Positions 1 through 64,000 of a stretch of 64,000 bases of DNA are shown here, piece after piece. The position numbers and the translations under genes are program-made. Each line of letters starts with the position of its first letter. The stretch's first letter is position 1. This DNA comes from Candidatus Hadarchaeales archaeon (GTDB lineage: Archaea; Hadarchaeota; Hadarchaeia; Hadarchaeales; WYZ-LMO6), in NCBI GenBank assembly GCA_038851755.1, contig JAWCKR010000007.1:1-64000 (forward strand), written 5' to 3'. The notes below the pieces were generated by a model that worked only from the letters and a program-made list of their open reading frames with translations, ran no database searches and had not been told where the DNA came from.

Positions 1-390
1 TGGAGATCTCAGGAAAAGCATCACCTGGTTGACATCGAACCAGTCCGTCTCGGTGAGTTCCCTGCAAAGGGTGGTACCGTACTCCTCCTGGAACCACTTC
101 ACCAGCCGCTGGGCGGGGTCGAAGGACGCCAGCAACCCCTCTATTCCCTCCTCCATCCGAGCCCTCCCCATCCTGAGACCAAGGACCAGCAGACCTCCGG
201 TGAGAGCCCCGCAGGTCAGCCCCGAATACATACCCCCCACCAGAGAACCCGAAGCCCTGAAAAGGGTTGAGTCACCGAGTCCCAGCGTTTCTTGGAGGGC
301 GCGTACCACCGCCTGCGAACACCCGTGAAATTCCCTTTCGTACCTGGAAGCCAGCTCACCCACTTTCCTCTTGGCCTCCGAACCCTTCAC
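1..390 (-). CDS. C-GCAxxG-C-C family putative redox protein (3' end runs off the window)
   Basis: Not in the ORF track. Manual translation from GTG at 390: ...EFHGCSQAVV...GGMYSGLTCGALTGG...FQEEYGTTLCRELT..., the characteristic C / CGAxxG / C pattern. Confidence 0.8.
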   Translation of the reverse strand, partial: MKGSEAKRKVGELASRYEREFHGCSQAVVRALQETLGLGDSTLFRASGSLVGGMYSGLTCGALTGGLLVLGLRMGRARMEEGIEGLLASFDPAQRLVKWFQEEYGTTLCRELTETDWFDVNQVMLFLRSP

Positions 391-529
391 ATTTGTTTTT
401 CTTTTCTCTGAGTATTAAACTTGCCGACGAACTCACATCAAACTCAGAATCGCTATACACCTTCCTTTGGAGGGTTTGTCCTCAAACCAACTCGCGGAAA
501 AGTCCAAGGGAGCTCCGAGGGTTGACAAG

Positions 530-1327
530 CTAGGGTACGGGCAAAAGGCGCGTGTTCTCCGCCAGAGCCCTGTCCCATCCCTCCAGAACCGTGACCGTGA
601 GGCTCCTCTTTCCGGGGAGGCTGTAGAAAGAGCTCTCCCACTCCCATTCCCTCTTCCCCGGCAACAGCCACTCGGCCACGTATCTGCCCCCCACCTCGGT
701 GTTCTCCAGCCTCCACTTCACCGCCAGCACATACGCGGGGAGGTCTCCCGAGTTGAGCAGCTCCACCCTCACGGACCTCAGCTCGTAGAAGTTGAAGCAG
801 TGATTCTCCAGCATCTTCTCCCTGTCAGCCCAGGGGTAGTTCTCCAGCAGCCCTTCGATGAACTCCTCCAGCTTCCGCTCCGGGTCCTCCCCAGGGTAAA
901 GCCTCTGCACCTCCCTCAGGAGGTTCTCCCAGGGCCAGCTCTCACCCCTCCAGCCGAAGGACACCTCTCCCACCTCCACTCTGGGTCCCGAAAAGGAGAG
1001 GAGGTTCTCCACGACCTTCCTCCCCCGGTACTCGAAGACGAGCCTGTAGGTCCCGCCTCTGGGAGAACTCCCCTTCGGCGAAAGGAGGAGGGAAGCTGAG
1101 GAGGCGTTCTCGGGCAAGGAAAGCTGGTCGAGCTTTTCCCCTTCGGGACCAAACAGGGTGACTTGAACGCACCTGTGGGTGGAGTAAAAGAGCTCCAGCT
1201 CCAGGTTTTCCCCAGCCACCAAGGAATGACCCAAGAACCTGAACCCCGGACCCTCCTCGCGCAAAAACCACCAGCCCCCCAGGAGGAGCGGAAGCAGGAG
1301 TAAAGGTAGGAGGACCACCTTCCTCAT
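530..1327 (-). CDS. Hypothetical membrane-anchored or secreted protein
   Basis: N-terminal MRK plus hydrophobic stretch, then beta-rich segments; genome-typical codon usage. Confidence 0.7.
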   Translation of the reverse strand: MRKVVLLPLLLLPLLLGGWWFLREEGPGFRFLGHSLVAGENLELELFYSTHRCVQVTLFGPEGEKLDQLSLPENASSASLLLSPKGSSPRGGTYRLVFEYRGRKVVENLLSFSGPRVEVGEVSFGWRGESWPWENLLREVQRLYPGEDPERKLEEFIEGLLENYPWADREKMLENHCFNFYELRSVRVELLNSGDLPAYVLAVKWRLENTEVGGRYVAEWLLPGKREWEWESSFYSLPGKRSLTVTVLEGWDRALAENTRLLPVP

Positions 1328-1402
1328 CCACTCACCTTGAGAACCCTCAAGTCTCTATCAACCTCTACCCTACTTATTAACTCCCTTACCCAAAGGAATC
1401 CG

Positions 1403-2323
1403 GTGGCTTGGGAAGGGGAACCTAGGGTGGTGGAACTCTCCCCGGGCGTCTACGCCTACCTCCAGCCCAGGGGGGAATGGTTCGTGAACAACGCAGGGTT
1501 CCTGGTGGGGAAGAGGGAGGTGGTGGTAATCGATTCCTTGGCAAGCGTCAGGAGGGCGGAGAGGTTCCTGGCGGAAATCCGGAGGATCACGGACCTCCCT
1601 GTCCGGTACCTCGTCAACACCCACGCCCACCCCGACCACCTCTGGACCAACCACCTCTTCCGTCCCTCCCTCACCCTCTGTCACTCCAGGTGCAGGGAAG
1701 ACACCCTGAGGGAGGGGGAGGTAGACCCGCACCTCTACCTCGCCCTCTTCCCCCAGCTGGAGGTGGAAGGGGTGAAGGTCTCCCCCCAGGACCTGACCTT
1801 CGAGCAGGGACTCACCCTCTATCAGGAAACGGAGGAAGGGGAGAGGGAAATCAGGATGGTCCATCCAGGCCCGGCCCACACCCAGGGGGACCTCTTCCTC
1901 CACCTTCCCAGGGAGGGGGTGGTCTTCTGCGGCGATCTCCTCTTCTCTCCCCCCTGCACTCCCTTCGTTCTCATGGGTTCGGTGAAGGGTTCCATCAAAA
2001 CCCTGGAACTCCTCAAGTCCCTGAGGGCCAGGGTTTACGTGCCAGGGCATGGGCCCCCGAGCTGGGGGGAGGAGGCCCTGGAGAAAGCGACGGGGTACCT
2101 GAGGTTGGTCTGGAGGGAAGCGGAAAGGGGAGTGAGGGAAGGAAAACCCGTGGAAAAGATCATGGAGGAAATGGACCTCGGTGAGTACGGGGGATGGACG
2201 GAGGGAGAGAGGCTGCTGGGGAACCTGGAGAGGGCGTACCGTGAGCTGAGGGGAGAACCGGAGATGGGGAGGGAGGAAATCCTGCAGGTGATGGTGAGGA
2301 TGTGGGAACATCGAAAAGAATGA
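1403..2323 (+). CDS. MBL-fold metallo-hydrolase (cyclase-like)
   Basis: NTHAHPDH, AHTQGD, GDLL and PGHG motifs. Start placed at GTG 1403, ~25 nt after TATA-like CTTATTAA. Confidence 0.85.
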   Translation: MAWEGEPRVVELSPGVYAYLQPRGEWFVNNAGFLVGKREVVVIDSLASVRRAERFLAEIRRITDLPVRYLVNTHAHPDHLWTNHLFRPSLTLCHSRCREDTLREGEVDPHLYLALFPQLEVEGVKVSPQDLTFEQGLTLYQETEEGEREIRMVHPGPAHTQGDLFLHLPREGVVFCGDLLFSPPCTPFVLMGSVKGSIKTLELLKSLRARVYVPGHGPPSWGEEALEKATGYLRLVWREAERGVREGKPVEKIMEEMDLGEYGGWTEGERLLGNLERAYRELRGEPEMGREEILQVMVRMWEHRKE

Positions 2324-3156
2324 GAATCGCCCTGAGGCTGGCCTACGAAGGGTCCTCCTTCCACGGCTTCGCACGCCAGCCGAGCGAGCGCACGGTGGAA
2401 GGGGTTCTTCTCCAAGCCCTCGTAAGGGCCGGTCTCCTGGAGAGCCCCAGGGAGGCTGGATACGAGGCCGCGGCACGCACCGACCGTGGGGTGGGGGCCC
2501 TCGAACAGGTGGTGGCCTTCGATTCACCTCGCCTCCCGAGCTTGGAAGAGCTCAACTCCCTCTCCCCTCCCGACCTCACCGTCCTGGCGGTGGCCGTGGT
2601 TCCCACCGCCTTCAGTCCCAGGAGGATGGCCCTCTTCAGGCATTACAGGTACATCCTCCCCCTTCCAGAGCCCTTCGACCTCCGTGAAGCCAGAAGGGCA
2701 GCCAAGCTCCTGGAAACTGCGCACGAGTTTACACCTTTCTGCAAACCCGAATCGGGTCGCCACCGCTCCTGCAAGCTCTTCCTCGCGGGGATCAGAACTG
2801 AGGGAGGGGTGCTGAAGGCAGATTTCTTGGCCACCAACTTCCTCTACCACCAGGTGAGGAGGATGATGGGCGCCCTCCTCTCAGTGGGGGAGGGAAAGAT
2901 GAGGCTGGACGAACTCTGGGGACTCACGAGGATGGGGGGAAGAACGCGATGGGAACCCGCTCCTCCTGAGGGCCTCTTCCTGGCGAGGGTGGGATACAGG
3001 GATCTCAGGCTTCACCCAGACCTTCGTGCGGCGCAGAGATTCTCGAACTACCTGAGTGGCTTCCCAGGTCTTAGAAGCAGGGAAATGCGCAGGCTCCTGG
3101 AGGAGGAGTTCAAGCATTTAAATAGGGGGAGAACGGGAAAATTTCGGGTATGGTAA
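2320..3156 (+). CDS. truA: tRNA pseudouridine(38-40) synthase TruA
   Basis: AYEGSSFHGFARQP, ARTDRGV (catalytic Asp), FLYHQVRRMMG, APPEGLFL. Confidence 0.92.
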   Translation: MRIALRLAYEGSSFHGFARQPSERTVEGVLLQALVRAGLLESPREAGYEAAARTDRGVGALEQVVAFDSPRLPSLEELNSLSPPDLTVLAVAVVPTAFSPRRMALFRHYRYILPLPEPFDLREARRAAKLLETAHEFTPFCKPESGRHRSCKLFLAGIRTEGGVLKADFLATNFLYHQVRRMMGALLSVGEGKMRLDELWGLTRMGGRTRWEPAPPEGLFLARVGYRDLRLHPDLRAAQRFSNYLSGFPGLRSREMRRLLEEEFKHLNRGRTGKFRVW

Positions 3157-3935
3157 GGGACTTCTCGAAGGCGGAGAGAATCGTGGTGAAGGTGGGTACC
3201 AGTAGCCTGACGGGCAGAAACTCCAAGCTGGACCCCCTGAAGGTGAAGAAGATCGTGAAGGAGGTGATGAGCCTCAGGAGGAAGGGAAAGGAAGTGCTGC
3301 TGGTGACTTCCGGGGCCATAGGGGCGGGAGTGGGAAGGCTGGGGATGAAGGAGAGGCCCAAGGAGCTCCCCATGCTGCAGGCCGCAGCCGCGGTGGGGCA
3401 GGGGATCCTGATGAGGGTTTACGAGAGATACTTCGGGAAGCACGGACAGCCCATCGCCCAGCTGCTGCTCACCAAGGAGGACTTCGTCCATCCGGAGAGA
3501 AGCAGGAACCTGAAGAACACCCTCAGGTCCCTCCGCAGCTGGGGGGTGGTCCCCGTGGTGAACGAGAACGACAGCGTGGCCGTGGAGGAGATCAAGTTCG
3601 GGGACAACGACCTTCTCTCCGCCCACCTGGCCATCCTCTCCGGGGCCGACCTCCTGGTCCTCCTCTCCGATGTGAACGGGCTCTACACGGGGGACCCCAA
3701 GCGAGAGAAGGGGGTCAGGCTCCTCCACGAGGTGAGGGAGTTCACCCCCCAGCTGGAAAGGCTGGCCGGGGGGAAAGGTTTTGGCGGGATGAGGACCAAG
3801 CTCCGGGCAGCCAAGCTCGCCTGCTCCGCAGGAATACCCGTGGTGGTGGCCAGGGCGGGGGAGAAAAATGTGCTTGAGCGCCTGCTGAAGGGGGAGGAGG
3901 TGGGTACTCTCTTCCTCCCAGAGGTGAGGAAATGA
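3150..3935 (+). CDS. proB: Glutamate 5-kinase (no PUA domain)
   Basis: VVKVGTSSLT, VTSGAI, NENDSV, FGDNDLLSA, GGMRTKL. Confidence 0.95.
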   Translation: MVRDFSKAERIVVKVGTSSLTGRNSKLDPLKVKKIVKEVMSLRRKGKEVLLVTSGAIGAGVGRLGMKERPKELPMLQAAAAVGQGILMRVYERYFGKHGQPIAQLLLTKEDFVHPERSRNLKNTLRSLRSWGVVPVVNENDSVAVEEIKFGDNDLLSAHLAILSGADLLVLLSDVNGLYTGDPKREKGVRLLHEVREFTPQLERLAGGKGFGGMRTKLRAAKLACSAGIPVVVARAGEKNVLERLLKGEEVGTLFLPEVRK

Positions 3936-5251
3936 GGAAGCTGCTGGAAGGAATGAGAAAGGCCCGGGAAGCCTCCCTCCTGCTGGCCACGCTGAGCACG
4001 GAGGTGAAGGACGCGGCCCTGAGGGAGGCTGCCAAGGCGGTGAGGGAGCACCGTGCAGAGCTGCTGGAGGCCAACCTGAAGGACGTGGAGGCTGCCGAGA
4101 GGAGGAGGCTCTCCGGACCCCTGGTGGAGAGGCTGAAGCTGAGCGAGTCGAAGCTCGAGGCCATCTCCAGGATGATAGAGAGCGTGGCGGAGCTGGAGGA
4201 CCCAGTGGGCAAGACCCTCTACGCCTGCGAGCTGGACGAGGGGCTCGAGCTCTACAGGGTCTCCTGCCCCATAGGGGTGGTGGGAGCCATCTTCGAGTCC
4301 AGACCCGATGTGCTTCCCCAGATCTCCTCCCTCTGCCTCAAATCGGGGAACGCCGTGGTCCTGAAGGGGGGGAGGGAGGCCAAGCGCTCCAACCGGGCTT
4401 TCTTCCAGCTCCTCAAGGAGGTCACCGAGGGCAAGGGGGTGCCCGAGGGCTGGATGCAGCTGGTGGAGGACAGGGAGGAGGTCCGGAAGCTCCTGAAGCT
4501 GGAGGAGTACGTGGACCTGCTGGTCCCGAGGGGGAGCAAGGAGTTCATCAAGTTCATCCAGAGGAACACCAGGATCCCCGTGCTGGGTCACGCGGAGGGG
4601 GTTTGCCATGTGTACGTGGACGAGCACGCGGACTTCGACAAAGCCCTCGAGATCTGCTACGACTCCAAGGTCCAGTACCCCGCCGTGTGCAACGCCGCCG
4701 AGAAGGTGCTGGTACACGCGAAGGTGGCGGAGGAGTTCCTGCCCAGGCTTGTGGAGATGTACTCCAAGGCCGGGGTGGAGGTGAGGGGGTGCGAGAGGAC
4801 CAGGGCCCTCGTGAAGGTGAAGAAGGCAAGGGAGGAGGACTGGTACGCCGAGTACCTGGACCTCATCATAGCCGTGAAGGTGGTGGACAGCCTGGAAGAG
4901 GCCATCTCGCACATCAACCACTACGGCTCCAAGCACACCGACGCCATCGTCACGGAGGACCGGGAGACGGCCGTCAGGTTCATGGAGGGGGTGGATTCCT
5001 CCTCCGTGATGTGGAACGCCTCTACCAGGTTCAGCGACGGCTATCGGTACGGGCTGGGGGCGGAGGTGGGAATAAGCACGGGAAAGCTCCACGCGAGGGG
5101 ACCTGTGGGACTGGAAGGGCTCACCACCTACAAGTACTATCTGGTGGGGGGTGGACACGTGGTGGCCCCCTACCTCTCCTCTCCACCCAGACCCTTCCTC
5201 CACCGCAAGCTCGAGAAGACCTGGAAAGAGGTGAGGGAGGGGAAGGCCTGA
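3932..5251 (+). CDS. proA: Gamma-glutamyl phosphate reductase
   Basis: IFESRP, LKGGREA, CNAAE, NASTRFSDG, GISTGKLHARGPVGL. Confidence 0.96.
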   Translation: MRKLLEGMRKAREASLLLATLSTEVKDAALREAAKAVREHRAELLEANLKDVEAAERRRLSGPLVERLKLSESKLEAISRMIESVAELEDPVGKTLYACELDEGLELYRVSCPIGVVGAIFESRPDVLPQISSLCLKSGNAVVLKGGREAKRSNRAFFQLLKEVTEGKGVPEGWMQLVEDREEVRKLLKLEEYVDLLVPRGSKEFIKFIQRNTRIPVLGHAEGVCHVYVDEHADFDKALEICYDSKVQYPAVCNAAEKVLVHAKVAEEFLPRLVEMYSKAGVEVRGCERTRALVKVKKAREEDWYAEYLDLIIAVKVVDSLEEAISHINHYGSKHTDAIVTEDRETAVRFMEGVDSSSVMWNASTRFSDGYRYGLGAEVGISTGKLHARGPVGLEGLTTYKYYLVGGGHVVAPYLSSPPRPFLHRKLEKTWKEVREGKA

Positions 5252-6036
5252 AGGTCGGCATCATAGGAGGGGGGAGGCTGGGGTCCTTCCTCTTGAGGGG
5301 CCTGCTGAGGGCAGGATTCTCGCAGGGGGAACTGGTGGTGTGCGAGAAGGAAGGGGAAAGGGCCGAAGCCCTCTCCCGCCAGCTGGGGGTGAGGGTGGTG
5401 AGGAGGTGCGACCCCCTGCTCGAGGAGTCGGAGGTGATCTTCATAGCCGTAAAACCCGGGGACCTGGGGGAGGTGCTGAGGGAGATGGGGGGAAAGGCCG
5501 AGGGAAAGGTGGTGATTTCCTGCGTGGCCGGCGCCCCCCTCGGGAAGGTGGAGGGGGGACTGAAGGGGGCGAGGGTCTTCAGGCTCATGCCCAACCTGGC
5601 GTGCGCGGTGGGGGAAGGGGTGATGGTCTACTCCCCCTCCGGGAGCGCCGGGGAGAAGGAAAGGGCCACGGTGGAGGAGCTGCTGGGAAAGCTGGGAACC
5701 CCCGTGGAGGTTCCGGAGGAGAGGATGAATGCGGTGACCGCCCTGAGCGGGAGCGGACCGGCCTACTTCTCTCTGGTGATCAAAGCGCTGGCGGAGGCCG
5801 CGGAAGAGCTGGGGATGCCGGGAGAGGAAGCCCTGAGGCTGGCCTCCCAGACGGCGAAGGGGACGGGGAAGATGCTCCTGGAGCTGGGGCTCACCCCCGA
5901 AGAGCTGATAAGGATGGTGGCCTCCCCGGGGGGGACCACAGAGGCCGCCCTTTTGGAACTGGAGAGGGGAAAAGTTTTTGAAGCCTTCAAGCGAGCGTTA
6001 AAGGCCGCCTGGAGAAGGGCTGGAGAGCTGAAATGA
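5248..6036 (+). CDS. proC: Pyrroline-5-carboxylate reductase (probable CTG start)
   Basis: KVGIIGGGRLG Rossmann motif, RLMPN, ALSGSGPAY, VASPGGTT. It is the C-terminal part of ORF 4603..6036. Confidence 0.92.
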   Translation: MKVGIIGGGRLGSFLLRGLLRAGFSQGELVVCEKEGERAEALSRQLGVRVVRRCDPLLEESEVIFIAVKPGDLGEVLREMGGKAEGKVVISCVAGAPLGKVEGGLKGARVFRLMPNLACAVGEGVMVYSPSGSAGEKERATVEELLGKLGTPVEVPEERMNAVTALSGSGPAYFSLVIKALAEAAEELGMPGEEALRLASQTAKGTGKMLLELGLTPEELIRMVASPGGTTEAALLELERGKVFEAFKRALKAAWRRAGELK

Positions 6037-6500
6037 GGTTCAAGAAAGTGGCTGCCGGCGGGACCTTCGACCACCTCCATGACGGGCACCTGGCCCTCCT
6101 GAAGAAAGCCTTCGAGATGGGGGAGAGGGTCTACCTGGGGGTGTGCTCGGACGAGATGGCCCAGCCCAAGGGGTGCCGCGTGCAGCCCCTGGGCCAGAGG
6201 CTGGGGAGGCTGCTGGAGACGGTCTTCACCGAGTTCGGGGAGGAGAGGGCGGAGGTGGTGGTGATCCGGGACCCCTACGGCCCGGCGGTCTCGGATCCCG
6301 AGCTCGAAGCCATCGTGGTGAGCCCCGAGACCAAGGTGAGGGCCGAGGAGATCAACAGGCTCAGGAAGGAGAGGGGCCTGAGGGAACTGGAGATCATAGA
6401 GATACCCTTCGTGCTGGCGGAGGACGGGAAACCCATCTCCTCCACGCGGATTCGGAAGGGGGAAATAGATCCCCACGGCAAATTGATTAAAAAGGAGTGA
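6033..6500 (+). CDS. coaD: Archaeal phosphopantetheine adenylyltransferase
   Basis: GGTFDHLHDGH (HxGH), IVVSPET, ISSTRIR; adjacent to coaBC. Confidence 0.9.
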   Translation: MRFKKVAAGGTFDHLHDGHLALLKKAFEMGERVYLGVCSDEMAQPKGCRVQPLGQRLGRLLETVFTEFGEERAEVVVIRDPYGPAVSDPELEAIVVSPETKVRAEEINRLRKERGLRELEIIEIPFVLAEDGKPISSTRIRKGEIDPHGKLIKKE

Positions 6501-7687
6501 GAGAGGTCGTTTTGGTGGCGGGAAGAAAGGTCCTCCTCTGTCTCACGGGCAGTGCAGCCATCATGAGGGGTCCGGAGCTCGCCAGGGAGTTCATCAGGGA
6601 AGGGGCCGAGGTGAGGGTGGTGATGAGTCCCAGTGCCGCACAGCTCCTCTCCCCAACCCTCATGCACTGGGCCACGGGAAGGGAGGTGGTCACCTCTCTC
6701 ACCGGCGACCTCGAACACATCAAGCTCTCCGAGTGGGCGGACGCTGTGGTGGTGGCGCCTGCGACTGCCAGCACGCTGGGGAAGCTCGCCTGGGGCATAG
6801 CGGACACACCCGTCACGGCTACGGTGATCTCCTCCTCAGGCCTGGGGAAACCCGTCTTCCTGGCCCCCGCCATGCACGCCTCCATGTACCTGAGCGGTCC
6901 CGTACAGGACAGCGTCAGAAAGTTGGCGGAGAAAGGCTTCTTCCTGATAGGACCCGTCCTGCTGGAGGGGAGGGCGAAGATGGCCGAGCCGAGGGAGATA
7001 GTCCTCAGGGTGATGTTCCACCGGCCCCAGGACCTCAAGGGCCTCAGGGTGGCGGTGACGGCGGGACCCACCCTGGAACCCATAGACAGGGTGAAGATGA
7101 TCACCAACCTGAGCTCCGGGAAGATGGGAATAGCCGTAGCCAGGATGGCCGCCCTCCGGGGGGCGGAGGTGGTCCTCATCTACGGGCCGGGAACGGAAAA
7201 GCCGCCCGAGGGGGTGAAGGTGGTGAGGGTGAGGACCACTCAGGAGATGAAGGAGGCGCTGGAGAGGGAGGTCAGGGAGGGGGTAGACCTGGTGGTGGCG
7301 GCCGCGGCGGCTCAGGACCTGAGGGTGGAGAGGCCCTTCGAGAGGAAGCTCAGGAGCAAGGAAACGGTGGAGCTCAGGTTGGTCCCTGCACCGAGAGTAG
7401 CGGACGGGATCAAAGGGATTTCCTCCAGGACCCTTCTGGTGGGCTTCAAGGCGGAATACGGGGTCCCCGAGGAAGAGCTGGTGGCCCGGGCAAGGGAGAA
7501 GGTGGAAGCCGGCTTTGACCTGGTGGTGGCCAACGACCTCTCGCTGGCTGGGGCGGGCTTTGGAGAGGACACCAACGAGGTGGTGCTGGTCCACAGGTAC
7601 GGAACGGAGAGGATGAAGGGCAGGAAGGAGGAAGTGGCACACCGCCTTCTGGATCTGGCGCTCGAACTCAGATCTCGACATCCCTGA
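6497..7687 (+). CDS. coaBC: Bifunctional PPC decarboxylase / PPC synthetase
   Basis: TGSAA, APATASTLGK, PAMHASM, TAGPTLEPID, NLSSGKMG, VGFKAE, VVAND. Confidence 0.93.
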   Translation: MREVVLVAGRKVLLCLTGSAAIMRGPELAREFIREGAEVRVVMSPSAAQLLSPTLMHWATGREVVTSLTGDLEHIKLSEWADAVVVAPATASTLGKLAWGIADTPVTATVISSSGLGKPVFLAPAMHASMYLSGPVQDSVRKLAEKGFFLIGPVLLEGRAKMAEPREIVLRVMFHRPQDLKGLRVAVTAGPTLEPIDRVKMITNLSSGKMGIAVARMAALRGAEVVLIYGPGTEKPPEGVKVVRVRTTQEMKEALEREVREGVDLVVAAAAAQDLRVERPFERKLRSKETVELRLVPAPRVADGIKGISSRTLLVGFKAEYGVPEEELVARAREKVEAGFDLVVANDLSLAGAGFGEDTNEVVLVHRYGTERMKGRKEEVAHRLLDLALELRSRHP

Positions 7688-7702
7688 AATCGAGGGAATC
7701 CG

Positions 7703-8617
7703 ATGGGGGCTGGGAGAGAAGGGGAGATCAAAACCTTCGTTCCCGCCCACCTCTCAGGGTTCTTCGAGGTGTGCCCCTCCCCGCGACCGGAGAGGATGGG
7801 CTCCAGGAATGGGGGGCCCTGTCTGGAAGTGGGGGTCCTGACCCGCCTGAGGGTGAGGGAGGGGAGAGGTGGGATGAGGATCCTCATCAACGGGAGGAGG
7901 AGGGAGGCCAGAACCAGCTCGTACGTGGCCCGATCTCTTCTGGCGAGGGCTGGGGGAAAGCTCCACCTCGAGGTGGAGCACGAAGTGCAGGTGCCCATGG
8001 GTGCTGGTTACGGGGCCAGCGGGGCCGGGGCCCTGGGTCTGGCGCTTGCCCTCTGCCGGAAGCTGGGGCTGAGGGCCTGGAGGAGGGAAGCGGTGAGGGA
8101 GGCCCACGTGGCCGAGGTGAGGAACCTCACCGGGCTGGGGGACGTGGGGGCCCAGGCCTGGGGTGGGCTGGTGGTGGGGGTAAGACCGGGGGCCCCACCC
8201 TACGGCTCATGGAAGAGGATTCCCGTCCCGACCAAGACCTGGGTGGTCTCCTGCACCCTGGGGGAGCTGAGCACCAGGGAGGTGCTCTCCGACCCTGAGC
8301 TGAAGGAGCGGGCACGCATGCTTGGCAGAAAGGCCTTGGAGAAACTGCTGGCCGAGCCCAAGGTGGACACCTTCCTCCGGGTTTCCCTGGAGTTTGCGGA
8401 AGGTCTCGGCCTGCTGGACCGGGAGCTGAGGGAGGTGGTAAGCCTCTTCACGCAGCTGGGTGCGCTGGGGGCCAGCCAGACCATGCTGGGCAGGGGGGTC
8501 TTCGGATTCGTGCACGAACAAGGGGTGGAGAAGATGGTGGAGGAACTCTCCGGCTCCCTGGGAAAGGGAGCGGTCCTCAGGAGCAGGGTGGACCCAACGG
8601 GGGCCCGCCTGCTCTAG
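7703..8617 (+). CDS. Pantoate kinase (GHMP family)
   Basis: FVPAHLSGFF, PMGAGYGASGA, AHVAEV...TGLGDV, SQTMLG; CoA operon context. Confidence 0.88.
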   Translation: MGAGREGEIKTFVPAHLSGFFEVCPSPRPERMGSRNGGPCLEVGVLTRLRVREGRGGMRILINGRRREARTSSYVARSLLARAGGKLHLEVEHEVQVPMGAGYGASGAGALGLALALCRKLGLRAWRREAVREAHVAEVRNLTGLGDVGAQAWGGLVVGVRPGAPPYGSWKRIPVPTKTWVVSCTLGELSTREVLSDPELKERARMLGRKALEKLLAEPKVDTFLRVSLEFAEGLGLLDRELREVVSLFTQLGALGASQTMLGRGVFGFVHEQGVEKMVEELSGSLGKGAVLRSRVDPTGARLL

Positions 8618-9132
8618 TACCTGTCCCTGTGCACGATCTCCTCCAGCGGTCTGCGGGGCGGGGCCTCGGAGCTCTCGGCACTCTTTCCTATGGGCACGAT
8701 GGCCATGGGACGGACACCGTGGGGAAGGTGAAGGGCCTTCGCCACCTCCCTCTCCGAGAAGGCACCCACCCAGCAGGTGCCGTATCCCAGGCTGGTGGCC
8801 GCCAGGAGGATGTTCTGGGTGGCGGCTGCCGTGTCCTGCACGTAGAAGAGCTCACCTCTCTCCCCGTACCTGCTGGTCGTCCTCTCCACCTCCGCACACA
8901 CCACCACTACCACCGGTGCCTCCCCCACGAAGGGCTGGCCAAAGGCCGCCTCCATCACCTCCTCCTTCACCCTGGGATCCCTCACCACCACCAGCTCAAG
9001 GGGCTGGCAGTTGCCCGCCGAGGGTGCCCAGGAAGCCGCTTCCAGGATCTTCTTCAAATCCTCCTCCGGAACGGGGTCGGACTTGAAGCTCCTCACGCTC
9101 CTCCTCTTCCTTATGGCCTCCAGGGTGTCCAT
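8614..9132 (-). CDS. Nitroreductase family flavoprotein
   Basis: RRSVRSF, APSAGNCQP, QNILLAATSLGYGTCWVG. Confidence 0.92.
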   Translation of the reverse strand: MDTLEAIRKRRSVRSFKSDPVPEEDLKKILEAASWAPSAGNCQPLELVVVRDPRVKEEVMEAAFGQPFVGEAPVVVVVCAEVERTTSRYGERGELFYVQDTAAATQNILLAATSLGYGTCWVGAFSEREVAKALHLPHGVRPMAIVPIGKSAESSEAPPRRPLEEIVHRDRY

Positions 9133-9172
9133 CTCCTATCTATAAAATTGGGGCCGAAAAAAGGGTTTGGGT

Positions 9173-9418
9173 ATGGAAGAGAACGAGGTGGACTGGATAG
9201 CCGCCAAGGCCTGGGAGTTCCTCCAGGACAAGGTGAAGGACGGCCCCCTCACCAAACACGAAGTGGACATGGCGTACGACATCTTCGCCAGACCCAGGGT
9301 GCAAAGGCTCAGACTCTCCGACTTCGAGAGGAGGCAGGTGGAGGACCAGATCATGGCCAAGCTGGAGGAGCGGGCCAAGCAAATGAACCTGGAGCACTGG
9401 GGCAAGGCCGGACTTTAG
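9173..9418 (+). CDS. Small hypothetical helical protein
   Basis: 81-aa ORF with typical codon usage, divergent from the nitroreductase gene. Confidence 0.65.
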   Translation: MEENEVDWIAAKAWEFLQDKVKDGPLTKHEVDMAYDIFARPRVQRLRLSDFERRQVEDQIMAKLEERAKQMNLEHWGKAGL

Positions 9419-9594
9419 ACCAGGATCAGGCCGTAGAGAGCCAGCAGGCAGAGGAAGGTGATGAGGAACATTCCAGCCGCCCACTTCCTAGCCTCCGCCC
9501 TCACGCAGATGTAGCCGAAGAAACCCGCGCCCACCGCCACCAGCACCAGGAAGATCCCCAGCAGGATCTTCCCCACCGTCACCAGCACGGACAT
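9415..9594 (-). CDS. Small 2-TM membrane protein (59 aa)
   Basis: Not in the ORF track. Manual translation MSVLVTVGKILLGIFLVLVAVGAGFFGYICVRAEARKWAAGMFLITFLCLLALYGLILV*; it fills the gap exactly. Confidence 0.7.
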   Translation of the reverse strand: MSVLVTVGKILLGIFLVLVAVGAGFFGYICVRAEARKWAAGMFLITFLCLLALYGLILV

Positions 9595-9686
9595 CGGTTT
9601 ATTTGAAGCGCCCGGCTTTTAACGCTAACGCAGGCACCCCGCTCCACTCGATAAGGTTAAACCCCTATCCCTCAAGGAAAAGGGTG

Positions 9687-9959
9687 ATGATAGAGAGGGC
9701 GGTGGAGTGGCTCCTCAAGGACGAGGACGCCAAGAGGATCTTCCGGGCGCTCAACGAGTCCGAGGGGGAGGTGTCAGCCTCCGAGCTGCTCAAGCTCCTC
9801 CCCAGACCCGAGGCCTGGGTCCTCAGGTGCATCCTGGAGAGGATGGTGGACTACGGGGTGCTGAGCAGGACGCCCAACGGTAGGTTCGCCCTCACGGAGA
9901 GCGGCAGGAAGCTCGTGGAGCTGGAGAAGTCCCTGGGAGAAGTGAAGAAGATAGGTTGA
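9687..9959 (+). CDS. Winged helix-turn-helix protein
   Basis: LERMVDYGVL...GRFALTESGRKL wing signature. Confidence 0.75.
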   Translation: MIERAVEWLLKDEDAKRIFRALNESEGEVSASELLKLLPRPEAWVLRCILERMVDYGVLSRTPNGRFALTESGRKLVELEKSLGEVKKIG

Positions 9960-10005
9960 GGCGGACTGTCCCCCAGTTCCGCGGGTGGCTTCAACGACGG
10001 GACTT

Positions 10006-10218
10006 TTAGATCTCGACCATCCGGATGTTGCCGCCCTTAAGGAAGAGGAACCTGTGCTTGCGCAGGAGCTTCTGACCGGAGTACTCCTCCACCTCCTCCA
10101 GCACCAGGTTCTGGTGCTCGTCGCACACCCTCAGGGTCCCCCTGATCTCCCTCCCGTCCTTGGAGAAGACCCTGATGGGAGAACCCACGTGCTCCTCCAG
10201 CTTCGGGACCTCTGCCAT
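10006..10218 (-). CDS. Sm-like archaeal protein (SmAP/Lsm)
   Basis: Sm1 (GREIRGTLRVCDEHQNLVL) and Sm2 (LFLKGGNI) motifs. Confidence 0.85.
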   Translation of the reverse strand: MAEVPKLEEHVGSPIRVFSKDGREIRGTLRVCDEHQNLVLEEVEEYSGQKLLRKHRFLFLKGGNIRMVEI

Positions 10219-10255
10219 CGCTCCCTATAAGGTGGGGAGACTTAAAGGATATGGG

Positions 10256-11044
10256 ATGCCCAGGGCCATCTTCACCGGCAACCTCTCCTTCGGCCTGGTG
10301 AACATACCCGTCAAAATCTACCCTGCCACCAGGTCCAGGGGGACGGCCCTCCGTACCCTCCACGCTTCCTGCCACACCCCCCTCCAGCACAAGAGGTGGT
10401 GCCCCCACTGCGGGAGGGAGGTACCTCAGGAGGAGGTGGAGTCAGGCTTCGAGCTCTCGAAAGAGAGGATCATCCCCCTCAGGGAGGAGGAGCTCTCCGC
10501 CATCCTGCCCAAGAGCGCCAAGACCATAGAGATCTTCAACTTCGTGGACCCTGCCTCCATCGACCCCCTCTACCCCGAGTCCCACTACCACGTGGTGCCG
10601 CAGGAGGGCGGGGAGAGGGCCTTCTCCCTCTTCAGGGAGGTCCTGTCCCTCACCAACAAGCTGGCCGTGGGAAAGATGACCCTGAGGGCCAGGGAGCACG
10701 TGGTGGTCCTGCGCTCCTACCGGGAGGGACTGCTCCTCTCCACCCTCCACTACAAGAACGAGATCGTCGACCCCTCGGAGCTGAAGGAGCTGCGGAACCT
10801 GCCTCCGTCCTCCGAGAGGGAGAGAGAGCTGGCCAGAAAACTCCTGGAGAGCCTGAGCGGGGAGTTCAGGCCTGAGGATTACAGGGACACCTTCAGGGAG
10901 GCCCTGATGGAGCTGGTGAGGAGGAAGGCGGAGGGGGAGGTCCTGCCCGCTCCCCGTGAAGAGAAGAAGGAGGCTCCGCCCGACCTGATGAAAGCTCTGG
11001 AGGCCAGCCTCGCGGAGGCCAGGAAGAAGAAAGCTGGAACCTGA
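10256..11044 (+). CDS. ku: Ku protein (prokaryotic NHEJ)
   Basis: MPRAIFTGNLSFGLVNIPVKIY, IDPLY, F.PEDYRD, DLMKALEASL. Confidence 0.93.
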   Translation: MPRAIFTGNLSFGLVNIPVKIYPATRSRGTALRTLHASCHTPLQHKRWCPHCGREVPQEEVESGFELSKERIIPLREEELSAILPKSAKTIEIFNFVDPASIDPLYPESHYHVVPQEGGERAFSLFREVLSLTNKLAVGKMTLRAREHVVVLRSYREGLLLSTLHYKNEIVDPSELKELRNLPPSSERERELARKLLESLSGEFRPEDYRDTFREALMELVRRKAEGEVLPAPREEKKEAPPDLMKALEASLAEARKKKAGT

Positions 11045-11046
11045 AC

Positions 11047-12006
11047 ATGGGACTGCCCCTCCTGAAGCCCATGCTGGCCAGGACCGGATCCCTCTCGGAC
11101 TTGGAAAGGGAGAACTTCCTCTGGGAGCCCAAGCTGGACGGCACCAGGGCCCTGGTCTACAGGGAGGGGGAGAGGGTTCGCTTCCTCAACCGGAGGGGGA
11201 AGTGGATCGAATACCGGTACCCAGAGCTCTCCCCCCTCCACCGCTCCCTCCTCCCCGACCCCTGTCTCCTGGACGGGGAGATCGTGGTCCTGGAAGCAGG
11301 GTTCCCCAGCTTCCCACTCCTCCAGGAGAGGGAGCAACAGGAAAATCCGCTCAGAATAGAACTCCTCTCCCGTCTCCATCCTGCCACGCTGGTGGTCTTC
11401 GACCTGCTGGTTTCAGGGGGAAGAGAGCTCCTCTCCCTCCCCCTGCTCGAGAGGAAGGAACTCCTCTCCGAAGCCGTTGAGGAGGGGGAGAGGCTCAGGC
11501 TCTGCCTCCACACGGAGGAGGGAAAGGAGCTGTGGGAGAGCGTGACGAAGATGGGGCTGGAGGGGGTGATGGGAAAGAGGAAGAATTCACCCTACCGACC
11601 GGGGATCAGGAGCCCGGACTGGCTCAAGCTCAAGGCTGTGAAGACCCTCGACGCCGTAATCCTGGGATATACCCCGGGGGAGGGACAGAGGGAGCCCTAC
11701 TTCGGGTCCCTGGCGCTGGGCGCCTACCTGGGGGGGAAGCTGGTTTTTTTGGGAAAGGTGGGGACGGGGTTCGATAGCAAGACCATGGAAGAGCTCTTCC
11801 CCCTGCTGAGGAAGCTCGAGACCGAAAAGAGACCCGTGGAGGAGGAGCCACCCTACCAGGTGAGGTGGGTGGAACCCAGGATGGTGTGCGAGGTGAAGTA
11901 CCTGGAGCTCACCAGGGACCTGAAGCTCAGAGCACCCTCCTTCGTGAGGATGAAAGAGAAGGACCCAGAGGAGTGCGAGCTGGAGCTTCCGGAGAATAAG
12001 ACTTAA
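11047..12006 (+). CDS. ATP-dependent DNA ligase, LigD ligase-domain type
   Basis: EPKLDG adenylation motif, LDGEIV, FDLL, EGVMGK, WLKLK, GKVGTGF, LRAPSF. Confidence 0.9.
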   Translation: MGLPLLKPMLARTGSLSDLERENFLWEPKLDGTRALVYREGERVRFLNRRGKWIEYRYPELSPLHRSLLPDPCLLDGEIVVLEAGFPSFPLLQEREQQENPLRIELLSRLHPATLVVFDLLVSGGRELLSLPLLERKELLSEAVEEGERLRLCLHTEEGKELWESVTKMGLEGVMGKRKNSPYRPGIRSPDWLKLKAVKTLDAVILGYTPGEGQREPYFGSLALGAYLGGKLVFLGKVGTGFDSKTMEELFPLLRKLETEKRPVEEEPPYQVRWVEPRMVCEVKYLELTRDLKLRAPSFVRMKEKDPEECELELPENKT

Positions 12007-12027
12007 GGGGGGTTTACTAGTTTATTC

Positions 12028-12102
12028 GGGCCCATAGCTCAGCGGTAGAGCGCCCGCTTCGCAGGCGGGAGGTCGCGGGTTCGAATCCCGCTGGGTCCAC
12101 CA
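12028..12102 (+). tRNA. tRNA-Ala(CGC), intron-less, CCA encoded
   Basis: GGGCCCA TA GCTC...GAGC G CCCGC TT CGC AG GCGGG AGGTC GCGGG TTCGAAT CCCGC TGGGTCC A CCA; G3:U70 Ala determinant. Confidence 0.96.
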
Positions 12103-12192
12103 TCTCTTCCTTATCTCCATCCGAAAACCCCAAAGGAACCACACCCTACTTCACATATCGCCAAATCCGCCAGCCGAAAAATCCGCGGTTTT

Positions 12193-12603
12193 CTATTTCC
12201 TCCTCTCGAACTCCCTCAGGAACTCGGAGGGCCTGCATATCCTTACTCCCAGGTAGTCCCCGAACTTCAGCAGGTGGCGGTCGTTGGTGATTAAGTAGTC
12301 CGCCCCTCCCCACAGAGCGCAGTTGAGGAGCTTGTTGTCATCCGGATCCTCCATGAGCAGTGGAAGTTCCTCCCGCACCTCCACCTCCTCCGCCTCCTTC
12401 AGGAGTTTCCTCACCTTCGACCGGAACTCCCCCTCGCAACCCACCCTCCCGAGCATTCTCCTCACCTCCGACTTCACCCTGTCGGAAAGGAGGGCCTGAC
12501 ATCTTCCCCCCAGACACAGGTTGAGAATCCTGGCGGAAGCGCTTCTGGAGTTGAAGCGTGCCCCTATGAAGAGGTTGGTGTCTGGAACCACTCTCGGCTT
12601 CAT
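12193..12603 (-). CDS. PIN-domain protein (putative toxin, PIN_3-like)
   Basis: VVPDTNLF, DPDDNKLL, ADYLITNDRHLL. Confidence 0.85.
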   Translation of the reverse strand: MKPRVVPDTNLFIGARFNSRSASARILNLCLGGRCQALLSDRVKSEVRRMLGRVGCEGEFRSKVRKLLKEAEEVEVREELPLLMEDPDDNKLLNCALWGGADYLITNDRHLLKFGDYLGVRICRPSEFLREFERRK

Positions 12604-12683
12604 TCCACCCTGGACTTCTTTCGCCACTAGATATACCCTCTGGCTACCCTTTAAATCCTGGCCTGAGGAGAAAAAGCCGGGGA

Positions 12684-13925
12684 GTGACAGAACTCAGGGA
12701 AGTCGTGGTGGTGGAAGCCGTCCGCACCCCTACGGGGAAATCCGGATGGGCGGGGGCGGAAAAGAGGGGGGCCTTCTCAGAGGTTTCCTCACAGTACCTG
12801 CTGGCCGTGGTTCTCCGTGGTCTGGTGGAGAGGGTAAAGGGGAGGTGCTCGGCTTTCGACGAGAGGGAGATAGAGGACGTGGCCGTGGGATGCCTCAGCC
12901 AGATAGGGGAGCAGGGGCTCAACCTGGGAAGGCTTGGGGTGATGGCCGCGGACCTTCCCCTGGAGACCGCAGGCTGGACCATCAACCGCTACTGCAACGC
13001 CGGCCTCCAGGCCATCAACTCCCAGGCTCAGGCCCTCATGTCCGGGTGCGGGGAGATAGCCATAGCCGCGGGGGTGGAAAACATGAGCCACTACCCCATA
13101 GGGTCCGACCTGGAAGCAGCACTGAAAGCCGGCTTCCCCATCTCCTTCCATCCCAGGGTGGAGGAGAGGGGGGCCCTCCAGGTGATGGGGGTCTCCGCGG
13201 AGCTGGTGGCGGAGAAGTACGGGCTCACGAGGGAGGACCAGGACCGGTTCGCCCTCTGGAGCCACCAGAAAGCCGTGAGGGCGATGAGGGACGAAGACTG
13301 GTACAGGAAGCGCGTGATCCCGGTAGAGGTGGAAAAGGAGGGGGAAAGGGTGAGGGTGGAGAGGGACGAACCCCCCAGACCCATTTCTCTGGACGATCCG
13401 CTCGCAGCCTTGGAGCGCCTGAGGGCCCTCCCGCCGAGGTTCAAGGAGAACGGTACCGTCACCGCCGGGAACTCCTCCGCCATCGCGGACGGGGCGGCAG
13501 CGGTGATGCTGATGACCCTGGAAAAGGCGGACGAGCTTGGGCTCAGACCGCTCGCCAAGATAAGGTCAATGGCCGTGGCAGGGGCCGATCCCGTGACCAT
13601 GCTGCTGGGGCCCCTTCCTGCCATGCGTAAAGCCCTGGCCAGAGCGAAGCTGAGGATGGAGGAGGTGGAAGTTTGGGAGCCCAACGAGGCCTTCGCCTCT
13701 CCAGTGCTGGCTTTCTGCAAGGAGTTCGGGGTGCCCTTCGACGATCCACGCATCAACCCCACGGGAGGGGCCATAGCCATAGGCCATCCCATAGGGTGCA
13801 GCGGGGTCCTCTACTTCACGGAGATGGTCCACTGGCTGAACCGCCACCGTCTCAGGTACGGACTGCAAACCCTGTGCGGAGGGGGCGGAGTGGGAATAGC
13901 CACGGTGGTGGAAGGTGTGGGATAA
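12684..13925 (+). CDS. Acetyl-CoA C-acyltransferase (thiolase)
   Basis: INRYCNAG (Cys), NEAF, GHPIG, CGGGG. Confidence 0.93.
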   Translation: MTELREVVVVEAVRTPTGKSGWAGAEKRGAFSEVSSQYLLAVVLRGLVERVKGRCSAFDEREIEDVAVGCLSQIGEQGLNLGRLGVMAADLPLETAGWTINRYCNAGLQAINSQAQALMSGCGEIAIAAGVENMSHYPIGSDLEAALKAGFPISFHPRVEERGALQVMGVSAELVAEKYGLTREDQDRFALWSHQKAVRAMRDEDWYRKRVIPVEVEKEGERVRVERDEPPRPISLDDPLAALERLRALPPRFKENGTVTAGNSSAIADGAAAVMLMTLEKADELGLRPLAKIRSMAVAGADPVTMLLGPLPAMRKALARAKLRMEEVEVWEPNEAFASPVLAFCKEFGVPFDDPRINPTGGAIAIGHPIGCSGVLYFTEMVHWLNRHRLRYGLQTLCGGGGVGIATVVEGVG

Positions 13926-13928
13926 GGC

Positions 13929-15209
13929 TCAGATCCTCTTTATCCTCACCAGGTGAGTGGCACAGGAGATGCAGGGGTCGTAGGCCCTGGCGATCATCTC
14001 CAGAACCCTCTCCAGCTCCTTGGGGTTCTTCATCAACTTGGGGGCCGCCACCCTGAAGTCCTTGTCCACGTTGGCGGCGTTCATCGCGGTGGGTGTGATC
14101 ACGTCCGCCCACACCACCCTCCCCTTCGCATCGAACCTGTAGGAGTGGATCAGAATACCACGGGGGGCCTCCACAGAAGCCGTTCCCGCTCCGGCTTTCG
14201 GTTTCACCTCTACCGGTTCCTCTTTCTTGATCCCAGAGCTGAGCAGCTCCTCCACATCGGAGATGCAGCGGTCCACGCTGTGAACCAGCTCTATGGCCTG
14301 GGCCAGGTTGTTGGAAATGGAGTTCTGGTAGTCCAGTTTGGCACGGTGCTGTTTGAAGAGCTCCTTCGCCTCGCCTTCCAGCCTCTCTCCGAAGAGTCTC
14401 ACCCTGGCCAGTGCCCCCACCATGAAGGGCTTGCCCTTGTAGGAGGAGTGCTTGGCCCTGGAATGCTTCACCGTGGTCTCCTTGATGTACTTCCTGTAAT
14501 CGTGGACATCCCAGCTCTCACCATCCGAGGCCGAGTGTCTCAAGCCGAAGTACCCGAACCTCTTCCCGGGATCCACCGCAATGAAGGTGTTCTCGGACTT
14601 CGGGGCTTCAGGGAGCTCGAAGGAGGAGAGGAGCTTCACGGAGAGAAGGGCTACATCTCTGTTGAGCTGCATGGCCTCTTTGATCCTCTTCAAATCCTGC
14701 TCGGAGGGAAGCGTGGCGAAGCCACCCACCCTCTCGTTCATCCCGTGCACCTCCCTTCCCGTGAGGAGGTTGTGCACGAGGTTGCCGGCCTTCTTAAGCT
14801 GGAGGGCACCCTTCACCTCCTTGGGATACTTCTGGGCCATGTGCACCACGCTCGGGAAGCCCAAAAAGTCCGGAAGGGCCAGGGCGAACACGTGGAGGGC
14901 GTGGCTCTCCACCATTTCCCCGTGGATGAGCAGATCCCTGAGGAGCTCGGTCTGCTTAGAAACCTTCACCCCCAGCGCGTCCTCCACCGCCTTGACGGAG
15001 GCCATGCTGTGGGAGCAGGTGCAGATGGCGCAGATCCTCCTCATCACATCGGGAACCTTCTCGTAGTGCATCCCCTTGATGAAGGACTCGAAGAACCTGG
15101 GACCCTCGAAGAGGTTGAACTTCACGTCCCTTACCTGATTCCCCTCTATCTCCACCTCTATTCCGCCTTCTCCCTCCACCCTGGCCAGAGGCTCCACTTC
15201 TATCTTCAT
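13929..15209 (-). CDS. hydA: Group 3b [NiFe]-hydrogenase large (alpha) subunit
   Basis: RVEGEG, RICAIC (L1), EAPRG, DPCISCATH (L2) followed by a short C-terminal extension. Confidence 0.93.
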   Translation of the reverse strand: MKIEVEPLARVEGEGGIEVEIEGNQVRDVKFNLFEGPRFFESFIKGMHYEKVPDVMRRICAICTCSHSMASVKAVEDALGVKVSKQTELLRDLLIHGEMVESHALHVFALALPDFLGFPSVVHMAQKYPKEVKGALQLKKAGNLVHNLLTGREVHGMNERVGGFATLPSEQDLKRIKEAMQLNRDVALLSVKLLSSFELPEAPKSENTFIAVDPGKRFGYFGLRHSASDGESWDVHDYRKYIKETTVKHSRAKHSSYKGKPFMVGALARVRLFGERLEGEAKELFKQHRAKLDYQNSISNNLAQAIELVHSVDRCISDVEELLSSGIKKEEPVEVKPKAGAGTASVEAPRGILIHSYRFDAKGRVVWADVITPTAMNAANVDKDFRVAAPKLMKNPKELERVLEMIARAYDPCISCATHLVRIKRI

Positions 15210-15961
15210 CCCTTCACCTCCAGGATTTCTGGATAGTTGGCCGCGAACATGCGCAGCCTGGCCCTAACGTAATCGGGCTTGAAGCCCGCCTCCTTGAACA
15301 CCTGCATGGCGCTCTTCACCCTGGCCTCCCCCTCTATCACCCCCCTGCATCCTATGCAGTCCACTCTCAGCGAGGGACAGCGGGCCTTGCATCCTCCCAC
15401 CGTGATGGGGCCCAGGCACAGCTTCCCCTCCAGCATGAGGCACCCGTTCTCTTTGAGCTTGCACTCCACGCACACGGGGTAATCCACCGCCTCCGGGAGG
15501 TCGCCCCTCAACAGGGAAGCCGCAGCCCTCAGGAACTCCTCCTTTTCGATCGGGCAGCCAGGCAGGACGAAGTCCACCTTCACATAAGCCGAGAGGGGCT
15601 TTGACTCGTAGATCTCCCAGACGTCTGGAGCTCCGTAGACCTCCTTCATCTTCTCCTTCACTTCCAGGATTCCGTTGCAGCTGGCCTGCACCCCTCCCCA
15701 GGCGGCACAGTCACCCAATGCCACCAGGAGCTTCGCCTTCTTCCTGATCTCCTCCAGCTTCTGCTTCTGCTTGGGCGTGGTGATGGATCCCTCCACGAAG
15801 GCCACGTCGTACTCGCTGTCCTCCACGGCGCTGCTGGCCATCGTGAAGGACTTCAGGTCCAGGGCACCCACCAGGTCCAACAGCTCGTCCTCCAAGTTGA
15901 GGATCATGAGCTGATCCCCGGCGCATCCCGTGAACCCGAAGATCCCCACCCTGGGCTTCAT
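15206..15961 (-). CDS. hydD: Group 3b hydrogenase small (delta) subunit
   Basis: MKPRVG..FTGCAGD, EGS, GDCA, PGCP, CVEC...CLGP...CP...CIGC. Confidence 0.9.
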   Translation of the reverse strand: MKPRVGIFGFTGCAGDQLMILNLEDELLDLVGALDLKSFTMASSAVEDSEYDVAFVEGSITTPKQKQKLEEIRKKAKLLVALGDCAAWGGVQASCNGILEVKEKMKEVYGAPDVWEIYESKPLSAYVKVDFVLPGCPIEKEEFLRAAASLLRGDLPEAVDYPVCVECKLKENGCLMLEGKLCLGPITVGGCKARCPSLRVDCIGCRGVIEGEARVKSAMQVFKEAGFKPDYVRARLRMFAANYPEILEVKG

Positions 15962-16797
15962 CCTATCAACCCCTTGATCTGCAGGGCGTCCACCCCGGTG
16001 AAGACGGGCCCGTCCTTGCACACGTACCTCATGGAGGTCCCCGCCCCCACCACGCAGTGTCTGCACTTTCCTATCCCGCATTTCATCCTCCTCTCCATCG
16101 TCATGTAAATCCTCTCCGGGGGGAAGTTCTTGTCCATGAGCTCCTTGAACACGAACCTGTACATCACCGGTGGACCACACACCACCGCGTAGGCATCCGG
16201 GTTCAGGTCCACCATGCCGAAGAGCTTCGTGACCACCCCCTCGCACACGCGCTCCGGGCACTTCTTTTTCATGTTCTTACACACCTCATCCTCCTTCTCA
16301 TAGGAGAGGTAGACCCTGCAGTCCTTGGAGTCCATGAGCTTCATGATCTCATCCTTGAAGAGCATCAGGCTGTAATCCCTTATCCCGTACAGGAGGAGAA
16401 TTTCCTTATATTCCTTCCTGTGATCCAGCGCATACTGCAGAACGCCCCTCAGAGGGGCCATTCCCAGGCCGCCCGAAACCAAGATGAGGTCGTGCCCCTT
16501 CATCTTCTCCATCGGAAAACCGTTCCCGTAGGGGCCTCTCACCCCCACCTTGTCACCCGGTGAGAGACGGTGGAGGGCGGCGGTGACCCTGCCCACCCTC
16601 CTCACGCAGATCTCGGTGGGCTTCCTGGTGGGAGAAGAGCAGATGGAAATGGGGGCCTCCCCCACTCCCGCCACGCTCACCTCCATGAACTGACCTGGCC
16701 TGTGGTTCAGGGAGATGTCGAGCTGGATGAGCTTCTCTATGGGAGTTTGCTCCTCCACCTTCAGCAACCTCGCCTGTCTGGGAAGAAGCTCGTTCAT
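15958..16797 (-). CDS. hydG: Group 3b hydrogenase gamma subunit (FAD/NAD(P), 2Fe-2S)
   Basis: GPYGNGF, GGLGMAP, CGPPVM, MKCGIGKCRHC...CKDGPVF. Confidence 0.9.
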   Translation of the reverse strand: MNELLPRQARLLKVEEQTPIEKLIQLDISLNHRPGQFMEVSVAGVGEAPISICSSPTRKPTEICVRRVGRVTAALHRLSPGDKVGVRGPYGNGFPMEKMKGHDLILVSGGLGMAPLRGVLQYALDHRKEYKEILLLYGIRDYSLMLFKDEIMKLMDSKDCRVYLSYEKEDEVCKNMKKKCPERVCEGVVTKLFGMVDLNPDAYAVVCGPPVMYRFVFKELMDKNFPPERIYMTMERRMKCGIGKCRHCVVGAGTSMRYVCKDGPVFTGVDALQIKGLIG

Positions 16798-17780
16798 TTC
16801 GCCTCACCCCTCACCGCCGAGAGCATCTCCACGAAGTCTATCCCGGCGGGACAGTAGACGGTGCACCTCCCGCACCCCACGCACCTCACCTCCTCTCCCA
16901 CCTTGCAGCTGAGCCTGTTGATCGTCCTCTCCACCACCGTGGGCCTGAAGTTCAGCCCACCAGCTACCAGCGCGTGCCTTTTGAGCATGCAGGAATCCCA
17001 CCTGCGCACCCTGCTTCCCTTCCTGATATCGAGGGTCAGAAGGTCTGAAACATCGTAGCACTGGCAGGTGGGGCAAACCAAATTGCATGTACCGCAAGCC
17101 AGGCACTTCGCCGTGATCTCCTCCCATCCCTCCTTCCCCTCCGTCTCTATCAGGTCGCCTATCCCCATCAGGTTGATCTTCCTCTTGACTTTGCCTGCCC
17201 TTTTCTCCTCCAACTTCGCCGCAAGCTTCACCTCTGCCTCCCCAGCCTCCTTGAAGTAGCCCTCCTTGGAGAGCCTGTACCCCTCTCCGCTCCCCACCCT
17301 CACCAGATATTCCTTCCCGAGGTCATGCAGGAAGAGGTCGAAACCTCCGGAGGCATATCCGCTACCCACTGAGGTGCAGAAGCAGTACTTGTCCGGAACA
17401 CACGTTATCCCCACCACCAGGGTGTTCTCCCTCCTCCTGGCGTAGTACTCGTCCCTGGGAGCGTCTAGGAAGACCCTGTCCAGCTTGAGGAAGCCGTTGA
17501 TATCGCAGGCGTGGACGCCGAAGAGCACCGCCTTCTTACCATCAAGCTTTTCGGTGTAGCTCTCGCCCTCGTAGGACATTATCTCCTCTTCCGGCTGGAG
17601 GAAGAGCTTCTTCGGGGGTAGGAGGGTCCTGGTGTAATCCAGCTTCACCTCCTTCAAGTCCCCCACCTTTTTGAAAACCACCTTCCCCCCCTCCTCCACG
17701 GGGGCAAACACCTCGCCATAACCCTTCAAACTCTGGAAAAGCTTGGGGAGGTCGGCCTTGGCGAGCTTGGCATACCTCAT
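16794..17780 (-). CDS. hydB: Group 3b hydrogenase beta subunit (4Fe-4S)
   Basis: CLACGTCNLVCPTCQC, WDSC, CVGCGRCTVYCP; operon position. Confidence 0.9.
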   Translation of the reverse strand: MRYAKLAKADLPKLFQSLKGYGEVFAPVEEGGKVVFKKVGDLKEVKLDYTRTLLPPKKLFLQPEEEIMSYEGESYTEKLDGKKAVLFGVHACDINGFLKLDRVFLDAPRDEYYARRRENTLVVGITCVPDKYCFCTSVGSGYASGGFDLFLHDLGKEYLVRVGSGEGYRLSKEGYFKEAGEAEVKLAAKLEEKRAGKVKRKINLMGIGDLIETEGKEGWEEITAKCLACGTCNLVCPTCQCYDVSDLLTLDIRKGSRVRRWDSCMLKRHALVAGGLNFRPTVVERTINRLSCKVGEEVRCVGCGRCTVYCPAGIDFVEMLSAVRGEAK

Positions 17781-17835
17781 TGAATCTTTTCTTCTTCAAA
17801 CCCTACTTAAAAAGCTTTTCTCTCAAGGCCGAACT

Positions 17836-18654
17836 TTACCTCAACCTTACGGAACCTGTGAGGGCCACCCCCCTGCTCGTGGACACCCTGAGGAGGTAGT
17901 CCATCTCCCTCTTCCATCCCTCCACCCTCAGAGAGTCCCCAGGGAAAACCACTCCGGAGAACCTGGCCCTGAGGGAGCCGAACCTTCCTGGGTCATTGTC
18001 GCAGAGGCTTCGGAGCAGCAACCTGCCCACCACCCCGAAGGTACATAAGCCGTGCAGGATGGGCCTCTCGAAGCCCGCCAGCCTGGCGAACTCCGGATCC
18101 ACGTGCAGGGGGTTGAGGTCCCCCGAAAGCCTGTAAAGGAGGTTGAGGTTCTCTCCCACCTTTACCTCCCCCGAGAGGTCGGGAGGGAGGGAGGGGAACT
18201 CTTCCCTATAGCTGGGCCCTCTCTCCCCGCCAAAACCTCCCTCCCCCACGAAGAGGAGGGAGGCCACGTTTTCGAAGAGGAGTCTCCCCTCTGCATCCCT
18301 GCTCTTCATCTCCACGGTAGCCAGGGCGTGCTTCCCCTTGTCGTAGAGGGAGGCTATCCTCCCCGTGGTGTAGACCTTTCCTTCCGGAGGAAGGGAGTGA
18401 TGGAGGATCAGCTCGTGCCCAGCGTGCAACAACTTGGTCAGGTCCCCCTCGAGGGTCTCCAAGGCCCAGAGGAGGATGGGATAAGAGGGAAGCACGGCGA
18501 AGGTGGGATATACTTTCAACCTCCCCTCGTACACGAACTCCAGGTCCTCGTTCCCCGCCCCTATCCCCAAGGCGTACAGGATCACATCCTTCCAGGAATA
18601 GGAGAACTCCAGGGGGCCAGTTTCTTTCCCCACCGCTCCGGTGTTCAGCGACAT
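17836..18654 (-). CDS. MaoC / hydratase-2 type (R)-specific enoyl-CoA hydratase
   Basis: ILYALGIG and the YRLSGDLNPLHVDP...ILHGLCTFG hydratase-2 motif. Confidence 0.9.
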   Translation of the reverse strand: MSLNTGAVGKETGPLEFSYSWKDVILYALGIGAGNEDLEFVYEGRLKVYPTFAVLPSYPILLWALETLEGDLTKLLHAGHELILHHSLPPEGKVYTTGRIASLYDKGKHALATVEMKSRDAEGRLLFENVASLLFVGEGGFGGERGPSYREEFPSLPPDLSGEVKVGENLNLLYRLSGDLNPLHVDPEFARLAGFERPILHGLCTFGVVGRLLLRSLCDNDPGRFGSLRARFSGVVFPGDSLRVEGWKREMDYLLRVSTSRGVALTGSVRLR

Positions 18655-18658
18655 GTTT

Positions 18659-19609
18659 TCAGGGGAGGCCCAGCTCCTCCGCCAGGAGGGAGGGCAAATC
18701 CTGTGGGGGGGGCACCTTCTTCAGCAACTCCGGGAGGACCCTCGCCAGTTCCTCCGCGGACCACCTCCCCTTCTTGGAGGCCTTCTGGGGAGATCTCCAG
18801 CCGTCCAGCACCCATACCGTTCCACCCACGATCCTGATCACTTTTCCCGTGATGCCGGAGGCCTGGTCCGAGGCCAAGAAGGCCACGAGGGGGGCGGCGT
18901 TCCCTGGCGCCAGGACATCGAAGCCGAAGCGCTTCTCCATCTCCTCTGGAGTGCTCATGAGGGGTGCCATGGAAGGAGTGGCCTCCGTGGTCAGCCTGGT
19001 CCTGGCCAGGGGGACGATCACGTTGGCCGTCACACCGTACTTCTCCATCTCCTTTGCCACGATGAGGGTGAAGGCCACGATTCCCGCCTTGGCCGCCCCG
19101 TAGTTGCTCTGCCCAGGATTGTAGAGCAGACCGGCATCGGAAGCCGTGTTGATGATCCTGCCCGAGATAGGCTTGCCCGCCTTGTGCTGCTCCCTCCAGT
19201 AGGCGCAGGCGTGCCTGGTGCAGTTGAAGGTTCCCTTAAGGTGCACGTTGATCACGGCGTCCCACTCCTCCTCCGACATGTTGAAGATCATCCTGTCCCT
19301 GAGAATCCCGGCGTTGTTCACCAGGATGTCCAGTCTCCCGAAGCTCTCCACGGCCTCTTCCACGATCCTCCTCGCCCCCTCGAAATCAGAAACGCTCTCG
19401 TAGTTGGGGACCGCCTCCCCACCCATCCTCCTTATTTCCTCCACCACCTCGTCAGCTGGACCGTGGTGCTCCCCCTTCCCATCAAAACCTCCTCCCACAT
19501 CGTTGACCACCACCTTGGCCCCGTGGCGGGCCAGCTCAAGGGCTTCCTCCCTTCCAAGACCCCTCCCCGCTCCAGTGACGATGGCTACCTTTCCCCCCAG
19601 CAGCCCCAT
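18659..19609 (-). CDS. SDR oxidoreductase, similar to MFE-2-type 3-hydroxyacyl-CoA dehydrogenases
   Basis: TGAGRGLG, VVVND.G, NNAGILRD, YGAAK. Confidence 0.88.
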   Translation of the reverse strand: MGLLGGKVAIVTGAGRGLGREEALELARHGAKVVVNDVGGGFDGKGEHHGPADEVVEEIRRMGGEAVPNYESVSDFEGARRIVEEAVESFGRLDILVNNAGILRDRMIFNMSEEEWDAVINVHLKGTFNCTRHACAYWREQHKAGKPISGRIINTASDAGLLYNPGQSNYGAAKAGIVAFTLIVAKEMEKYGVTANVIVPLARTRLTTEATPSMAPLMSTPEEMEKRFGFDVLAPGNAAPLVAFLASDQASGITGKVIRIVGGTVWVLDGWRSPQKASKKGRWSAEELARVLPELLKKVPPPQDLPSLLAEELGLP

Positions 19610-19679
19610 CGTTCGTCTTCTTCCTCCCCGTGTAAAAAGATGGCGGTGCCGAGGTTTCCCCCCTCAAGCTCTCCTGAGG

Positions 19680-20327
19680 CTACAGGTGGATCTCCAGGCC
19701 CGCTTTACCCTCCACGCTGACGCCTGTAAACCTTTCCAGGATCTCCTTCTTGTGGACGGTACAGTGACTGGGAACGATGAGTCCCAGGTTCGCCAGGGCC
19801 CCGTAATCCCTGAACCCGTGCATCCCTCCCACCAGGCCCCACACCCTCCCAAACTCTGAGGCCTTCGCGAGAATCCTGCGAACCCCGGGATGGGAGCAAC
19901 CCACAACCACCACCAGACCCTTTTTGGTCCTCACCACAAGCGACTGTTCCCTGACCTCTCTCCCTAGCTCTCCCGTGGTCCATACACCCTCGCACACCCG
20001 CTGAGGTCCTCTCACCTCGTGAAGGTCGAACCTGGCAGCCAGTTCCTCCTTCAGCCTCTCGGAGAAAGACTGGGGGACGTAGAGCTCCATATCCCTCCCA
20101 AGCTGAGGCAAACCTCCCAGATGATCCCAGTGGGCATGGGAGATGACCACCCTCTTTATTCCCTCTGACCTCACGCCAAGTTTTTTCAGGTTCGCAAGCA
20201 ACAGGTTACCATCCCAGCCCGTGTCAAAGAGTATCCTCTCGCCCTCCAGCCCCACCAGACAGGAGAAACCCCAGCCCTTTTCGAACCCGGGCTTTGCCAC
20301 ACTGTCATAGGCTATCCAGACTCTCAT
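19680..20327 (-). CDS. MBL-fold metallo-hydrolase (family annotated as dihydropteroate-synthase-like MBL)
   Basis: WGFSCLV, ILFDTG, SHAHWDHLGG, GCSHPG, GGMH, SHCT. The ORF's upstream extension overlaps the tRNA, so the start is set at ATG 20327. Confidence 0.85.
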   Translation of the reverse strand: MRVWIAYDSVAKPGFEKGWGFSCLVGLEGERILFDTGWDGNLLLANLKKLGVRSEGIKRVVISHAHWDHLGGLPQLGRDMELYVPQSFSERLKEELAARFDLHEVRGPQRVCEGVWTTGELGREVREQSLVVRTKKGLVVVVGCSHPGVRRILAKASEFGRVWGLVGGMHGFRDYGALANLGLIVPSHCTVHKKEILERFTGVSVEGKAGLEIHL

Positions 20328-20387
20328 CCAGTCAGCCGGTAAAGACTCATTTTTGAGCAGCCAAAACCTTTCCCTCAGCGTTAAAAA

Positions 20388-20521
20388 TGGCGGGCCCGGT
20401 GGGATTCGAACCCACGACCGTCCGGTTTCCCTGCGCGTTAAGAGCTTCATCCGGTCCTCTCCGGACCGACGGATGCTCCACCAGACTGAGCTTCCCGGTA
20501 GCTTGCGCTACTTACGGGCCC
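20388..20521 (-). tRNA. tRNA-Lys(CUU) with three introns (20492-20512, 20446-20469, 20427-20438)
   Basis: Removing the three segments gives a canonical 77-nt cloverleaf: GGGCCCG TA GCTC AGTCTGGTG GAGC A TCCGG CTCTTAA CCGGA CGGTC GTGGG TTCGAAT CCCAC CGGGCCC G CCA. Each junction forms a BHB or BHL motif. Confidence 0.92.
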
Positions 20522-20547
20522 GGGCCCGATAAAGCTCCTCCTCCCCC

Positions 20548-20560
20548 TCTTAAAAGCTTT
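20548..20560 (-). promoter_or_regulatory. Putative BRE/TATA of tRNA-Lys
   Basis: AAAGC-TTTTAAGA on the minus strand, ~30 nt upstream of the tRNA 5' end. Confidence 0.55.
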
Positions 20561-21113
20561 CAGGACGGGAGGAGTCTCTGCTTGGTTCCGGGAGGACCCT
20601 TTCCAACCTACCCGAGCACTCCCGGCAGAAGGCCCTCCCCTTGGCATCCACTTCCAAGATGGAGTTGGAGAAGCTCATCACGCAACTCCTCCTCGCACAG
20701 TGGCCCAGGCCAAGGGTATGTCCCAGCTCATGAACCGCTTCCTTGACCAGCCTCTCCTGCAGGAGGTTCCCTCCCCCCCTCTCCCGGTAGAATCTGGGAT
20801 CAAGCCTGCACACGGAAACCAACGCCCCCCTCCCCGGGCACTCGGCCAGACCAAAGACAAAGTTCAGACCCGGAGCGTAGAGATCCACACCCGTAAGAGC
20901 CAGGACCCTGCCCTCGCACTGCTTGAGCACTTCCCTGAGGAAAGAAGAGGCCTCATACTGACCTCTGCTCTTCCTGTAAGCCTGCTGGGGTACTTCCAGG
21001 GGGGGCAAGGCAACTGGTTTGAGCTTGCCCCCAAAGGACTCGGGAAGAACAGCACCCAGCTTGGGAAGGACCCAGTAGGGCAGTCTTCCCACCGGGACCA
21101 TCTTCACCTCCAA
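20550..21113 (-). CDS. amzA: Archaemetzincin Zn metalloprotease
   Basis: NFVFGLA, HELGHTLGLGHC...CVMSFSNS...FCREC. Confidence 0.9.
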   Translation of the reverse strand: MEVKMVPVGRLPYWVLPKLGAVLPESFGGKLKPVALPPLEVPQQAYRKSRGQYEASSFLREVLKQCEGRVLALTGVDLYAPGLNFVFGLAECPGRGALVSVCRLDPRFYRERGGGNLLQERLVKEAVHELGHTLGLGHCARRSCVMSFSNSILEVDAKGRAFCRECSGRLERVLPEPSRDSSRPESF

Positions 21114-21185
21114 GGCTGACAGGTGAGATCCCTCTAAAACCCTCGGCCTCCACCCTTTTAACGCATCTTTTCCCCCTTTCCAAAG

Positions 21186-21758
21186 GTGGGGCTGGAGGTC
21201 CTTCTTCTGGTAAAGGGCAGGTGGGGGCCAGAGGAGCTGGGGCTACCCGACACCATGGCATGCAACATCAGGGGGGAAGACACCCTGATCGTGCCCTTTC
21301 CCTCCCAAGGCCCCAGATACTACCCCTGTCAGGACCCACCGCTGGAGTACGCGGTTCCCGGAAAGGTACCTCAGCTGGAATTCGAGGTCTTGCTGAGCGA
21401 CTGGGAGAGCGGTTGTCTGGAGGAGGGAAAAGCGGTAATCCTCTGCGGGTGGGAGGGAGAAAAGCTCAGACCAGAGTACAGGAGGGAGAAGCCACTCCCC
21501 TGCCAGGAGAACGGGCTCTTCTACACCGGGGGGCACGTGAGGGTCACGGCCTTTCCCTCGGGAAGGATCCTGCTGGAGGGCTTCCATCCCTCCCTCCAAG
21601 AAAAGAGGAGGAAAATCGTGGTGAGAAAAGAGGTCCTCTGGGAGGGAACGCTGGCGCTGCCCAGGGACCTCGAAAAGTTCGCGGACGCGGCAAAAGCTGC
21701 CCTGGAGAAAGCCTGGTGCCCTGGATGTAAGGAACTGCACTACGCCTCAATAGGGTAA
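21186..21758 (+). CDS. Hypothetical protein with C-terminal CxxCxxxH motif
   Basis: 190-aa ORF ending AWCPGCKELHY; co-oriented with the corrinoid gene. Confidence 0.65.
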   Translation: MGLEVLLLVKGRWGPEELGLPDTMACNIRGEDTLIVPFPSQGPRYYPCQDPPLEYAVPGKVPQLEFEVLLSDWESGCLEEGKAVILCGWEGEKLRPEYRREKPLPCQENGLFYTGGHVRVTAFPSGRILLEGFHPSLQEKRRKIVVRKEVLWEGTLALPRDLEKFADAAKAALEKAWCPGCKELHYASIG

Positions 21759-21785
21759 AAATACTTCACCTCTCAAAGTTTCTGG

Positions 21786-22430
21786 ATGTCCGGGGTGAAG
21801 GAGGCCCTGGAGGCCCTGCTCGATTTCAAGGGAAAAAAAGTGAAGGAATTCTGCCTCCAGAGGTTGGGAAGGGGTGAGAAAGCCTATGACATCCTCCAGG
21901 AACTCAACCAAGGACTGGAAGAAATAGGAAAGGGCTACGAGAACAAAGAGTTCAGGAGGTACTTCGAATCGGACCTCATCGTGTCAGGAGCCAACATGAA
22001 GAGGGCGGTGGAGCTCTTGAGACCACACCTCTCGGGAGGGGAAAGGACGGTGAAGAGGGGGAGGATCCTGCTGGGGACTGTGAAGGGGGACGTGCACGAC
22101 ATAGGGAAAACCGTGCTCTCCATCCTCCTTCAGTCCAGCGGTTTCGAGGTGGTGGACCTGGGGGTGGATGTGGATAAAGGGGCCTTCGTGAAGGGGGTGA
22201 AGGAGCACCATCCGCAGCTGGTAGGGATGTCCGCCCTCCTCACCTCCACCGCCCCCTACATGGAGGAGGTGGTGGGTGAGCTGGTGAGGGAGGGAGTGAG
22301 AGAGAGGGTGAAGGTGATCGTGGGGGGGAGGGCGGTCACGGAGGAGTTCGCCAGGAGGATAGGCGCCGATGCCTACGCAAGGGATGCCGTGGAAGGAGTG
22401 AAGAAATGCCTGGAGCTGGTGGGGGGATGA
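21786..22430 (+). CDS. Corrinoid (B12-binding) methyltransferase cognate protein
   Basis: GTVKGDVHDIGK (DxHxxG), DLGVDV, SALLTST, VGG, GADAY, plus an N-terminal cap domain. Confidence 0.92.
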   Translation: MSGVKEALEALLDFKGKKVKEFCLQRLGRGEKAYDILQELNQGLEEIGKGYENKEFRRYFESDLIVSGANMKRAVELLRPHLSGGERTVKRGRILLGTVKGDVHDIGKTVLSILLQSSGFEVVDLGVDVDKGAFVKGVKEHHPQLVGMSALLTSTAPYMEEVVGELVREGVRERVKVIVGGRAVTEEFARRIGADAYARDAVEGVKKCLELVGG

Positions 22431-22433
22431 AGG

Positions 22434-23303
22434 TTGAGGATTTTCATGCTTTACCGGGGCCCCTTCGGGGAACAGATGGTCAACAACCTGGTGCTGAGAG
22501 GACTGGGCCCGCAAACCGTGGGAACCTTCGAGCTGAAGCCAGAAACCCTGGAGGAGGAGCATCCCGGAGAGAAGGACCTCTGGAACAAACTGTGGGAGGA
22601 ACCCTCCAAGTACCTCCCCAAAAGCCTCCCCTCCGTCAAGTGCGACCTGCTGCTGGTTCTGGGTCTCCACTCAAGGCTGGGGGACCTCATCCCCCCCATC
22701 GCGGAGAAGATGGGCGTCAGGAGCATCCTCTACCCCATCGATGACCGTCAGCACCTCCCTGAGGGGAAGAAAACCATCCAGGAGGAACTGGAGAGGAGGG
22801 GGGTGCACGTGGAGTTCCCCGAACCCTTCTGCGCTCTGGAAGGGAGCGAGGACCCCCTCATCCGGGAGTTTTCCCTGCACTTTGGAAAACCGAGGTTCAG
22901 GGTGAAGAGGGAGGAAGGAAGAATAAAGGCGGTGGAGGTGGTGAGGGACACGCCCTGCGGCTCCGCTCATGCAGTGGCGGAGAAGATGGTGGGGTTTTCC
23001 TGCGGGGACCTCAAGGCCCTGAAGGAGAAGCTCTTCTTCGAACACCACAACGAAGAGAACGAGAACTACTGCCTGGCGGAGATGGACCCCCTCGCCCCCT
23101 ACATGCAGGAGGCCGGGGACATCCTCGTGGACGCCTTCTTCGAGGCCTGCGGTTTCCCCACCACCAAGGATCTCATCCTTCAGGAGACCGAGCGTGGGAA
23201 GGTGGACTTTGAGCAACTGAAGAGGAAGCTGGTGGAGGAGGAGAAGAGGTGCGAGACGGAGAGGACCGTGCGAAGGATCCTCGTGGAGCTGGGGCTGGTC
23301 TAA
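22434..23303 (+). CDS. DUF166-like protein
   Basis: FPEPFCAL, FGKP, VVRDTPCGS, YCLA motifs resembling DUF166. Confidence 0.7.
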   Translation: MRIFMLYRGPFGEQMVNNLVLRGLGPQTVGTFELKPETLEEEHPGEKDLWNKLWEEPSKYLPKSLPSVKCDLLLVLGLHSRLGDLIPPIAEKMGVRSILYPIDDRQHLPEGKKTIQEELERRGVHVEFPEPFCALEGSEDPLIREFSLHFGKPRFRVKREEGRIKAVEVVRDTPCGSAHAVAEKMVGFSCGDLKALKEKLFFEHHNEENENYCLAEMDPLAPYMQEAGDILVDAFFEACGFPTTKDLILQETERGKVDFEQLKRKLVEEEKRCETERTVRRILVELGLV

Positions 23304-24892
23304 TCGCAGGAGAAGTGTAACTCGCCCACCAGCCTGTACATGAGATCGCTCTCGCTCTCCAGGTTAAGGTACTCCACCCTCCTCGCGAGTTCCTCTCCCT
23401 CCTCCCTCCTCCCCGCCGATACCAAAACCTGTCTGGCCCCTTCCAAAGCCGCATTCCCCACCTTCTCCACCCGACCTAGGGGGACGCAGGGAAGGAGGCC
23501 TATCCTGTAGGCCTTCTCCACCCTTATGTAGGTCCCGAAGGCCCCTGCCAGGTAGACCCTCTCCACGTCCTCCTCTCCTATCCCGTACCTCTCCAGCAGG
23601 ACCTTCACCCCCACACGGATGGCGGCCTTTGCCAGCTTCAGCTTGTCCACGTCCTCCTCGTCGATCTTGATCTCCCTCTCCCCCTCCGCTATCTTCACTT
23701 CCTTCCTCTCTCCCGTGAACTTTCCTGTCTCGTCCATGAACCCCCTCTCCAGCATCTCGGCCAGCACATCGATCAGGGCCGAGCCGCAGAGACCTACCGG
23801 AGGCAGATCATCTATGGTTTCGAAACTCACCCTCCCGCTCCCGTCTATCTCCACCCTGCTGATGGCTCCAGAAACCGCGCCCACCCCGCACTTTATCCCG
23901 CTGCCCTCGAAGGCTGGACCCGAAGCACAGGAGGTGGCAACCATTTTCTCCATGTTCCCCAGCACTATCTCCGTGTTCGTCCCTATGTCCATCAACATGC
24001 ACACCTCTCTCTTCCTGTGGAGGTCGGTGGCCAAGATGCCTGCCACGGTGTCCGCCCCCACGAAACCACCTATGAGGGGCATGGCATACACGTTCCCTCC
24101 AGGGTTCATCTCGAGCCCAAGCTCCACGCCCCTCCTGTTCTGGGCTTCCAGGCTGAGAGGCTTGAAGGGGAAAACCCCCAGCGAGGCCACGGGATGGCCC
24201 AGGAAGAGGTCCCTCATGGTGGAGTTGCCCACCACCACCATCTCATACACGTGCTCTGCCTTCACTCCCATTTTTCTCAGCATCTCGTTGACCGCTTCCC
24301 TCACCACCCTCTCCAACTCTTTCTGTCCCCCGCTCCTGGCGTGGGTGATCCTGCTTATCACGTCCCCTCCGTAGACCTCCTGCGGGTTCTTCATGGAAGA
24401 AACGCCCACTATCCTCCCCGTCTCGAGATCCACTCCGTAAGCCACCAGGGTGGTGGTGCCCACATCCAGGGCCACGCCCAGCATCTCGCCAGCGTACTCC
24501 CCCATCACCCTTCTCTCACCCTTCCACTCCCACACCACCCTTCCACCCTCCTTCTTCACCGGAGGCTCAAGCCTCACCGGCATGATCCTTCCCCTCTCCA
24601 GAATCCTGTACCTCCTCTCAGGCACCTCCGCCACCAGCCAGCCGTCCTCCCTTTCCACCCTGGCCTGGCACGCCAGTCTCTCCCCTGGCCGTACGAACTT
24701 GAGCTCGGCCTCCGTGAGCGGGCTCAGTCCCTCCCCCTCCACCCTGAGGAGGCACTGACCGCACAGACCCATTCCCCCGCAGAGGGAGGGGAGGTCTATC
24801 CCCATTTCCTGGCAGTAGGAGAGGAGGTTCTTGCCCCTCACCAGCCTGGCCCTCTTTCCGTAGTTCCTGAAGAAGAGCTCCCCCTTCTCCAT
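23300..24892 (-). CDS. ASKHA-domain reductive activator of corrinoid proteins (RACo/AcsV-like) with N-terminal 2Fe-2S
   Basis: CGGMGLCGQC...RLACQ, DVGTTT, GGFVGAD, DIGTNTE, GPAFEG, LAGAFG, GNAAL. Confidence 0.9.
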   Translation of the reverse strand: MEKGELFFRNYGKRARLVRGKNLLSYCQEMGIDLPSLCGGMGLCGQCLLRVEGEGLSPLTEAELKFVRPGERLACQARVEREDGWLVAEVPERRYRILERGRIMPVRLEPPVKKEGGRVVWEWKGERRVMGEYAGEMLGVALDVGTTTLVAYGVDLETGRIVGVSSMKNPQEVYGGDVISRITHARSGGQKELERVVREAVNEMLRKMGVKAEHVYEMVVVGNSTMRDLFLGHPVASLGVFPFKPLSLEAQNRRGVELGLEMNPGGNVYAMPLIGGFVGADTVAGILATDLHRKREVCMLMDIGTNTEIVLGNMEKMVATSCASGPAFEGSGIKCGVGAVSGAISRVEIDGSGRVSFETIDDLPPVGLCGSALIDVLAEMLERGFMDETGKFTGERKEVKIAEGEREIKIDEEDVDKLKLAKAAIRVGVKVLLERYGIGEEDVERVYLAGAFGTYIRVEKAYRIGLLPCVPLGRVEKVGNAALEGARQVLVSAGRREEGEELARRVEYLNLESESDLMYRLVGELHFSCD

Positions 24893-24952
24893 GCCTCTCC
24901 CTCCTCTGTCTTCCCCCTCCCCCCTAATAACCGCCCCCAGGAAAGGGAGAAC

Positions 24953-26347
24953 TCACTTCCAGTTATCGGCCAAGAACTTGGGAATACCGGAGGAATCCCT
25001 CGGCCCCACGAGAACCTCCCACTCGAACCCGAGGAGCTCCTCCAGCTCCCCTTTGTACCTAGCGGCCATGCCGGGGAGGATGACCTTCCTGTGCTTCACC
25101 TTGTCCTTCACGTTGGAGGCCTTTATGGCATCGGCTATGGTCTGTGCCGTCATCTTCCTCCCCGCTATCGAGGACTCCACGCTGAGGCCACCCGTGTCCA
25201 CCACGATGAGGTAGGAGGGAACCTTGGAGTTCTCTATGTCGCTGGCCACCGTGAAGTAGGTGAGGGCGAAGTTGGAGGTGACCATCACCGGTGAGTTCTC
25301 GTTCACGCTCCCTATGGTCCTCATCCCTGCGTCCACGCTGACCGGCTTCCTAGGATCGGTGAAGATGTTCTCCCTCAGGATGATGAGGGGAAGCCAGCTC
25401 CAGACCTCTTCGGACCTGACGAGGAGGAGGTCCGCATACCTGACCATCAGGATGGTGGCCAAGGCGGTCTCTTGCCAGGCCAGCTCCTCAGGCTTCCTTC
25501 CGCCATCCTCCCACACCCTGGCAACGGAGGCCACCAGCGGGAACCCCACTTCCGAATCCTCACCCCTGATGGCGGTGTTTCTCAGAACGGTGAAGCAGTT
25601 CACCGTTTCTCTCAGCTCCTCACCGAACCCCGCACCGGGGTCGAGGAGAAGATCCTGAACACCCCAGCTCAACATGGTCTTGGCCATGGACTTCAAGGTC
25701 TTCAGGTCGAAGGGAGAGTAGAGGGCCAGGGGGCACTGATACTTCAGGGCCAGTTCGCCCATTTCCTTCCAGTTCTCCTTGGTGGCAGCGTAGAGGAGGG
25801 GCTTCCTGTCCTTCACCAGGGAAACTGCCTTCTCCATCACCCCCGGGTCGGTGCACCAGAGCACCAGGGGAAGCTTGCTCAGGGAGGCCTTTTTCACGGT
25901 GGCCTCGAACTTGGAGGGATCCCCCGAGACGTACCTGGGGGCGAGCATGTCCAGCTTCAGGGTCTTCCCTATGTAGGAGTACCCGTACTCCTCCACTTTC
26001 TTGATCTTCTTCAGGAGGTCCACTTCCGGCAGGGTGTCCTCCAGGGTAAGGGCGAGGGGAGCGGGGTTGAAGTAACGGTACTCGTGCCTCCTCACCACCA
26101 GCTGTCCACCCACCTTGACCTCCCCTATCTTCACCTCCTTCACGGGGGGCTTCAGCATCTCCTGGAGCTTCTTCAGGTTGGCCTCCCCCTCCTTCTCCCA
26201 GAGGGGAGGACACTCCTCGAGCGAAATGGTCCTCTCCGCCAGCCTGGCAGCGAAGGCCATGCAAACTCCCGGCTCGCACTTCCCGCAGTTGGTCTTGGGG
26301 AGGAGGGCATAGATGTCCAGCGGACCTATCTTTTTCTTAGCTGCCAA
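24953..26347 (-). CDS. cdhE: ACDS gamma subunit (CFeSP large)
   Basis: LPKTNCGKC...CMAFA...CP, IFTDP, NFALTY, GLSV, VGPRDSSGIP. Confidence 0.94.
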   Translation of the reverse strand: MAAKKKIGPLDIYALLPKTNCGKCEPGVCMAFAARLAERTISLEECPPLWEKEGEANLKKLQEMLKPPVKEVKIGEVKVGGQLVVRRHEYRYFNPAPLALTLEDTLPEVDLLKKIKKVEEYGYSYIGKTLKLDMLAPRYVSGDPSKFEATVKKASLSKLPLVLWCTDPGVMEKAVSLVKDRKPLLYAATKENWKEMGELALKYQCPLALYSPFDLKTLKSMAKTMLSWGVQDLLLDPGAGFGEELRETVNCFTVLRNTAIRGEDSEVGFPLVASVARVWEDGGRKPEELAWQETALATILMVRYADLLLVRSEEVWSWLPLIILRENIFTDPRKPVSVDAGMRTIGSVNENSPVMVTSNFALTYFTVASDIENSKVPSYLIVVDTGGLSVESSIAGRKMTAQTIADAIKASNVKDKVKHRKVILPGMAARYKGELEELLGFEWEVLVGPRDSSGIPKFLADNWK

Positions 26348-27517
26348 TCACTTCACCCCTATCCAGGACATGAAAGTTGGCTCACCACCCTCTCCCATGA
26401 GCCACTTTATCACGTCCTTCATCGTCCTGATGGCCGCGGGATGCAGGGTGATGTAAAGGTCGTTCCCCGCCATCAGCATGGTGAGGGCCATGGCGGTCTC
26501 CCACATGGGTCCCCTGTACTCCCTGGCCCCCATCTCCGGGTTGTGCAACCAGGCTTCCCTGGCCCCCCAGGCGTTGGCCGTGGCCGAGCCCATGGGGCAC
26601 TGAAGCTCCGCGTCACCCATCAACCCGGCCAGTCTGATCCTCTCCATGATGGAGAAGGCATACTCCACCCCGTATCCCAGCGGGGCCGAGGTGGGATCTA
26701 TCACTATCTGCTCCTTGGGAAGGTACTCATACAGCCTGCGGTTCAGCTCCTTGGCCTGGGCCATGTCTATGGAGGTCCAGGCCAGGACCACATGACCGTG
26801 CTGCTTGGCCGCCTTGGCCACAGGTTCCCACATGTCCAAGTTGGCAGAGCTCAGCAGGACCCTCTCCCCCTCGCAGACCTCAGCTATCTTGGGTAGGAGC
26901 TTTGAGTCCTTCTCCGGGTTCCCCGAACCACCCACGATCAGGGGGACCTCCACTGCCTGCAGGAGGTTCTCCACCAGCTTGCAGGACTCCTCGATGGGGG
27001 TGTTCTTGGAGTAGGGGTCGCTGCTGACGAGCTCTATGTCTATCAGGTCGGCCCCGAACTTCTCCACCGCGAGCTTCGCCCACTTGATGGGGTCCTCTAT
27101 GGCATCACCAAGCACCGCCCTGACCGGCCCTGGCAGGGGAACTGGCATGTCAAAGACATCCCCGGCCACAGCGGGGGGGTTTGGGAACTTTCCCTCCAGG
27201 AAGTGCCAGGGTGGGGCCGTTTCCCCTCCTATCTTCACCACCCTTTTCCTCGTCCCGCCGTCAGCGCTGGTGGCCCCCAGCGTGACCTCGGCTATGGAGC
27301 CTGGGTACTCCTGCACGAAGGGGGAGAACTCGGCCTCCAGCAGGGAGGCGGGCCTGGCAGGGGGCGCCACCCTCGGAACCTGCGGTGGGATGAAAGACAT
27401 GAGGGGCCTGAAGAGGAGCTTCAGCTCCTCCACACTCAGGTCCACGTTCTCCAGCTCCAGCTCCTGGAATTCCCCCAGCAGTTCCAAGATTTCATCCAGC
27501 GGGGACTTTCCCGTCAC
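26348..27517 (-). CDS. cdhD: ACDS delta subunit (CFeSP small)
   Basis: GAT..DGGTR, DVFD, GGSGNPEKD, LGYGVEY, NAWGAREAW, GPMWE. Confidence 0.94.
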   Translation of the reverse strand: MTGKSPLDEILELLGEFQELELENVDLSVEELKLLFRPLMSFIPPQVPRVAPPARPASLLEAEFSPFVQEYPGSIAEVTLGATSADGGTRKRVVKIGGETAPPWHFLEGKFPNPPAVAGDVFDMPVPLPGPVRAVLGDAIEDPIKWAKLAVEKFGADLIDIELVSSDPYSKNTPIEESCKLVENLLQAVEVPLIVGGSGNPEKDSKLLPKIAEVCEGERVLLSSANLDMWEPVAKAAKQHGHVVLAWTSIDMAQAKELNRRLYEYLPKEQIVIDPTSAPLGYGVEYAFSIMERIRLAGLMGDAELQCPMGSATANAWGAREAWLHNPEMGAREYRGPMWETAMALTMLMAGNDLYITLHPAAIRTMKDVIKWLMGEGGEPTFMSWIGVK

Positions 27518-28989
27518 TTCCCTTCCCCCTTACCTTTCTTCCTCTCCACCCTCCTGATGATCATCTTCTCGGCGAAGATCTTGGCATTCTTCAACACCAC
27601 CTCAAATTCCATTCCACCCGCACCGGGTACACCCACCGTGATGGTAGGAGCCATCATGGGTACACCCTCCGCAGGTGCCTCGGCTGCCTCCTCAGCTCCA
27701 GCGGGGGCAGCGGCGGCCTCCTCCGCCTCCACACCCTTCAGGCCCTTCACCCCCAGCTTCTTCAAGTCCTCGCTGGGCTCCACGATGGGGTGGTTTTTGG
27801 CCTTCAGGAAGGCCTTGAGTTCCTCGATGTTCTTCACCTCTTCCTCGGTGGGTATCTTGTCCACCACCTCCTTCGGGATGAAGTCTTTCACCCTCTCCTT
27901 GGCCTCCTTGGGGATCCAGACCACCCTCTTCCATCCCCCATCGGCCTGCAGGAACTTCGGAGACCTCATATACTCGAAAGAGAGACCGTGGAAGCCGTCC
28001 ACCTGTCTTCCTCCAGCCGTGGAGTCGGCCATGGTGGAAAAGGGAACCCCGTTGACCGCAGGCCCCTTGTAATCCCTGTGCACTATCCCCAGCCCGTCCA
28101 CCTCTGGGATGTAGAAGGCTATGGCCTCAAAACATCCGCAGGAGGTATGCGGATACCCGAACGCCGTGTAAAGCTGTACCCTCTGGACCGCACCAAGGCT
28201 CTTGGCCTTCACCGACTCGTTGGCGCCCTCCCATTCTCCCTTGAAGGGATCGAGGGTCTTACCTATCTTGACCTCGTAGATGGGCCCCTTGGGATCTATC
28301 TTCGAGGCCGCCCTGCCGTCGAACCAGCTTATGGCGCCGCAGTTGGCGTATCTCTGGGGCGTGATCACGCACACGTGGGTGGGGGCAAAGGACTGGCAGA
28401 GGGTGCACCCGTAGAAGACATCCACCTCTTCATCCTTGATACCCCTGGCCCTGGCATCCCTGGCTTCGTAAACCTTGACCGCCTCGGGATAAAGCTTCCC
28501 CACCTCGGCGGGATCGGTGTAGAAGGTGACCTGGACCTTCTCGATGATGGGGCACTCACTGTGGTAGAGTCTGATGATCACGGCCCCGAGGTGCTTCAGG
28601 GTGAAGCCCTTCTGCACCGTCTTCTTGCTCACCCTGCACCAGATGGTGTTCCTCTGGTTGAGGTGCATGAAACCCTCCACCCAGTTGGTGAAGTAGTGGA
28701 GACGCCTCTCGAAAACCCCCTCCATCTCCTCCTCCAGATCCTTCCCGCTCACCTCCACCAGCATGGCGAAGGGGGTCTTGGTACCCTCGGGCATGTCCTT
28801 GAAGTCCGGTCCCACCACCACGACCTTCCCATCCTCCACCTGCTCGGAAGGCCTCACCCTGAGGAGCTCGAACTTGTGGGGGACATCGGGACCACCTAGC
28901 TCCGCATGCATGTCCCCCTTTCTTATCCTCTCCCCTTCGTAAACCACCCCCACATCCACGGGGATATCCGCGAACATTCCCGACTTCAT
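27514..28989 (-). CDS. cdhC: ACDS beta subunit (acetyl-CoA synthase)
   Basis: CTLCQSFAPTHVC, RYANCG, HTSCGCFE A-cluster ligands. Confidence 0.95.
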   Translation of the reverse strand: MKSGMFADIPVDVGVVYEGERIRKGDMHAELGGPDVPHKFELLRVRPSEQVEDGKVVVVGPDFKDMPEGTKTPFAMLVEVSGKDLEEEMEGVFERRLHYFTNWVEGFMHLNQRNTIWCRVSKKTVQKGFTLKHLGAVIIRLYHSECPIIEKVQVTFYTDPAEVGKLYPEAVKVYEARDARARGIKDEEVDVFYGCTLCQSFAPTHVCVITPQRYANCGAISWFDGRAASKIDPKGPIYEVKIGKTLDPFKGEWEGANESVKAKSLGAVQRVQLYTAFGYPHTSCGCFEAIAFYIPEVDGLGIVHRDYKGPAVNGVPFSTMADSTAGGRQVDGFHGLSFEYMRSPKFLQADGGWKRVVWIPKEAKERVKDFIPKEVVDKIPTEEEVKNIEELKAFLKAKNHPIVEPSEDLKKLGVKGLKGVEAEEAAAAPAGAEEAAEAPAEGVPMMAPTITVGVPGAGGMEFEVVLKNAKIFAEKMIIRRVERKKGKGEGK

Positions 28990-29516
28990 CTTTCCAGCTC
29001 CTCCGCTATTTTCTCCAGGTTCTTATACCATTCCTCCACCGACAGGTTGGGGAAGGACCAACTACAATGAGGCTGATAAACTCTATTTAAAGATATCGTC
29101 CTGAGGTGTGGAGCAAAGGACTTCAGGCCCGAACCCATCAGCCACTCCATGTAGTAGGGACCAAGCCCCAGCATTAGCACCAGATCGTGGGGCTGCCCAT
29201 CACCGTGCAGGCTCCACTTCGGATCGGTGAGCCTGGAGCAAATTTCTACCATGGCCATGCGGGCGGCGGGCTGCAGTCCCTTCTTCCTGAGCTCCGTGGC
29301 CGTGTGGGCGGTGGCCACCACGGGGACCTTCCCCGCCCTGGCTATTCTAACGGCATAATCCAGGGGGGACTTTTCCCCATTTCCCTCCAGGGAGCCCGTG
29401 CCCAGTACGAAAAGCGGGCGCTTGGCCCTCTTGATGAGGGCCGCCACCACCTCCGGCCTGGTGATGAGCACGGCCTTCACCGGTCCTGGGATCTCCGCCC
29501 TCTGCCAGGGTTCCAT
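28986..29516 (-). CDS. cdhB: ACDS epsilon subunit
   Basis: IKRAKRPL..LG, DLV..LG..YY, LK.FA; position between cdhA and cdhC. Confidence 0.9.
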   Translation of the reverse strand: MEPWQRAEIPGPVKAVLITRPEVVAALIKRAKRPLFVLGTGSLEGNGEKSPLDYAVRIARAGKVPVVATAHTATELRKKGLQPAARMAMVEICSRLTDPKWSLHGDGQPHDLVLMLGLGPYYMEWLMGSGLKSFAPHLRTISLNRVYQPHCSWSFPNLSVEEWYKNLEKIAEELER

Positions 29517-29517
29517 C

Positions 29518-31872
29518 TCATCCCTCCTTCACCCTGACCAGCCTGGGTACCAGGGTGGGGTCAGGGTTGGGGTTCTCAAATTCCTTCCACCCCTTCTCCT
29601 TCAGGAAGGCCACCACCTCGTCCTTCATGGTCACGGGGATGTCTGCCATGGTCCTCACGAAGAGGTGGAGGTCGTCTGGAAGCTCCCCGAAGAGCTTGCG
29701 GTGCAGGTCGATGTAGTGGTTCAGCTTGATGGACCTGCCCTTGCTGGTGTCATTGGCTCTCATGCACAGCTTGGGGATGGCCACCATGGCCTCCTCCACG
29801 GTCTCCGCCATGAAGAAGAGGTGCTCGGGAACCGGGCCCGCGTAAACCTCCTTCCCAGTCCTGGCGTCTATGACCTTCCAGGCCTCGGGATCCTCCTTTC
29901 TACCCAGCAGGGCCCTCCTGTACTTCGAACCGTGGGGACCCACGATCACGGGCACCCCCAACCTCCAGAACCCGCTGGCTATGGAGGAAGCCTTCTGGGA
30001 ATAGGCACCCCAGGCCACACCCACCGCCCCCACCCTGTTGTGGATGTAGTCGGCTATTTCCTCGTAGTTGGCCCTCAGCTTGCGCTTGGCGAAGATGTTG
30101 GCGATCTTGATGGCGGCGTCGGCGATGTGGGAGTTGGCCACGCAGGAGCCGCAGTTCACTATACCACCTGCATCGAAGATGCCTGGATAAGTTTCGTAGA
30201 GGCTCTGCCCGTTCTCGTCCCTGTACATCCCTATGGCCATGGCCGAACAGCCCGTCGTGCAGAGGATGTATTTCCTCCTGGCGAACTCCTCCGCCATCCT
30301 GGCCACCTCCTTCCAGCTACCGGGGAAGTTGGAGCAACCCACGAGGGCCAGCACGCCGGGAATCTCTCCCATGACGATGGGCTGGCCCACCCTCCTTATC
30401 TCCACGTCCTGGATGGCCCCCCTTCCCGTCCTCATCTTGAACTTCTCCTCCGCCGTCTCCTTGCGGTGGGCCCCCACGATGAGGGTGTGGGGCTTTATCC
30501 CCACCGGGCATATACCCTCCTGCTCGCATCTCCCGCACCCCACGCAGGGCTCGTAGAGCTCGGAAAGGGGCTTGAGGTTACCCCTCCCGGCCTCCGCCAG
30601 GGCCTGGGGGATGGGAAGAGTGTTGGGACATGCCCTCACGCAGGTGAAGCAGGAGGTGCACCTCCTGGCTTCCTCCATGAGCTTCTCGTCGGAGGGGATG
30701 AGGCCCATCTTCCTCCTCTTTGGCGCTATCTGCATGGCCACCCTCACCGCCACCTCCCCCGCCTTCTCCGAGTCCAGGATGGCCACGCCCGGGAGCTTAC
30801 CCTCCACCAGATCCTTCACGATCTGGTCCGCGGGGTCCTTCGTCCTGTCAGGCAGACCATGGAAGTTCTTGTAGTGGGTGGTGATGAGGACGGCGTTCAC
30901 CTTCTGAGCCTCCTGCAGGATGTCCGTCCTTATACACTGCTCGTCCACCATGATCACGTCAGCTACCCCAGACCTCACGAATCTTAGCTGGAAGGAGATG
31001 GGCCCCACGATTTTGGCCTTCCTGGAGTACCTGCTGAGATCTATGGCCGTACAGCAGATCCCGCACACCTCCACCTGGTCCTCCAGGCCCTCCTTTGCCA
31101 GGTAGTCGGCCACCCCTATGGCTGGGGGTACGTTGTGTCCTATCACCAAAACCACGGGCTTGGAGCGGTCTATCACTCCCATTCCCAGCTCCACCAGGTG
31201 GGCTTCGGGATCGGCCTTGGGGAAGCCGTAGGCAGAGACCTGGGCGATATCCGCCGCCTCCATGACCACGTGGTCTATCATACCCGCGTGGAAGACTTTG
31301 GACTCGAAGTCGAGGTTGTCACCCTCCTGTCCCGTGTGGGTGCAGGAGAGAAGATGCACGAGTTCCGTTTCACAGTAGTCCAGCACATCCTCCAGGTCCC
31401 CCAGCGTCCTGGGCTTTATCCCCGTAACCAACCTGATGGTGGGAGCCTCCAGGTACACGTTTTCCCCACCCACATCCAGCGGGTGGTCCCTTCCGTACTT
31501 CTCTATCAGCTCGTCCAGCATGTGCCTGGCGTGCCCGCAGTGGGTGGAGGCCCCTATACAGCACGAGATGAGGACTATTCTGGAGAGCTGGCTTCCCATG
31601 TCTATACCACAGGCTCCCCTCTTTCCTTTGCTCAGGTCACATTTCCCGAAGGTGCAAAGGCAACACAGGTCACAGAAAGGCAGGTAGAAGGGCTTGTACC
31701 GTCTGAGGAGCTTCTTGTCCCACTCCCTGAGGGAAGCTATATCGGGCATGGGGGTGGGGCCAGGCTCCTCCTCCCATTCCCTGGCCACCCTTCCCAGGCT
31801 AAGCTCCAGACCCTTCGCTTTCAGCCAGGGGAGTTGGAGCTCATCTGCCCTGACCCTCAGCTTGGAACCCAA
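29518..31872 (-). CDS. cdhA: ACDS alpha subunit (archaeal CODH)
   Basis: CDLCCLCTFGKCDL, HCGHARH, GICCT, two 4Fe-4S motifs, GSCVANSH, GAYSQKA. Confidence 0.96.
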   Translation of the reverse strand: MGSKLRVRADELQLPWLKAKGLELSLGRVAREWEEEPGPTPMPDIASLREWDKKLLRRYKPFYLPFCDLCCLCTFGKCDLSKGKRGACGIDMGSQLSRIVLISCCIGASTHCGHARHMLDELIEKYGRDHPLDVGGENVYLEAPTIRLVTGIKPRTLGDLEDVLDYCETELVHLLSCTHTGQEGDNLDFESKVFHAGMIDHVVMEAADIAQVSAYGFPKADPEAHLVELGMGVIDRSKPVVLVIGHNVPPAIGVADYLAKEGLEDQVEVCGICCTAIDLSRYSRKAKIVGPISFQLRFVRSGVADVIMVDEQCIRTDILQEAQKVNAVLITTHYKNFHGLPDRTKDPADQIVKDLVEGKLPGVAILDSEKAGEVAVRVAMQIAPKRRKMGLIPSDEKLMEEARRCTSCFTCVRACPNTLPIPQALAEAGRGNLKPLSELYEPCVGCGRCEQEGICPVGIKPHTLIVGAHRKETAEEKFKMRTGRGAIQDVEIRRVGQPIVMGEIPGVLALVGCSNFPGSWKEVARMAEEFARRKYILCTTGCSAMAIGMYRDENGQSLYETYPGIFDAGGIVNCGSCVANSHIADAAIKIANIFAKRKLRANYEEIADYIHNRVGAVGVAWGAYSQKASSIASGFWRLGVPVIVGPHGSKYRRALLGRKEDPEAWKVIDARTGKEVYAGPVPEHLFFMAETVEEAMVAIPKLCMRANDTSKGRSIKLNHYIDLHRKLFGELPDDLHLFVRTMADIPVTMKDEVVAFLKEKGWKEFENPNPDPTLVPRLVRVKEG

Positions 31873-31918
31873 ACGCCCCCCTCCCTTTTCCCTCCCGGGC
31901 TCACGGAATCTCCTCTTT

Positions 31919-32040
31919 TGAATAGTCCTTTATAAAAACTTATCGGGGGGGAGGGTCCCTCTCCGAACGAGCAAGCGCCCAGAGGGGCTTTATCTTCCGA
32001 CCTCTCGCGCCACCGAAATCTTAAAAAAGGAGGACTTTCA
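31919..32040. promoter_or_regulatory. Divergent promoter region cdhA / metV
   Basis: TTTATAAA at ~31929-31936 and CCGAAAT-CTTAAAAA at ~32013-32027. Confidence 0.55.
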
Positions 32041-32052
32041 TCCATCAACGTT

Positions 32053-32727
32053 ATGATAATCACTAGGGAAAAACCCCTACAAGAGATTCTGAATTTTCTG
32101 CAACCCTACAAAAAGGTCCTGGTGGTGGGCTGTGACGGCTGCGTGCAGCCCCCCCGCAGCCTGAGGGAAAGCGAAAGGATGGCCTCCCTGATAGAGCTGG
32201 CCAGGAACTCCTCGGGGAACCCCATCCAGGTGAGCACCACCACCGTGAGCAGGCAGTGCTGCGCCGAGGGGCTGCAAAACCAGCTCCAGGTGGAGGGGTA
32301 CGAGGCCCTTCTTTCCATGGCATGCGGGGTAGGGGTGCAGGTCCTGAACTCGGTCTTTCCCTCCCTTCCCAGTTTCCCCGCCCAGAACACCGTCTTCCTG
32401 GGCTACGAGGTGAAAAGGGAAGGGGAGATGCTCGAGAACTGCAGGGCCTGCGGAGAGTGCATGCTCGGCGAAACAGGTGGGATCTGCCCCGTCACCAGGT
32501 GCGCCAAAGGGCTCATGAACGGACCCTGCGGTGGGTGCGTGGAAGGGAAATGCGAGGTGCCTGCTGAGATAAGGAACTGGAAGGGCGAGGTGGTGCAGAC
32601 CCTCAAGAACGACTGTGCCTGGTACCAGATCTACCAGAGGCTGAAGGAGCTGAACCGTCTGGACCTCTTCCGGAAGCTCAGGCTGCCCAAGAACTGGGGA
32701 ATCGCGGGCTATCCCAGGAGGCTCTGA
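32053..32727 (+). CDS. metV: MetV (MTHFR small Zn/Fe-S subunit)
   Basis: GCDGC, RQC, ACGVGVQ, CRACGEC...CP...CAKGLMNGPCGG...CEV, CAW. Confidence 0.9.
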   Translation: MIITREKPLQEILNFLQPYKKVLVVGCDGCVQPPRSLRESERMASLIELARNSSGNPIQVSTTTVSRQCCAEGLQNQLQVEGYEALLSMACGVGVQVLNSVFPSLPSFPAQNTVFLGYEVKREGEMLENCRACGECMLGETGGICPVTRCAKGLMNGPCGGCVEGKCEVPAEIRNWKGEVVQTLKNDCAWYQIYQRLKELNRLDLFRKLRLPKNWGIAGYPRRL

Positions 32728-33654
32728 ATGAGGAAGTCCTTCTCCAACTTGATGAAAGCTATCTCCGAGGGGAAGTTCGTGTACACGGGAGAGCTGGAGC
32801 CCCACAGGAGCATCGACCTCTCAGAGGTGGAAAGCTGGGCCAGGACCCTCAAGGAGGCCGGTATCGTGGCGGCCAACGTGACCGACAACCCCAGGAGCGA
32901 CTCGGCCATAAGCAGCATGGTGGCCTCTTACCTGATCCAAAGGAACACGGGACTGGAAACCATCTACCAGCTCAGGACCGCTGACCGCAACAGGCTGGCC
33001 CTGGTCTCCGACGTGCTGGGCGGAGCGGCGCTAGGGCTCAAGAACATCCTGGCTCTGACCGGTGACCACACCAGGACGGGGACCACTCCCTCCTCCAAAC
33101 CCGTCTTCGACCTCGACTCCACTGGCCTCATAGCTCTCATCCACAGGCTGGTGTACGAAGGCAAGGACCTAGATGGCAACGAGCTGAAGGGCCCCAGACC
33201 GGAAATCAACGTGGGAGGGGCTGCCAACCCCAACATGGACCCGCTGGAGATAGAGGTCCTCAAGCTCGAGCGCAAGGCGGAGGCTGGGGTGGACTTCCTG
33301 CAGACCCAGGTGGTCTTCGACGTGGAAGTTGCCAGGCGCTTCCTGAAGGAGATAGCGCACCTGGGGGTGCCCACCCTCATAGGAATCTTCCCCCCAAGGT
33401 CTTACGGGCAGGCGGAGTTCTTCGACAAGTACGTACCCGGGGTAAGAGTGCCCAAACCCTTCATGGAGGCCTTCCTTCGCTTCAAGGGAATAGAGGACAA
33501 GCAGAGGAGAGCCGAGAAAATCAACGAATACAACGTGGAATACTTCTCCAGCTTCATAAGAGAAGTGAAGAAGGAAAAGGCCTGCGCCGGGATCCACATC
33601 ATGGCTGTGGGGTACCCAGAGGTGATAAAGCCCCTCATGGAAAGCGTCAAGTAG
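32728..33654 (+). CDS. metF: Methylene-tetrahydropterin reductase MetF
   Basis: NVTDNP, DRNRLAL, NILALTGDH, PVFDLDS, FLQTQ, GIHIM. Confidence 0.92.
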   Translation: MRKSFSNLMKAISEGKFVYTGELEPHRSIDLSEVESWARTLKEAGIVAANVTDNPRSDSAISSMVASYLIQRNTGLETIYQLRTADRNRLALVSDVLGGAALGLKNILALTGDHTRTGTTPSSKPVFDLDSTGLIALIHRLVYEGKDLDGNELKGPRPEINVGGAANPNMDPLEIEVLKLERKAEAGVDFLQTQVVFDVEVARRFLKEIAHLGVPTLIGIFPPRSYGQAEFFDKYVPGVRVPKPFMEAFLRFKGIEDKQRRAEKINEYNVEYFSSFIREVKKEKACAGIHIMAVGYPEVIKPLMESVK

Positions 33655-33661
33655 TGGGAGG

Positions 33662-34804
33662 ATGAACCTCTCCACCCTCAAGACCCTTGAAGTGGACCCA
33701 GACCTTTGCTCCGAGTGCAGCTTCTGCAGGTGGGTCTGTCCCTACGACGCCGTGACACTGGAGGCCGGGAAGAAGGAGGGGGCCAAGATAGATCTGGAGA
33801 AGTGCAGGACCTGCGGCCTGTGCTACTCCACCTGCCCCTCGGGGGCCATCCGTACGGTTTACTACCCGGAGGAACTGCTCCTTTCCCACGTAAAGAAGGC
33901 GGCAAAAGCCGGGACGAGAACCGTGGTCCTGACCTGCCGGGGAAGCGCTCCCCCCGACCTGAAGAGCGCCGTGAGGGAGAGCGGGGTGAGGGGCAGGTAC
34001 GTGGAGATAAAGCTCCCCTGCCTGGGGAGGCTGGACGCCGGGACCGTGGGCAAGATGCTCTCCCAAGGGGTGAAGGAACTGGTGCTGATGCCCTGCGAGG
34101 AGGACTTCTGCAGGTTTGAGAAGGGGAGCAGGGCCCTCAAGGGGAGGTTCCTCCTCCTGAAGAGGGTCCTCTCCGAAACGGGGAGAAAGGAGGTCCTGAA
34201 GCTGACGGAGAAGACGAGGAAGGTGGTCTTCCACAGCGAGAAGTGTATATGGTGCGGCACCTGCGTGGACCTCTGCCCCTACGACGCCGTGAAGCTCCTG
34301 CCCTCCCAAAGGGTAGCCGAGTTCGACCTGGAGAAGTGCATGGGATGCGGGATATGCGTGGCCCGCTGTCCAGCCTTCGCCATAGAGCTGGAGGGCTTCG
34401 AGCGTTCCTCCATCCTCCACAAGGTGGGGAGGGGCACCAAGGTGGTGGTGCTGGCCTGCCAATGGGCGGAGTTCTCCTGTGGGGACGAACTGGCGGGGCT
34501 GAAGCGCAAACTGCCCAAGGGTGTAGAAGTGGTGTACCTCCCCTGCCTGGGCCTCTCGGACCAGCTCTTCGTTCTGGAGGCCCTCAAGGAGGGGAGCAAG
34601 GGGGTACTGGTGCTGGGATGCCCGGAGGAGGAATGCAAGCTGGAGGAGGGAAGCAAATCTGCTTCACGATACCTCAGGGAGCTGGAGGAGAAGCTGGAGC
34701 AGGTGGGGCTCTCGGGCAGGGTGAGATTCTCCACGGTCTCCCCGCGGAACCCACAGCTCCTGGAAAAGGAGATCCTTGAGTTCTCCAAACAAATCGGAAA
34801 GTGA
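33662..34804 (+). CDS. Tandem (2x[4Fe-4S] ferredoxin + MvhD/FlpD)x2 protein
   Basis: Four CxxCxxCxxxCP motifs in two pairs. Each pair is followed by an MvhD-like C...LPCLG...C.E..C unit. Confidence 0.8.
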   Translation: MNLSTLKTLEVDPDLCSECSFCRWVCPYDAVTLEAGKKEGAKIDLEKCRTCGLCYSTCPSGAIRTVYYPEELLLSHVKKAAKAGTRTVVLTCRGSAPPDLKSAVRESGVRGRYVEIKLPCLGRLDAGTVGKMLSQGVKELVLMPCEEDFCRFEKGSRALKGRFLLLKRVLSETGRKEVLKLTEKTRKVVFHSEKCIWCGTCVDLCPYDAVKLLPSQRVAEFDLEKCMGCGICVARCPAFAIELEGFERSSILHKVGRGTKVVVLACQWAEFSCGDELAGLKRKLPKGVEVVYLPCLGLSDQLFVLEALKEGSKGVLVLGCPEEECKLEEGSKSASRYLRELEEKLEQVGLSGRVRFSTVSPRNPQLLEKEILEFSKQIGK

Positions 34805-35579
34805 AAAGCTAGTCCTCGCTGTTTCCGGGAAGGGAGGAGTGGGGAAGAGCACCCTCTCCGCCCTCCTCATCAGGTCCCTCTCGGAGAGGGGGATAGGTCC
34901 CCTTCTGGCGGTGGATGCAAACCCTGACTCCAATCTGCCCCACCTGCTGGGTGTCCAGGCGGAGCGGACGGTGGCCGACCTCACCTCGGAGATGAAGGAA
35001 AAGATAGAGAGGGGAGCCCTTCCCCCCACCCTCACCAAGAAGGACCTGCTGGAGTACGGGATCATCAAAATCCTGAAGGAAACCACGACCTTCGACCTGC
35101 TGGTGATGGGAAGGGGGGAGGGGGAAGGGTGTTACTGCATGGTGAACAAGCTCCTCACCGATATCCTGGACACCCTGAGCCGCAACTACAGGGTGACCAT
35201 CATAGACGAGGACGCGGGACTGGAACACCTGAGCAGGAGGACTGACAGGGATGTGGATGTGATGCTCATCGTCACGGACCCCAGCTCCATGGGCTTCCGG
35301 ACCGCTTCCAGGATAAAGGAGGTGGCCAGGGAGGTCCACCTGGAGTTCAGGCGGATGTACCTGGTAGGAAATCGTTTTTCCCCCGAACAGGTGCCTCTCC
35401 TGGAGAAGAAGGCGGCCGAGATGGGGCTGGAGGTGGGAGGTTTTCTTCCCCACGACGAGAACGTCTTCAGGCTCAACCTCTCAGGCAGGCCCCTTTCAGA
35501 GCTTCCTCCCGACAGCCCTTCCCTCCAGGCCACCGAAAGGCTCCTGCGCAAACTGGGCCTCCTGCCGGACCGGGAATGA
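34776..35579 (+). CDS. cooC: CooC/AcsF nickel-insertion ATPase
   Basis: GKGGVGKS, VDANP, GCYC, DEDAGLEHLSR. Start uncertain (TTG with a 29-nt overlap). Confidence 0.9.
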   Translation: MSSPNKSESEKLVLAVSGKGGVGKSTLSALLIRSLSERGIGPLLAVDANPDSNLPHLLGVQAERTVADLTSEMKEKIERGALPPTLTKKDLLEYGIIKILKETTTFDLLVMGRGEGEGCYCMVNKLLTDILDTLSRNYRVTIIDEDAGLEHLSRRTDRDVDVMLIVTDPSSMGFRTASRIKEVAREVHLEFRRMYLVGNRFSPEQVPLLEKKAAEMGLEVGGFLPHDENVFRLNLSGRPLSELPPDSPSLQATERLLRKLGLLPDRE

Positions 35580-36160
35580 AGCTTGGCCTCCTCATCCTGG
35601 CCGGTGGAAGAAGCGAGAGATGGGGAACTGAGAAGGCCCTGGTGATGCTGGAAGGCAAGCCCCTCCTCCTCCACGTGCTGGAGAGGCTGGGGGGGCTCTC
35701 CGAGGAGAGGATCGTGTCCTGCAAAGCGGGGATGGGGCTGAAGCTGGAGGGAGTGAGGGTGGTGGAGGACGAGTCCGAGGAGAAGGGGGCGGTAGTGGGC
35801 CTGCTCAGCGCCCTCCCTCTCGTGCGCAGCGAGTACGTGGCGGTAGTGGCCTGCGATCACCCGAGGGCCAGTCCGAGGGTGATGAAGAGGCTGGCGGAAA
35901 GGGCGGAGGGACGTGAAGGTGCGGTTCCCCTCTGGCCCAACGGGTACCTGGAACCTCTCCACGCCGTCTACAGGACGAGCAGTCTGCTGAGGGCGGTGAG
36001 GGGGGCGGGGAGAGAGAGGAGGCTGAAGAACATCCTGAAGGGGCTGGACATCTCCTACGTCCCCGTGGAGGAGCTCAGGGAACTGGACCCGTGGCTCGAC
36101 TGTTTCTTCAACCTCAACCACCCCGAGGACCTCTCCCACCTCCCACCACGCAGGCCTTGA
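35576..36160 (+). CDS. mobA: Molybdenum/tungsten cofactor guanylyltransferase
   Basis: ILAGGRSERWG..KA, ACD, EPLHAVY, FFNLN.PEDL. Confidence 0.9.
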   Translation: MKLGLLILAGGRSERWGTEKALVMLEGKPLLLHVLERLGGLSEERIVSCKAGMGLKLEGVRVVEDESEEKGAVVGLLSALPLVRSEYVAVVACDHPRASPRVMKRLAERAEGREGAVPLWPNGYLEPLHAVYRTSSLLRAVRGAGRERRLKNILKGLDISYVPVEELRELDPWLDCFFNLNHPEDLSHLPPRRP

Positions 36161-37247
36161 GGTCCCTGAGGAAAGCCGCCAGGTGGGTGGAGCGGTGGTG
36201 GGGCATCACCACCAGCCTTATTCCTTCAGGGAAATCGGAACGTGAGACCACCCATCCCCTCCCTCCCAGCCTTCTCTCCAGCTCCGAACAGCTCAAGGAC
36301 TCGTGCCTGAAGACCACCACGTTGAGCTCCGGTTCAGCCACCAGCTCCAGGCCCTCCACCTTCGTTATCCCGCTCGCCAGTCTCCTCGCCAGCTCCACGC
36401 ACCTCCTAGCCTCCCCCCCGTCCAGGAGCTTCAAGGCCATCCAGGAAGCCGCCACGGAGGCACCAGGCCTGGTCCCCAGAAGGGTACAGGTCCTGCCCCC
36501 AAGGTAGGGGACTTCTTCCCCTATCCTCTCCAGCCATTCCCTCTCCCTCAGGAGGAGCAATCCGGAGGGGATGGGAGCACGGCCCATCTTGTGCAGGTCG
36601 GCCGTGAGGGAGGAAACCCCATCCACGCTGAAGTCCCACCTGTACTTCCTCCGGAGGAAGGGAAGGAGGAAGCCCCCCAGGGAGGCATCCACGTGCAGGA
36701 AACAGCCCTTCTCCTCCGCCACCTCCGCCATCTCCTCCACCGGGTCCACCAGGCCCAGGGAGGCGGTGCCCGCCGTGGCCACCACTGCTGCGGTATCCCG
36801 ATCCACCCTCTCCCTCACTTCCTCCGGATTCGCCCTGTAGTCTTCTCCCAGACCCGTGGAAACCAGCCTGAGGCCCAGCAGGGAGCAGGCCTTCCTCACG
36901 GAATAGTGGGCGGAAAGGGGGGCCACCACTTTCTTCCTTCCCGTCACCTCTCTGGCCACCCAGAGGGACACCAGGTTCCCCTCCGTACCCCCAGAGGTGA
37001 CATAGCCGGAAGCCCGCGGGCATGAGAAGAGCTTGCCGGCCTCCTTCACCACCTCTTCCTCCAGCTCCCTCACGCTCGGGAAGACCCTGGGGTCGAGGGC
37101 GTTGGTCTCCAGGAACTTCAGGTAGGCCCTCACCACCTCCCTCCTGGGAAGGGTGCACATGGAGGAGAAGACCCTCCCGGAGCGGTAGCCTGGGTCCCTC
37201 CTTTTCCTCTCCTCCAGGGACCTGAGGTAACCCTCCTCCCCGCCCAA
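36114..37247 (-). CDS. mfnA: Tyrosine/aspartate decarboxylase MfnA (PLP)
   Basis: SSMCT, SGGTEGN, AHYS, HVDAS.GG, DLHK (PLP Lys), GTRPG, VMPH. Confidence 0.88.
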   Translation of the reverse strand: MGGEEGYLRSLEERKRRDPGYRSGRVFSSMCTLPRREVVRAYLKFLETNALDPRVFPSVRELEEEVVKEAGKLFSCPRASGYVTSGGTEGNLVSLWVAREVTGRKKVVAPLSAHYSVRKACSLLGLRLVSTGLGEDYRANPEEVRERVDRDTAAVVATAGTASLGLVDPVEEMAEVAEEKGCFLHVDASLGGFLLPFLRRKYRWDFSVDGVSSLTADLHKMGRAPIPSGLLLLREREWLERIGEEVPYLGGRTCTLLGTRPGASVAASWMALKLLDGGEARRCVELARRLASGITKVEGLELVAEPELNVVVFRHESLSCSELERRLGGRGWVVSRSDFPEGIRLVVMPHHRSTHLAAFLRDLKACVVGGGRGPRGG

Positions 37248-37248
37248 C

Positions 37249-38112
37249 CTACCCCCCCGCCAGATAATCCAGAAGCATCTTCGCCACGTTCTCCCTTCTC
37301 ACGGACTGGAGCCCCTTCCACCCGGGAATGGCGTTCACCTCCAGCACGTACCTCTCACCTCCCTCCCCCACCAGCAGGTCCACCCCGGCGTACTCGCATC
37401 CCGTCACCCTCGCCGCCCTCAGGGCCATCTCCCTGCTTTCCTCGTCGGGGTCCCAGGGCTCGGGGGAGGCACCCACCGAAACGTTCGTCTTCCACCCCTC
37501 GCCCCTCCTCTTCATGCCCAGGGTCTCCCCCCCTATCACCAGGATCCGGAGGTCCCAGTTTCCGTGTGGAATGAACTTCTGCACGTAGTACACGGACCTT
37601 CCGTACTCCAGCACGGAGAAGAGACGATAGGCCAGGTCGCCCTCCCTCACCCTCAGCATGCCGGCCCCCAGCGAGCCGAAGAGGGGCTTCACCACCACCT
37701 CCCCGTAGCGCTCGAAGGCCTTCCTCGCCTCCACCCTCCTCTCCGTCACCACCGTGGGAGGAACGGGAAGACCTGCATCCTCCAGCAGGGAGTTGGTGTA
37801 GAACTTATCGGCACACCTCTCTATGGCGGAGGGCGGGTTCACCACCCTCACCCCCAGGTTCTCCAGTCGGTGGAGCACGTCCATCCTGAAGACCAGCTGC
37901 TCCGCCGATCCCTTGGGCACCCACCTCACCAGCAGCAGGTCGAACTCCTCCAAGTCCCTTCCCAGGCAGGTCACCCTGGGCCTCTCACCAAGCCTGGCCA
38001 CCACTTCCTGCAGAGGGAACTCGAAGCACTCCCAGCCCCTCCTCAGCGCCTCTTCCCTTAGCCTGTCCACGTTCCAGTCGGGCCTTCCTGAGGTGAAGAT
38101 GCCCAGCTTCAC
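37249..38112 (-). CDS. RimK-family alpha-L-glutamate ligase (MptN / Orf5-like)
   Basis: ADKF, VKPLFGS.G.G, DLR, WKTN, GVD, LEVN.IPGW ATP-grasp motifs; next to mch. Confidence 0.85.
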   Translation of the reverse strand: MKLGIFTSGRPDWNVDRLREEALRRGWECFEFPLQEVVARLGERPRVTCLGRDLEEFDLLLVRWVPKGSAEQLVFRMDVLHRLENLGVRVVNPPSAIERCADKFYTNSLLEDAGLPVPPTVVTERRVEARKAFERYGEVVVKPLFGSLGAGMLRVREGDLAYRLFSVLEYGRSVYYVQKFIPHGNWDLRILVIGGETLGMKRRGEGWKTNVSVGASPEPWDPDEESREMALRAARVTGCEYAGVDLLVGEGGERYVLEVNAIPGWKGLQSVRRENVAKMLLDYLAGG

Positions 38113-38136
38113 GTAAAGCCCCCTGGAAACCGGGGG

Positions 38137-39075
38137 TCAGGGTTTGAGCCCCAGGGACCTCTCAAGCACTTCCTCGTTGATTCCCCCCGCGTGAAACACC
38201 CTTCCCGTTCTGAGGTTGTTCACGGTGATCTCCGCCGGGGAGAAGAGCTTGGGATCTATCTTGAAGAAGTCTCTCTGATAGCGCTCGAAGAGTTCCAGGA
38301 AGGGTGACCCGTAGTCCTTGGATGAGCTGGAGGGCACCTCCCTGATGATCCTCTCCACCTCCTCATCCTCCGCCTCCACGAAGTACACCGTCCTGCCCCC
38401 GTAGAGCACGCAGTCGTTGGTTTTCCCCATCGCCTCGAGGTCGTTCCTGGCCACAGGAGCGACGGGGGCCCTCCCCATCCCGCTGACGATTTTCTGGAGA
38501 GGGAAGCCCACCTCGTGGAGCTTGTGCACACCGGTCTCCACCACCCTGGCGGAAATCTGGATGCTGCCCACGATACTGGCTGTGGGGGCCACCAGGAGGG
38601 TGAGGTTCTCCGGCTTCACCCCGCACTTCCCCGCCACGAACTCCGCCACCTTCTCGTCCGGGAGTTTCCTGGTCTCCAGGGTGAGCACAGCCACTTCGCT
38701 CTTATCCTGGTAACCAAGCTCCCCGAAGAGCTTCTCCACCCTGGCCAGGGCGCGTCCCGGACCTGAACCCATGGCGAAGTACTTTTCCACTTTCACGGCC
38801 CATCCGGCATACTGGGAAGCCATGCAAGAGACCAGGGGGTGATCCGTCCTCACGAAGACCCAGGGAGACCTCTCCACCCTCACCTCCACCTCTCCAAGTC
38901 CCCCCATGCATATCTTCGAGAAGGCGATTCCCGCCTCCACGCTTCCCGGCACCTCTACACCCGCATCGATTACCGTGGCCCCGTTCACCAGCCTCCTCAC
39001 CTTTATCCTCAGCTCCTCCTCCCTGGCCACCATCTCCTCCACTATCCTCTGCGCCCCCTGATTCACGCTCAGCAC
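38137..39075 (-). CDS. mch: Methenyl-H4MPT cyclohydrolase
   Basis: LSVN, SQYAGW, MGSGPGRAL, Q.SARVVET..HK, AMGKTND, FFKID..LFSPA. Confidence 0.95.
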   Translation of the reverse strand: MLSVNQGAQRIVEEMVAREEELRIKVRRLVNGATVIDAGVEVPGSVEAGIAFSKICMGGLGEVEVRVERSPWVFVRTDHPLVSCMASQYAGWAVKVEKYFAMGSGPGRALARVEKLFGELGYQDKSEVAVLTLETRKLPDEKVAEFVAGKCGVKPENLTLLVAPTASIVGSIQISARVVETGVHKLHEVGFPLQKIVSGMGRAPVAPVARNDLEAMGKTNDCVLYGGRTVYFVEAEDEEVERIIREVPSSSSKDYGSPFLELFERYQRDFFKIDPKLFSPAEITVNNLRTGRVFHAGGINEEVLERSLGLKP

Positions 39076-39076
39076 G

Positions 39077-39886
39077 TCACTCCCTCCACACCAAGATCTC
39101 TCCCTTGCCGGCACAAGCCAGGTCACCGTCGTACCTCTCGTACCTTCCCTTTAAGTATTCCTCCCTCACGGGCAGCCCTTCCCTGAGGAGGTACCTCAGG
39201 AAGAGGGGGAGGAAAGTCGGGCGGTAAACACAGCTGTACTGGAAGGTGGGGAGAAGCGGAGGCTTCTTGAAGGCCAGGATGGTGCCTCTCTCCATTCCAC
39301 CCCCTATCCCTTCCCCCGCCTCCCCGAAGCACACGATCGTTCCACCGGTCATCAGGGCACCGGCAAAATCCCCGAGCCTGCCCTCCACGGCTATCACTCC
39401 CCTCCTCATTCTCTCCCCCACCTCCCTCCCAGCCTCACCTCTCACCACTATCATCCCTCCCTTCATCCCCACCTTGGAACCCCTGTATCCCGCGCCCACC
39501 ATGTTGCCCGCGTTACCCTTGATTTCTATCCTCCCCCCCTTCATCTCTGCCCCGGCCCAGTCGCCCGCGTTCCCCCTCACCACGATCTCCCCACCGCTCA
39601 TCTCAGCTCCCAAATGCATCCCCACGTTGCCCTCCACCTCTATCCTCCCCCTCGTCATCCCGGCCCCCACGTGTTTCACCCTGCTGAAGTCCCCCTCCAG
39701 CCTGAGGGTCTCTCCGCCATCCCTCTCTTCCACCACGAAGAGGTCTTCCAGTCTCTTCCTCCTTCTCCCGTAGAGCACCTCCATCTTTACCACCTCCCCC
39801 AGGGGTTTGCCGCAGAGGTGCTCCGGGCTCAGGACCTCCGCCTCCACCGGGACCTTGAAGGGAACCCTGGGTCTCAGGACAATCAC
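39077..39886 (-). CDS. fwdC: Formylmethanofuran dehydrogenase subunit C
   Basis: Repeated GxxMxGGxIxVxG beta-helix; C-terminal GDL...GKGEI. Confidence 0.93.
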   Translation of the reverse strand: MIVLRPRVPFKVPVEAEVLSPEHLCGKPLGEVVKMEVLYGRRRKRLEDLFVVEERDGGETLRLEGDFSRVKHVGAGMTRGRIEVEGNVGMHLGAEMSGGEIVVRGNAGDWAGAEMKGGRIEIKGNAGNMVGAGYRGSKVGMKGGMIVVRGEAGREVGERMRRGVIAVEGRLGDFAGALMTGGTIVCFGEAGEGIGGGMERGTILAFKKPPLLPTFQYSCVYRPTFLPLFLRYLLREGLPVREEYLKGRYERYDGDLACAGKGEILVWRE

Positions 39887-40770
39887 TTCATCACCTCCCT
39901 GAGATGGAAGAGGTACTTGCCCAGCTTCCCCCCATAGTTGCCAGCCGAGATCCTCCTCACCCCCCTCACCGAGCAGGCCCCCTCTATTCCCTCCCTCATC
40001 GCCCTCCTCACGCTCTCCTCGTCCAAACCGTTGATCACGATCTCGAGCACGCAGTTGACCCCCTCCGGTATTTTGCTCTTCACCAGGGGTCTGAGGGTGG
40101 GGCAGTACTCCGTGTTGGTGGAAGCCCTCAGGAACTTGTATTTGGAGCCCACCTTGCTCCCGCTCCTCACCACCCCTCCCGGGAAGGGCGCCACCACACC
40201 CTCCACCTTCCTGATTCTCTCCACCGCCCTCTCCGCCGCCTCCAGCGTGCAGTCCTCATCCTCCCCCAGGATCAGGAAGTTCCCACCTCCCACCGCCCTC
40301 CTCATCCCGAACTCCTCCTCCACCAGGAACTCCCCCTCCATCACCGGAATCCTCCAAAACCTCTTCCCCTCCACCCTCTTGGAGAGCTGGAAGCCGTCAC
40401 CGAAGAACCTGAGCTTGGCTCCCACCTTCACGCTCTTTTCCCCCTGCAGGCCGTTGAAGCAGGAAGTGGTGGGGCAGGTCATGATGCACTGTCCCACCCT
40501 GCGGAGCAGCTGGTCCTCCAGTTCCTTCTCAGACATGGCGAAGAGGAGAAGGCTGGCCCCCGGCCTTCCGTCCGGGGTGCGTTCCGGTCCCAGCCAGCTC
40601 TCCACCCCTGCCTCCACACCGCAGGCTATCACGGAGGTGGCAAAACCCGTGGCGGTGAGGGCCGCGTTCCTCACCCACTGCTCGTTCTTGGCCGTCACGA
40701 TGACCCTGGCCGCCCTCATGCCGAAGGCCTCGGCGAAGGTGTCCTCTATCTCCACCCCGTTCACCTGCAC
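39883..40770 (-). CDS. ftr: Formylmethanofuran:H4MPT formyltransferase
   Basis: IEDTFAEAF, TPDGRPG, RVGQC.MTCPTT, FPGGVVRSGSK, AGNYGGKLG. Confidence 0.96.
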   Translation of the reverse strand: MQVNGVEIEDTFAEAFGMRAARVIVTAKNEQWVRNAALTATGFATSVIACGVEAGVESWLGPERTPDGRPGASLLLFAMSEKELEDQLLRRVGQCIMTCPTTSCFNGLQGEKSVKVGAKLRFFGDGFQLSKRVEGKRFWRIPVMEGEFLVEEEFGMRRAVGGGNFLILGEDEDCTLEAAERAVERIRKVEGVVAPFPGGVVRSGSKVGSKYKFLRASTNTEYCPTLRPLVKSKIPEGVNCVLEIVINGLDEESVRRAMREGIEGACSVRGVRRISAGNYGGKLGKYLFHLREVMK

Positions 40771-42377
40771 GCTATCACCTCGCTCCTGGGGAGATACTCT
40801 GGCTGCACCGGATAGTTATCCAGCGTGACGGTGTAGTACTTTTCGAACTCCGCCCTGGCGTCCTCCGGAAGCTCACCAGGGGGGCTCACCCAGAAAGTCC
40901 TCCCCCAGTGCTCCTTCACCACCTTCCCGTCCTTCACCACGACCTCCCCGTCCTTGATCACGTACTTGGCCAGCGAGAAGGAACCCACGATGTTGTCCTC
41001 CCTGAACTCGTAAATGGCCACGTCGGCATCCGCCCCCACCCCCAGATGTCCCTTCCTCTTCAGTCCGAGGAGCTTGGCGGGACCGGCCCTGGTGATCACG
41101 GCTATCTCGTAGAGGGAGTACTCCCTCTCCAGGCTCGGGAGGGTGGAGCGGGAGGAGGCCGCCTTGTGGATCTGGGAGAGAACCCTTTCCCTGGCCTCCT
41201 TGCTCATCAGCCACTCGATGACCGCCGGGTAGTGGTAGAAGGGTCCTGCATTGGGATGGTCGGTGGTCAGCACCACTTTCCAGGGATCCTCCACCAGCAG
41301 GGCCACCTCCAGACCTATCGTCCACTGCACGGCGTTCACCAGGGACTTGGGCTTGAAGGTGTAGGGCACGATCCCCGCGCCCACCTCCATCTCCACATCG
41401 GAATTGTACCACTTGTTCCCCGTGAGCTTGAAGAGCCTGTGCTGCCAGGGACCGTCCCCCGTCATGGTGGTGGCCTCACCGAAGATTACCTGTCCCATGT
41501 CACAGGTGGCCCCCTCGGACCTGTTGATGGCCTTTGCCACCTCTGGCGCGGCGGAGGAGAGGGTGGCCCAGTCCTCACCCCCGTAGGAGTTGAACTGGAT
41601 GTGGGTGATGTGGATCCTCCCCCTCTGCGACACCACCGTGTCCACCGTGTCGATCACGATTCCGAACTTTCCTGGAGTCCCCAGCTTGTTACAGTGAACA
41701 TGAATGGGATGGGGGAGACCCAACTCCTCGTTCACCTTGCTCAGGCCCCTCACGATTTCCCTAGGGGTCACTCCATAGTTCTCCACCTTGTCGTCCAGTC
41801 CCTCCACGTTCCTTCCCCACTTCCAGTTCTCCACCCCCCCGGGGTTCACAAGCTTGATCGCGTAACCTTTCGTGGCCTTCAAGAGCCAGCCCACGTAGTT
41901 CCTGAGCTTTTCCCAGTTGCCCTCTGCTATGTATTTCATCACGAAATGGTTGTTCCCCATGAGGGTGAAAGCTCCCTTGTCCACCATGGGTATGTCGCAC
42001 AGCTCCTCATGGACATGCCTGGCAGTGAGGGGTGGCATGGCTGCTTCCATTACGGTGGTGTAACCCATTATCGCGTACCGATATCCGGTGACATGGGTGG
42101 TGGGTACCGTGTGCCCCGCACCGCTTCTCGTCACCTTCGTCATGGGCACGGGGTCCCTCCTGTGGTCCTCCGGCCTCATCAGCCTCCCCAGGTTCACCTT
42201 GGAGCCCGCTATGTGACTGTGGAGGTCCACCCCTCCTGGGAAAACCACCAGGCCAGAAGCGTCTATGACCTCACCCTTCGCCTCCTCCACGATCCTTCCA
42301 CCCTCGATGAAGAGGTCCATTTTCTCCCCCTTGATCCCGTTGAGGGGGTCATACACGGTCCCGTTCTTTATGATCAT
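40761..42377 (-). CDS. fwdA: Formylmethanofuran dehydrogenase subunit A
   Basis: IKNGTVYDP, DLHSH, K.VNPGG, HVH, TTDHPN, GHLGVGADAD. Confidence 0.95.
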   Translation of the reverse strand: MIIKNGTVYDPLNGIKGEKMDLFIEGGRIVEEAKGEVIDASGLVVFPGGVDLHSHIAGSKVNLGRLMRPEDHRRDPVPMTKVTRSGAGHTVPTTHVTGYRYAIMGYTTVMEAAMPPLTARHVHEELCDIPMVDKGAFTLMGNNHFVMKYIAEGNWEKLRNYVGWLLKATKGYAIKLVNPGGVENWKWGRNVEGLDDKVENYGVTPREIVRGLSKVNEELGLPHPIHVHCNKLGTPGKFGIVIDTVDTVVSQRGRIHITHIQFNSYGGEDWATLSSAAPEVAKAINRSEGATCDMGQVIFGEATTMTGDGPWQHRLFKLTGNKWYNSDVEMEVGAGIVPYTFKPKSLVNAVQWTIGLEVALLVEDPWKVVLTTDHPNAGPFYHYPAVIEWLMSKEARERVLSQIHKAASSRSTLPSLEREYSLYEIAVITRAGPAKLLGLKRKGHLGVGADADVAIYEFREDNIVGSFSLAKYVIKDGEVVVKDGKVVKEHWGRTFWVSPPGELPEDARAEFEKYYTVTLDNYPVQPEYLPRSEVIACR

Positions 42378-43639
42378 GCTCCCACCCTCTCGATGATCCT
42401 CTCCAGTATCTCCCTGTCGGGGAGGTAGGGAGACTCCACGACCTTCTTCAGCCTGAGGGGGACGCCGTCCATCCTGTAGGCGGTGCCATCACACTCTATG
42501 CCCGCTATGGCCGAAGGAATGACCACGCGCGCCAGTTTGGTGGTCAGACTCACCTTGGGGTCTATCACTATGGTGGGGACGGATGCCAGATGGCGGATGG
42601 ACCTGGCTGGGAAGTGGGCCGCGGGATCGGAAGCCAGGATGAGGGCGGCATCACATTCCCCCCTGCAGAGAAGGTCGACAGCCGAGAATTCGCCCGGGTT
42701 GTACACGGGGTAACCCCTGCTGAAGTTCACAGCGAAGGGATAGCCTGTAAGCCAGGTGAGCACCTCGTTAGCCCCGCTCACGTTGAAGTGTCCCCTCATG
42801 GGCATGATCAGAAACTTCGTGTAGTCGTTCAGGTCCCTCACCAACCTGAGGGCGGCATCGATGTTCAGGTTCTTTCCCCTGGACATGGTGAGGCCCATCC
42901 CGAAGAAGATGATGCCGAACTTGCAGCTCTTCATCCGCTCCGCCAGCTCCTTGATCCTCTCACCGGGAACCCCGGCCGCCTCCTTGACCTCGTAACCCCT
43001 CAGGGCCGCCCTGAGGGCCGAGAGAAGCTCATAATCCTTCCCCTCCTCCACCTTTATGAACTGGTTCACCATCTTCGAAGTCCTGGTTTCCCTGACGTCC
43101 ACATGCACCGCGAACCTCTCCTTCTTCCCCTGTCTGTACATCCCCACCGGGGTGAGGGAGTACCTCACGGGGTGTCTTATGTGCGCCTCCGCTGGGTTGC
43201 AACCCCAGAAAACCACCAAGTCGGCCCTGTTCTTCACCTCGCCCAGCGTGCACTTCACCGCCCCGCACTCCTGAGCCGCCAGCACCGTTGGCCCGTGACA
43301 GGTGGAGGAAGTGTTGTCCAAGCTGGCCCCCGTCAGCTCGGCCAGCCTAACGGCCAGCCTCTGGGCATCGGACTCGGTGGAGCTCAAGCCATAGATGAGG
43401 GGGAAGTCGGCCTCCCTGAGGATGCGGGAAGCCTCCTCGATGGCCTCTTCCATCCCCACTTCCTTCCCATCTACCATGGGCCTGGCCCTGTCCTCGGCAT
43501 GGGAGAGGAATTTCGACCTGGAGACCGGACAGGCGTTCTTGGTGGAGAGGATTTTCCCCCCCTCCACCTCCACTTCGAGGTCATCGCACAGGCAACCGCA
43601 GAAGGGGCACACCACACCCTTAAGCCACACCACCCTCAC
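42374..43639 (-). CDS. fwdB: Formylmethanofuran dehydrogenase subunit B (Mo/W, Cys ligand)
   Basis: CPFCGCLCDD, STCHGP, EVKNRAD, PMRGH.N, GTAYRMD. Confidence 0.95.
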   Translation of the reverse strand: MRVVWLKGVVCPFCGCLCDDLEVEVEGGKILSTKNACPVSRSKFLSHAEDRARPMVDGKEVGMEEAIEEASRILREADFPLIYGLSSTESDAQRLAVRLAELTGASLDNTSSTCHGPTVLAAQECGAVKCTLGEVKNRADLVVFWGCNPAEAHIRHPVRYSLTPVGMYRQGKKERFAVHVDVRETRTSKMVNQFIKVEEGKDYELLSALRAALRGYEVKEAAGVPGERIKELAERMKSCKFGIIFFGMGLTMSRGKNLNIDAALRLVRDLNDYTKFLIMPMRGHFNVSGANEVLTWLTGYPFAVNFSRGYPVYNPGEFSAVDLLCRGECDAALILASDPAAHFPARSIRHLASVPTIVIDPKVSLTTKLARVVIPSAIAGIECDGTAYRMDGVPLRLKKVVESPYLPDREILERIIERVGA

Positions 43640-44012
43640 CCCTCCATCTCCTCACCAACTCCTCCAGAGTGGTGGGTTCCTGACCGGGGGCAACGGCGAT
43701 CTTGGCCCTCAGGCCCTTGAGGGACGGCATGCCCGTTCCCCCCGTGAGAGGGCTGGTCAGGAAGTTGGCCCAGGGGCCCATGGGCATGAAAATCATACCT
43801 TTCTCCGTATTCCCGAACAAGCACCTGACCACCACTGAGCCGAACTCCGTGGTCACCCTCACCGCCTCGCCCTCCTTCACCCCGAGGGTGTTGGCATCCT
43901 CGGGATGAAGAAAGACCACGGCCACCTTCTCGAAGTACTCGGGAGAGGTCTTCCCCCTCTCCATGCTCACGCCCTGATCCACCGTCCTGCCGGTGTTCAG
44001 GATGACTTCCAA
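43620..44012 (-). CDS. fwdD: Formylmethanofuran dehydrogenase subunit D
   Basis: ILNTGRTVDQG, FMPMGPWAN, TGMPSLKG; C-terminal part of ORF 43620..44555, TTG start. Confidence 0.92.
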   Translation of the reverse strand: MEVILNTGRTVDQGVSMERGKTSPEYFEKVAVVFLHPEDANTLGVKEGEAVRVTTEFGSVVVRCLFGNTEKGMIFMPMGPWANFLTSPLTGGTGMPSLKGLRAKIAVAPGQEPTTLEELVRRWRGEGGVA

Positions 44013-44034
44013 GAGGACCCTTTTTCTCCTCCCC

Positions 44035-44052
44035 CAAAAATTTAAATGTTTT
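44035..44052. promoter_or_regulatory. Palindromic TATA element between divergent fwdD and mtd
   Basis: AAAA-ATTTAAAT-GTTTT, with the core 23-27 nt from both start codons in a 58-nt intergenic gap. Confidence 0.55.
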
Positions 44053-44070
44053 CCCACCTCATTCCCCCCG

Positions 44071-44904
44071 ATGTCCTCCAGGGTAAGGATAGGAGTGGTG
44101 AAGGTTGGAAACATAGGGACCTCGCCCATGATCGACCTCCTCCTCGACGAGAGAGCCGAGAGGGAGGACGTGGACTTCAGGGTCGTGGGGTCAGGGCCCA
44201 AGATGCAGGAGGAGGAGTGCAAGGAATGCGCCCAGAAGATCCTGGAGTTCAACCCTGACCTTGTGCTGATAGTGAGTCCCAACCCCGCCCTTCCAGGACC
44301 CACCTCCGCCAGAAGGATAGTCGCGGGCGGAGGGAAGCCCGTGGTGGTGGTAGGGGATGCGCCCGGGAAGAAGGCCGTGCCCGACCTGGAGAAGGAGGGA
44401 ATGGGGTACATCCTCATAGAGGCCGACGCCATGATCGGGGCCAGGAGGGAATTCCTTGACCCCGCCGAGATGGCCCTCTTCAACGCCAACGTGATAAAGG
44501 TGCTTGCCGCCACGGGTGCCTTCAACGTGGTCTGCGAGGAGGTGGAGAAGGCCATAGAAGGGGTGAAGAAGGGCTCTCCCTACCTCCCCAGGGTGGTGAT
44601 CACCAGACAGAAGGCGGTGGAAGGGGCGGGCTTCCAGAATCCCTATGCGTTGGCCAAGGCCATGGCTGCCTATGAGATGGCCAAGAAGGTGGCGGAGCTC
44701 TCCGTGGAGGGGTGCTTCAGGATGAAGGAGATGAAGGAGTACGTGCCCACGGTGGCCTCCTCCCACGAGATGATGGACACCGCGGCGAGACTGGCCACCG
44801 AAGCCAGGGAGCTGGAGAAGTCTTCCGATTCCCTCCTCAGAAAACCGCACGCCGACGACGGCAGACTCCTTTCCAAGAGGAAACTGATGGAAAAACCAAG
44901 CTGA
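44071..44904 (+). CDS. mtd: F420-dependent methylene-H4MPT dehydrogenase
   Basis: K.GNIG, LLDERAERED, GSGPKM, SPN...PGP, MIGARREFLDP.EMALFN, R.PH. Confidence 0.95.
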   Translation: MSSRVRIGVVKVGNIGTSPMIDLLLDERAEREDVDFRVVGSGPKMQEEECKECAQKILEFNPDLVLIVSPNPALPGPTSARRIVAGGGKPVVVVGDAPGKKAVPDLEKEGMGYILIEADAMIGARREFLDPAEMALFNANVIKVLAATGAFNVVCEEVEKAIEGVKKGSPYLPRVVITRQKAVEGAGFQNPYALAKAMAAYEMAKKVAELSVEGCFRMKEMKEYVPTVASSHEMMDTAARLATEARELEKSSDSLLRKPHADDGRLLSKRKLMEKPS

Positions 44905-44909
44905 GGGCC

Positions 44910-45848
44910 TTGAGAGAGGTTCTGGTAAGCTCACCCTCCAGGTTGCACCTGGGGCTTCTGGATCCCTCCGGAAGGGAGGGGAGAATTCACGGGGGGATGG
45001 GGGTGGCCCTTTTGAGGCCCAGGGTGAGGGTAAAGGTCTCCGCTCATCCCTCCCTGGAGGTCTCCGGACCCTCCTCCAAGCTCGCCGAGAGGAAGGCCGC
45101 CGTGCTCCTCAGGAGACTGAAGGGGAAAGGGGCAAGGATCAGGGTGCTGGAGAGCATACCCGAACACGTGGGGCTGGGCTCCACCACCCAGCTCTCCCTG
45201 GCGGTGGGGATGGGGGTGGTAAAGCTGTTGGGGGCAAGGCTCTCCGTGGAGGAGGTGAGCAGGGTACTGGGCAGGGGATGGTTCTCGGGGGTGGGAACTC
45301 ATCTCTTCCGACTGGGAGGTTTCGTGCTGGAGGGAGGGAGGAAGAAGGATGGTCTTCCCCCCCTCCTCTTCCGCTCTCCCTTCCCCGAGGAGTGGAGGTT
45401 CGTGGTGGCCCTGCCTCCCCTGAGGGGGCTGGACGAGAAGGAAGAGAGAAAGGCCTTCCGGAGGGTCTCCCCCTCCCCGGAGGAGGTGGGGAAGGTCTGC
45501 AGGCTCGTCCTCATGAAGATGCTTCCCAGTTTGGTGGAGCGTGACCTCCAGGCCTTCGGCTCCTCCCTCACCGAGCTCCAGAGGGCGGTGGGAGGCTACT
45601 TCAGGGAAGTGCAGGGGGGGATCTTCGGAAGTCCCCTGCTCGAGGAGACGGTGGAGTTCATGCTGGAGGAAGGGGCAGAAGGGGGAGGGCAGAGCTCCTG
45701 GGGACCGGCCGTCTACGGGCTGGTGGGGGAGGAAAGAAGGGCCAGGGAACTGAAGGAAAGGGTGGAAAGGTTCCTGCAGAGGAGGGGTGGGGGAGAGGTC
45801 TTCACCTCGGGGGCTGACAACAGGGGCGCGAGGTTCCTAGTGCGCTGA
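44910..45848 (+). CDS. mptG: Beta-RFAP synthase (H4MPT biosynthesis)
   Basis: PSRLHLGL, HVGLGSTTQL, GRG..SG.G, GQSSWGP, N.GA. Start at TTG 44910 or CTG 44901. Confidence 0.9.
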   Translation: MREVLVSSPSRLHLGLLDPSGREGRIHGGMGVALLRPRVRVKVSAHPSLEVSGPSSKLAERKAAVLLRRLKGKGARIRVLESIPEHVGLGSTTQLSLAVGMGVVKLLGARLSVEEVSRVLGRGWFSGVGTHLFRLGGFVLEGGRKKDGLPPLLFRSPFPEEWRFVVALPPLRGLDEKEERKAFRRVSPSPEEVGKVCRLVLMKMLPSLVERDLQAFGSSLTELQRAVGGYFREVQGGIFGSPLLEETVEFMLEEGAEGGGQSSWGPAVYGLVGEERRARELKERVERFLQRRGGGEVFTSGADNRGARFLVR

Positions 45849-47207
45849 AGTTTTGCCGCCGTGCACCTTTCCCCTGGCCAGGGAAAAAAACGTGCCCAAA
45901 AGGCAGAGGAGGGCGAAGAGGAGGAAAAGGGCCCTCATGGCCTCCAGGAAGGGGGAATAGACCTCCGGCTCCAGCTTGGTCCTTCCCAGGTGTAGGGAAA
46001 GGGTCAGGGTGGCTATTCCCATGCTGGTGGCTTGGCCCACCTGCCTCATCGTACCGAGCGTGGCGGAGGCCAAACCGTAGTACTTCCCTTCCACGGAGCT
46101 CATCACTGCGTTGGTGTTGGGGGAGGAGAAGAGGGCAAAACCCAGCCCGAGGACCGAGAGGCTGAGCACCACCTGCACCAGAGGAGTCCTCTCCCCCAGG
46201 AAAGCCAGGGAAAAGAGCCCCACGGAGGTGAGGGCCATCCCCGCGGAAGCCACCACCTGTGGTTCCATCCTGTCCGACCACCTGCCCGCCAGGGGAGAGA
46301 AGAGGGCTTGCAGAAGGGGTTGCACCATGAGCACCGCACCCGCTTCGCCCGGGGAGAGGGAGCGGGGATGCTGAAGGTAGAGGCTGAGGAGAAAGGTGGA
46401 GGCAAAGGTGGCGCTGTAGTTGATGAAAGCCGCCAGGTTGGAGAAGAGAAAGACCCTGTTGCCCCTGAAGAGGGAAAGGTTCAGTATCGGCTCCCTCTCC
46501 CTCCCCTCCAGGAGGAGGAAAAGGGGAAAGAGGAGGACCCCGCAGAGGAAGGAAGAGAGGCCAAGGGGGGAGGGGAGGGAGGAAAGGCCGTAGACGAGGA
46601 GAACGAGCATGAGGCCATAGAAGAGCGAACCTGGCAGGTCGAACCTTCCCCCTCTCTCCCCGTCCTCTTCCAGCCTCAGGGAAAGGAGGAGGGTGGAGAG
46701 GGAAAGGAGGGAGGAAAAGAGGAAGACGCTCCTCCAGCCGAAGCTCTGGGTAAGGGCGCCACCCAGCAGGGGACCCATCAGGAGGCCCAGGTAAACGGCC
46801 GCGGTGTTCATTCCCAGCACCTTTCCCCTTTCCCCCCTCGGAAAGGCCGAGGTGAGGAGGGCCACGCCGGTGGACACCACCATTGCCCCGCCCACCCCCT
46901 GAACCACCCGGAAGACCAGGAAGAGGAACAGGGAGGGGGAGGAGGCGGAAAAGAGGCTGGAGAGGGAGAGGAGGAGGAGGCCCAGCACCAAAAACCTCTT
47001 CCTGCCCCTGAGGTCCGCCAGCCTGCCGAAGGGGAGGAGGAAGGCCGCGGAGCTCAGGAGGAAGGAGGTGTTGACCCATCCCAGGAGGACAGCGTCGGCG
47101 TGAAACTCCTCCTGAAGGGAGGGAAGGGTGAGGTTGACGGAGGAACCCAGGAAGGGTGTAAGAAAGGAAGCGATGGCCACCGTCACCAGGAGGTAGACCC
47201 TGCGCAT
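45837..47207 (-). CDS. MFS transporter (14-TM, DHA2-like)
   Basis: GRLADLRGRKR motif A, GP.LGG.L...GWR, multiple TM segments. Confidence 0.92.
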   Translation of the reverse strand: MRRVYLLVTVAIASFLTPFLGSSVNLTLPSLQEEFHADAVLLGWVNTSFLLSSAAFLLPFGRLADLRGRKRFLVLGLLLLSLSSLFSASSPSLFLFLVFRVVQGVGGAMVVSTGVALLTSAFPRGERGKVLGMNTAAVYLGLLMGPLLGGALTQSFGWRSVFLFSSLLSLSTLLLSLRLEEDGERGGRFDLPGSLFYGLMLVLLVYGLSSLPSPLGLSSFLCGVLLFPLFLLLEGREREPILNLSLFRGNRVFLFSNLAAFINYSATFASTFLLSLYLQHPRSLSPGEAGAVLMVQPLLQALFSPLAGRWSDRMEPQVVASAGMALTSVGLFSLAFLGERTPLVQVVLSLSVLGLGFALFSSPNTNAVMSSVEGKYYGLASATLGTMRQVGQATSMGIATLTLSLHLGRTKLEPEVYSPFLEAMRALFLLFALLCLLGTFFSLARGKVHGGKTSAH

Positions 47208-47303
47208 CCTTTACCTCTCCTGGAGGGGAAAAAACAATAGGGGAAAGAGCGGTAAGGTTAAATATCCATACTTTTTCAATTAGCCGTAACATCCGGTGAA
47301 AGC

Positions 47304-48362
47304 ATGGAGGCGAAGCCCAAGGTCTTCGGCCACTTGCTCAAGGAGGTGGTGAAGGCAGGTATCTGCGCTGGGTGCGCTGCCTGCGCCGTCTCCTGCGAGC
47401 CTGGAGTGCTGGGCTTCGAGACGGAACCCAAAATCGTGGGGAAGTGCACCTCCTGCGGCGTTTGCTACTCCGTCTGCCCACAGACTCCCACCTCCAAGGA
47501 GCTGGTCCAACCCTCCCCGGGAGCCCAAACCGACCCCTCCGTGGGCAGCTTCCTGGAAGCCCTTTCCGTGCGTTCCCTGGATGAGGAGGTACTGCGGAAA
47601 TGCCAGGACGGCGGGGCGGTGTCCTCCCTCCTTCTTTCCCTCCTCTCCGAGGGTTACATAGATGGGGCCCTCCTGATGGGGGTGGGGAAGGAGCCCTGGA
47701 GACCCGAGGCCAGGCTCGCCAAAACCAGGGAAGAGATCCTCGAAGCCGCGGGAACGAAGTACACGCGCGGTCCCCTTTTCCTCCCCCTCAAAGGGGCGGA
47801 AGGTCTCCAGAAGCTGGCGGTGGTGGGCGTCCCCTGCCAGGTCAGGGCGGCGAGGAAGATCCAGAGGGGAGACCTGCCCTACCCCAAGCTGGGAGAGAAG
47901 ATCAAACTGGTGGTGGGCCTCTTCTGCATGGAGTCCTTCAACCATGAGAAGCTTAGGGAGTTCCTCAGGGAGAAGATGGGCGTGAACCTGGAGGAGGTGG
48001 TGAAGTTCGACATAAAGAAGGGGAAATTCATCTGCAGGCTGAAAGACGGGCAAAGCAAGGAAATCGAGGTAAAAGCCCTGCACGAGTGCGTCAATCCCTC
48101 CTGTTTCTTCTGCACCGACTTCACCTCCGAGCTGGCCGACCTCTCTGTGGGGGCGGTGGGTTCGCCCCTGGGCAGGTCCACCGTCCTGGTCAGGACTGCC
48201 AGGGGTGAGGAGGTGCTGGAGGTCCTGCGCCGCTCCGGGAAGGCCGAGCTGAAGCCCCTAGCCGAGTTCAAACCTGGGATAGAGGGAGTGAAGAAGGTGG
48301 CAGGGGTAAAGAGGGCGGGGGCGGAGAAGAGAAAGGGTGAGGGGAAGTCCCCCGCACCCTGA
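47304..48362 (+). CDS. FrhB/FdhB/FpoF-family F420-binding subunit with N-terminal 2x[4Fe-4S]
   Basis: CAGCAAC, CTSCGVC..CP, QDGG.V, GTKY, G.PCQ, GLFCMESF, C..C.DF...ADLSVG. Confidence 0.88.
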   Translation: MEAKPKVFGHLLKEVVKAGICAGCAACAVSCEPGVLGFETEPKIVGKCTSCGVCYSVCPQTPTSKELVQPSPGAQTDPSVGSFLEALSVRSLDEEVLRKCQDGGAVSSLLLSLLSEGYIDGALLMGVGKEPWRPEARLAKTREEILEAAGTKYTRGPLFLPLKGAEGLQKLAVVGVPCQVRAARKIQRGDLPYPKLGEKIKLVVGLFCMESFNHEKLREFLREKMGVNLEEVVKFDIKKGKFICRLKDGQSKEIEVKALHECVNPSCFFCTDFTSELADLSVGAVGSPLGRSTVLVRTARGEEVLEVLRRSGKAELKPLAEFKPGIEGVKKVAGVKRAGAEKRKGEGKSPAP

Positions 48363-48404
48363 GCAACCTTTTTTTCCCTCCTGGAGGAGAGTTCCGCGGA
48401 ACCC

Positions 48405-48713
48405 ATGGTGGTAGCTGAGATCTCCGTCCTTCCCGTGGGAACTGGGAGCTCCTCCGTGAGCGAGTACGTGGCCAGGGCCGTGGAGGTGCTGAGGAGGAGG
48501 GGACTGAAGTACCAGGTTACGGCCATGTGCACCCTGGTGGAGGGGGGGCTGGAGGAGGTGCTGGAGGCGGTGAAGGAGATGCACGAGGCGGTGCTGGAAG
48601 CGGGGGCGAAGAGGGTCATCACCACCCTCAAGGTGGACGAGCGGAGGGACAAGCCTCTTTCCCTGGAGGGAAAGGTGAGAGCCGTGAAGGAGAGGCTGGA
48701 GGGCGGGGGATGA
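48405..48713 (+). CDS. MTH1187/YkoF family thiamine-binding protein
   Basis: SVLPVGT..SVS.YVA, T.VEG, KVDERRDK. Confidence 0.88.
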   Translation: MVVAEISVLPVGTGSSSVSEYVARAVEVLRRRGLKYQVTAMCTLVEGGLEEVLEAVKEMHEAVLEAGAKRVITTLKVDERRDKPLSLEGKVRAVKERLEGGG

Positions 48714-49549
48714 GGATAGACCTGGAGTGCTTCCCCTGCCTCCTGAGGCAGGCGGTGGAAGCCTGCAGGCTCGCCACGGAGGAGGAGGAAAAGAGGATGG
48801 AGGTGATCAGGGGGGCCCTCCGGATTTTGGAGAGGGCCCCTCGCGAGAGCACCCCTCCCCTGCTCTGTCTGAGGGTGCACGGAGAGGTGAAGAGAATCAC
48901 GGGGAACGCCGACCCCTACCGGGAGGTGAAGAGGGCCTTCAACTCGCTGGCGAGGAAGATGTATCCCGAGCTGAGAAAGATGGTGGAGGAATCGTCTGAC
49001 AAACTCCTCACCGCCGTGAAGGTGGCCATAGCGGGCAACGTGATAGACGTGGGGCCGGGAATGGACTTCGACCCGAGGAGGACGGTCTCGGAGGTGATGG
49101 CCAAACAGCTTCACCCCAACCATCTAGAGCACCTGAGGAGGGAACTGGAGAGGAGCAAGACGGTAGTGTATCTGGCTGACAACGCGGGAGAGGTCCTCTT
49201 CGACCGGGTGCTGATAGAGACCCTCGAGGACAAGCATGTGATCTACGTGGTGAAGAAGGATCCCCTCCTCAACGATGCCTCGCTGGAGGATGCAAGGTTC
49301 GCCGGGATGGAAGAGCTCGCGGAGGTGGTGGAGATAGAGCTGGACCCCGAGACCGTGTACACCCCCTCGCAGGCGGAACTGCTCAGGAAGGCCGAGGTGG
49401 TGATAAGCAAGGGACAGGGAAACTACGAGACCCTGGAGGGGACGGGGGCCAACCTCTTCTACCTCCTCATGGTAAAGTGTCCGGTGGTAGCCAGGAAGCT
49501 GGGCGGAAAGGTGGGGGATCTGGTGGTGAAGGGTGAAAGGGTTGGATGA
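48710..49549 (+). CDS. DUF89 / ARMT1-like damage-control phosphatase
   Basis: C.PC..RQ, DPY...K, GNVID, DNAGE..FD, NDA, KGQGNYE, KC. Confidence 0.9.
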   Translation: MRIDLECFPCLLRQAVEACRLATEEEEKRMEVIRGALRILERAPRESTPPLLCLRVHGEVKRITGNADPYREVKRAFNSLARKMYPELRKMVEESSDKLLTAVKVAIAGNVIDVGPGMDFDPRRTVSEVMAKQLHPNHLEHLRRELERSKTVVYLADNAGEVLFDRVLIETLEDKHVIYVVKKDPLLNDASLEDARFAGMEELAEVVEIELDPETVYTPSQAELLRKAEVVISKGQGNYETLEGTGANLFYLLMVKCPVVARKLGGKVGDLVVKGERVG

Positions 49550-50624
49550 GGGCTGCATCACGTCGGAGGAAATGGGCAGGGTGGACGAGGAGTCGGAGAA
49601 GTTCGGAGTTCCCAGGGCTCTCCTGATGGAGAACGCGGGAAGCTCGGTGGCCAGGTTCCTCCTCCGGACCTTCGGGAGGAAGGGGGTGCTTCTCTTCTGC
49701 GGCACGGGGAATAACGGGGGGGACGGACTGGTGGCCGCCAGACACCTCGCTTCCTACGGGTGCAGGACGGAGGTGGTGATGGTGGGGGACCCCTCGAAGA
49801 TCAGGACCCCGGAAGCCCGCTTGAACTGGGAGGTGGTGAGGAAGATGGACAGCGTGGGGAAGAGGACGGTGCTCTCCCCGCGGGACCTAGAGGGGTTGGG
49901 GGGGGAGGATTTTGGGGTGGTGGTGGACGCCATGCTGGGAACGGGGGTGAAGGGGGAGCTGAGGGAGCCCTACCTCTCCTCGGTTAGATGGATCAACCGC
50001 TCGGGGCTCCCTGTGGTGGCGGTGGACACGCCCACCGGCCTCGATCCTTCCACGGGAAAGATCTGCGGGGAAGCGGTGAAAGCCACCTTCACCCTGACCT
50101 TCCACCGGATGAAGAAAGGCTTGCTGATGGCCCCCCACCTGACGGGCACGGTCCTGGTGGAGGGGATAGGGGTGCCACCCGAAGCGGAGGGGAAGGCCCT
50201 CGGACGCGTTCTTCCCCCCTCTCCTCCGGAGCCCTCCAGACTCGTGAGCGCCTGCCTGCTTGGGGTGAAGTGCAGGTGGGACGGAAAAGCGAGGGAGGAC
50301 GAGGGAGTGAAGGAACTGGCCAGGAGGGGGGTGCTGGTTCCCGTTTGCCCGGAGGTGCTGGGAGGTCTCGGGATCCCGAGAGCACCCATGAGGCTCACGG
50401 GAAAGCCGGAGGAGGTGCTCGAAGGGAAAGCCAGGGCCCTGAGGGAGGATGGGAGGGACGTGACGGGAGAAATGGTGAGGGGTGCGGAGGAGGTCCTGAG
50501 GATTGCCAGGACCCTGGGGATCATGAGAGCCCTGCTCAAGGAAGGAAGCCCCTCCTGCGGCAGGGAGGGGGTCACGGCGGCCCTCCTGAGGAGGGAGGGG
50601 CTGGCGCTGGAGTGGGTGGAGTGA
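49533..50624 (+). CDS. NAD(P)HX epimerase (YjeF_N/NnrE) fused to a DUF523/TudS-like domain
   Basis: N-terminal: LMENAG, GNNGGDG, DA.LGTG, VD.PTG. C-terminal: SACLLG..CRWDG, CPEV.GGL..PR, K..SPSCG, GV.AALL. Confidence 0.85.
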   Translation: MKGLDEGCITSEEMGRVDEESEKFGVPRALLMENAGSSVARFLLRTFGRKGVLLFCGTGNNGGDGLVAARHLASYGCRTEVVMVGDPSKIRTPEARLNWEVVRKMDSVGKRTVLSPRDLEGLGGEDFGVVVDAMLGTGVKGELREPYLSSVRWINRSGLPVVAVDTPTGLDPSTGKICGEAVKATFTLTFHRMKKGLLMAPHLTGTVLVEGIGVPPEAEGKALGRVLPPSPPEPSRLVSACLLGVKCRWDGKAREDEGVKELARRGVLVPVCPEVLGGLGIPRAPMRLTGKPEEVLEGKARALREDGRDVTGEMVRGAEEVLRIARTLGIMRALLKEGSPSCGREGVTAALLRREGLALEWVE

Positions 50625-51958
50625 GGAGCTTCGACCTCGTGGTGGTGGGGGGAAGCTCCAGCGGGATAGCGGCGGCCCTCACCGCCGCCCGCAGGCACCG
50701 GGACAAAAAAATCGCGGTGGTGAGGAAGGAGGAGAAGGCCCTCATCCCCTGCTCCCTTCCCTATCTCTTCCACACCCTCGACTCCCCCGGGAAGGCCCTC
50801 ATCTCGGACGAAGCCCTCTCCGCGGCCGGGGTGGAGCTGGTGACAGCGGAGGTAACCTCGCTCGGGAGGAGGGAGGGAAAGCTCCTGACCTCGGAGGGGG
50901 AAATGAGGTACGACAGGCTCATCCTGGCCACCGGCTCCGTCCCCCTCCCCCCACCCTTCCCTGGGGGGGAGAAGGAGAACGTCTTCGTGATGGGGAAGGA
51001 ACTGGAGCAGGTGGAGAGGATGAGGGCCTCCCTGCGTGGTGCGGGTGAAGTGGTCATCGTGGGGGGAGGCTTCGTGGGGGTGGAGCTGGCCGAGGAGCTG
51101 GCGAAGGGGGGGAAGAAGGTCACGGTGGTGGAACTCCTACCGCGCTGCCTCTCCTCAGGCTTCGACGAGGAGGTGAGCAGGGAGGCGGAGAAGATCCTGG
51201 TGGAGAGGGGGGTGAGGGTGCTCACCGGGAGGAGGGTGAAGGAAGTGGTGGGGAAGGAAGAGGCGGAGGGTCTGAGGCTGGAGGATGGGGAAGAGCTGCC
51301 AGCGGACGCGGTGGTGGTCTCCACGGGCCTCGCCCCCAGGGTGGAGCTGGCGAGAGAAAGTGGACTGGAGCTGGGTCCCACGGGCGGGATCAGGGTGGAC
51401 GAATACCAGCGCACCTCCGACCCCCGCATCCTGGCCTGCGGGGACTGCGCGGAGAAGAGGTCCTTCCTCACGGGCAAACCCATCAGACTCATGCTGGCCT
51501 CCGTGGGGGCCTTCGAGGGCAGAATCGCGGGCTCCAACCCCTTCGGCAACCTGAGGAAGAACCCAGGAGCGGTGGGGGCCTTCCTCACCACGCTGGGTGA
51601 GACCGTCTTCGCTTCGGCAGGCCTAACGGAGGAGATGGCGGAAAGGGAAGGCTTCCGCGTCGTCGTGGGGAGGGCCTCCTCCTCCACCAGACATCCCAGG
51701 CACCTCCCCGGGGCCTCCACCCTGAAAGTGAAGCTGGTGTGCGGGAGGGAAACGGGCCTGCTGCTGGGGGGACAGCTGGTGGGGGGGAGGGAGGCCGCCG
51801 AGCTGGCCAACCTCCTGAGTGTTTATATCCTCTCCAGGGCCAAAGCGGAGGACCTCGCCCTCCTCCAGCACGGCACCCACCCTCTCCTGACCCCCTCCCC
51901 CGTGACCCATCCCCTCCACCAGGCGGCGGAAGGAATCCTGAGACAAACGAGTTTTTAG
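50621..51958 (+). CDS. CoA-disulfide reductase / NADH oxidase family flavoprotein
   Basis: VVVGG, IPCSLPY (redox Cys), ATG, GGGFVGVE, ACGDC. Confidence 0.85.
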   Translation: MRSFDLVVVGGSSSGIAAALTAARRHRDKKIAVVRKEEKALIPCSLPYLFHTLDSPGKALISDEALSAAGVELVTAEVTSLGRREGKLLTSEGEMRYDRLILATGSVPLPPPFPGGEKENVFVMGKELEQVERMRASLRGAGEVVIVGGGFVGVELAEELAKGGKKVTVVELLPRCLSSGFDEEVSREAEKILVERGVRVLTGRRVKEVVGKEEAEGLRLEDGEELPADAVVVSTGLAPRVELARESGLELGPTGGIRVDEYQRTSDPRILACGDCAEKRSFLTGKPIRLMLASVGAFEGRIAGSNPFGNLRKNPGAVGAFLTTLGETVFASAGLTEEMAEREGFRVVVGRASSSTRHPRHLPGASTLKVKLVCGRETGLLLGGQLVGGREAAELANLLSVYILSRAKAEDLALLQHGTHPLLTPSPVTHPLHQAAEGILRQTSF

Positions 51959-51981
51959 GGAAAAAAACAGAGCCCTACTCG

Positions 51982-52713
51982 ATGGAGCCCATCCTGGAGG
52001 TCGAGGGTCTGAGGGCCGTGGTGGACGGGAGGGCCGTGCTCAAGGGGGTGGACCTCACCGTGCCGGAGGGTGAGGTGCACGCCCTGCTGGGCCCCAACGC
52101 CTCGGGCAAGTCCTCCCTGGCTCAGGTCCTGCTGGGCATGCCCACCTTCCACGTGGTCTCCGGGACGATAAGGTTCAAGGGGAAGGAGGTGACGCGCTCC
52201 CCCCTGGAGGAGAGGGTGAAGATGGGGATGGCCCTGATGTTCCAGAACCCGCCCGTGGTGAGGGGGGTGAAGCTGGGAGACATCCTCAAGATCCTGAGCG
52301 GGAGGACCGGGAGCACCCGGATAGCCAGGCTCACCTCCCATCTGCAGATAGGGGAGGAGCTCCTGCACCGGGACCTCAACTACGGCTTCTCGGGAGGGGA
52401 GAGGAAGAAGGCGGAGGCCCTCCAGGTGCTCGCCATGGACCCGGACTTCCTCATCCTGGACGAGCCGGACTCGGGGGTCGACGTGGAGAACCTAGAGCTC
52501 ATGGGGAGGGAGCTCTCCAGGGCCCTGGAGGGGAAATCCGCGCTGGTGATCACCCACACCAGCTACATCCTGAAGTACCTGAAGCCCGTGCAGGCCCACG
52601 TGATGATAGAGGGGAGGGTCGCCTGCCACGGGGATCCTGAGAAAATCTTGGAGACCATTCAGGCCAAGGGCTACGAGTGGTGTAAGAGATGTCCGTCCGC
52701 GATGAGGAGCTGA
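51982..52713 (+). CDS. sufC: SufC/SmsC Fe-S assembly ATPase
   Basis: GPNASGKS, FSGGERKK, LDEPDSG, ITH; C-terminal C...CKRC. Confidence 0.9.
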   Translation: MEPILEVEGLRAVVDGRAVLKGVDLTVPEGEVHALLGPNASGKSSLAQVLLGMPTFHVVSGTIRFKGKEVTRSPLEERVKMGMALMFQNPPVVRGVKLGDILKILSGRTGSTRIARLTSHLQIGEELLHRDLNYGFSGGERKKAEALQVLAMDPDFLILDEPDSGVDVENLELMGRELSRALEGKSALVITHTSYILKYLKPVQAHVMIEGRVACHGDPEKILETIQAKGYEWCKRCPSAMRS

Positions 52714-53888
52714 GGGAGGCCCTGAACAGGCCATCCCCCTACGGTCCCGACCTGGATCTCTCCTCCTACCTCCCCGAGGCCGGGGAGAAGCCAGAGGAGC
52801 CAGGACAGGAGGTCTCCTCCGTGGGAATAGACCCCAGGGGGGAGGGGAGGGCGGGAAGCTTCGTGCAGGTGGACCACTCCGCCCTCTACGCCCGGATCCA
52901 GAAGATGTACGAGGACAGCGTAGAGATCCTGAGCTTCGAGGACGCCGTGAAGAGGTACGACTGGCTCCAGGAATACGTGTGGAAGGCCGTGAGCCCCACG
53001 GCGGACAAGTACACCGCCTTCACCGCCCTGAAGGGGAAAGGCGGGTACTTCATCCGGGTGCTGGAGGGGAAGGAGGTGGTGCTGCCCCTGCAGGCCTGCC
53101 TCTACGTCCGCACCAGGAACCTGCTGCAGGCTGTCCACAACCTCATCCTCATGGAGAGGGACTCCTCCGCCCAGCTCCTCACGGGCTGCCTCACCCATCC
53201 CCAGGTCGAGAGGGGCTTCCACATAGGGATCTCCGAGTTCTACCTCAAGAGGGGGTCCAAGCTCACCTTCACCATGGTCCACCACTGGGGACCCAAGGTG
53301 GACGTGAGGCCCAGGACGGGGGTGGTGATGGAGGATGAGAGCACCTTCGTGAGCAATTACATCGCCCTCACTCCGGTGGCTTCCCTCCAGGCCTACCCAA
53401 GGGTGAGGATGATGGGAAAGAAGGCCTCCGCAACCCTCAACTCCATCGTGTACGGAAGGGGATCCTCCCAGTACGACCTGGGCGGGTGGATCGAGATGAT
53501 GGGGTCTTCCAACAAGGGAGAGATCGTGGGAAGGACGGTCACGGCGGAGGAGTCCAGGGTGTTGATGAGGGCCAGGCTCACCAGCCTGGGGAAGGACAAC
53601 GTGGGGCACGTGGAGTGCAACGGCCTCATGCTCTCCCCCCAGTCGGAGATCTCCGCCGTGCCGGAGCTCGTCTCCAGAAGCTCCACCTCCACCCTCACCC
53701 ACGAGGCCGCGGTGGGAAAGCTCAACGAGGAGCAGGTGCTTTACCTGATGTCGAGGGGTCTGGGGAGGAAGGAAGCGGAGGACCTCCTCATCAGGGGCTT
53801 CCTGGACGTGAGGATCCTGAAGCTCCCGGAGTTCCTGCAGCAGCAGGTGGAGCGCATCGTCCAGCTGGCCATGGGAAGGGGGCTGTAG
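52689..53888 (+). CDS. sufB: SufB/SmsB scaffold
   Basis: P.QAC, HN, TGC, H.G.SEF, GHVECNGL, PEL, THEAAVG, YLMSRG, GF. Confidence 0.88.
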   Translation: MSVRDEELREALNRPSPYGPDLDLSSYLPEAGEKPEEPGQEVSSVGIDPRGEGRAGSFVQVDHSALYARIQKMYEDSVEILSFEDAVKRYDWLQEYVWKAVSPTADKYTAFTALKGKGGYFIRVLEGKEVVLPLQACLYVRTRNLLQAVHNLILMERDSSAQLLTGCLTHPQVERGFHIGISEFYLKRGSKLTFTMVHHWGPKVDVRPRTGVVMEDESTFVSNYIALTPVASLQAYPRVRMMGKKASATLNSIVYGRGSSQYDLGGWIEMMGSSNKGEIVGRTVTAEESRVLMRARLTSLGKDNVGHVECNGLMLSPQSEISAVPELVSRSSTSTLTHEAAVGKLNEEQVLYLMSRGLGRKEAEDLLIRGFLDVRILKLPEFLQQQVERIVQLAMGRGL

Positions 53889-53891
53889 CCC

Positions 53892-54092
53892 TTGAGGGTC
53901 AGGGTGAGGGCCGAGGGGAGGGAGCGGGAGGTGGAGGTGGGGGAGGGGACCACCGTGGAGGGGCTGCTGGAGGAGCTGGGGTACGACAGGGAGAGCGTGC
54001 TGGTGAGGAAGGGGAAGAAGCTGGTGGTGGAGGAGGAGAGGCTCTCGGAGGGGGACGAGCTGGAGATCCTCAGGGTGGTCACGGGGGGCTAG
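53892..54092 (+). CDS. Ubiquitin-like sulfur carrier (SAMP/ThiS/TtuB)
   Basis: 66 aa, beta-grasp pattern, C-terminal VTGG. Confidence 0.88.
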   Translation: MRVRVRAEGREREVEVGEGTTVEGLLEELGYDRESVLVRKGKKLVVEEERLSEGDELEILRVVTGG

Positions 54093-54097
54093 GAACG

Positions 54098-55021
54098 CTG
54101 CGCTGCACCCTCTGCGGGCGCTCGGCCGTCTACCACCGCAGGTACGCGGGCGTGCTCCTCTGCGACCGGTGCTTCCTGAGGAGCGTGGAGAGCAGGTTCA
54201 GGAGGGCGGTGTACGGGGGGAGGATGGCCCTCCCCGGTGAGAGGATAGGGGTGGCGGTTTCGGGAGGAAAAGACAGTGTCTCCCTCCTCCACCTGATGAC
54301 CGAGCTGGGGAGGGCGAAGAAGTTCAGGGTGGTGGCCCTCTCGGTGGACGAGGGGATAGAGGGGTACCGGGAAGAGTCCCTGACCTGCGCGAGGGAGGCC
54401 GCCTCCCTCCTGGGAGTGGAGCACCGGGTGGTGAGCTTCAGGGAGAGCTTCGGGGCCGCCCTGGACGAGATGGTCAGGCTGGCGGAGGAGAGGAAGACGG
54501 GACTCGACCCCTGCACCTACTGCGGGGTGATGAGGAGGTACCTGCTGAACAGGATGGCCAGGGAAGCGGGACTGACGAGGGTGGCCACGGGACATAACCT
54601 GGACGACGAGGTGCAGACCATCCTGCTCAACTACCTGAGGGGGGACCTCTCCAGGCTCCTGCGCCTGGGACCCGTCTACTCCTCGAGGGAGGGCTTCGTT
54701 CCCAGGGTGAAGCCGTTGAGGGAGATCCCTGAGAGGGAGGTGGCGGCCTACGCCCTCCTGAGGGGGCTGAAGGTCCACCTGGGGCAGTGCCCGTACGCCC
54801 GGGGGATGCACGCGGAGGTGAGGGACTTCCTGAACAGGCTGGAGAGCAGGCACCCCAACTGCAAGTTCGGAATCCTCAGGACCTTCGAGAGGCTGAAGGC
54901 GGGGCTGAGAGAGGACCAGAAACCGGAGGTGGAGCTGGGGGAGTGCGAGGTATGCGGAGAGCCGACCCCTACCCGGGTGTGCAGGACCTGCGAGCTCCTG
55001 GAGGGGCTCGGGCTGCGCTGA
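54098..55021 (+). CDS. tRNA 2-thiolation enzyme NcsA/TtuA family (probable CTG start)
   Basis: N-terminal CxxC...CxxC, SGGKDS PP-loop, CTYCGV.RR, TGHNLDD, CPY, C-terminal CxxC...CxxC. Confidence 0.9.
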   Translation: MRCTLCGRSAVYHRRYAGVLLCDRCFLRSVESRFRRAVYGGRMALPGERIGVAVSGGKDSVSLLHLMTELGRAKKFRVVALSVDEGIEGYREESLTCAREAASLLGVEHRVVSFRESFGAALDEMVRLAEERKTGLDPCTYCGVMRRYLLNRMAREAGLTRVATGHNLDDEVQTILLNYLRGDLSRLLRLGPVYSSREGFVPRVKPLREIPEREVAAYALLRGLKVHLGQCPYARGMHAEVRDFLNRLESRHPNCKFGILRTFERLKAGLREDQKPEVELGECEVCGEPTPTRVCRTCELLEGLGLR

Positions 55022-55073
55022 TCCCTGAGTCCAGAGGAGGAGGCTTAAATAACGGGGGGAGAAGGAGGGAGCG

Positions 55074-55670
55074 ATGTCCGCCCAGGAAAGGTGGACCTGG
55101 GAGAACTGCAGGGACGACCTGAGAAAGCTTAGGGGGAGGATGGGGTTCGGGGAGGAGGTGAGGTTCCTGGGTCTCAGGCTCTCCCTCCAGGACGGGACCA
55201 TCTACGACGAGCTCAAGAACCGCCCCTACCCGAAGGACCAGCTGCGGTGGGAGAGGATCTACTGCTTCCTGAGCTTCTACGCCAGAGCCGAGCCCGTTCC
55301 CGAAACCTCCAGGCTCATCACCTCCAAGCAGCTGAAGGGGGGAGAGTACTGCCCCGACATGACCCTCGAGCGCTGCAAATCCCTCCTGCTGGAGAAGTTC
55401 GGGTCGAGGGGGGAGAGGCTGGTGAAGGCGGCCAGGGTCTTAGGCGGATCGGAGGTGAAGGTGGGGTACGGGGACTACGCGGTGAGGCTCAGGTCCCTTC
55501 CCCTCGTTCCCATCACCTTTGTGCTCACGCTGGCGGACGAGGAGTTCCCTGCCTCCCTGGAAATCCTCTTCGACGAGTCCATCTCCAGCTATCTGGACGC
55601 GGAGCAGGTGGGGATGCTCACGGGACTGACGGCGGAGAGGCTGAAGGACGCGGACGAGCTCTTAGGGTGA
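55074..55670 (+). CDS. DUF3786-like protein
   Basis: LKGG, LPLVP, DEEFPA...ILFD.....L..E pattern. Confidence 0.75.
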   Translation: MSAQERWTWENCRDDLRKLRGRMGFGEEVRFLGLRLSLQDGTIYDELKNRPYPKDQLRWERIYCFLSFYARAEPVPETSRLITSKQLKGGEYCPDMTLERCKSLLLEKFGSRGERLVKAARVLGGSEVKVGYGDYAVRLRSLPLVPITFVLTLADEEFPASLEILFDESISSYLDAEQVGMLTGLTAERLKDADELLG

Positions 55671-56312
55671 GGCCCCCTTCAGCCTCCTGCAGGTTTCCCA
55701 GGACCTCCTGGCGAAGGGAGGAAGGTCTCCGTGCTCCTCCACCCACCTCCTGAGGAAGCGAACGGTCAGGGGATCGTGGCTGTATCCCGAACCCAGCTCC
55801 CCGTACCTCTCCCTGAGCTCCGCCAGCCTCGCATCCCTCCTCACCTTCGCCAGGATGGAGGCCGCCCCCACCACCGTGTACTTCCTGTCCGCGGAGTTCT
55901 CCACCACCAGCTCCACCTCCACCTCCAGGTGCCTCCCCAGCCTCCTGCGGAAGAGATCTGGGTTGGGATCGGGGGAATCCACGTAAGCCACCCGCGGCTT
56001 CAGCCTGTTCAGGATGCGGGCGAACTCCCTGGCCTCGAGCTCGTTCAGGTTGATCCCGCCCTCCAGGGAAGCATCTATCTCCTCGGGCTGGAGCTCCACC
56101 ACCTCCGCCCTCCTGCACAGGGAGAGGATGAGGGGGGCCAGCCTCTCCCTCCTGCCTGGGGAGAGGAGCTTGGAGTCCCTCACCCCCGCCCTCTTCATCT
56201 CCTCCAGACCCTCACCGTCCACCACCACCCCGCAGAGGACCATGGGTCCCAGAACGGGTCCCCTGCCTGCCTCGTCCAGGCCCGCTATTTCCCTCCGGCC
56301 TCCCCTCTCCAT
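55662..56312 (-). CDS. rnhB: Ribonuclease HII
   Basis: GLDEAGRGP, DSK, AASILAKV.RD, GSGY, R.SW. Confidence 0.95.
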   Translation of the reverse strand: MERGGRREIAGLDEAGRGPVLGPMVLCGVVVDGEGLEEMKRAGVRDSKLLSPGRRERLAPLILSLCRRAEVVELQPEEIDASLEGGINLNELEAREFARILNRLKPRVAYVDSPDPNPDLFRRRLGRHLEVEVELVVENSADRKYTVVGAASILAKVRRDARLAELRERYGELGSGYSHDPLTVRFLRRWVEEHGDLPPFARRSWETCRRLKGASP

Positions 56313-56362
56313 CGAGGGAAAGGGGGGAGAGAGGCTAAATCCTTACCCTCCCAGCTCGGGGG

Positions 56363-56905
56363 ATGAAGAACTTCCTCCTCACGGGAAGACCGGGAAGCGG
56401 GAAGAGCACGGTGATAGGGAGAACGGTCTCCCTGCTGAGGGGTGAGGGGGTAAGGGTGGGAGGAATCTTCTGCCCGGAGCTGAGGGAAGGGGGCGAGAGA
56501 GTGGGTTTTGAGATAAGGGACCTGCTCACGGGGGAGGTGGGGGTGCTGGCACGCGTGGGGCTGGGAGGGCCCGGGGTGGGGAAGTACGGGGTGAACCTGG
56601 AAGCTCTGGAGAGGATAGGGGGAGGGGGGATAAGGAGGGCGCTGGAGGAGGCGGAGGTGGTAGTGGTGGACGAGATAGGTCCCATGGAGGTGCTCAGTAA
56701 GGGCTTCAGGGAGGCCGTGCTCCAGGCCCTCTCCTCCCCTCTCCCCCTGCTGGCGGCGATACACCTGAGGACGGAAAGGGGCTTCATAGGGGAGGTGAAG
56801 GGGAGGAAGGACGTGAAGCTCCTGGAGGTCTCCCCTTCCAACTTCTCCTCCCTCCCCTCTCTCCTGGCCGGGGAGATCCTACGGCTGGTAAGGACTAAAG
56901 GCTGA
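56363..56905 (+). CDS. THEP1-type NTPase
   Basis: TGRPGSGKST, R.GF, VGKY, VDEIGPME. Confidence 0.9.
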   Translation: MKNFLLTGRPGSGKSTVIGRTVSLLRGEGVRVGGIFCPELREGGERVGFEIRDLLTGEVGVLARVGLGGPGVGKYGVNLEALERIGGGGIRRALEEAEVVVVDEIGPMEVLSKGFREAVLQALSSPLPLLAAIHLRTERGFIGEVKGRKDVKLLEVSPSNFSSLPSLLAGEILRLVRTKG

Positions 56906-56922
56906 GGCTCCCATCCTCACCG

Positions 56923-58011
56923 ATGCTCTATCTCCTCAGGTATGGCGAGCTGGCCCTCAAGTCCGAGCCCGTGAGGAGGAGGTGGGAGGAAAGCCTGGTG
57001 AAGCAGCTGAGGACCCTCCCCGGAGTGGAAAGGGTGAGGAGGGAGAGGGGGAGGATATGGGTGGAGGGGGAGGTACAGGAGGAGAGGCTGAAGAAGGTCT
57101 TCGGCATAGTCTCCTTCTCCCCCTGCGAAAGGTGCACCCTCTCCGAGCTGGAGGAAAGGGCGGTGGAGTTCTGCAGGAGGGAGGGCTTCGAGGAGGGTGG
57201 GACCTTCGCGGTGAGGGTGAGGAGGACCGGTGACCATCCCTTCACCTCTCCACAGAAGGCGGCGGAGCTGGGCTCCCTCCTCCAGAAAACGTTCAGGGGG
57301 CTGAGGGTGGATCTGGAGAAGCCTCAGAGGGAACTCTTCGTGGAGATCAGGGGAGGGGAGTGCTTCCTCTTCTCCCGGGTGGTGAAGGGGGCGGGAGGGA
57401 TACCGCTGGGAGTGGAGGGGAAGGTGGTCTCCCTCTTCTCGGGTGGAATAGACTCCCCCGTGGCCACCTGGATGACGATGAAGAGGGGGTGCGAGGTCAT
57501 CCCCCTCTACCTCGACCCCTCCCCCTTCTCCCGCCCCGAAGCCAGGGAAAGGGCGGAAAAGGTGGTGAGGGTTCTCTCCGAGTACCATCCCGGGCTGGGG
57601 CTGGAGGTGAGGGAGCACGGAGAGTTCCTACGAAGGGTGAGGGAGTTCCTCTGGAAGAGGGGGGAGGAGAGGTACACCTGCCTCCTGTGCAAGCGGAGGA
57701 TGTACAGGGTGGGGGAGGAGGTGGCCAAGGAGAAGGGGGCCCTGGCCCTGGTCACGGGCGAGAGCCTTGGGCAGGTGGCCTCCCAGACCCTGGAGAACCT
57801 GAGGGTGCTGGACGAGGCCTGCTCCCTTCCCGTGCTGCGGCCTCTGGTGGGCCTGGACAAGGTGGAGATAGAGGAGATGGCCAGGAAGATCGGAACCTGG
57901 CAGGAGTCCTCCAGGGAGGTGGGGAAATGCGGTGCTGCACCTCCGCGCCCAGCTACCAGGGCCGATCCTGAAAAGATCAGGGAACTGGAGGAGGAGCTGG
58001 AGAGGGAATGA
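56923..58011 (+). CDS. thiI: tRNA 4-thiouridine synthase (THUMP + PP-loop, Fe-S type, no rhodanese domain)
   Basis: RYGEL.LK, SGGIDSPVA, CLLCKRRM, GESLGQVASQT, RPL.G.DK, C-terminal Cys. Confidence 0.92.
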   Translation: MLYLLRYGELALKSEPVRRRWEESLVKQLRTLPGVERVRRERGRIWVEGEVQEERLKKVFGIVSFSPCERCTLSELEERAVEFCRREGFEEGGTFAVRVRRTGDHPFTSPQKAAELGSLLQKTFRGLRVDLEKPQRELFVEIRGGECFLFSRVVKGAGGIPLGVEGKVVSLFSGGIDSPVATWMTMKRGCEVIPLYLDPSPFSRPEARERAEKVVRVLSEYHPGLGLEVREHGEFLRRVREFLWKRGEERYTCLLCKRRMYRVGEEVAKEKGALALVTGESLGQVASQTLENLRVLDEACSLPVLRPLVGLDKVEIEEMARKIGTWQESSREVGKCGAAPPRPATRADPEKIRELEEELERE

Positions 58012-58565
58012 ACTATCCCTTCCTCACCTCCCTGGGGGTGGTGCTACTGACCGAGCTTGGAGATAAAACCCAGCTGGCCACCGTGGCCCTCTCCTCCAGG
58101 TACGGGCGCCTGGCCGTCTTCTGTGGTGCCATGCTCGCCGTCTGTCTGGTGGACGGACTGGGCATCCTGGCCGGCGCGGCCTCCGGGAAGGTCCTGCCGG
58201 CCAGGACCTCCTCCCTCGTGGCCTCCTCCCTCTTCCTGGCCTTCGGGGTCTGGATCCTCCTCCGAAAGGAGGGTGGGAGAAGAACCCGGGGAGGGAAATC
58301 GGCCCTCCTCTCTTCCTTCCTCCTGATCTCCCTCATGGAGGTGGGCGACAAGACGCAGGTCTCGACCTTTGCCCTCTCGGTGGAGTATCAGTCCCCCCTC
58401 TGGATTTTCCTGGGGGCCACGCTGGCCTATTCCCTCCTGATGGGGATGGGCGTGGCCGTGGGTGGCTACCTGGGGGAGCGCCTGCCCGAGCGACTCCTGA
58501 AGAGGGCCTCCGGAGCCCTCTTCCTGCTCCTGGGGTTCCTTCTCCTCCTCAAGGCGCTGGGATGA
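58008..58565 (+). CDS. UPF0016/GDT1 family Ca2+/Mn2+ transporter
   Basis: Two E-x-G-D-K-T motifs (ELGDKTQ, EVGDKTQ). Confidence 0.92.
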   Translation: MNYPFLTSLGVVLLTELGDKTQLATVALSSRYGRLAVFCGAMLAVCLVDGLGILAGAASGKVLPARTSSLVASSLFLAFGVWILLRKEGGRRTRGGKSALLSSFLLISLMEVGDKTQVSTFALSVEYQSPLWIFLGATLAYSLLMGMGVAVGGYLGERLPERLLKRASGALFLLLGFLLLLKALG

Positions 58566-58606
58566 AAGTTCAGCAAGATTAAAGGGAGGGAGGAGGAAGA
58601 AAGGAG

Positions 58607-59146
58607 ATGCCCCAGGCCCTTCTGATCGTGGACATGCTGAACGATTTCGTCACCGGGAAGTTCGGCTTCCCGGGTGCCAGGCGGATCGTGCCCCGCCTCA
58701 GGGGGCTGCTGGAGGAATGGAGGAGAAGGGGGGAACCCGTGGTCTACGTCTGCGACTCCCACCCCCCCGAGGACCCGGAGTTCAACCTGTGGGGACCCCA
58801 CGCGCTGAAGGGCACGGAGGGGGCGAAGGTGATCCCGGAGCTGGAGCCCAGGGGGGGAGAGAAGGTGGTGGAGAAGAGGAGGTACAGCGGCTTCTTCGGG
58901 ACCGAGCTGGAGAGGGTGTTGAAGGAGGCGGGTGCGGAGGGAGTGGTGCTCACGGGGGTGCTGACGGACTTCTGCGTCCTGCACACCGCCGCCGACGCCT
59001 TCTTCAGGGGGTACGGTGTTACGGTGGTGAGGGACTGCGTGGCCTCCACCAGCCAGAAGGCCCACCACTGGGCCCTGAAGTACATGAGGGAAGCCTACGG
59101 GGCCAGGGTGACGAGCTCACACAAGCTGCTGGGGGAGAGGAAGTGA
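58607..59146 (+). CDS. pncA: Nicotinamidase / isochorismatase family
   Basis: VDMLNDF, D.H, W..H, K.RYSGF, TDFCV; upstream of pncB. Confidence 0.82.
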   Translation: MPQALLIVDMLNDFVTGKFGFPGARRIVPRLRGLLEEWRRRGEPVVYVCDSHPPEDPEFNLWGPHALKGTEGAKVIPELEPRGGEKVVEKRRYSGFFGTELERVLKEAGAEGVVLTGVLTDFCVLHTAADAFFRGYGVTVVRDCVASTSQKAHHWALKYMREAYGARVTSSHKLLGERK

Positions 59147-60333
59147 GGCTCTTCCACATCGCCTCTGACGAGGAGATAAGGGCCGGGGAAACCACGGATG
59201 TCTACTTCAGGAGGACCATGCAGGTCCTCAGGGAGAAGGGACTGGAGGGGAGGAGGGTGGTGGCAGAGATAACCGCCCACTCCCTGCCCAGGGGATGGCC
59301 CTGGGGCATCCTCTGCGGGGTGGAGGAGGCGGCGAAGCTGCTCGAGGGAAAGAAGGTCAACGTCTCTTCCCTCCCCGAAGGTACGGTCTTCCGACCAGAG
59401 GATGCCGGGGGTCTGAGGGTGCCCGTGATGGTGATAGAGGGGCCCTACGGAGAGTTCTGCGAGCTGGAGACCCCCCTGCTGGGGCTCCTCTGCCAGGCCT
59501 CGGGGGTGGCCACCATGGCGGGAAGGCTGAGGAAGCTGGCGGGGGAGAGACTTCTGATAGGGTTCGGGATGAGGAGGGTCCACCCCGCGCTGGCCCCCAT
59601 GGTGGACCGGGCCTCCTACATAGGGGGGGTGGACGGGGTCTCGAGCCTGGCGGGGGCCAGGGCCATAGGGAAGGAACCCATGGGCACGATGCCCCACGCC
59701 CTCGTCATCGTGATGGGCGACCAGGTGAGAGCCTGGAAGGCCTTCGACGAGGTGATGCCCCCCGCGGTACCCAGGGTGGCGCTGGTGGACACCTACTTCG
59801 ACGAGAAGACCGAAGCCCTCATGGCGGCGGAGGCCTTGGGTCCGAGGCTCTGGGGGGTGAGGCTCGATACCCCCTCTTCCAGGAGAGGGGACATGGCCAC
59901 GCTGGTAAGGGAGGTGAGGTGGGAGCTGGACCTGAGGGGACACTCCCACGTGAAGATCATCGTCTCGGGAGGCATCAGCGACGAGAACATCAGGGAGCTC
60001 TGCGAGGCCGGGGTGGACGGCTTCGGGGTGGGAACCTCCCTCAGCAACGCTCCCACCATAGACTTCGCCCTGGACATCGTGGAGATGGAGGGGAAGCCCG
60101 TGGCGAAGAGGGGTAAGCTGGGGGGAAAGAAGGAGGTGTGGAGGTGCGGACGCTGCCTGAGGGACCTGGTCCTGCCCGTCGGAAAGGGGGCCCCCGCCTG
60201 CCCCTCCTGCGGCTCCCCCTGTCTCCCCCTCCTCCAGCCGCTCGTGAGGGAAGGAAGGGTGGCGCCCCTGCCCACGGTGGAGGAGATCAGGGGGAGGGTG
60301 CTGGAGCAGCTGAAGAAGCTGCCCCCCCTCTGA
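59143..60333 (+). CDS. pncB: Nicotinate phosphoribosyltransferase
   Basis: TDVYF, FG.RR.HP, GTMPH, LVDT, VRLDT, SGG, FGVGT. Confidence 0.92.
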   Translation: MRLFHIASDEEIRAGETTDVYFRRTMQVLREKGLEGRRVVAEITAHSLPRGWPWGILCGVEEAAKLLEGKKVNVSSLPEGTVFRPEDAGGLRVPVMVIEGPYGEFCELETPLLGLLCQASGVATMAGRLRKLAGERLLIGFGMRRVHPALAPMVDRASYIGGVDGVSSLAGARAIGKEPMGTMPHALVIVMGDQVRAWKAFDEVMPPAVPRVALVDTYFDEKTEALMAAEALGPRLWGVRLDTPSSRRGDMATLVREVRWELDLRGHSHVKIIVSGGISDENIRELCEAGVDGFGVGTSLSNAPTIDFALDIVEMEGKPVAKRGKLGGKKEVWRCGRCLRDLVLPVGKGAPACPSCGSPCLPLLQPLVREGRVAPLPTVEEIRGRVLEQLKKLPPL

Positions 60334-60369
60334 GAAAAAAACCAAATAGCCCCACGGAGAGGATGAGGG

Positions 60370-61848
60370 ATGGAACTGGAAGCGCAGGAGGCCAAGGCCC
60401 TCCTCTTCCTCCGGGAGAAGGGTGAGGCCTGGACGGAAGAAGTGGAGAGGGGAACGGGCCTTGATCCCTCCACCCTGATGAGGGCGGTCCTGGGGCTGAG
60501 CCAGAGGGGGTACCTCTCCGTAAGGGAGGAGCACTCCTTCCTCCTCTCCCTCACGGAGGAGGGGAGGAGGTACGCCAGTGGGGGGCTGCCCGAGCGGAGG
60601 ATGCTGGAAAGGCTGGCGGAGGGTGAAAAGCCAGTGGAAGAGGTGCTCTCGGGGGGGAAGGAGGAGGCCACCATAGCGCTGGGCTGGCTCAGGAGGAAGG
60701 GACTGGCGGAGGTGATGGGGGGGAAGGTGAGGCTCACCGCGCAGGGGAAGGAGGCCCTCTCCAAGGAGTGGCCGGAGGAGGGGCTCCTGCGCAGGCTCTC
60801 GGAGGGGGAACTCTCCCTTTCCACGCTCTCCCCGGAAGCGGAGATCCTCAGGAGGAGGGGACTGGTGGAGGTGAGGGAGAAGGTCAGGCGCCTCCTCTCC
60901 CTCACGGAGGAGGGGAGGAGGGCGGCGGCGGGGGTCAGGGTGGTGGAGGAGGTCACCGAACTCACCCGCGAAATGCTGGTGACCGGGAGGTGGAGGGAGG
61001 TGAAGTTCAAGCGCTACGACCCCTCCGAGGGAGTCCCTCCCCTTCACCCCGGCAGAATCCACCCGCAGCAGAGGGTGATCGAGGAGGTGAGGGAGGCCCT
61101 GCTGGCGATGGGCTTCGTGGAGATAAAGAGCAGGGTGGTGGAGTCGGAGTTCTGGAACTTCGACGCCCTCTTCCAGGCCCAGGACCACCCGGCGAGGGAA
61201 ATCCACAGCAACTTCACCCTTTCCCGCCCCTCCAAGACCAGGCTCCCCCACCCGGACCTGGTGAGGAGGGTGGCCAGGGCCCACGAAAGGGGGGTGGAGG
61301 GATCCACGGGCTGGGGATACAGGTTCAATCCCGAGGTGAGCCGGAGGGCCGTCCTCTGCTCCCAGACCACCGCTGCCACCGTGCGCTACCTCTCCTCCCA
61401 CCCCCATCCGCCCCTCAAGGTCTTCTGCATCGACAGGGTGTACAGGCACGAGAGGATAGACTACAAGCACCTGGCCGAGTTCTACCAGTGCGAGGGAATA
61501 GTGATGGACGAGGGATTGACCTTCAGGGACATGCTGGGGTACCTGAAGCTGATCCTCACCACCCTGGGCTTCGAGAAGGTGAGGTTCCGCCCGGGCTACT
61601 TCCCCTTCACGGAGCCCTCCGTGGAGGCCGAGGTCTACCACCCGAAGAGGGGGGAGTGGGTGGAGGTGCTGGGGGCTGGCATGTTCAGGCCGGAACTCCT
61701 CAGGCCCCTGGGCGTGAAACACCCGGTGCTGGCCTGGGGGATAGGGCTCTCCAGGCTGGTGATGATGAGGCTGGGGCTGGAGGACATCAGGGACCTCTTC
61801 TGCAACGACCTGGAGACCCTGCAGGGCCTTGGTCTCAGGAGGGGATGA
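60370..61848 (+). CDS. pheS: Phenylalanyl-tRNA synthetase alpha (archaeal type)
   Basis: FWNFDALF..QDHPARE, YR.E.ID..HL.EF.Q, YFPFTEPS, G.FRPE. Confidence 0.95.
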   Translation: MELEAQEAKALLFLREKGEAWTEEVERGTGLDPSTLMRAVLGLSQRGYLSVREEHSFLLSLTEEGRRYASGGLPERRMLERLAEGEKPVEEVLSGGKEEATIALGWLRRKGLAEVMGGKVRLTAQGKEALSKEWPEEGLLRRLSEGELSLSTLSPEAEILRRRGLVEVREKVRRLLSLTEEGRRAAAGVRVVEEVTELTREMLVTGRWREVKFKRYDPSEGVPPLHPGRIHPQQRVIEEVREALLAMGFVEIKSRVVESEFWNFDALFQAQDHPAREIHSNFTLSRPSKTRLPHPDLVRRVARAHERGVEGSTGWGYRFNPEVSRRAVLCSQTTAATVRYLSSHPHPPLKVFCIDRVYRHERIDYKHLAEFYQCEGIVMDEGLTFRDMLGYLKLILTTLGFEKVRFRPGYFPFTEPSVEAEVYHPKRGEWVEVLGAGMFRPELLRPLGVKHPVLAWGIGLSRLVMMRLGLEDIRDLFCNDLETLQGLGLRRG

Positions 61849-61849
61849 G

Positions 61850-63502
61850 GTGCCCACCCTTTCCGTGAACCTCGAAGACTTCTGCTCCCTGCTGGGGGAG
61901 AAAAGGAAGGAAGGGGAACTGTGCGAGCGCCTCGCCCTCATGGGGGTGGAGGCCGAGGTCTCGGGAGGGGAGCTGAGGATGGAGATCCTGCACAACCGCC
62001 CCGACCTCCTGAGCCCCGAGGGGGTGGCCAGGGCCCTGAGGGGCTTTCTGGGTAAGGAGAAGGGACTGCCCTCCTATCCCCTCTCCCGCTCGGGGATCAC
62101 GGTGAGGGTGGACAGGAGCGTGAGGGGGGTAAGGCCCTTCATAGCCGCGGGGGTGGTGAGGGGGGTGAAGCTCACGGAGGGCGTGGTGGCCTCCCTCATG
62201 CAGACCCAGGAAAAGCTCCACGACTTCCTGGGGAGGAGGAGGAAGGGGTCCATAGGGGTGTACGACCTGGACACGGTGGAACCCCCCTTCACCTACACCT
62301 CGGTGGAACCGGAGGGCATTTCCTTCGTCCCCCTGGACTTCGGGGAGAGCCTCACTCCCGCCCAGATCCTGCAGCTCCATCCTAAGGGAAGGGAGTACGG
62401 CTGGATCCTGGAGGGGAAGAGGAGGTACCCCCTGCTGGTGGACCGGTGGGGGAGGGTCCTCTCCATGCCCCCCATCATCAACAGCGAGGACACCAGGGTG
62501 ACGGAAAGCACCACCAACCTCTTCATAGACGTGACGGGGGAGAGGGAGGACTGGGCGCACCTGGGCCTGGTGCTCATGATGACCTCCCTGGCGGAGAGGG
62601 GCTTCGACCTTCAGACCGTCAAAGTCAGATACCCGGACCGGACGGTGGAGACCCCCTCCCTGAGACCACGCAGGTTCGAGCTGACGGAGGAGGAGGTCAG
62701 GGACCTCCTGGGTCTGGACCTGAGGGCGAAGGAAATAGCGGGAATCCTCAGGAGGATGAGGTACGGGGTGGAGGTGAAGGGAAGGAACCTGACCGTGCTG
62801 GCCCCACCCTTCAGGGCGGACCTGCTCCATCCCGTGGACCTGCTGGAGGACGTGGCCATAGGATACGGGTACGACAGGATCCCACCACGCGTGAAGGGGG
62901 TGAACACGGTGGGGAGGAAGGCTGGGGTGGAGGAGCTCTCGGACCTCGTTCGCCTGACCATGGTCGGGCTGGGCTTCACGGAGGTGATGACCTACACCCT
63001 CACCAGCCCCAGGGTGAACTTCGGGATGATGAGGACGGGGGGAGAAGCGGTGGAGATAGGGAATCCCGTCTCGGAGGAGCTCACCATCCTCAGGACCTGG
63101 CTTCTCCCCTCCCTGCTGGGGGTGCTCCGCTCCAACAAGAAGCACCCCCTCCCCCAGAGGATCTTCGAGGTGGGAAACGTGGTGCTGCTGGACGAGAACT
63201 CGGAGACCGGGGCGAAGGAGGTGCGCAGGCTGGGGGCCTGCGTGATAGGGAAGGGGGCGGGGTGGAGCCACATCAAGGCGGTGGTGGAGGCCGTGGCGAG
63301 GGAGCTCGGCCTCTCACCCGAGGTCAGATCGCTGGAGCATCCCAGCTTCCTGGAGGGGAGGGCGGCCGAGTTCTGGTGGAAGGGGAGGAAGCTGGGAATG
63401 GCGGGGGAGGTGCACCCCGAGGTGCTGCTGGCCTTCGAGCTGGAGAACCCCGTGGCCTCCCTGGAGCTGGACGTGGAGGCCCTGGCAGGGGGAGATAAAT
63501 AG
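61850..63502 (+). CDS. pheT: Phenylalanyl-tRNA synthetase beta (archaeal type)
   Basis: NRPDLLS.EG, QEKLH, S.PPIINS, R.D.LH..D..EDVAI.YGY, GEVHP.VL..F. Confidence 0.95.
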   Translation: MPTLSVNLEDFCSLLGEKRKEGELCERLALMGVEAEVSGGELRMEILHNRPDLLSPEGVARALRGFLGKEKGLPSYPLSRSGITVRVDRSVRGVRPFIAAGVVRGVKLTEGVVASLMQTQEKLHDFLGRRRKGSIGVYDLDTVEPPFTYTSVEPEGISFVPLDFGESLTPAQILQLHPKGREYGWILEGKRRYPLLVDRWGRVLSMPPIINSEDTRVTESTTNLFIDVTGEREDWAHLGLVLMMTSLAERGFDLQTVKVRYPDRTVETPSLRPRRFELTEEEVRDLLGLDLRAKEIAGILRRMRYGVEVKGRNLTVLAPPFRADLLHPVDLLEDVAIGYGYDRIPPRVKGVNTVGRKAGVEELSDLVRLTMVGLGFTEVMTYTLTSPRVNFGMMRTGGEAVEIGNPVSEELTILRTWLLPSLLGVLRSNKKHPLPQRIFEVGNVVLLDENSETGAKEVRRLGACVIGKGAGWSHIKAVVEAVARELGLSPEVRSLEHPSFLEGRAAEFWWKGRKLGMAGEVHPEVLLAFELENPVASLELDVEALAGGDK

Positions 63503-63508
63503 GAAGAG

Positions 63509-63792
63509 GGCCAAGAACTGAATGGCCATGAGGGACCTTTCCGCGGTCGAAAGGGCTGGCGGGATTCGTGAACGCCGGTGCATCGCCGCGGGTACACCGG
63601 AGCCACTGCCGGGATAGCCGCGCCATTTGGGTCCTCCCGCGAGTTCAGGGCGGGAACACCCTGCGATGGACGGGCAGCCAACCCTGGTGCGCAACACCGG
63701 CAGGCCCCGTCTTCCCACCACGAGGGTTAGCGGGTGGAGAGCGCCGGAAGGCGTACTGGGAAACCCGTGGTTAGTGTGCTGGGAAGCGGGGC
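63509..63792. ncRNA. Candidate structured ncRNA of unknown family
   Basis: Longest non-coding gap in the window, between convergent genes. Multiple nested helices and a GNRA-capped hairpin; no credible ORF. Confidence 0.45.
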
Positions 63793-63795
63793 GCT

Positions 63796-64000
63796 TTACC
63801 AGGCAGCGGGTGAGGCCGAAGCCTCTGGCAATCCGCCTAAATCCGAGAAGCTCGCCAGACCGGGGAGGACCTCGTTCTCCAGGACATTTTCCACCTGCTG
63901 GTGCACGGTGGAGAAGAGGGAGGACGAGGAAAAGTAGAGAGCGCTGACCACCCCCGCCACGGTGATCAGCACCGCTGCCAAGATGAGGAGGTACTCCACC
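63796..64000 (-). CDS. Class III signal peptide / archaeal pilin-like protein (5' end probably outside the window)
   Basis: VEYLLILAAVLI hydrophobic segment starting with Glu, typical of (GQ)xxxEY prepilins. Confidence 0.7.
   Translation of the reverse strand, partial: VEYLLILAAVLITVAGVVSALYFSSSSLFSTVHQQVENVLENEVLPGLASFSDLGGLPEASASPAAW

Follow-up and report, generated by a model that had tools for sequence, protein, structure and literature searches.

Within the window (the whole stretch of 64,000 nucleotides of Candidatus Hadarchaeales archaeon DNA that was analysed), the minus strand from 20521 to 20388 reads as a tRNA-Lys(CUU) gene composed of four exons (9, 22, 7 and 39 nt) that are separated by three introns. 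Listed in the direction in which the gene is read, its features and those of its flanks are:

20550 to 21113, minus strand: gene for a peptidase of family M54 (PF07998, E 3.2e-28), outside the tRNA and given as context
20550 to 20555, minus strand: TTTTAA box, 29-34 nt 5' of tRNA position 1
20522 to 20528, minus strand: proposed leader decoy CGGGCCC, adjoining tRNA position 1
20513 to 20521, minus strand: exon 1, tRNA positions 1-9 (acceptor 5' strand, U8 and A9)
20492 to 20512, minus strand: intron 1, 21 nt, at 9/10; strict hBHBh' motif whose hairpin covaries across 15 genes
20470 to 20491, minus strand: exon 2, tRNA positions 10-30 (D arm, position 26 and positions 27-30)
20446 to 20469, minus strand: intron 2, 24 nt, at 30/31; strict hBHBh' motif with a 6-bp inner hairpin
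20439 to 20445, minus strand: exon 3, tRNA positions 31-37, holding the anticodon CUU
20427 to 20438, minus strand: intron 3, 12 nt, at the canonical 37/38; bulge-helix-loop
20388 to 20426, minus strand: exon 4, tRNA positions 38-76, with an encoded CCA at 20390-20388
20383 to 20387, minus strand: run of five T, read directly after the CCA

The M54 peptidase gene lies on the same strand as the tRNA and ends 28 nt upstream of it, with its stop codon inside the TTTTAA box. This is the sole TATA-like box, and it may possibly be a TATA element that overlaps the stop codon of the upstream gene. At the other end of the gene, the five-T run is a likely archaeal terminator. Just 3' of the tRNA, also on the minus strand, is a gene for a protein of the metallo-beta-lactamase fold (19680-20340), for which the longest ORF call runs into the tRNA; its true start is probably near 20340.

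All four exons are collinear and contiguous within 134 nt, and the locus is thus neither a split nor a permuted tRNA gene. When the exons were joined by script, the resulting product of 77 nt was called by ARAGORN as tRNA-Lys(ctt); its acceptor stem has 7 bp, its D, anticodon and T arms are normal, and U8, G73 and the encoded CCA are present. An earlier note on this DNA had proposed that a tRNA-Lys(CUU) is interrupted at 9/10, 30/31 and 37/38, by introns of 21, 24 and 12 nt respectively, and both the sequence and the ARAGORN call on the spliced form support that proposal. The note had also expected that standard annotation could miss the gene, which proved right for ARAGORN and for Rfam at its gathering score: the unspliced 134 nt gave no ARAGORN call, with or without the intron option, and the Rfam tRNA model missed the unspliced gene, with 17.2 bits (E 0.5) in a genome-wide run.

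Splice motifs and covariation of the introns

We write the geometry of each splice motif as H/h/h', the lengths in bp of its central, outer and inner helices. Intron 1 has a strict hBHBh' motif of 4/3/5, in which H is formed by tRNA positions 4-7 with the intron sequence CGGG, h by positions 1-3 with 11-13, and the inner hairpin comprises 5 bp. The motif of intron 2 is likewise strict, at 4/4/6. Intron 3 measures 4/1/0 in the unspliced context and 4/5/0, a bulge-helix-loop, with the other introns removed, because intron 2 interrupts the anticodon stem that serves as its outer helix and leaves it incomplete until intron 2 itself is removed. These are the types that had been claimed, namely a strict BHB for introns 1 and 2 and a relaxed BHL for intron 3, and every exon-intron pair was found in BHB or relaxed form with predicted cuts after the second bulge nucleotide.

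A splice-variant search, in which up to three BHB-like segments were removed iteratively from the 131-nt locus, returned a single full class-I cloverleaf among 253 variants (1/122 when only lengths of 72-78 nt were counted). Its cut sites were exactly the six from which the earlier note had derived a 77-nt cloverleaf, by cutting after the second bulge nucleotide in each case. A non-iterative search missed intron 3, because intron 2 breaks its outer helix. Cloverleaves were obtained from 0/50 random 131-nt genomic windows and from 0/50 shuffles of the whole sequence; shuffling the introns and retaining the exons gave some cloverleaf in 13/50 cases, so that the motif filter alone is lax and makes weak evidence.

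Stronger evidence comes from covariation and from comparative data. For the 9/10 intron, the predicted structure paired in 168/168 cells across 15 genes (14 of them distinct, encoding Lys-CUU and CAU tRNAs). Both-sided changes were found in 4/5 pairs of the hairpin, with a covariation score that 0/500 shuffles reached, and the H and h helices of this set are invariant partly because the search pattern fixed both. For the 30/31 intron, again in 15 genes, the 4-nt intron strand of H and exon positions 26-27 covary, pair 2 showing AT/GC and pair 3 TA/CG, and three regex matches outside tRNA genes in the same scan had an H of at most 2.

Conservation of the gene among Hadarchaeales

We compared this genome (G000) with related genomes (G001, G002 and so on) in an order-wide set of 65 Hadarchaeales genomes. 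All three introns are kept in full-length orthologues with 97% (G003), 96% (G002), 92% (G005) and 88% (G001) identity, and in an alignment of Lys(CUU) orthologues made without reference to motifs each intron appears as a discrete block that is either present or absent, as follows:

Intron 1: absent in G017 and G031
Intron 2: absent in G023, G038, G041 and G031
Intron 3: absent in G064

Across the order, the Lys(CUU) orthologues are all interrupted, with intron sets that vary. A pattern search recovered the 9/10 intron architecture in 15 genes from 14/65 Hadarchaeales genomes, spread over 8/19 genera, and the reversed control of the same pattern had 0 matches in the order. The earlier note had taken the 9/10 site to be uncommon and had held that its novelty would fall if such introns proved common in related genomes; on those terms, the novelty of the site falls.

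The genome, from an uncultured hot-spring member of the Hadarchaeota, is a MAG of 26 contigs (1.25 Mb, 93% complete), which raises the question of whether the interruptions might be artefacts of assembly or binning, the more so as DNA contigs from public runs break inside the T-arm, in k-mers common to several tRNAs. Set against this, DNA contigs of runs X1 and X3 cover positions 20391-20700 with 0 differences, and the same structure recurs in the independent genomes G001, G002, G003 and G005, and we consider an artefactual origin so improbable that it can be set aside.

The locus is the only Lys(CUU) gene in this assembly and the decoder of the major lysine codon, with AAG accounting for 80.5% of Lys codons in ORFs of at least 300 codons. 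A second, intact tRNA-Lys(CUU), which the earlier note had named as a finding that would count against the interrupted gene, did not emerge: BLAST of the spliced tRNA against the 93%-complete genome matched its own exons and T-arm similarity only, and ten hairpins with a CTT loop elsewhere in the genome had no tRNA context around any of them. The only other lysine tRNA that ARAGORN and Rfam found was Lys(UUU), on contig 1. Archaeal RNase P RNA had no match in G000 at E <=0.001 (best score 17.7 bits); a gap in the assembly is the most likely reason, because relatives have this RNA, above the cut-off in 19/20 of them.

None of the sequencing runs recorded as RNA contains the locus. Contigs from four public runs showed no splice joints, and contigs of this kind cannot show that joints are absent. 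In two of the runs, which are labelled metatranscriptomic and are probably DNA, a contig from a close relative spans the unspliced gene and 45 nt upstream of it (20391-20566), with 4 differences, two of which are inside intron 3. Its depth was 665 and 878, whereas the long contigs listed for these runs lay at 3.7-31. If these two runs are RNA, the unspliced form would be abundant; the 45 upstream nucleotides fit a precursor with a long leader and prove nothing. The contig ends at 20390/20391 are uninformative on the RNA end, because DNA runs show them too.

These observations bear on a further possibility, that the tRNA gene at this locus is in decay or without function, and that AAG is decoded by tRNA-Lys(UUU) or by another Lys(CUU) gene within the missing 7%. 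The incompleteness of the genome and the lack of joints in the contigs would be compatible with such a state, and tRNA-His, Pro(UGG) and Ala(UGC), which are expected in archaea, were likewise not found in the genome scans. A gene in decay would hardly be expected to have exons that form a perfect cloverleaf, to retain every intron in 5 genomes of the family while the intron helices undergo compensatory changes, to have orthologues that are interrupted throughout the order by varying sets of introns, or to serve a codon as dominant as AAG. We thus hold decay to be very unlikely.

Introns in other tRNA genes of the genome

We delimited 43 tRNA genes in the genome, 16 of which are interrupted. 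They hold 20 introns, 11 at 37/38 and 9 elsewhere; the latter are:

tRNA-Asn: 8/9
tRNA-Lys: 9/10 and 30/31
CAU tRNA: 30/31
Ser-GCU: 28/29
Both Gln genes: 15/16, in the D loop
Asp: D loop
Glu-CUC: 34/35

Lys(CUU) is alone in G000 in having three introns, and in relatives three introns are also found in CAU tRNAs, G042 and G005 being examples. The tRNA-Asn(GUU) gene (G000:C2:6756-6916; L038) combines its 19-nt 8/9 intron with a copy of the acceptor sequence in the leader and a 59-nt canonical intron, and DNA similar to this gene is found in 60/65 Hadarchaeales genomes.

The introns of tRNA-Asp(GUC) (G000:C4:54654-54756, in the D loop) and tRNA-Glu(CUC) (G000:C6:6878-6980, at 34/35, inside the anticodon) are similar to each other, both being 28 nt long with 8-bp hairpins. 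They look like one intron at different sites, which recalls the intron transposition of Thermoproteales, where related introns are described in different tRNAs (PMC4090602). The genes for tRNA-Gln UUG and CUG are located 41 nt apart (G000:C20:15193-15415), with 15/16 introns of 17 and 19 nt. C/D-box guide RNAs are known from tRNA-Trp introns in Euryarchaeota, and the canonical introns of tRNA-Trp (G000:C2:67234-67362, 56 nt) and elongator tRNA-Met (G000:C14:14109-14219, 37 nt), both of which have GATGA- and CTGA-like boxes by eye, may also encode such guides.

A single EndA and the predicted course of splicing

The genome has one EndA gene, encoding 178 aa (G000:C4:40045-40578; L021:1246-1782) and scoring 122.9 bits with PF01974 and 54.5 bits with PF02778, and an RtcB ligase (593.8 bits). 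EndA is followed, with a 1-nt overlap, by a 368-aa ORF which, by its sequence motifs, we tentatively take to be a class-I aminoacyl-tRNA synthetase of the tryptophanyl type. The best matches of EndA among solved structures were the enzymes of M. kandleri (5x89) and M. jannaschii (1a79). Residues 32-178 align to the latter with identical Y, H and K, which we take to be the catalytic Tyr/His/Lys triad. This assignment agrees with the text of Kaneta et al. 2018 (PMC5829648).

A second EndA-like subunit was not found by phmmer --max against 12,312 ORFs, in which the next-best match (E 0.13) was an ORF without a Pfam family, and the beta-subunit model NF007086 matched the same EndA gene only, with no beta gene in the 93%-complete genome. 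Throughout the order, 58/65 genomes had an EndA match, which in 55/58 was a single one, the open frames being roughly 125-250 aa long. With one polypeptide and no second subunit gene found, the enzyme has the composition of the alpha4 type and is, by its sequence, a putative homotetramer. It is collinear with the M. jannaschii enzyme, with a Tyr-His loop of equal length that is 6 residues shorter than in the N. equitans alpha subunit and 5 shorter than in ARMAN-2. The Crenarchaea-specific loop, where the A. pernix alpha subunit has 9 extra residues, is absent, and the enzyme thus lacks both the loop insertion and the beta subunit gene that (alpha-beta)2 enzymes have. Its closest relatives, at 96-53% identity, are genes in MAGs whose titles read Hadesarchaea, Hadarchaeota or Hadarchaeum, with Hydrothermarchaeota and Woesearchaeota coming next, in keeping with the non-crenarchaeal host that the earlier note had supposed.

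Relaxed motifs are frequent in this genome, with an h' of 0 or 1 in 6/11 canonical introns and an h of 0 or 1 in 5/9 non-canonical ones, and these in silico counts do not conform to the strict, hBHBh'-only specificity published for M. jannaschii. Because so many introns have an h' or h of 0 or 1, EndA must cut relaxed motifs if these tRNAs are made. The permissive splicing system that the earlier note had suggested is reasonable in the light of these motifs, and as an idea it is already in print for Hadesarchaea (PMC5829648).

Combined with the conservation described above, we consider it highly probable that the locus is a functional gene, the sole one for tRNA-Lys(CUU) in this assembly, and that its three introns are protein-spliced by EndA and RtcB. 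In such a scheme, a single EndA would cut after the second bulge nucleotide at all six sites, and RtcB would ligate the four exons into a normal 77-nt tRNA. Besides the absence of splice joints from the contigs, a point against this explanation is that the published rule predicts an M. jannaschii-like EndA to be unable to cut the relaxed intron 3.

The three motifs cannot form simultaneously. The intron 1 motif occupies half of the D stem as well as the acceptor 5' strand, that of intron 2 takes the other half of the D stem together with nucleotides 32-34, and that of intron 3 needs nucleotides 32-35 and a closed anticodon stem. Since the motifs of introns 2 and 3 exclude each other, an order of events is implied, and splicing is probably sequential, with intron 2 removed before intron 3.

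A leader copy of the acceptor strand accompanies introns at 8/9 and 9/10

The motif of intron 1 draws on the acceptor 5' strand, and the sequence just upstream of this strand, a leader element absent from the earlier note, is in our view the most interesting part of the locus. The Lys(CUU) leader CGGGCCC is able to form 7 uninterrupted base pairs with the 3' acceptor strand and the discriminator. All genes with a 9/10 intron have GGGCCC, GGGTCCG or GGCCCG located 0-2 nt before position 1, and the variant GGGTCCG still pairs, by way of a G-U wobble. The palindromic nature of GGGCCC makes it ambiguous whether the Lys leader copies the 5' strand. In architecture the Asn 8/9 intron is the same, with H formed between tRNA positions 3-6 and the intron's 3' end, and in its leader, 1-4 nt upstream, the acceptor 5' strand is repeated exactly; since the Asn acceptor is non-palindromic, this leader is a copy of the 5' strand. 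The downstream Asn copy is the real one, being always followed by T (U8) and giving the same mature sequence as in intron-less orthologues, and the base after the upstream copy varies.

We measured, for each gene, the longest contiguous run of pairing between the leader and the 3' acceptor strand. In G000 this run is 8 for Asn and 7 for Lys, and at most 5 for the other 41/43 genes. Runs of 6-7 were found in 15/15 genes with a 9/10 intron and in 0/17 genes that have the same acceptor without the intron, where the run was at most 4. For Asn, the run was found in 15/16 genes with an 8/9 intron, against 0/10 without it; in the sixteenth gene the regex start fell on the decoy itself, and the leader copy is present in 16/16. 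When tRNA-like genes from all loci were taken together, 32 of the 88 had runs of at least 6, each with one of the acceptors found in the 8/9 and 9/10 genes (GGGCCCG or GCCGGGG), and the remaining 56/88, including 34 genes longer than 100 nt, had runs of at most 5. States with and without the intron both occur inside genera g5, g9, g10 and g16, and the decoy tracks the intron. As the genomes are related, these counts overstate independence, and the invariance of the 3' strands means that the decoy offers no covariation test.

Searches of the literature on Hadarchaeota and Hadesarchaea tRNA introns, and on leader, acceptor and BHB, brought up neither introns at 8/9 or 9/10 nor a leader decoy; such positions may appear in Sugahara 2007/2008, in figures and in supplements. 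As far as these searches reach, the combination of a leader decoy with 8/9 and 9/10 introns appears to be a new variant.

Predicted folding of the precursor and a possible role for the leader

In the minimum-free-energy fold of the precursor without its leader, the 7-bp G+C acceptor stem is closed and the intron 1 motif is not formed. When nine leader bases were included, the leader paired with the 3' strand, and the acceptor 5' strand formed H, together with a 3-nt bulge and the hairpin. Over the whole ensemble, the probability of H, P(H), was higher with the native leader than without a leader in 29/29 genes, with the following values at 37 and 70 C:

9/10 intron, 15 genes: native 0.62 and 0.56; leaderless 0.01 and 0.00; shuffled leader 0.11 and 0.05
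Asn 8/9 intron, 14 genes: native 0.48 and 0.49; leaderless 0.00 and 0.00; shuffled leader 0.19 and 0.16

According to these models, the productive arrangement would be nested, with the decoy bound to the 3' strand and the real strand to the intron, and the alternative pairing would form a pseudoknot.

The folding predictions suggest a role for the leader, to which we assign a slightly better than even chance: the 6-7 nt copy of the acceptor 5' strand would pair with the 3' acceptor strand in the precursor and free the real 5' strand. The decoy's hold on the 3' strand would leave the real 5' strand available for the intron 1 motif; once splicing had taken place, the decoy would be displaced by the real strand, and removal of the leader by RNase P would make the strand takeover irreversible. 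If the nearest TATA-like box is the promoter, transcription would start at about -5 and the decoy would be cut to 5-6 nt.

A shared origin would also predict the perfect co-occurrence of decoy and intron. The leader copy could be a footprint of how the intron arose, for example through an event of local duplication or insertion in which the acceptor 5' strand was copied; it would then play no part in folding and be lost together with the intron. An AT-rich box in the Asn genes lies, by eye, at an equal distance to the decoy as to position 1 in intron-less orthologues, and the decoy may therefore occupy the place of the original 5' strand. Several features of the leaders are difficult to reconcile with a mere footprint. 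The decoy is the only part of the leaders that can be aligned across genera, and the spacer ranges between 0 and 4 nt; the sole class of substitution, GGGTCCG, is one that retains pairing with the 3' strand; and in the Lys, CAU and Asn tRNAs the decoy in each matches its own acceptor. Moreover, the intron 1 motif is predicted hardly to form without the decoy, and loss of the intron through cDNA would leave the leader element in place. We consider a footprint without function rather unlikely, and favour the folding role.

We also raise, with somewhat more doubt than belief, a broader reading in which 8/9 and 9/10 introns make up a distinct Hadarchaeota class that exists only together with a cis-acting leader decoy, in organisms whose one-subunit EndA is without the loop insertions of broad-specificity enzymes.

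Discussion

tRNA genes with several introns, and endonucleases permissive enough to process them, are known, and Hadesarchaea have been flagged for both; the Lys(CUU) gene described here is itself a well-documented added case. A survey of EndA and tRNA genes by Kaneta et al. 2018 (PMC5829648) took in Hadesarchaea archaeon YNP_N21, of the same phylum, and permissive splicing was already inferred there. The compared text of this survey gives no intron positions, three-intron Lys(CUU) or leader element. Hadesarchaea EndA is said there to carry an L3 loop, whereas no L3-like insertion was found in the EndA of this genome.

In Thermoproteales, too, a gene can have as many as three BHB-type introns, a canonical site being combined with two non-canonical ones; the tRNA-Pro(UGG) of Pyrobaculum islandicum, interrupted at 25/26, 37/38 and 56/57, is an example (PMC4090602). 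Their EndA is an (alpha-beta)2 enzyme with the Crenarchaea-specific loop (PMC4090602), in contrast to the one subunit gene without such a loop found here. The text of that article names non-canonical sites at 3/4, 20/21, 22/23, 25/26, 29/30, 30/31, 45/46, 53/54, 56/57, 59/60, 'etc.', and neither 8/9 nor 9/10 is among the sites named in the compared parts of PMC4090602 and PMC4033280. A 2008 case cited in PMC4090602 has a splice site in or beside the acceptor stem, with a motif that competes with acceptor pairing, at a position different from those described here.

Asgard archaea, which are also non-crenarchaeal, have many non-canonical and multiple introns, with up to five per gene, and their D-arm introns escape annotators (PMC11291895; Goswami et al. 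2026, 10.64898/2026.10.13.758758). Most of their genomes encode two EndA paralogues, against one here, and the compared parts of these two reports mention no leader decoy (PMC11291895; 10.64898/2026.10.13.758758). In Nanoarchaeum equitans and Staphylothermus, Lys(CUU), the tRNA species discussed here, is split at 30/31, where intron 2 also lies (Chan et al. 2011, PMC3218864). There, separate half genes are joined in trans (PMC3218864), whereas here the site holds a 24-nt intron in cis.

The gene itself, which is invisible to common tRNA finders, requires six cuts and three ligations. Wider significance could lie with the leader decoy, an RNA element predicted to resolve the conflict between acceptor stem and splice motif. 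In addition, it suggests a rule for annotation, in which a repeat of the acceptor strand in the leader flags an intron at 8/9 or 9/10. The current account places the choice of archaeal tRNA intron sites in the subunit type and loops of the enzyme, and the enzyme here looks like one of the strict type. If the proposed role of the decoy is true, splicing would be forced to precede RNase P cleavage, and devices on the RNA side, not only enzyme loops, would decide where tRNA introns persist.
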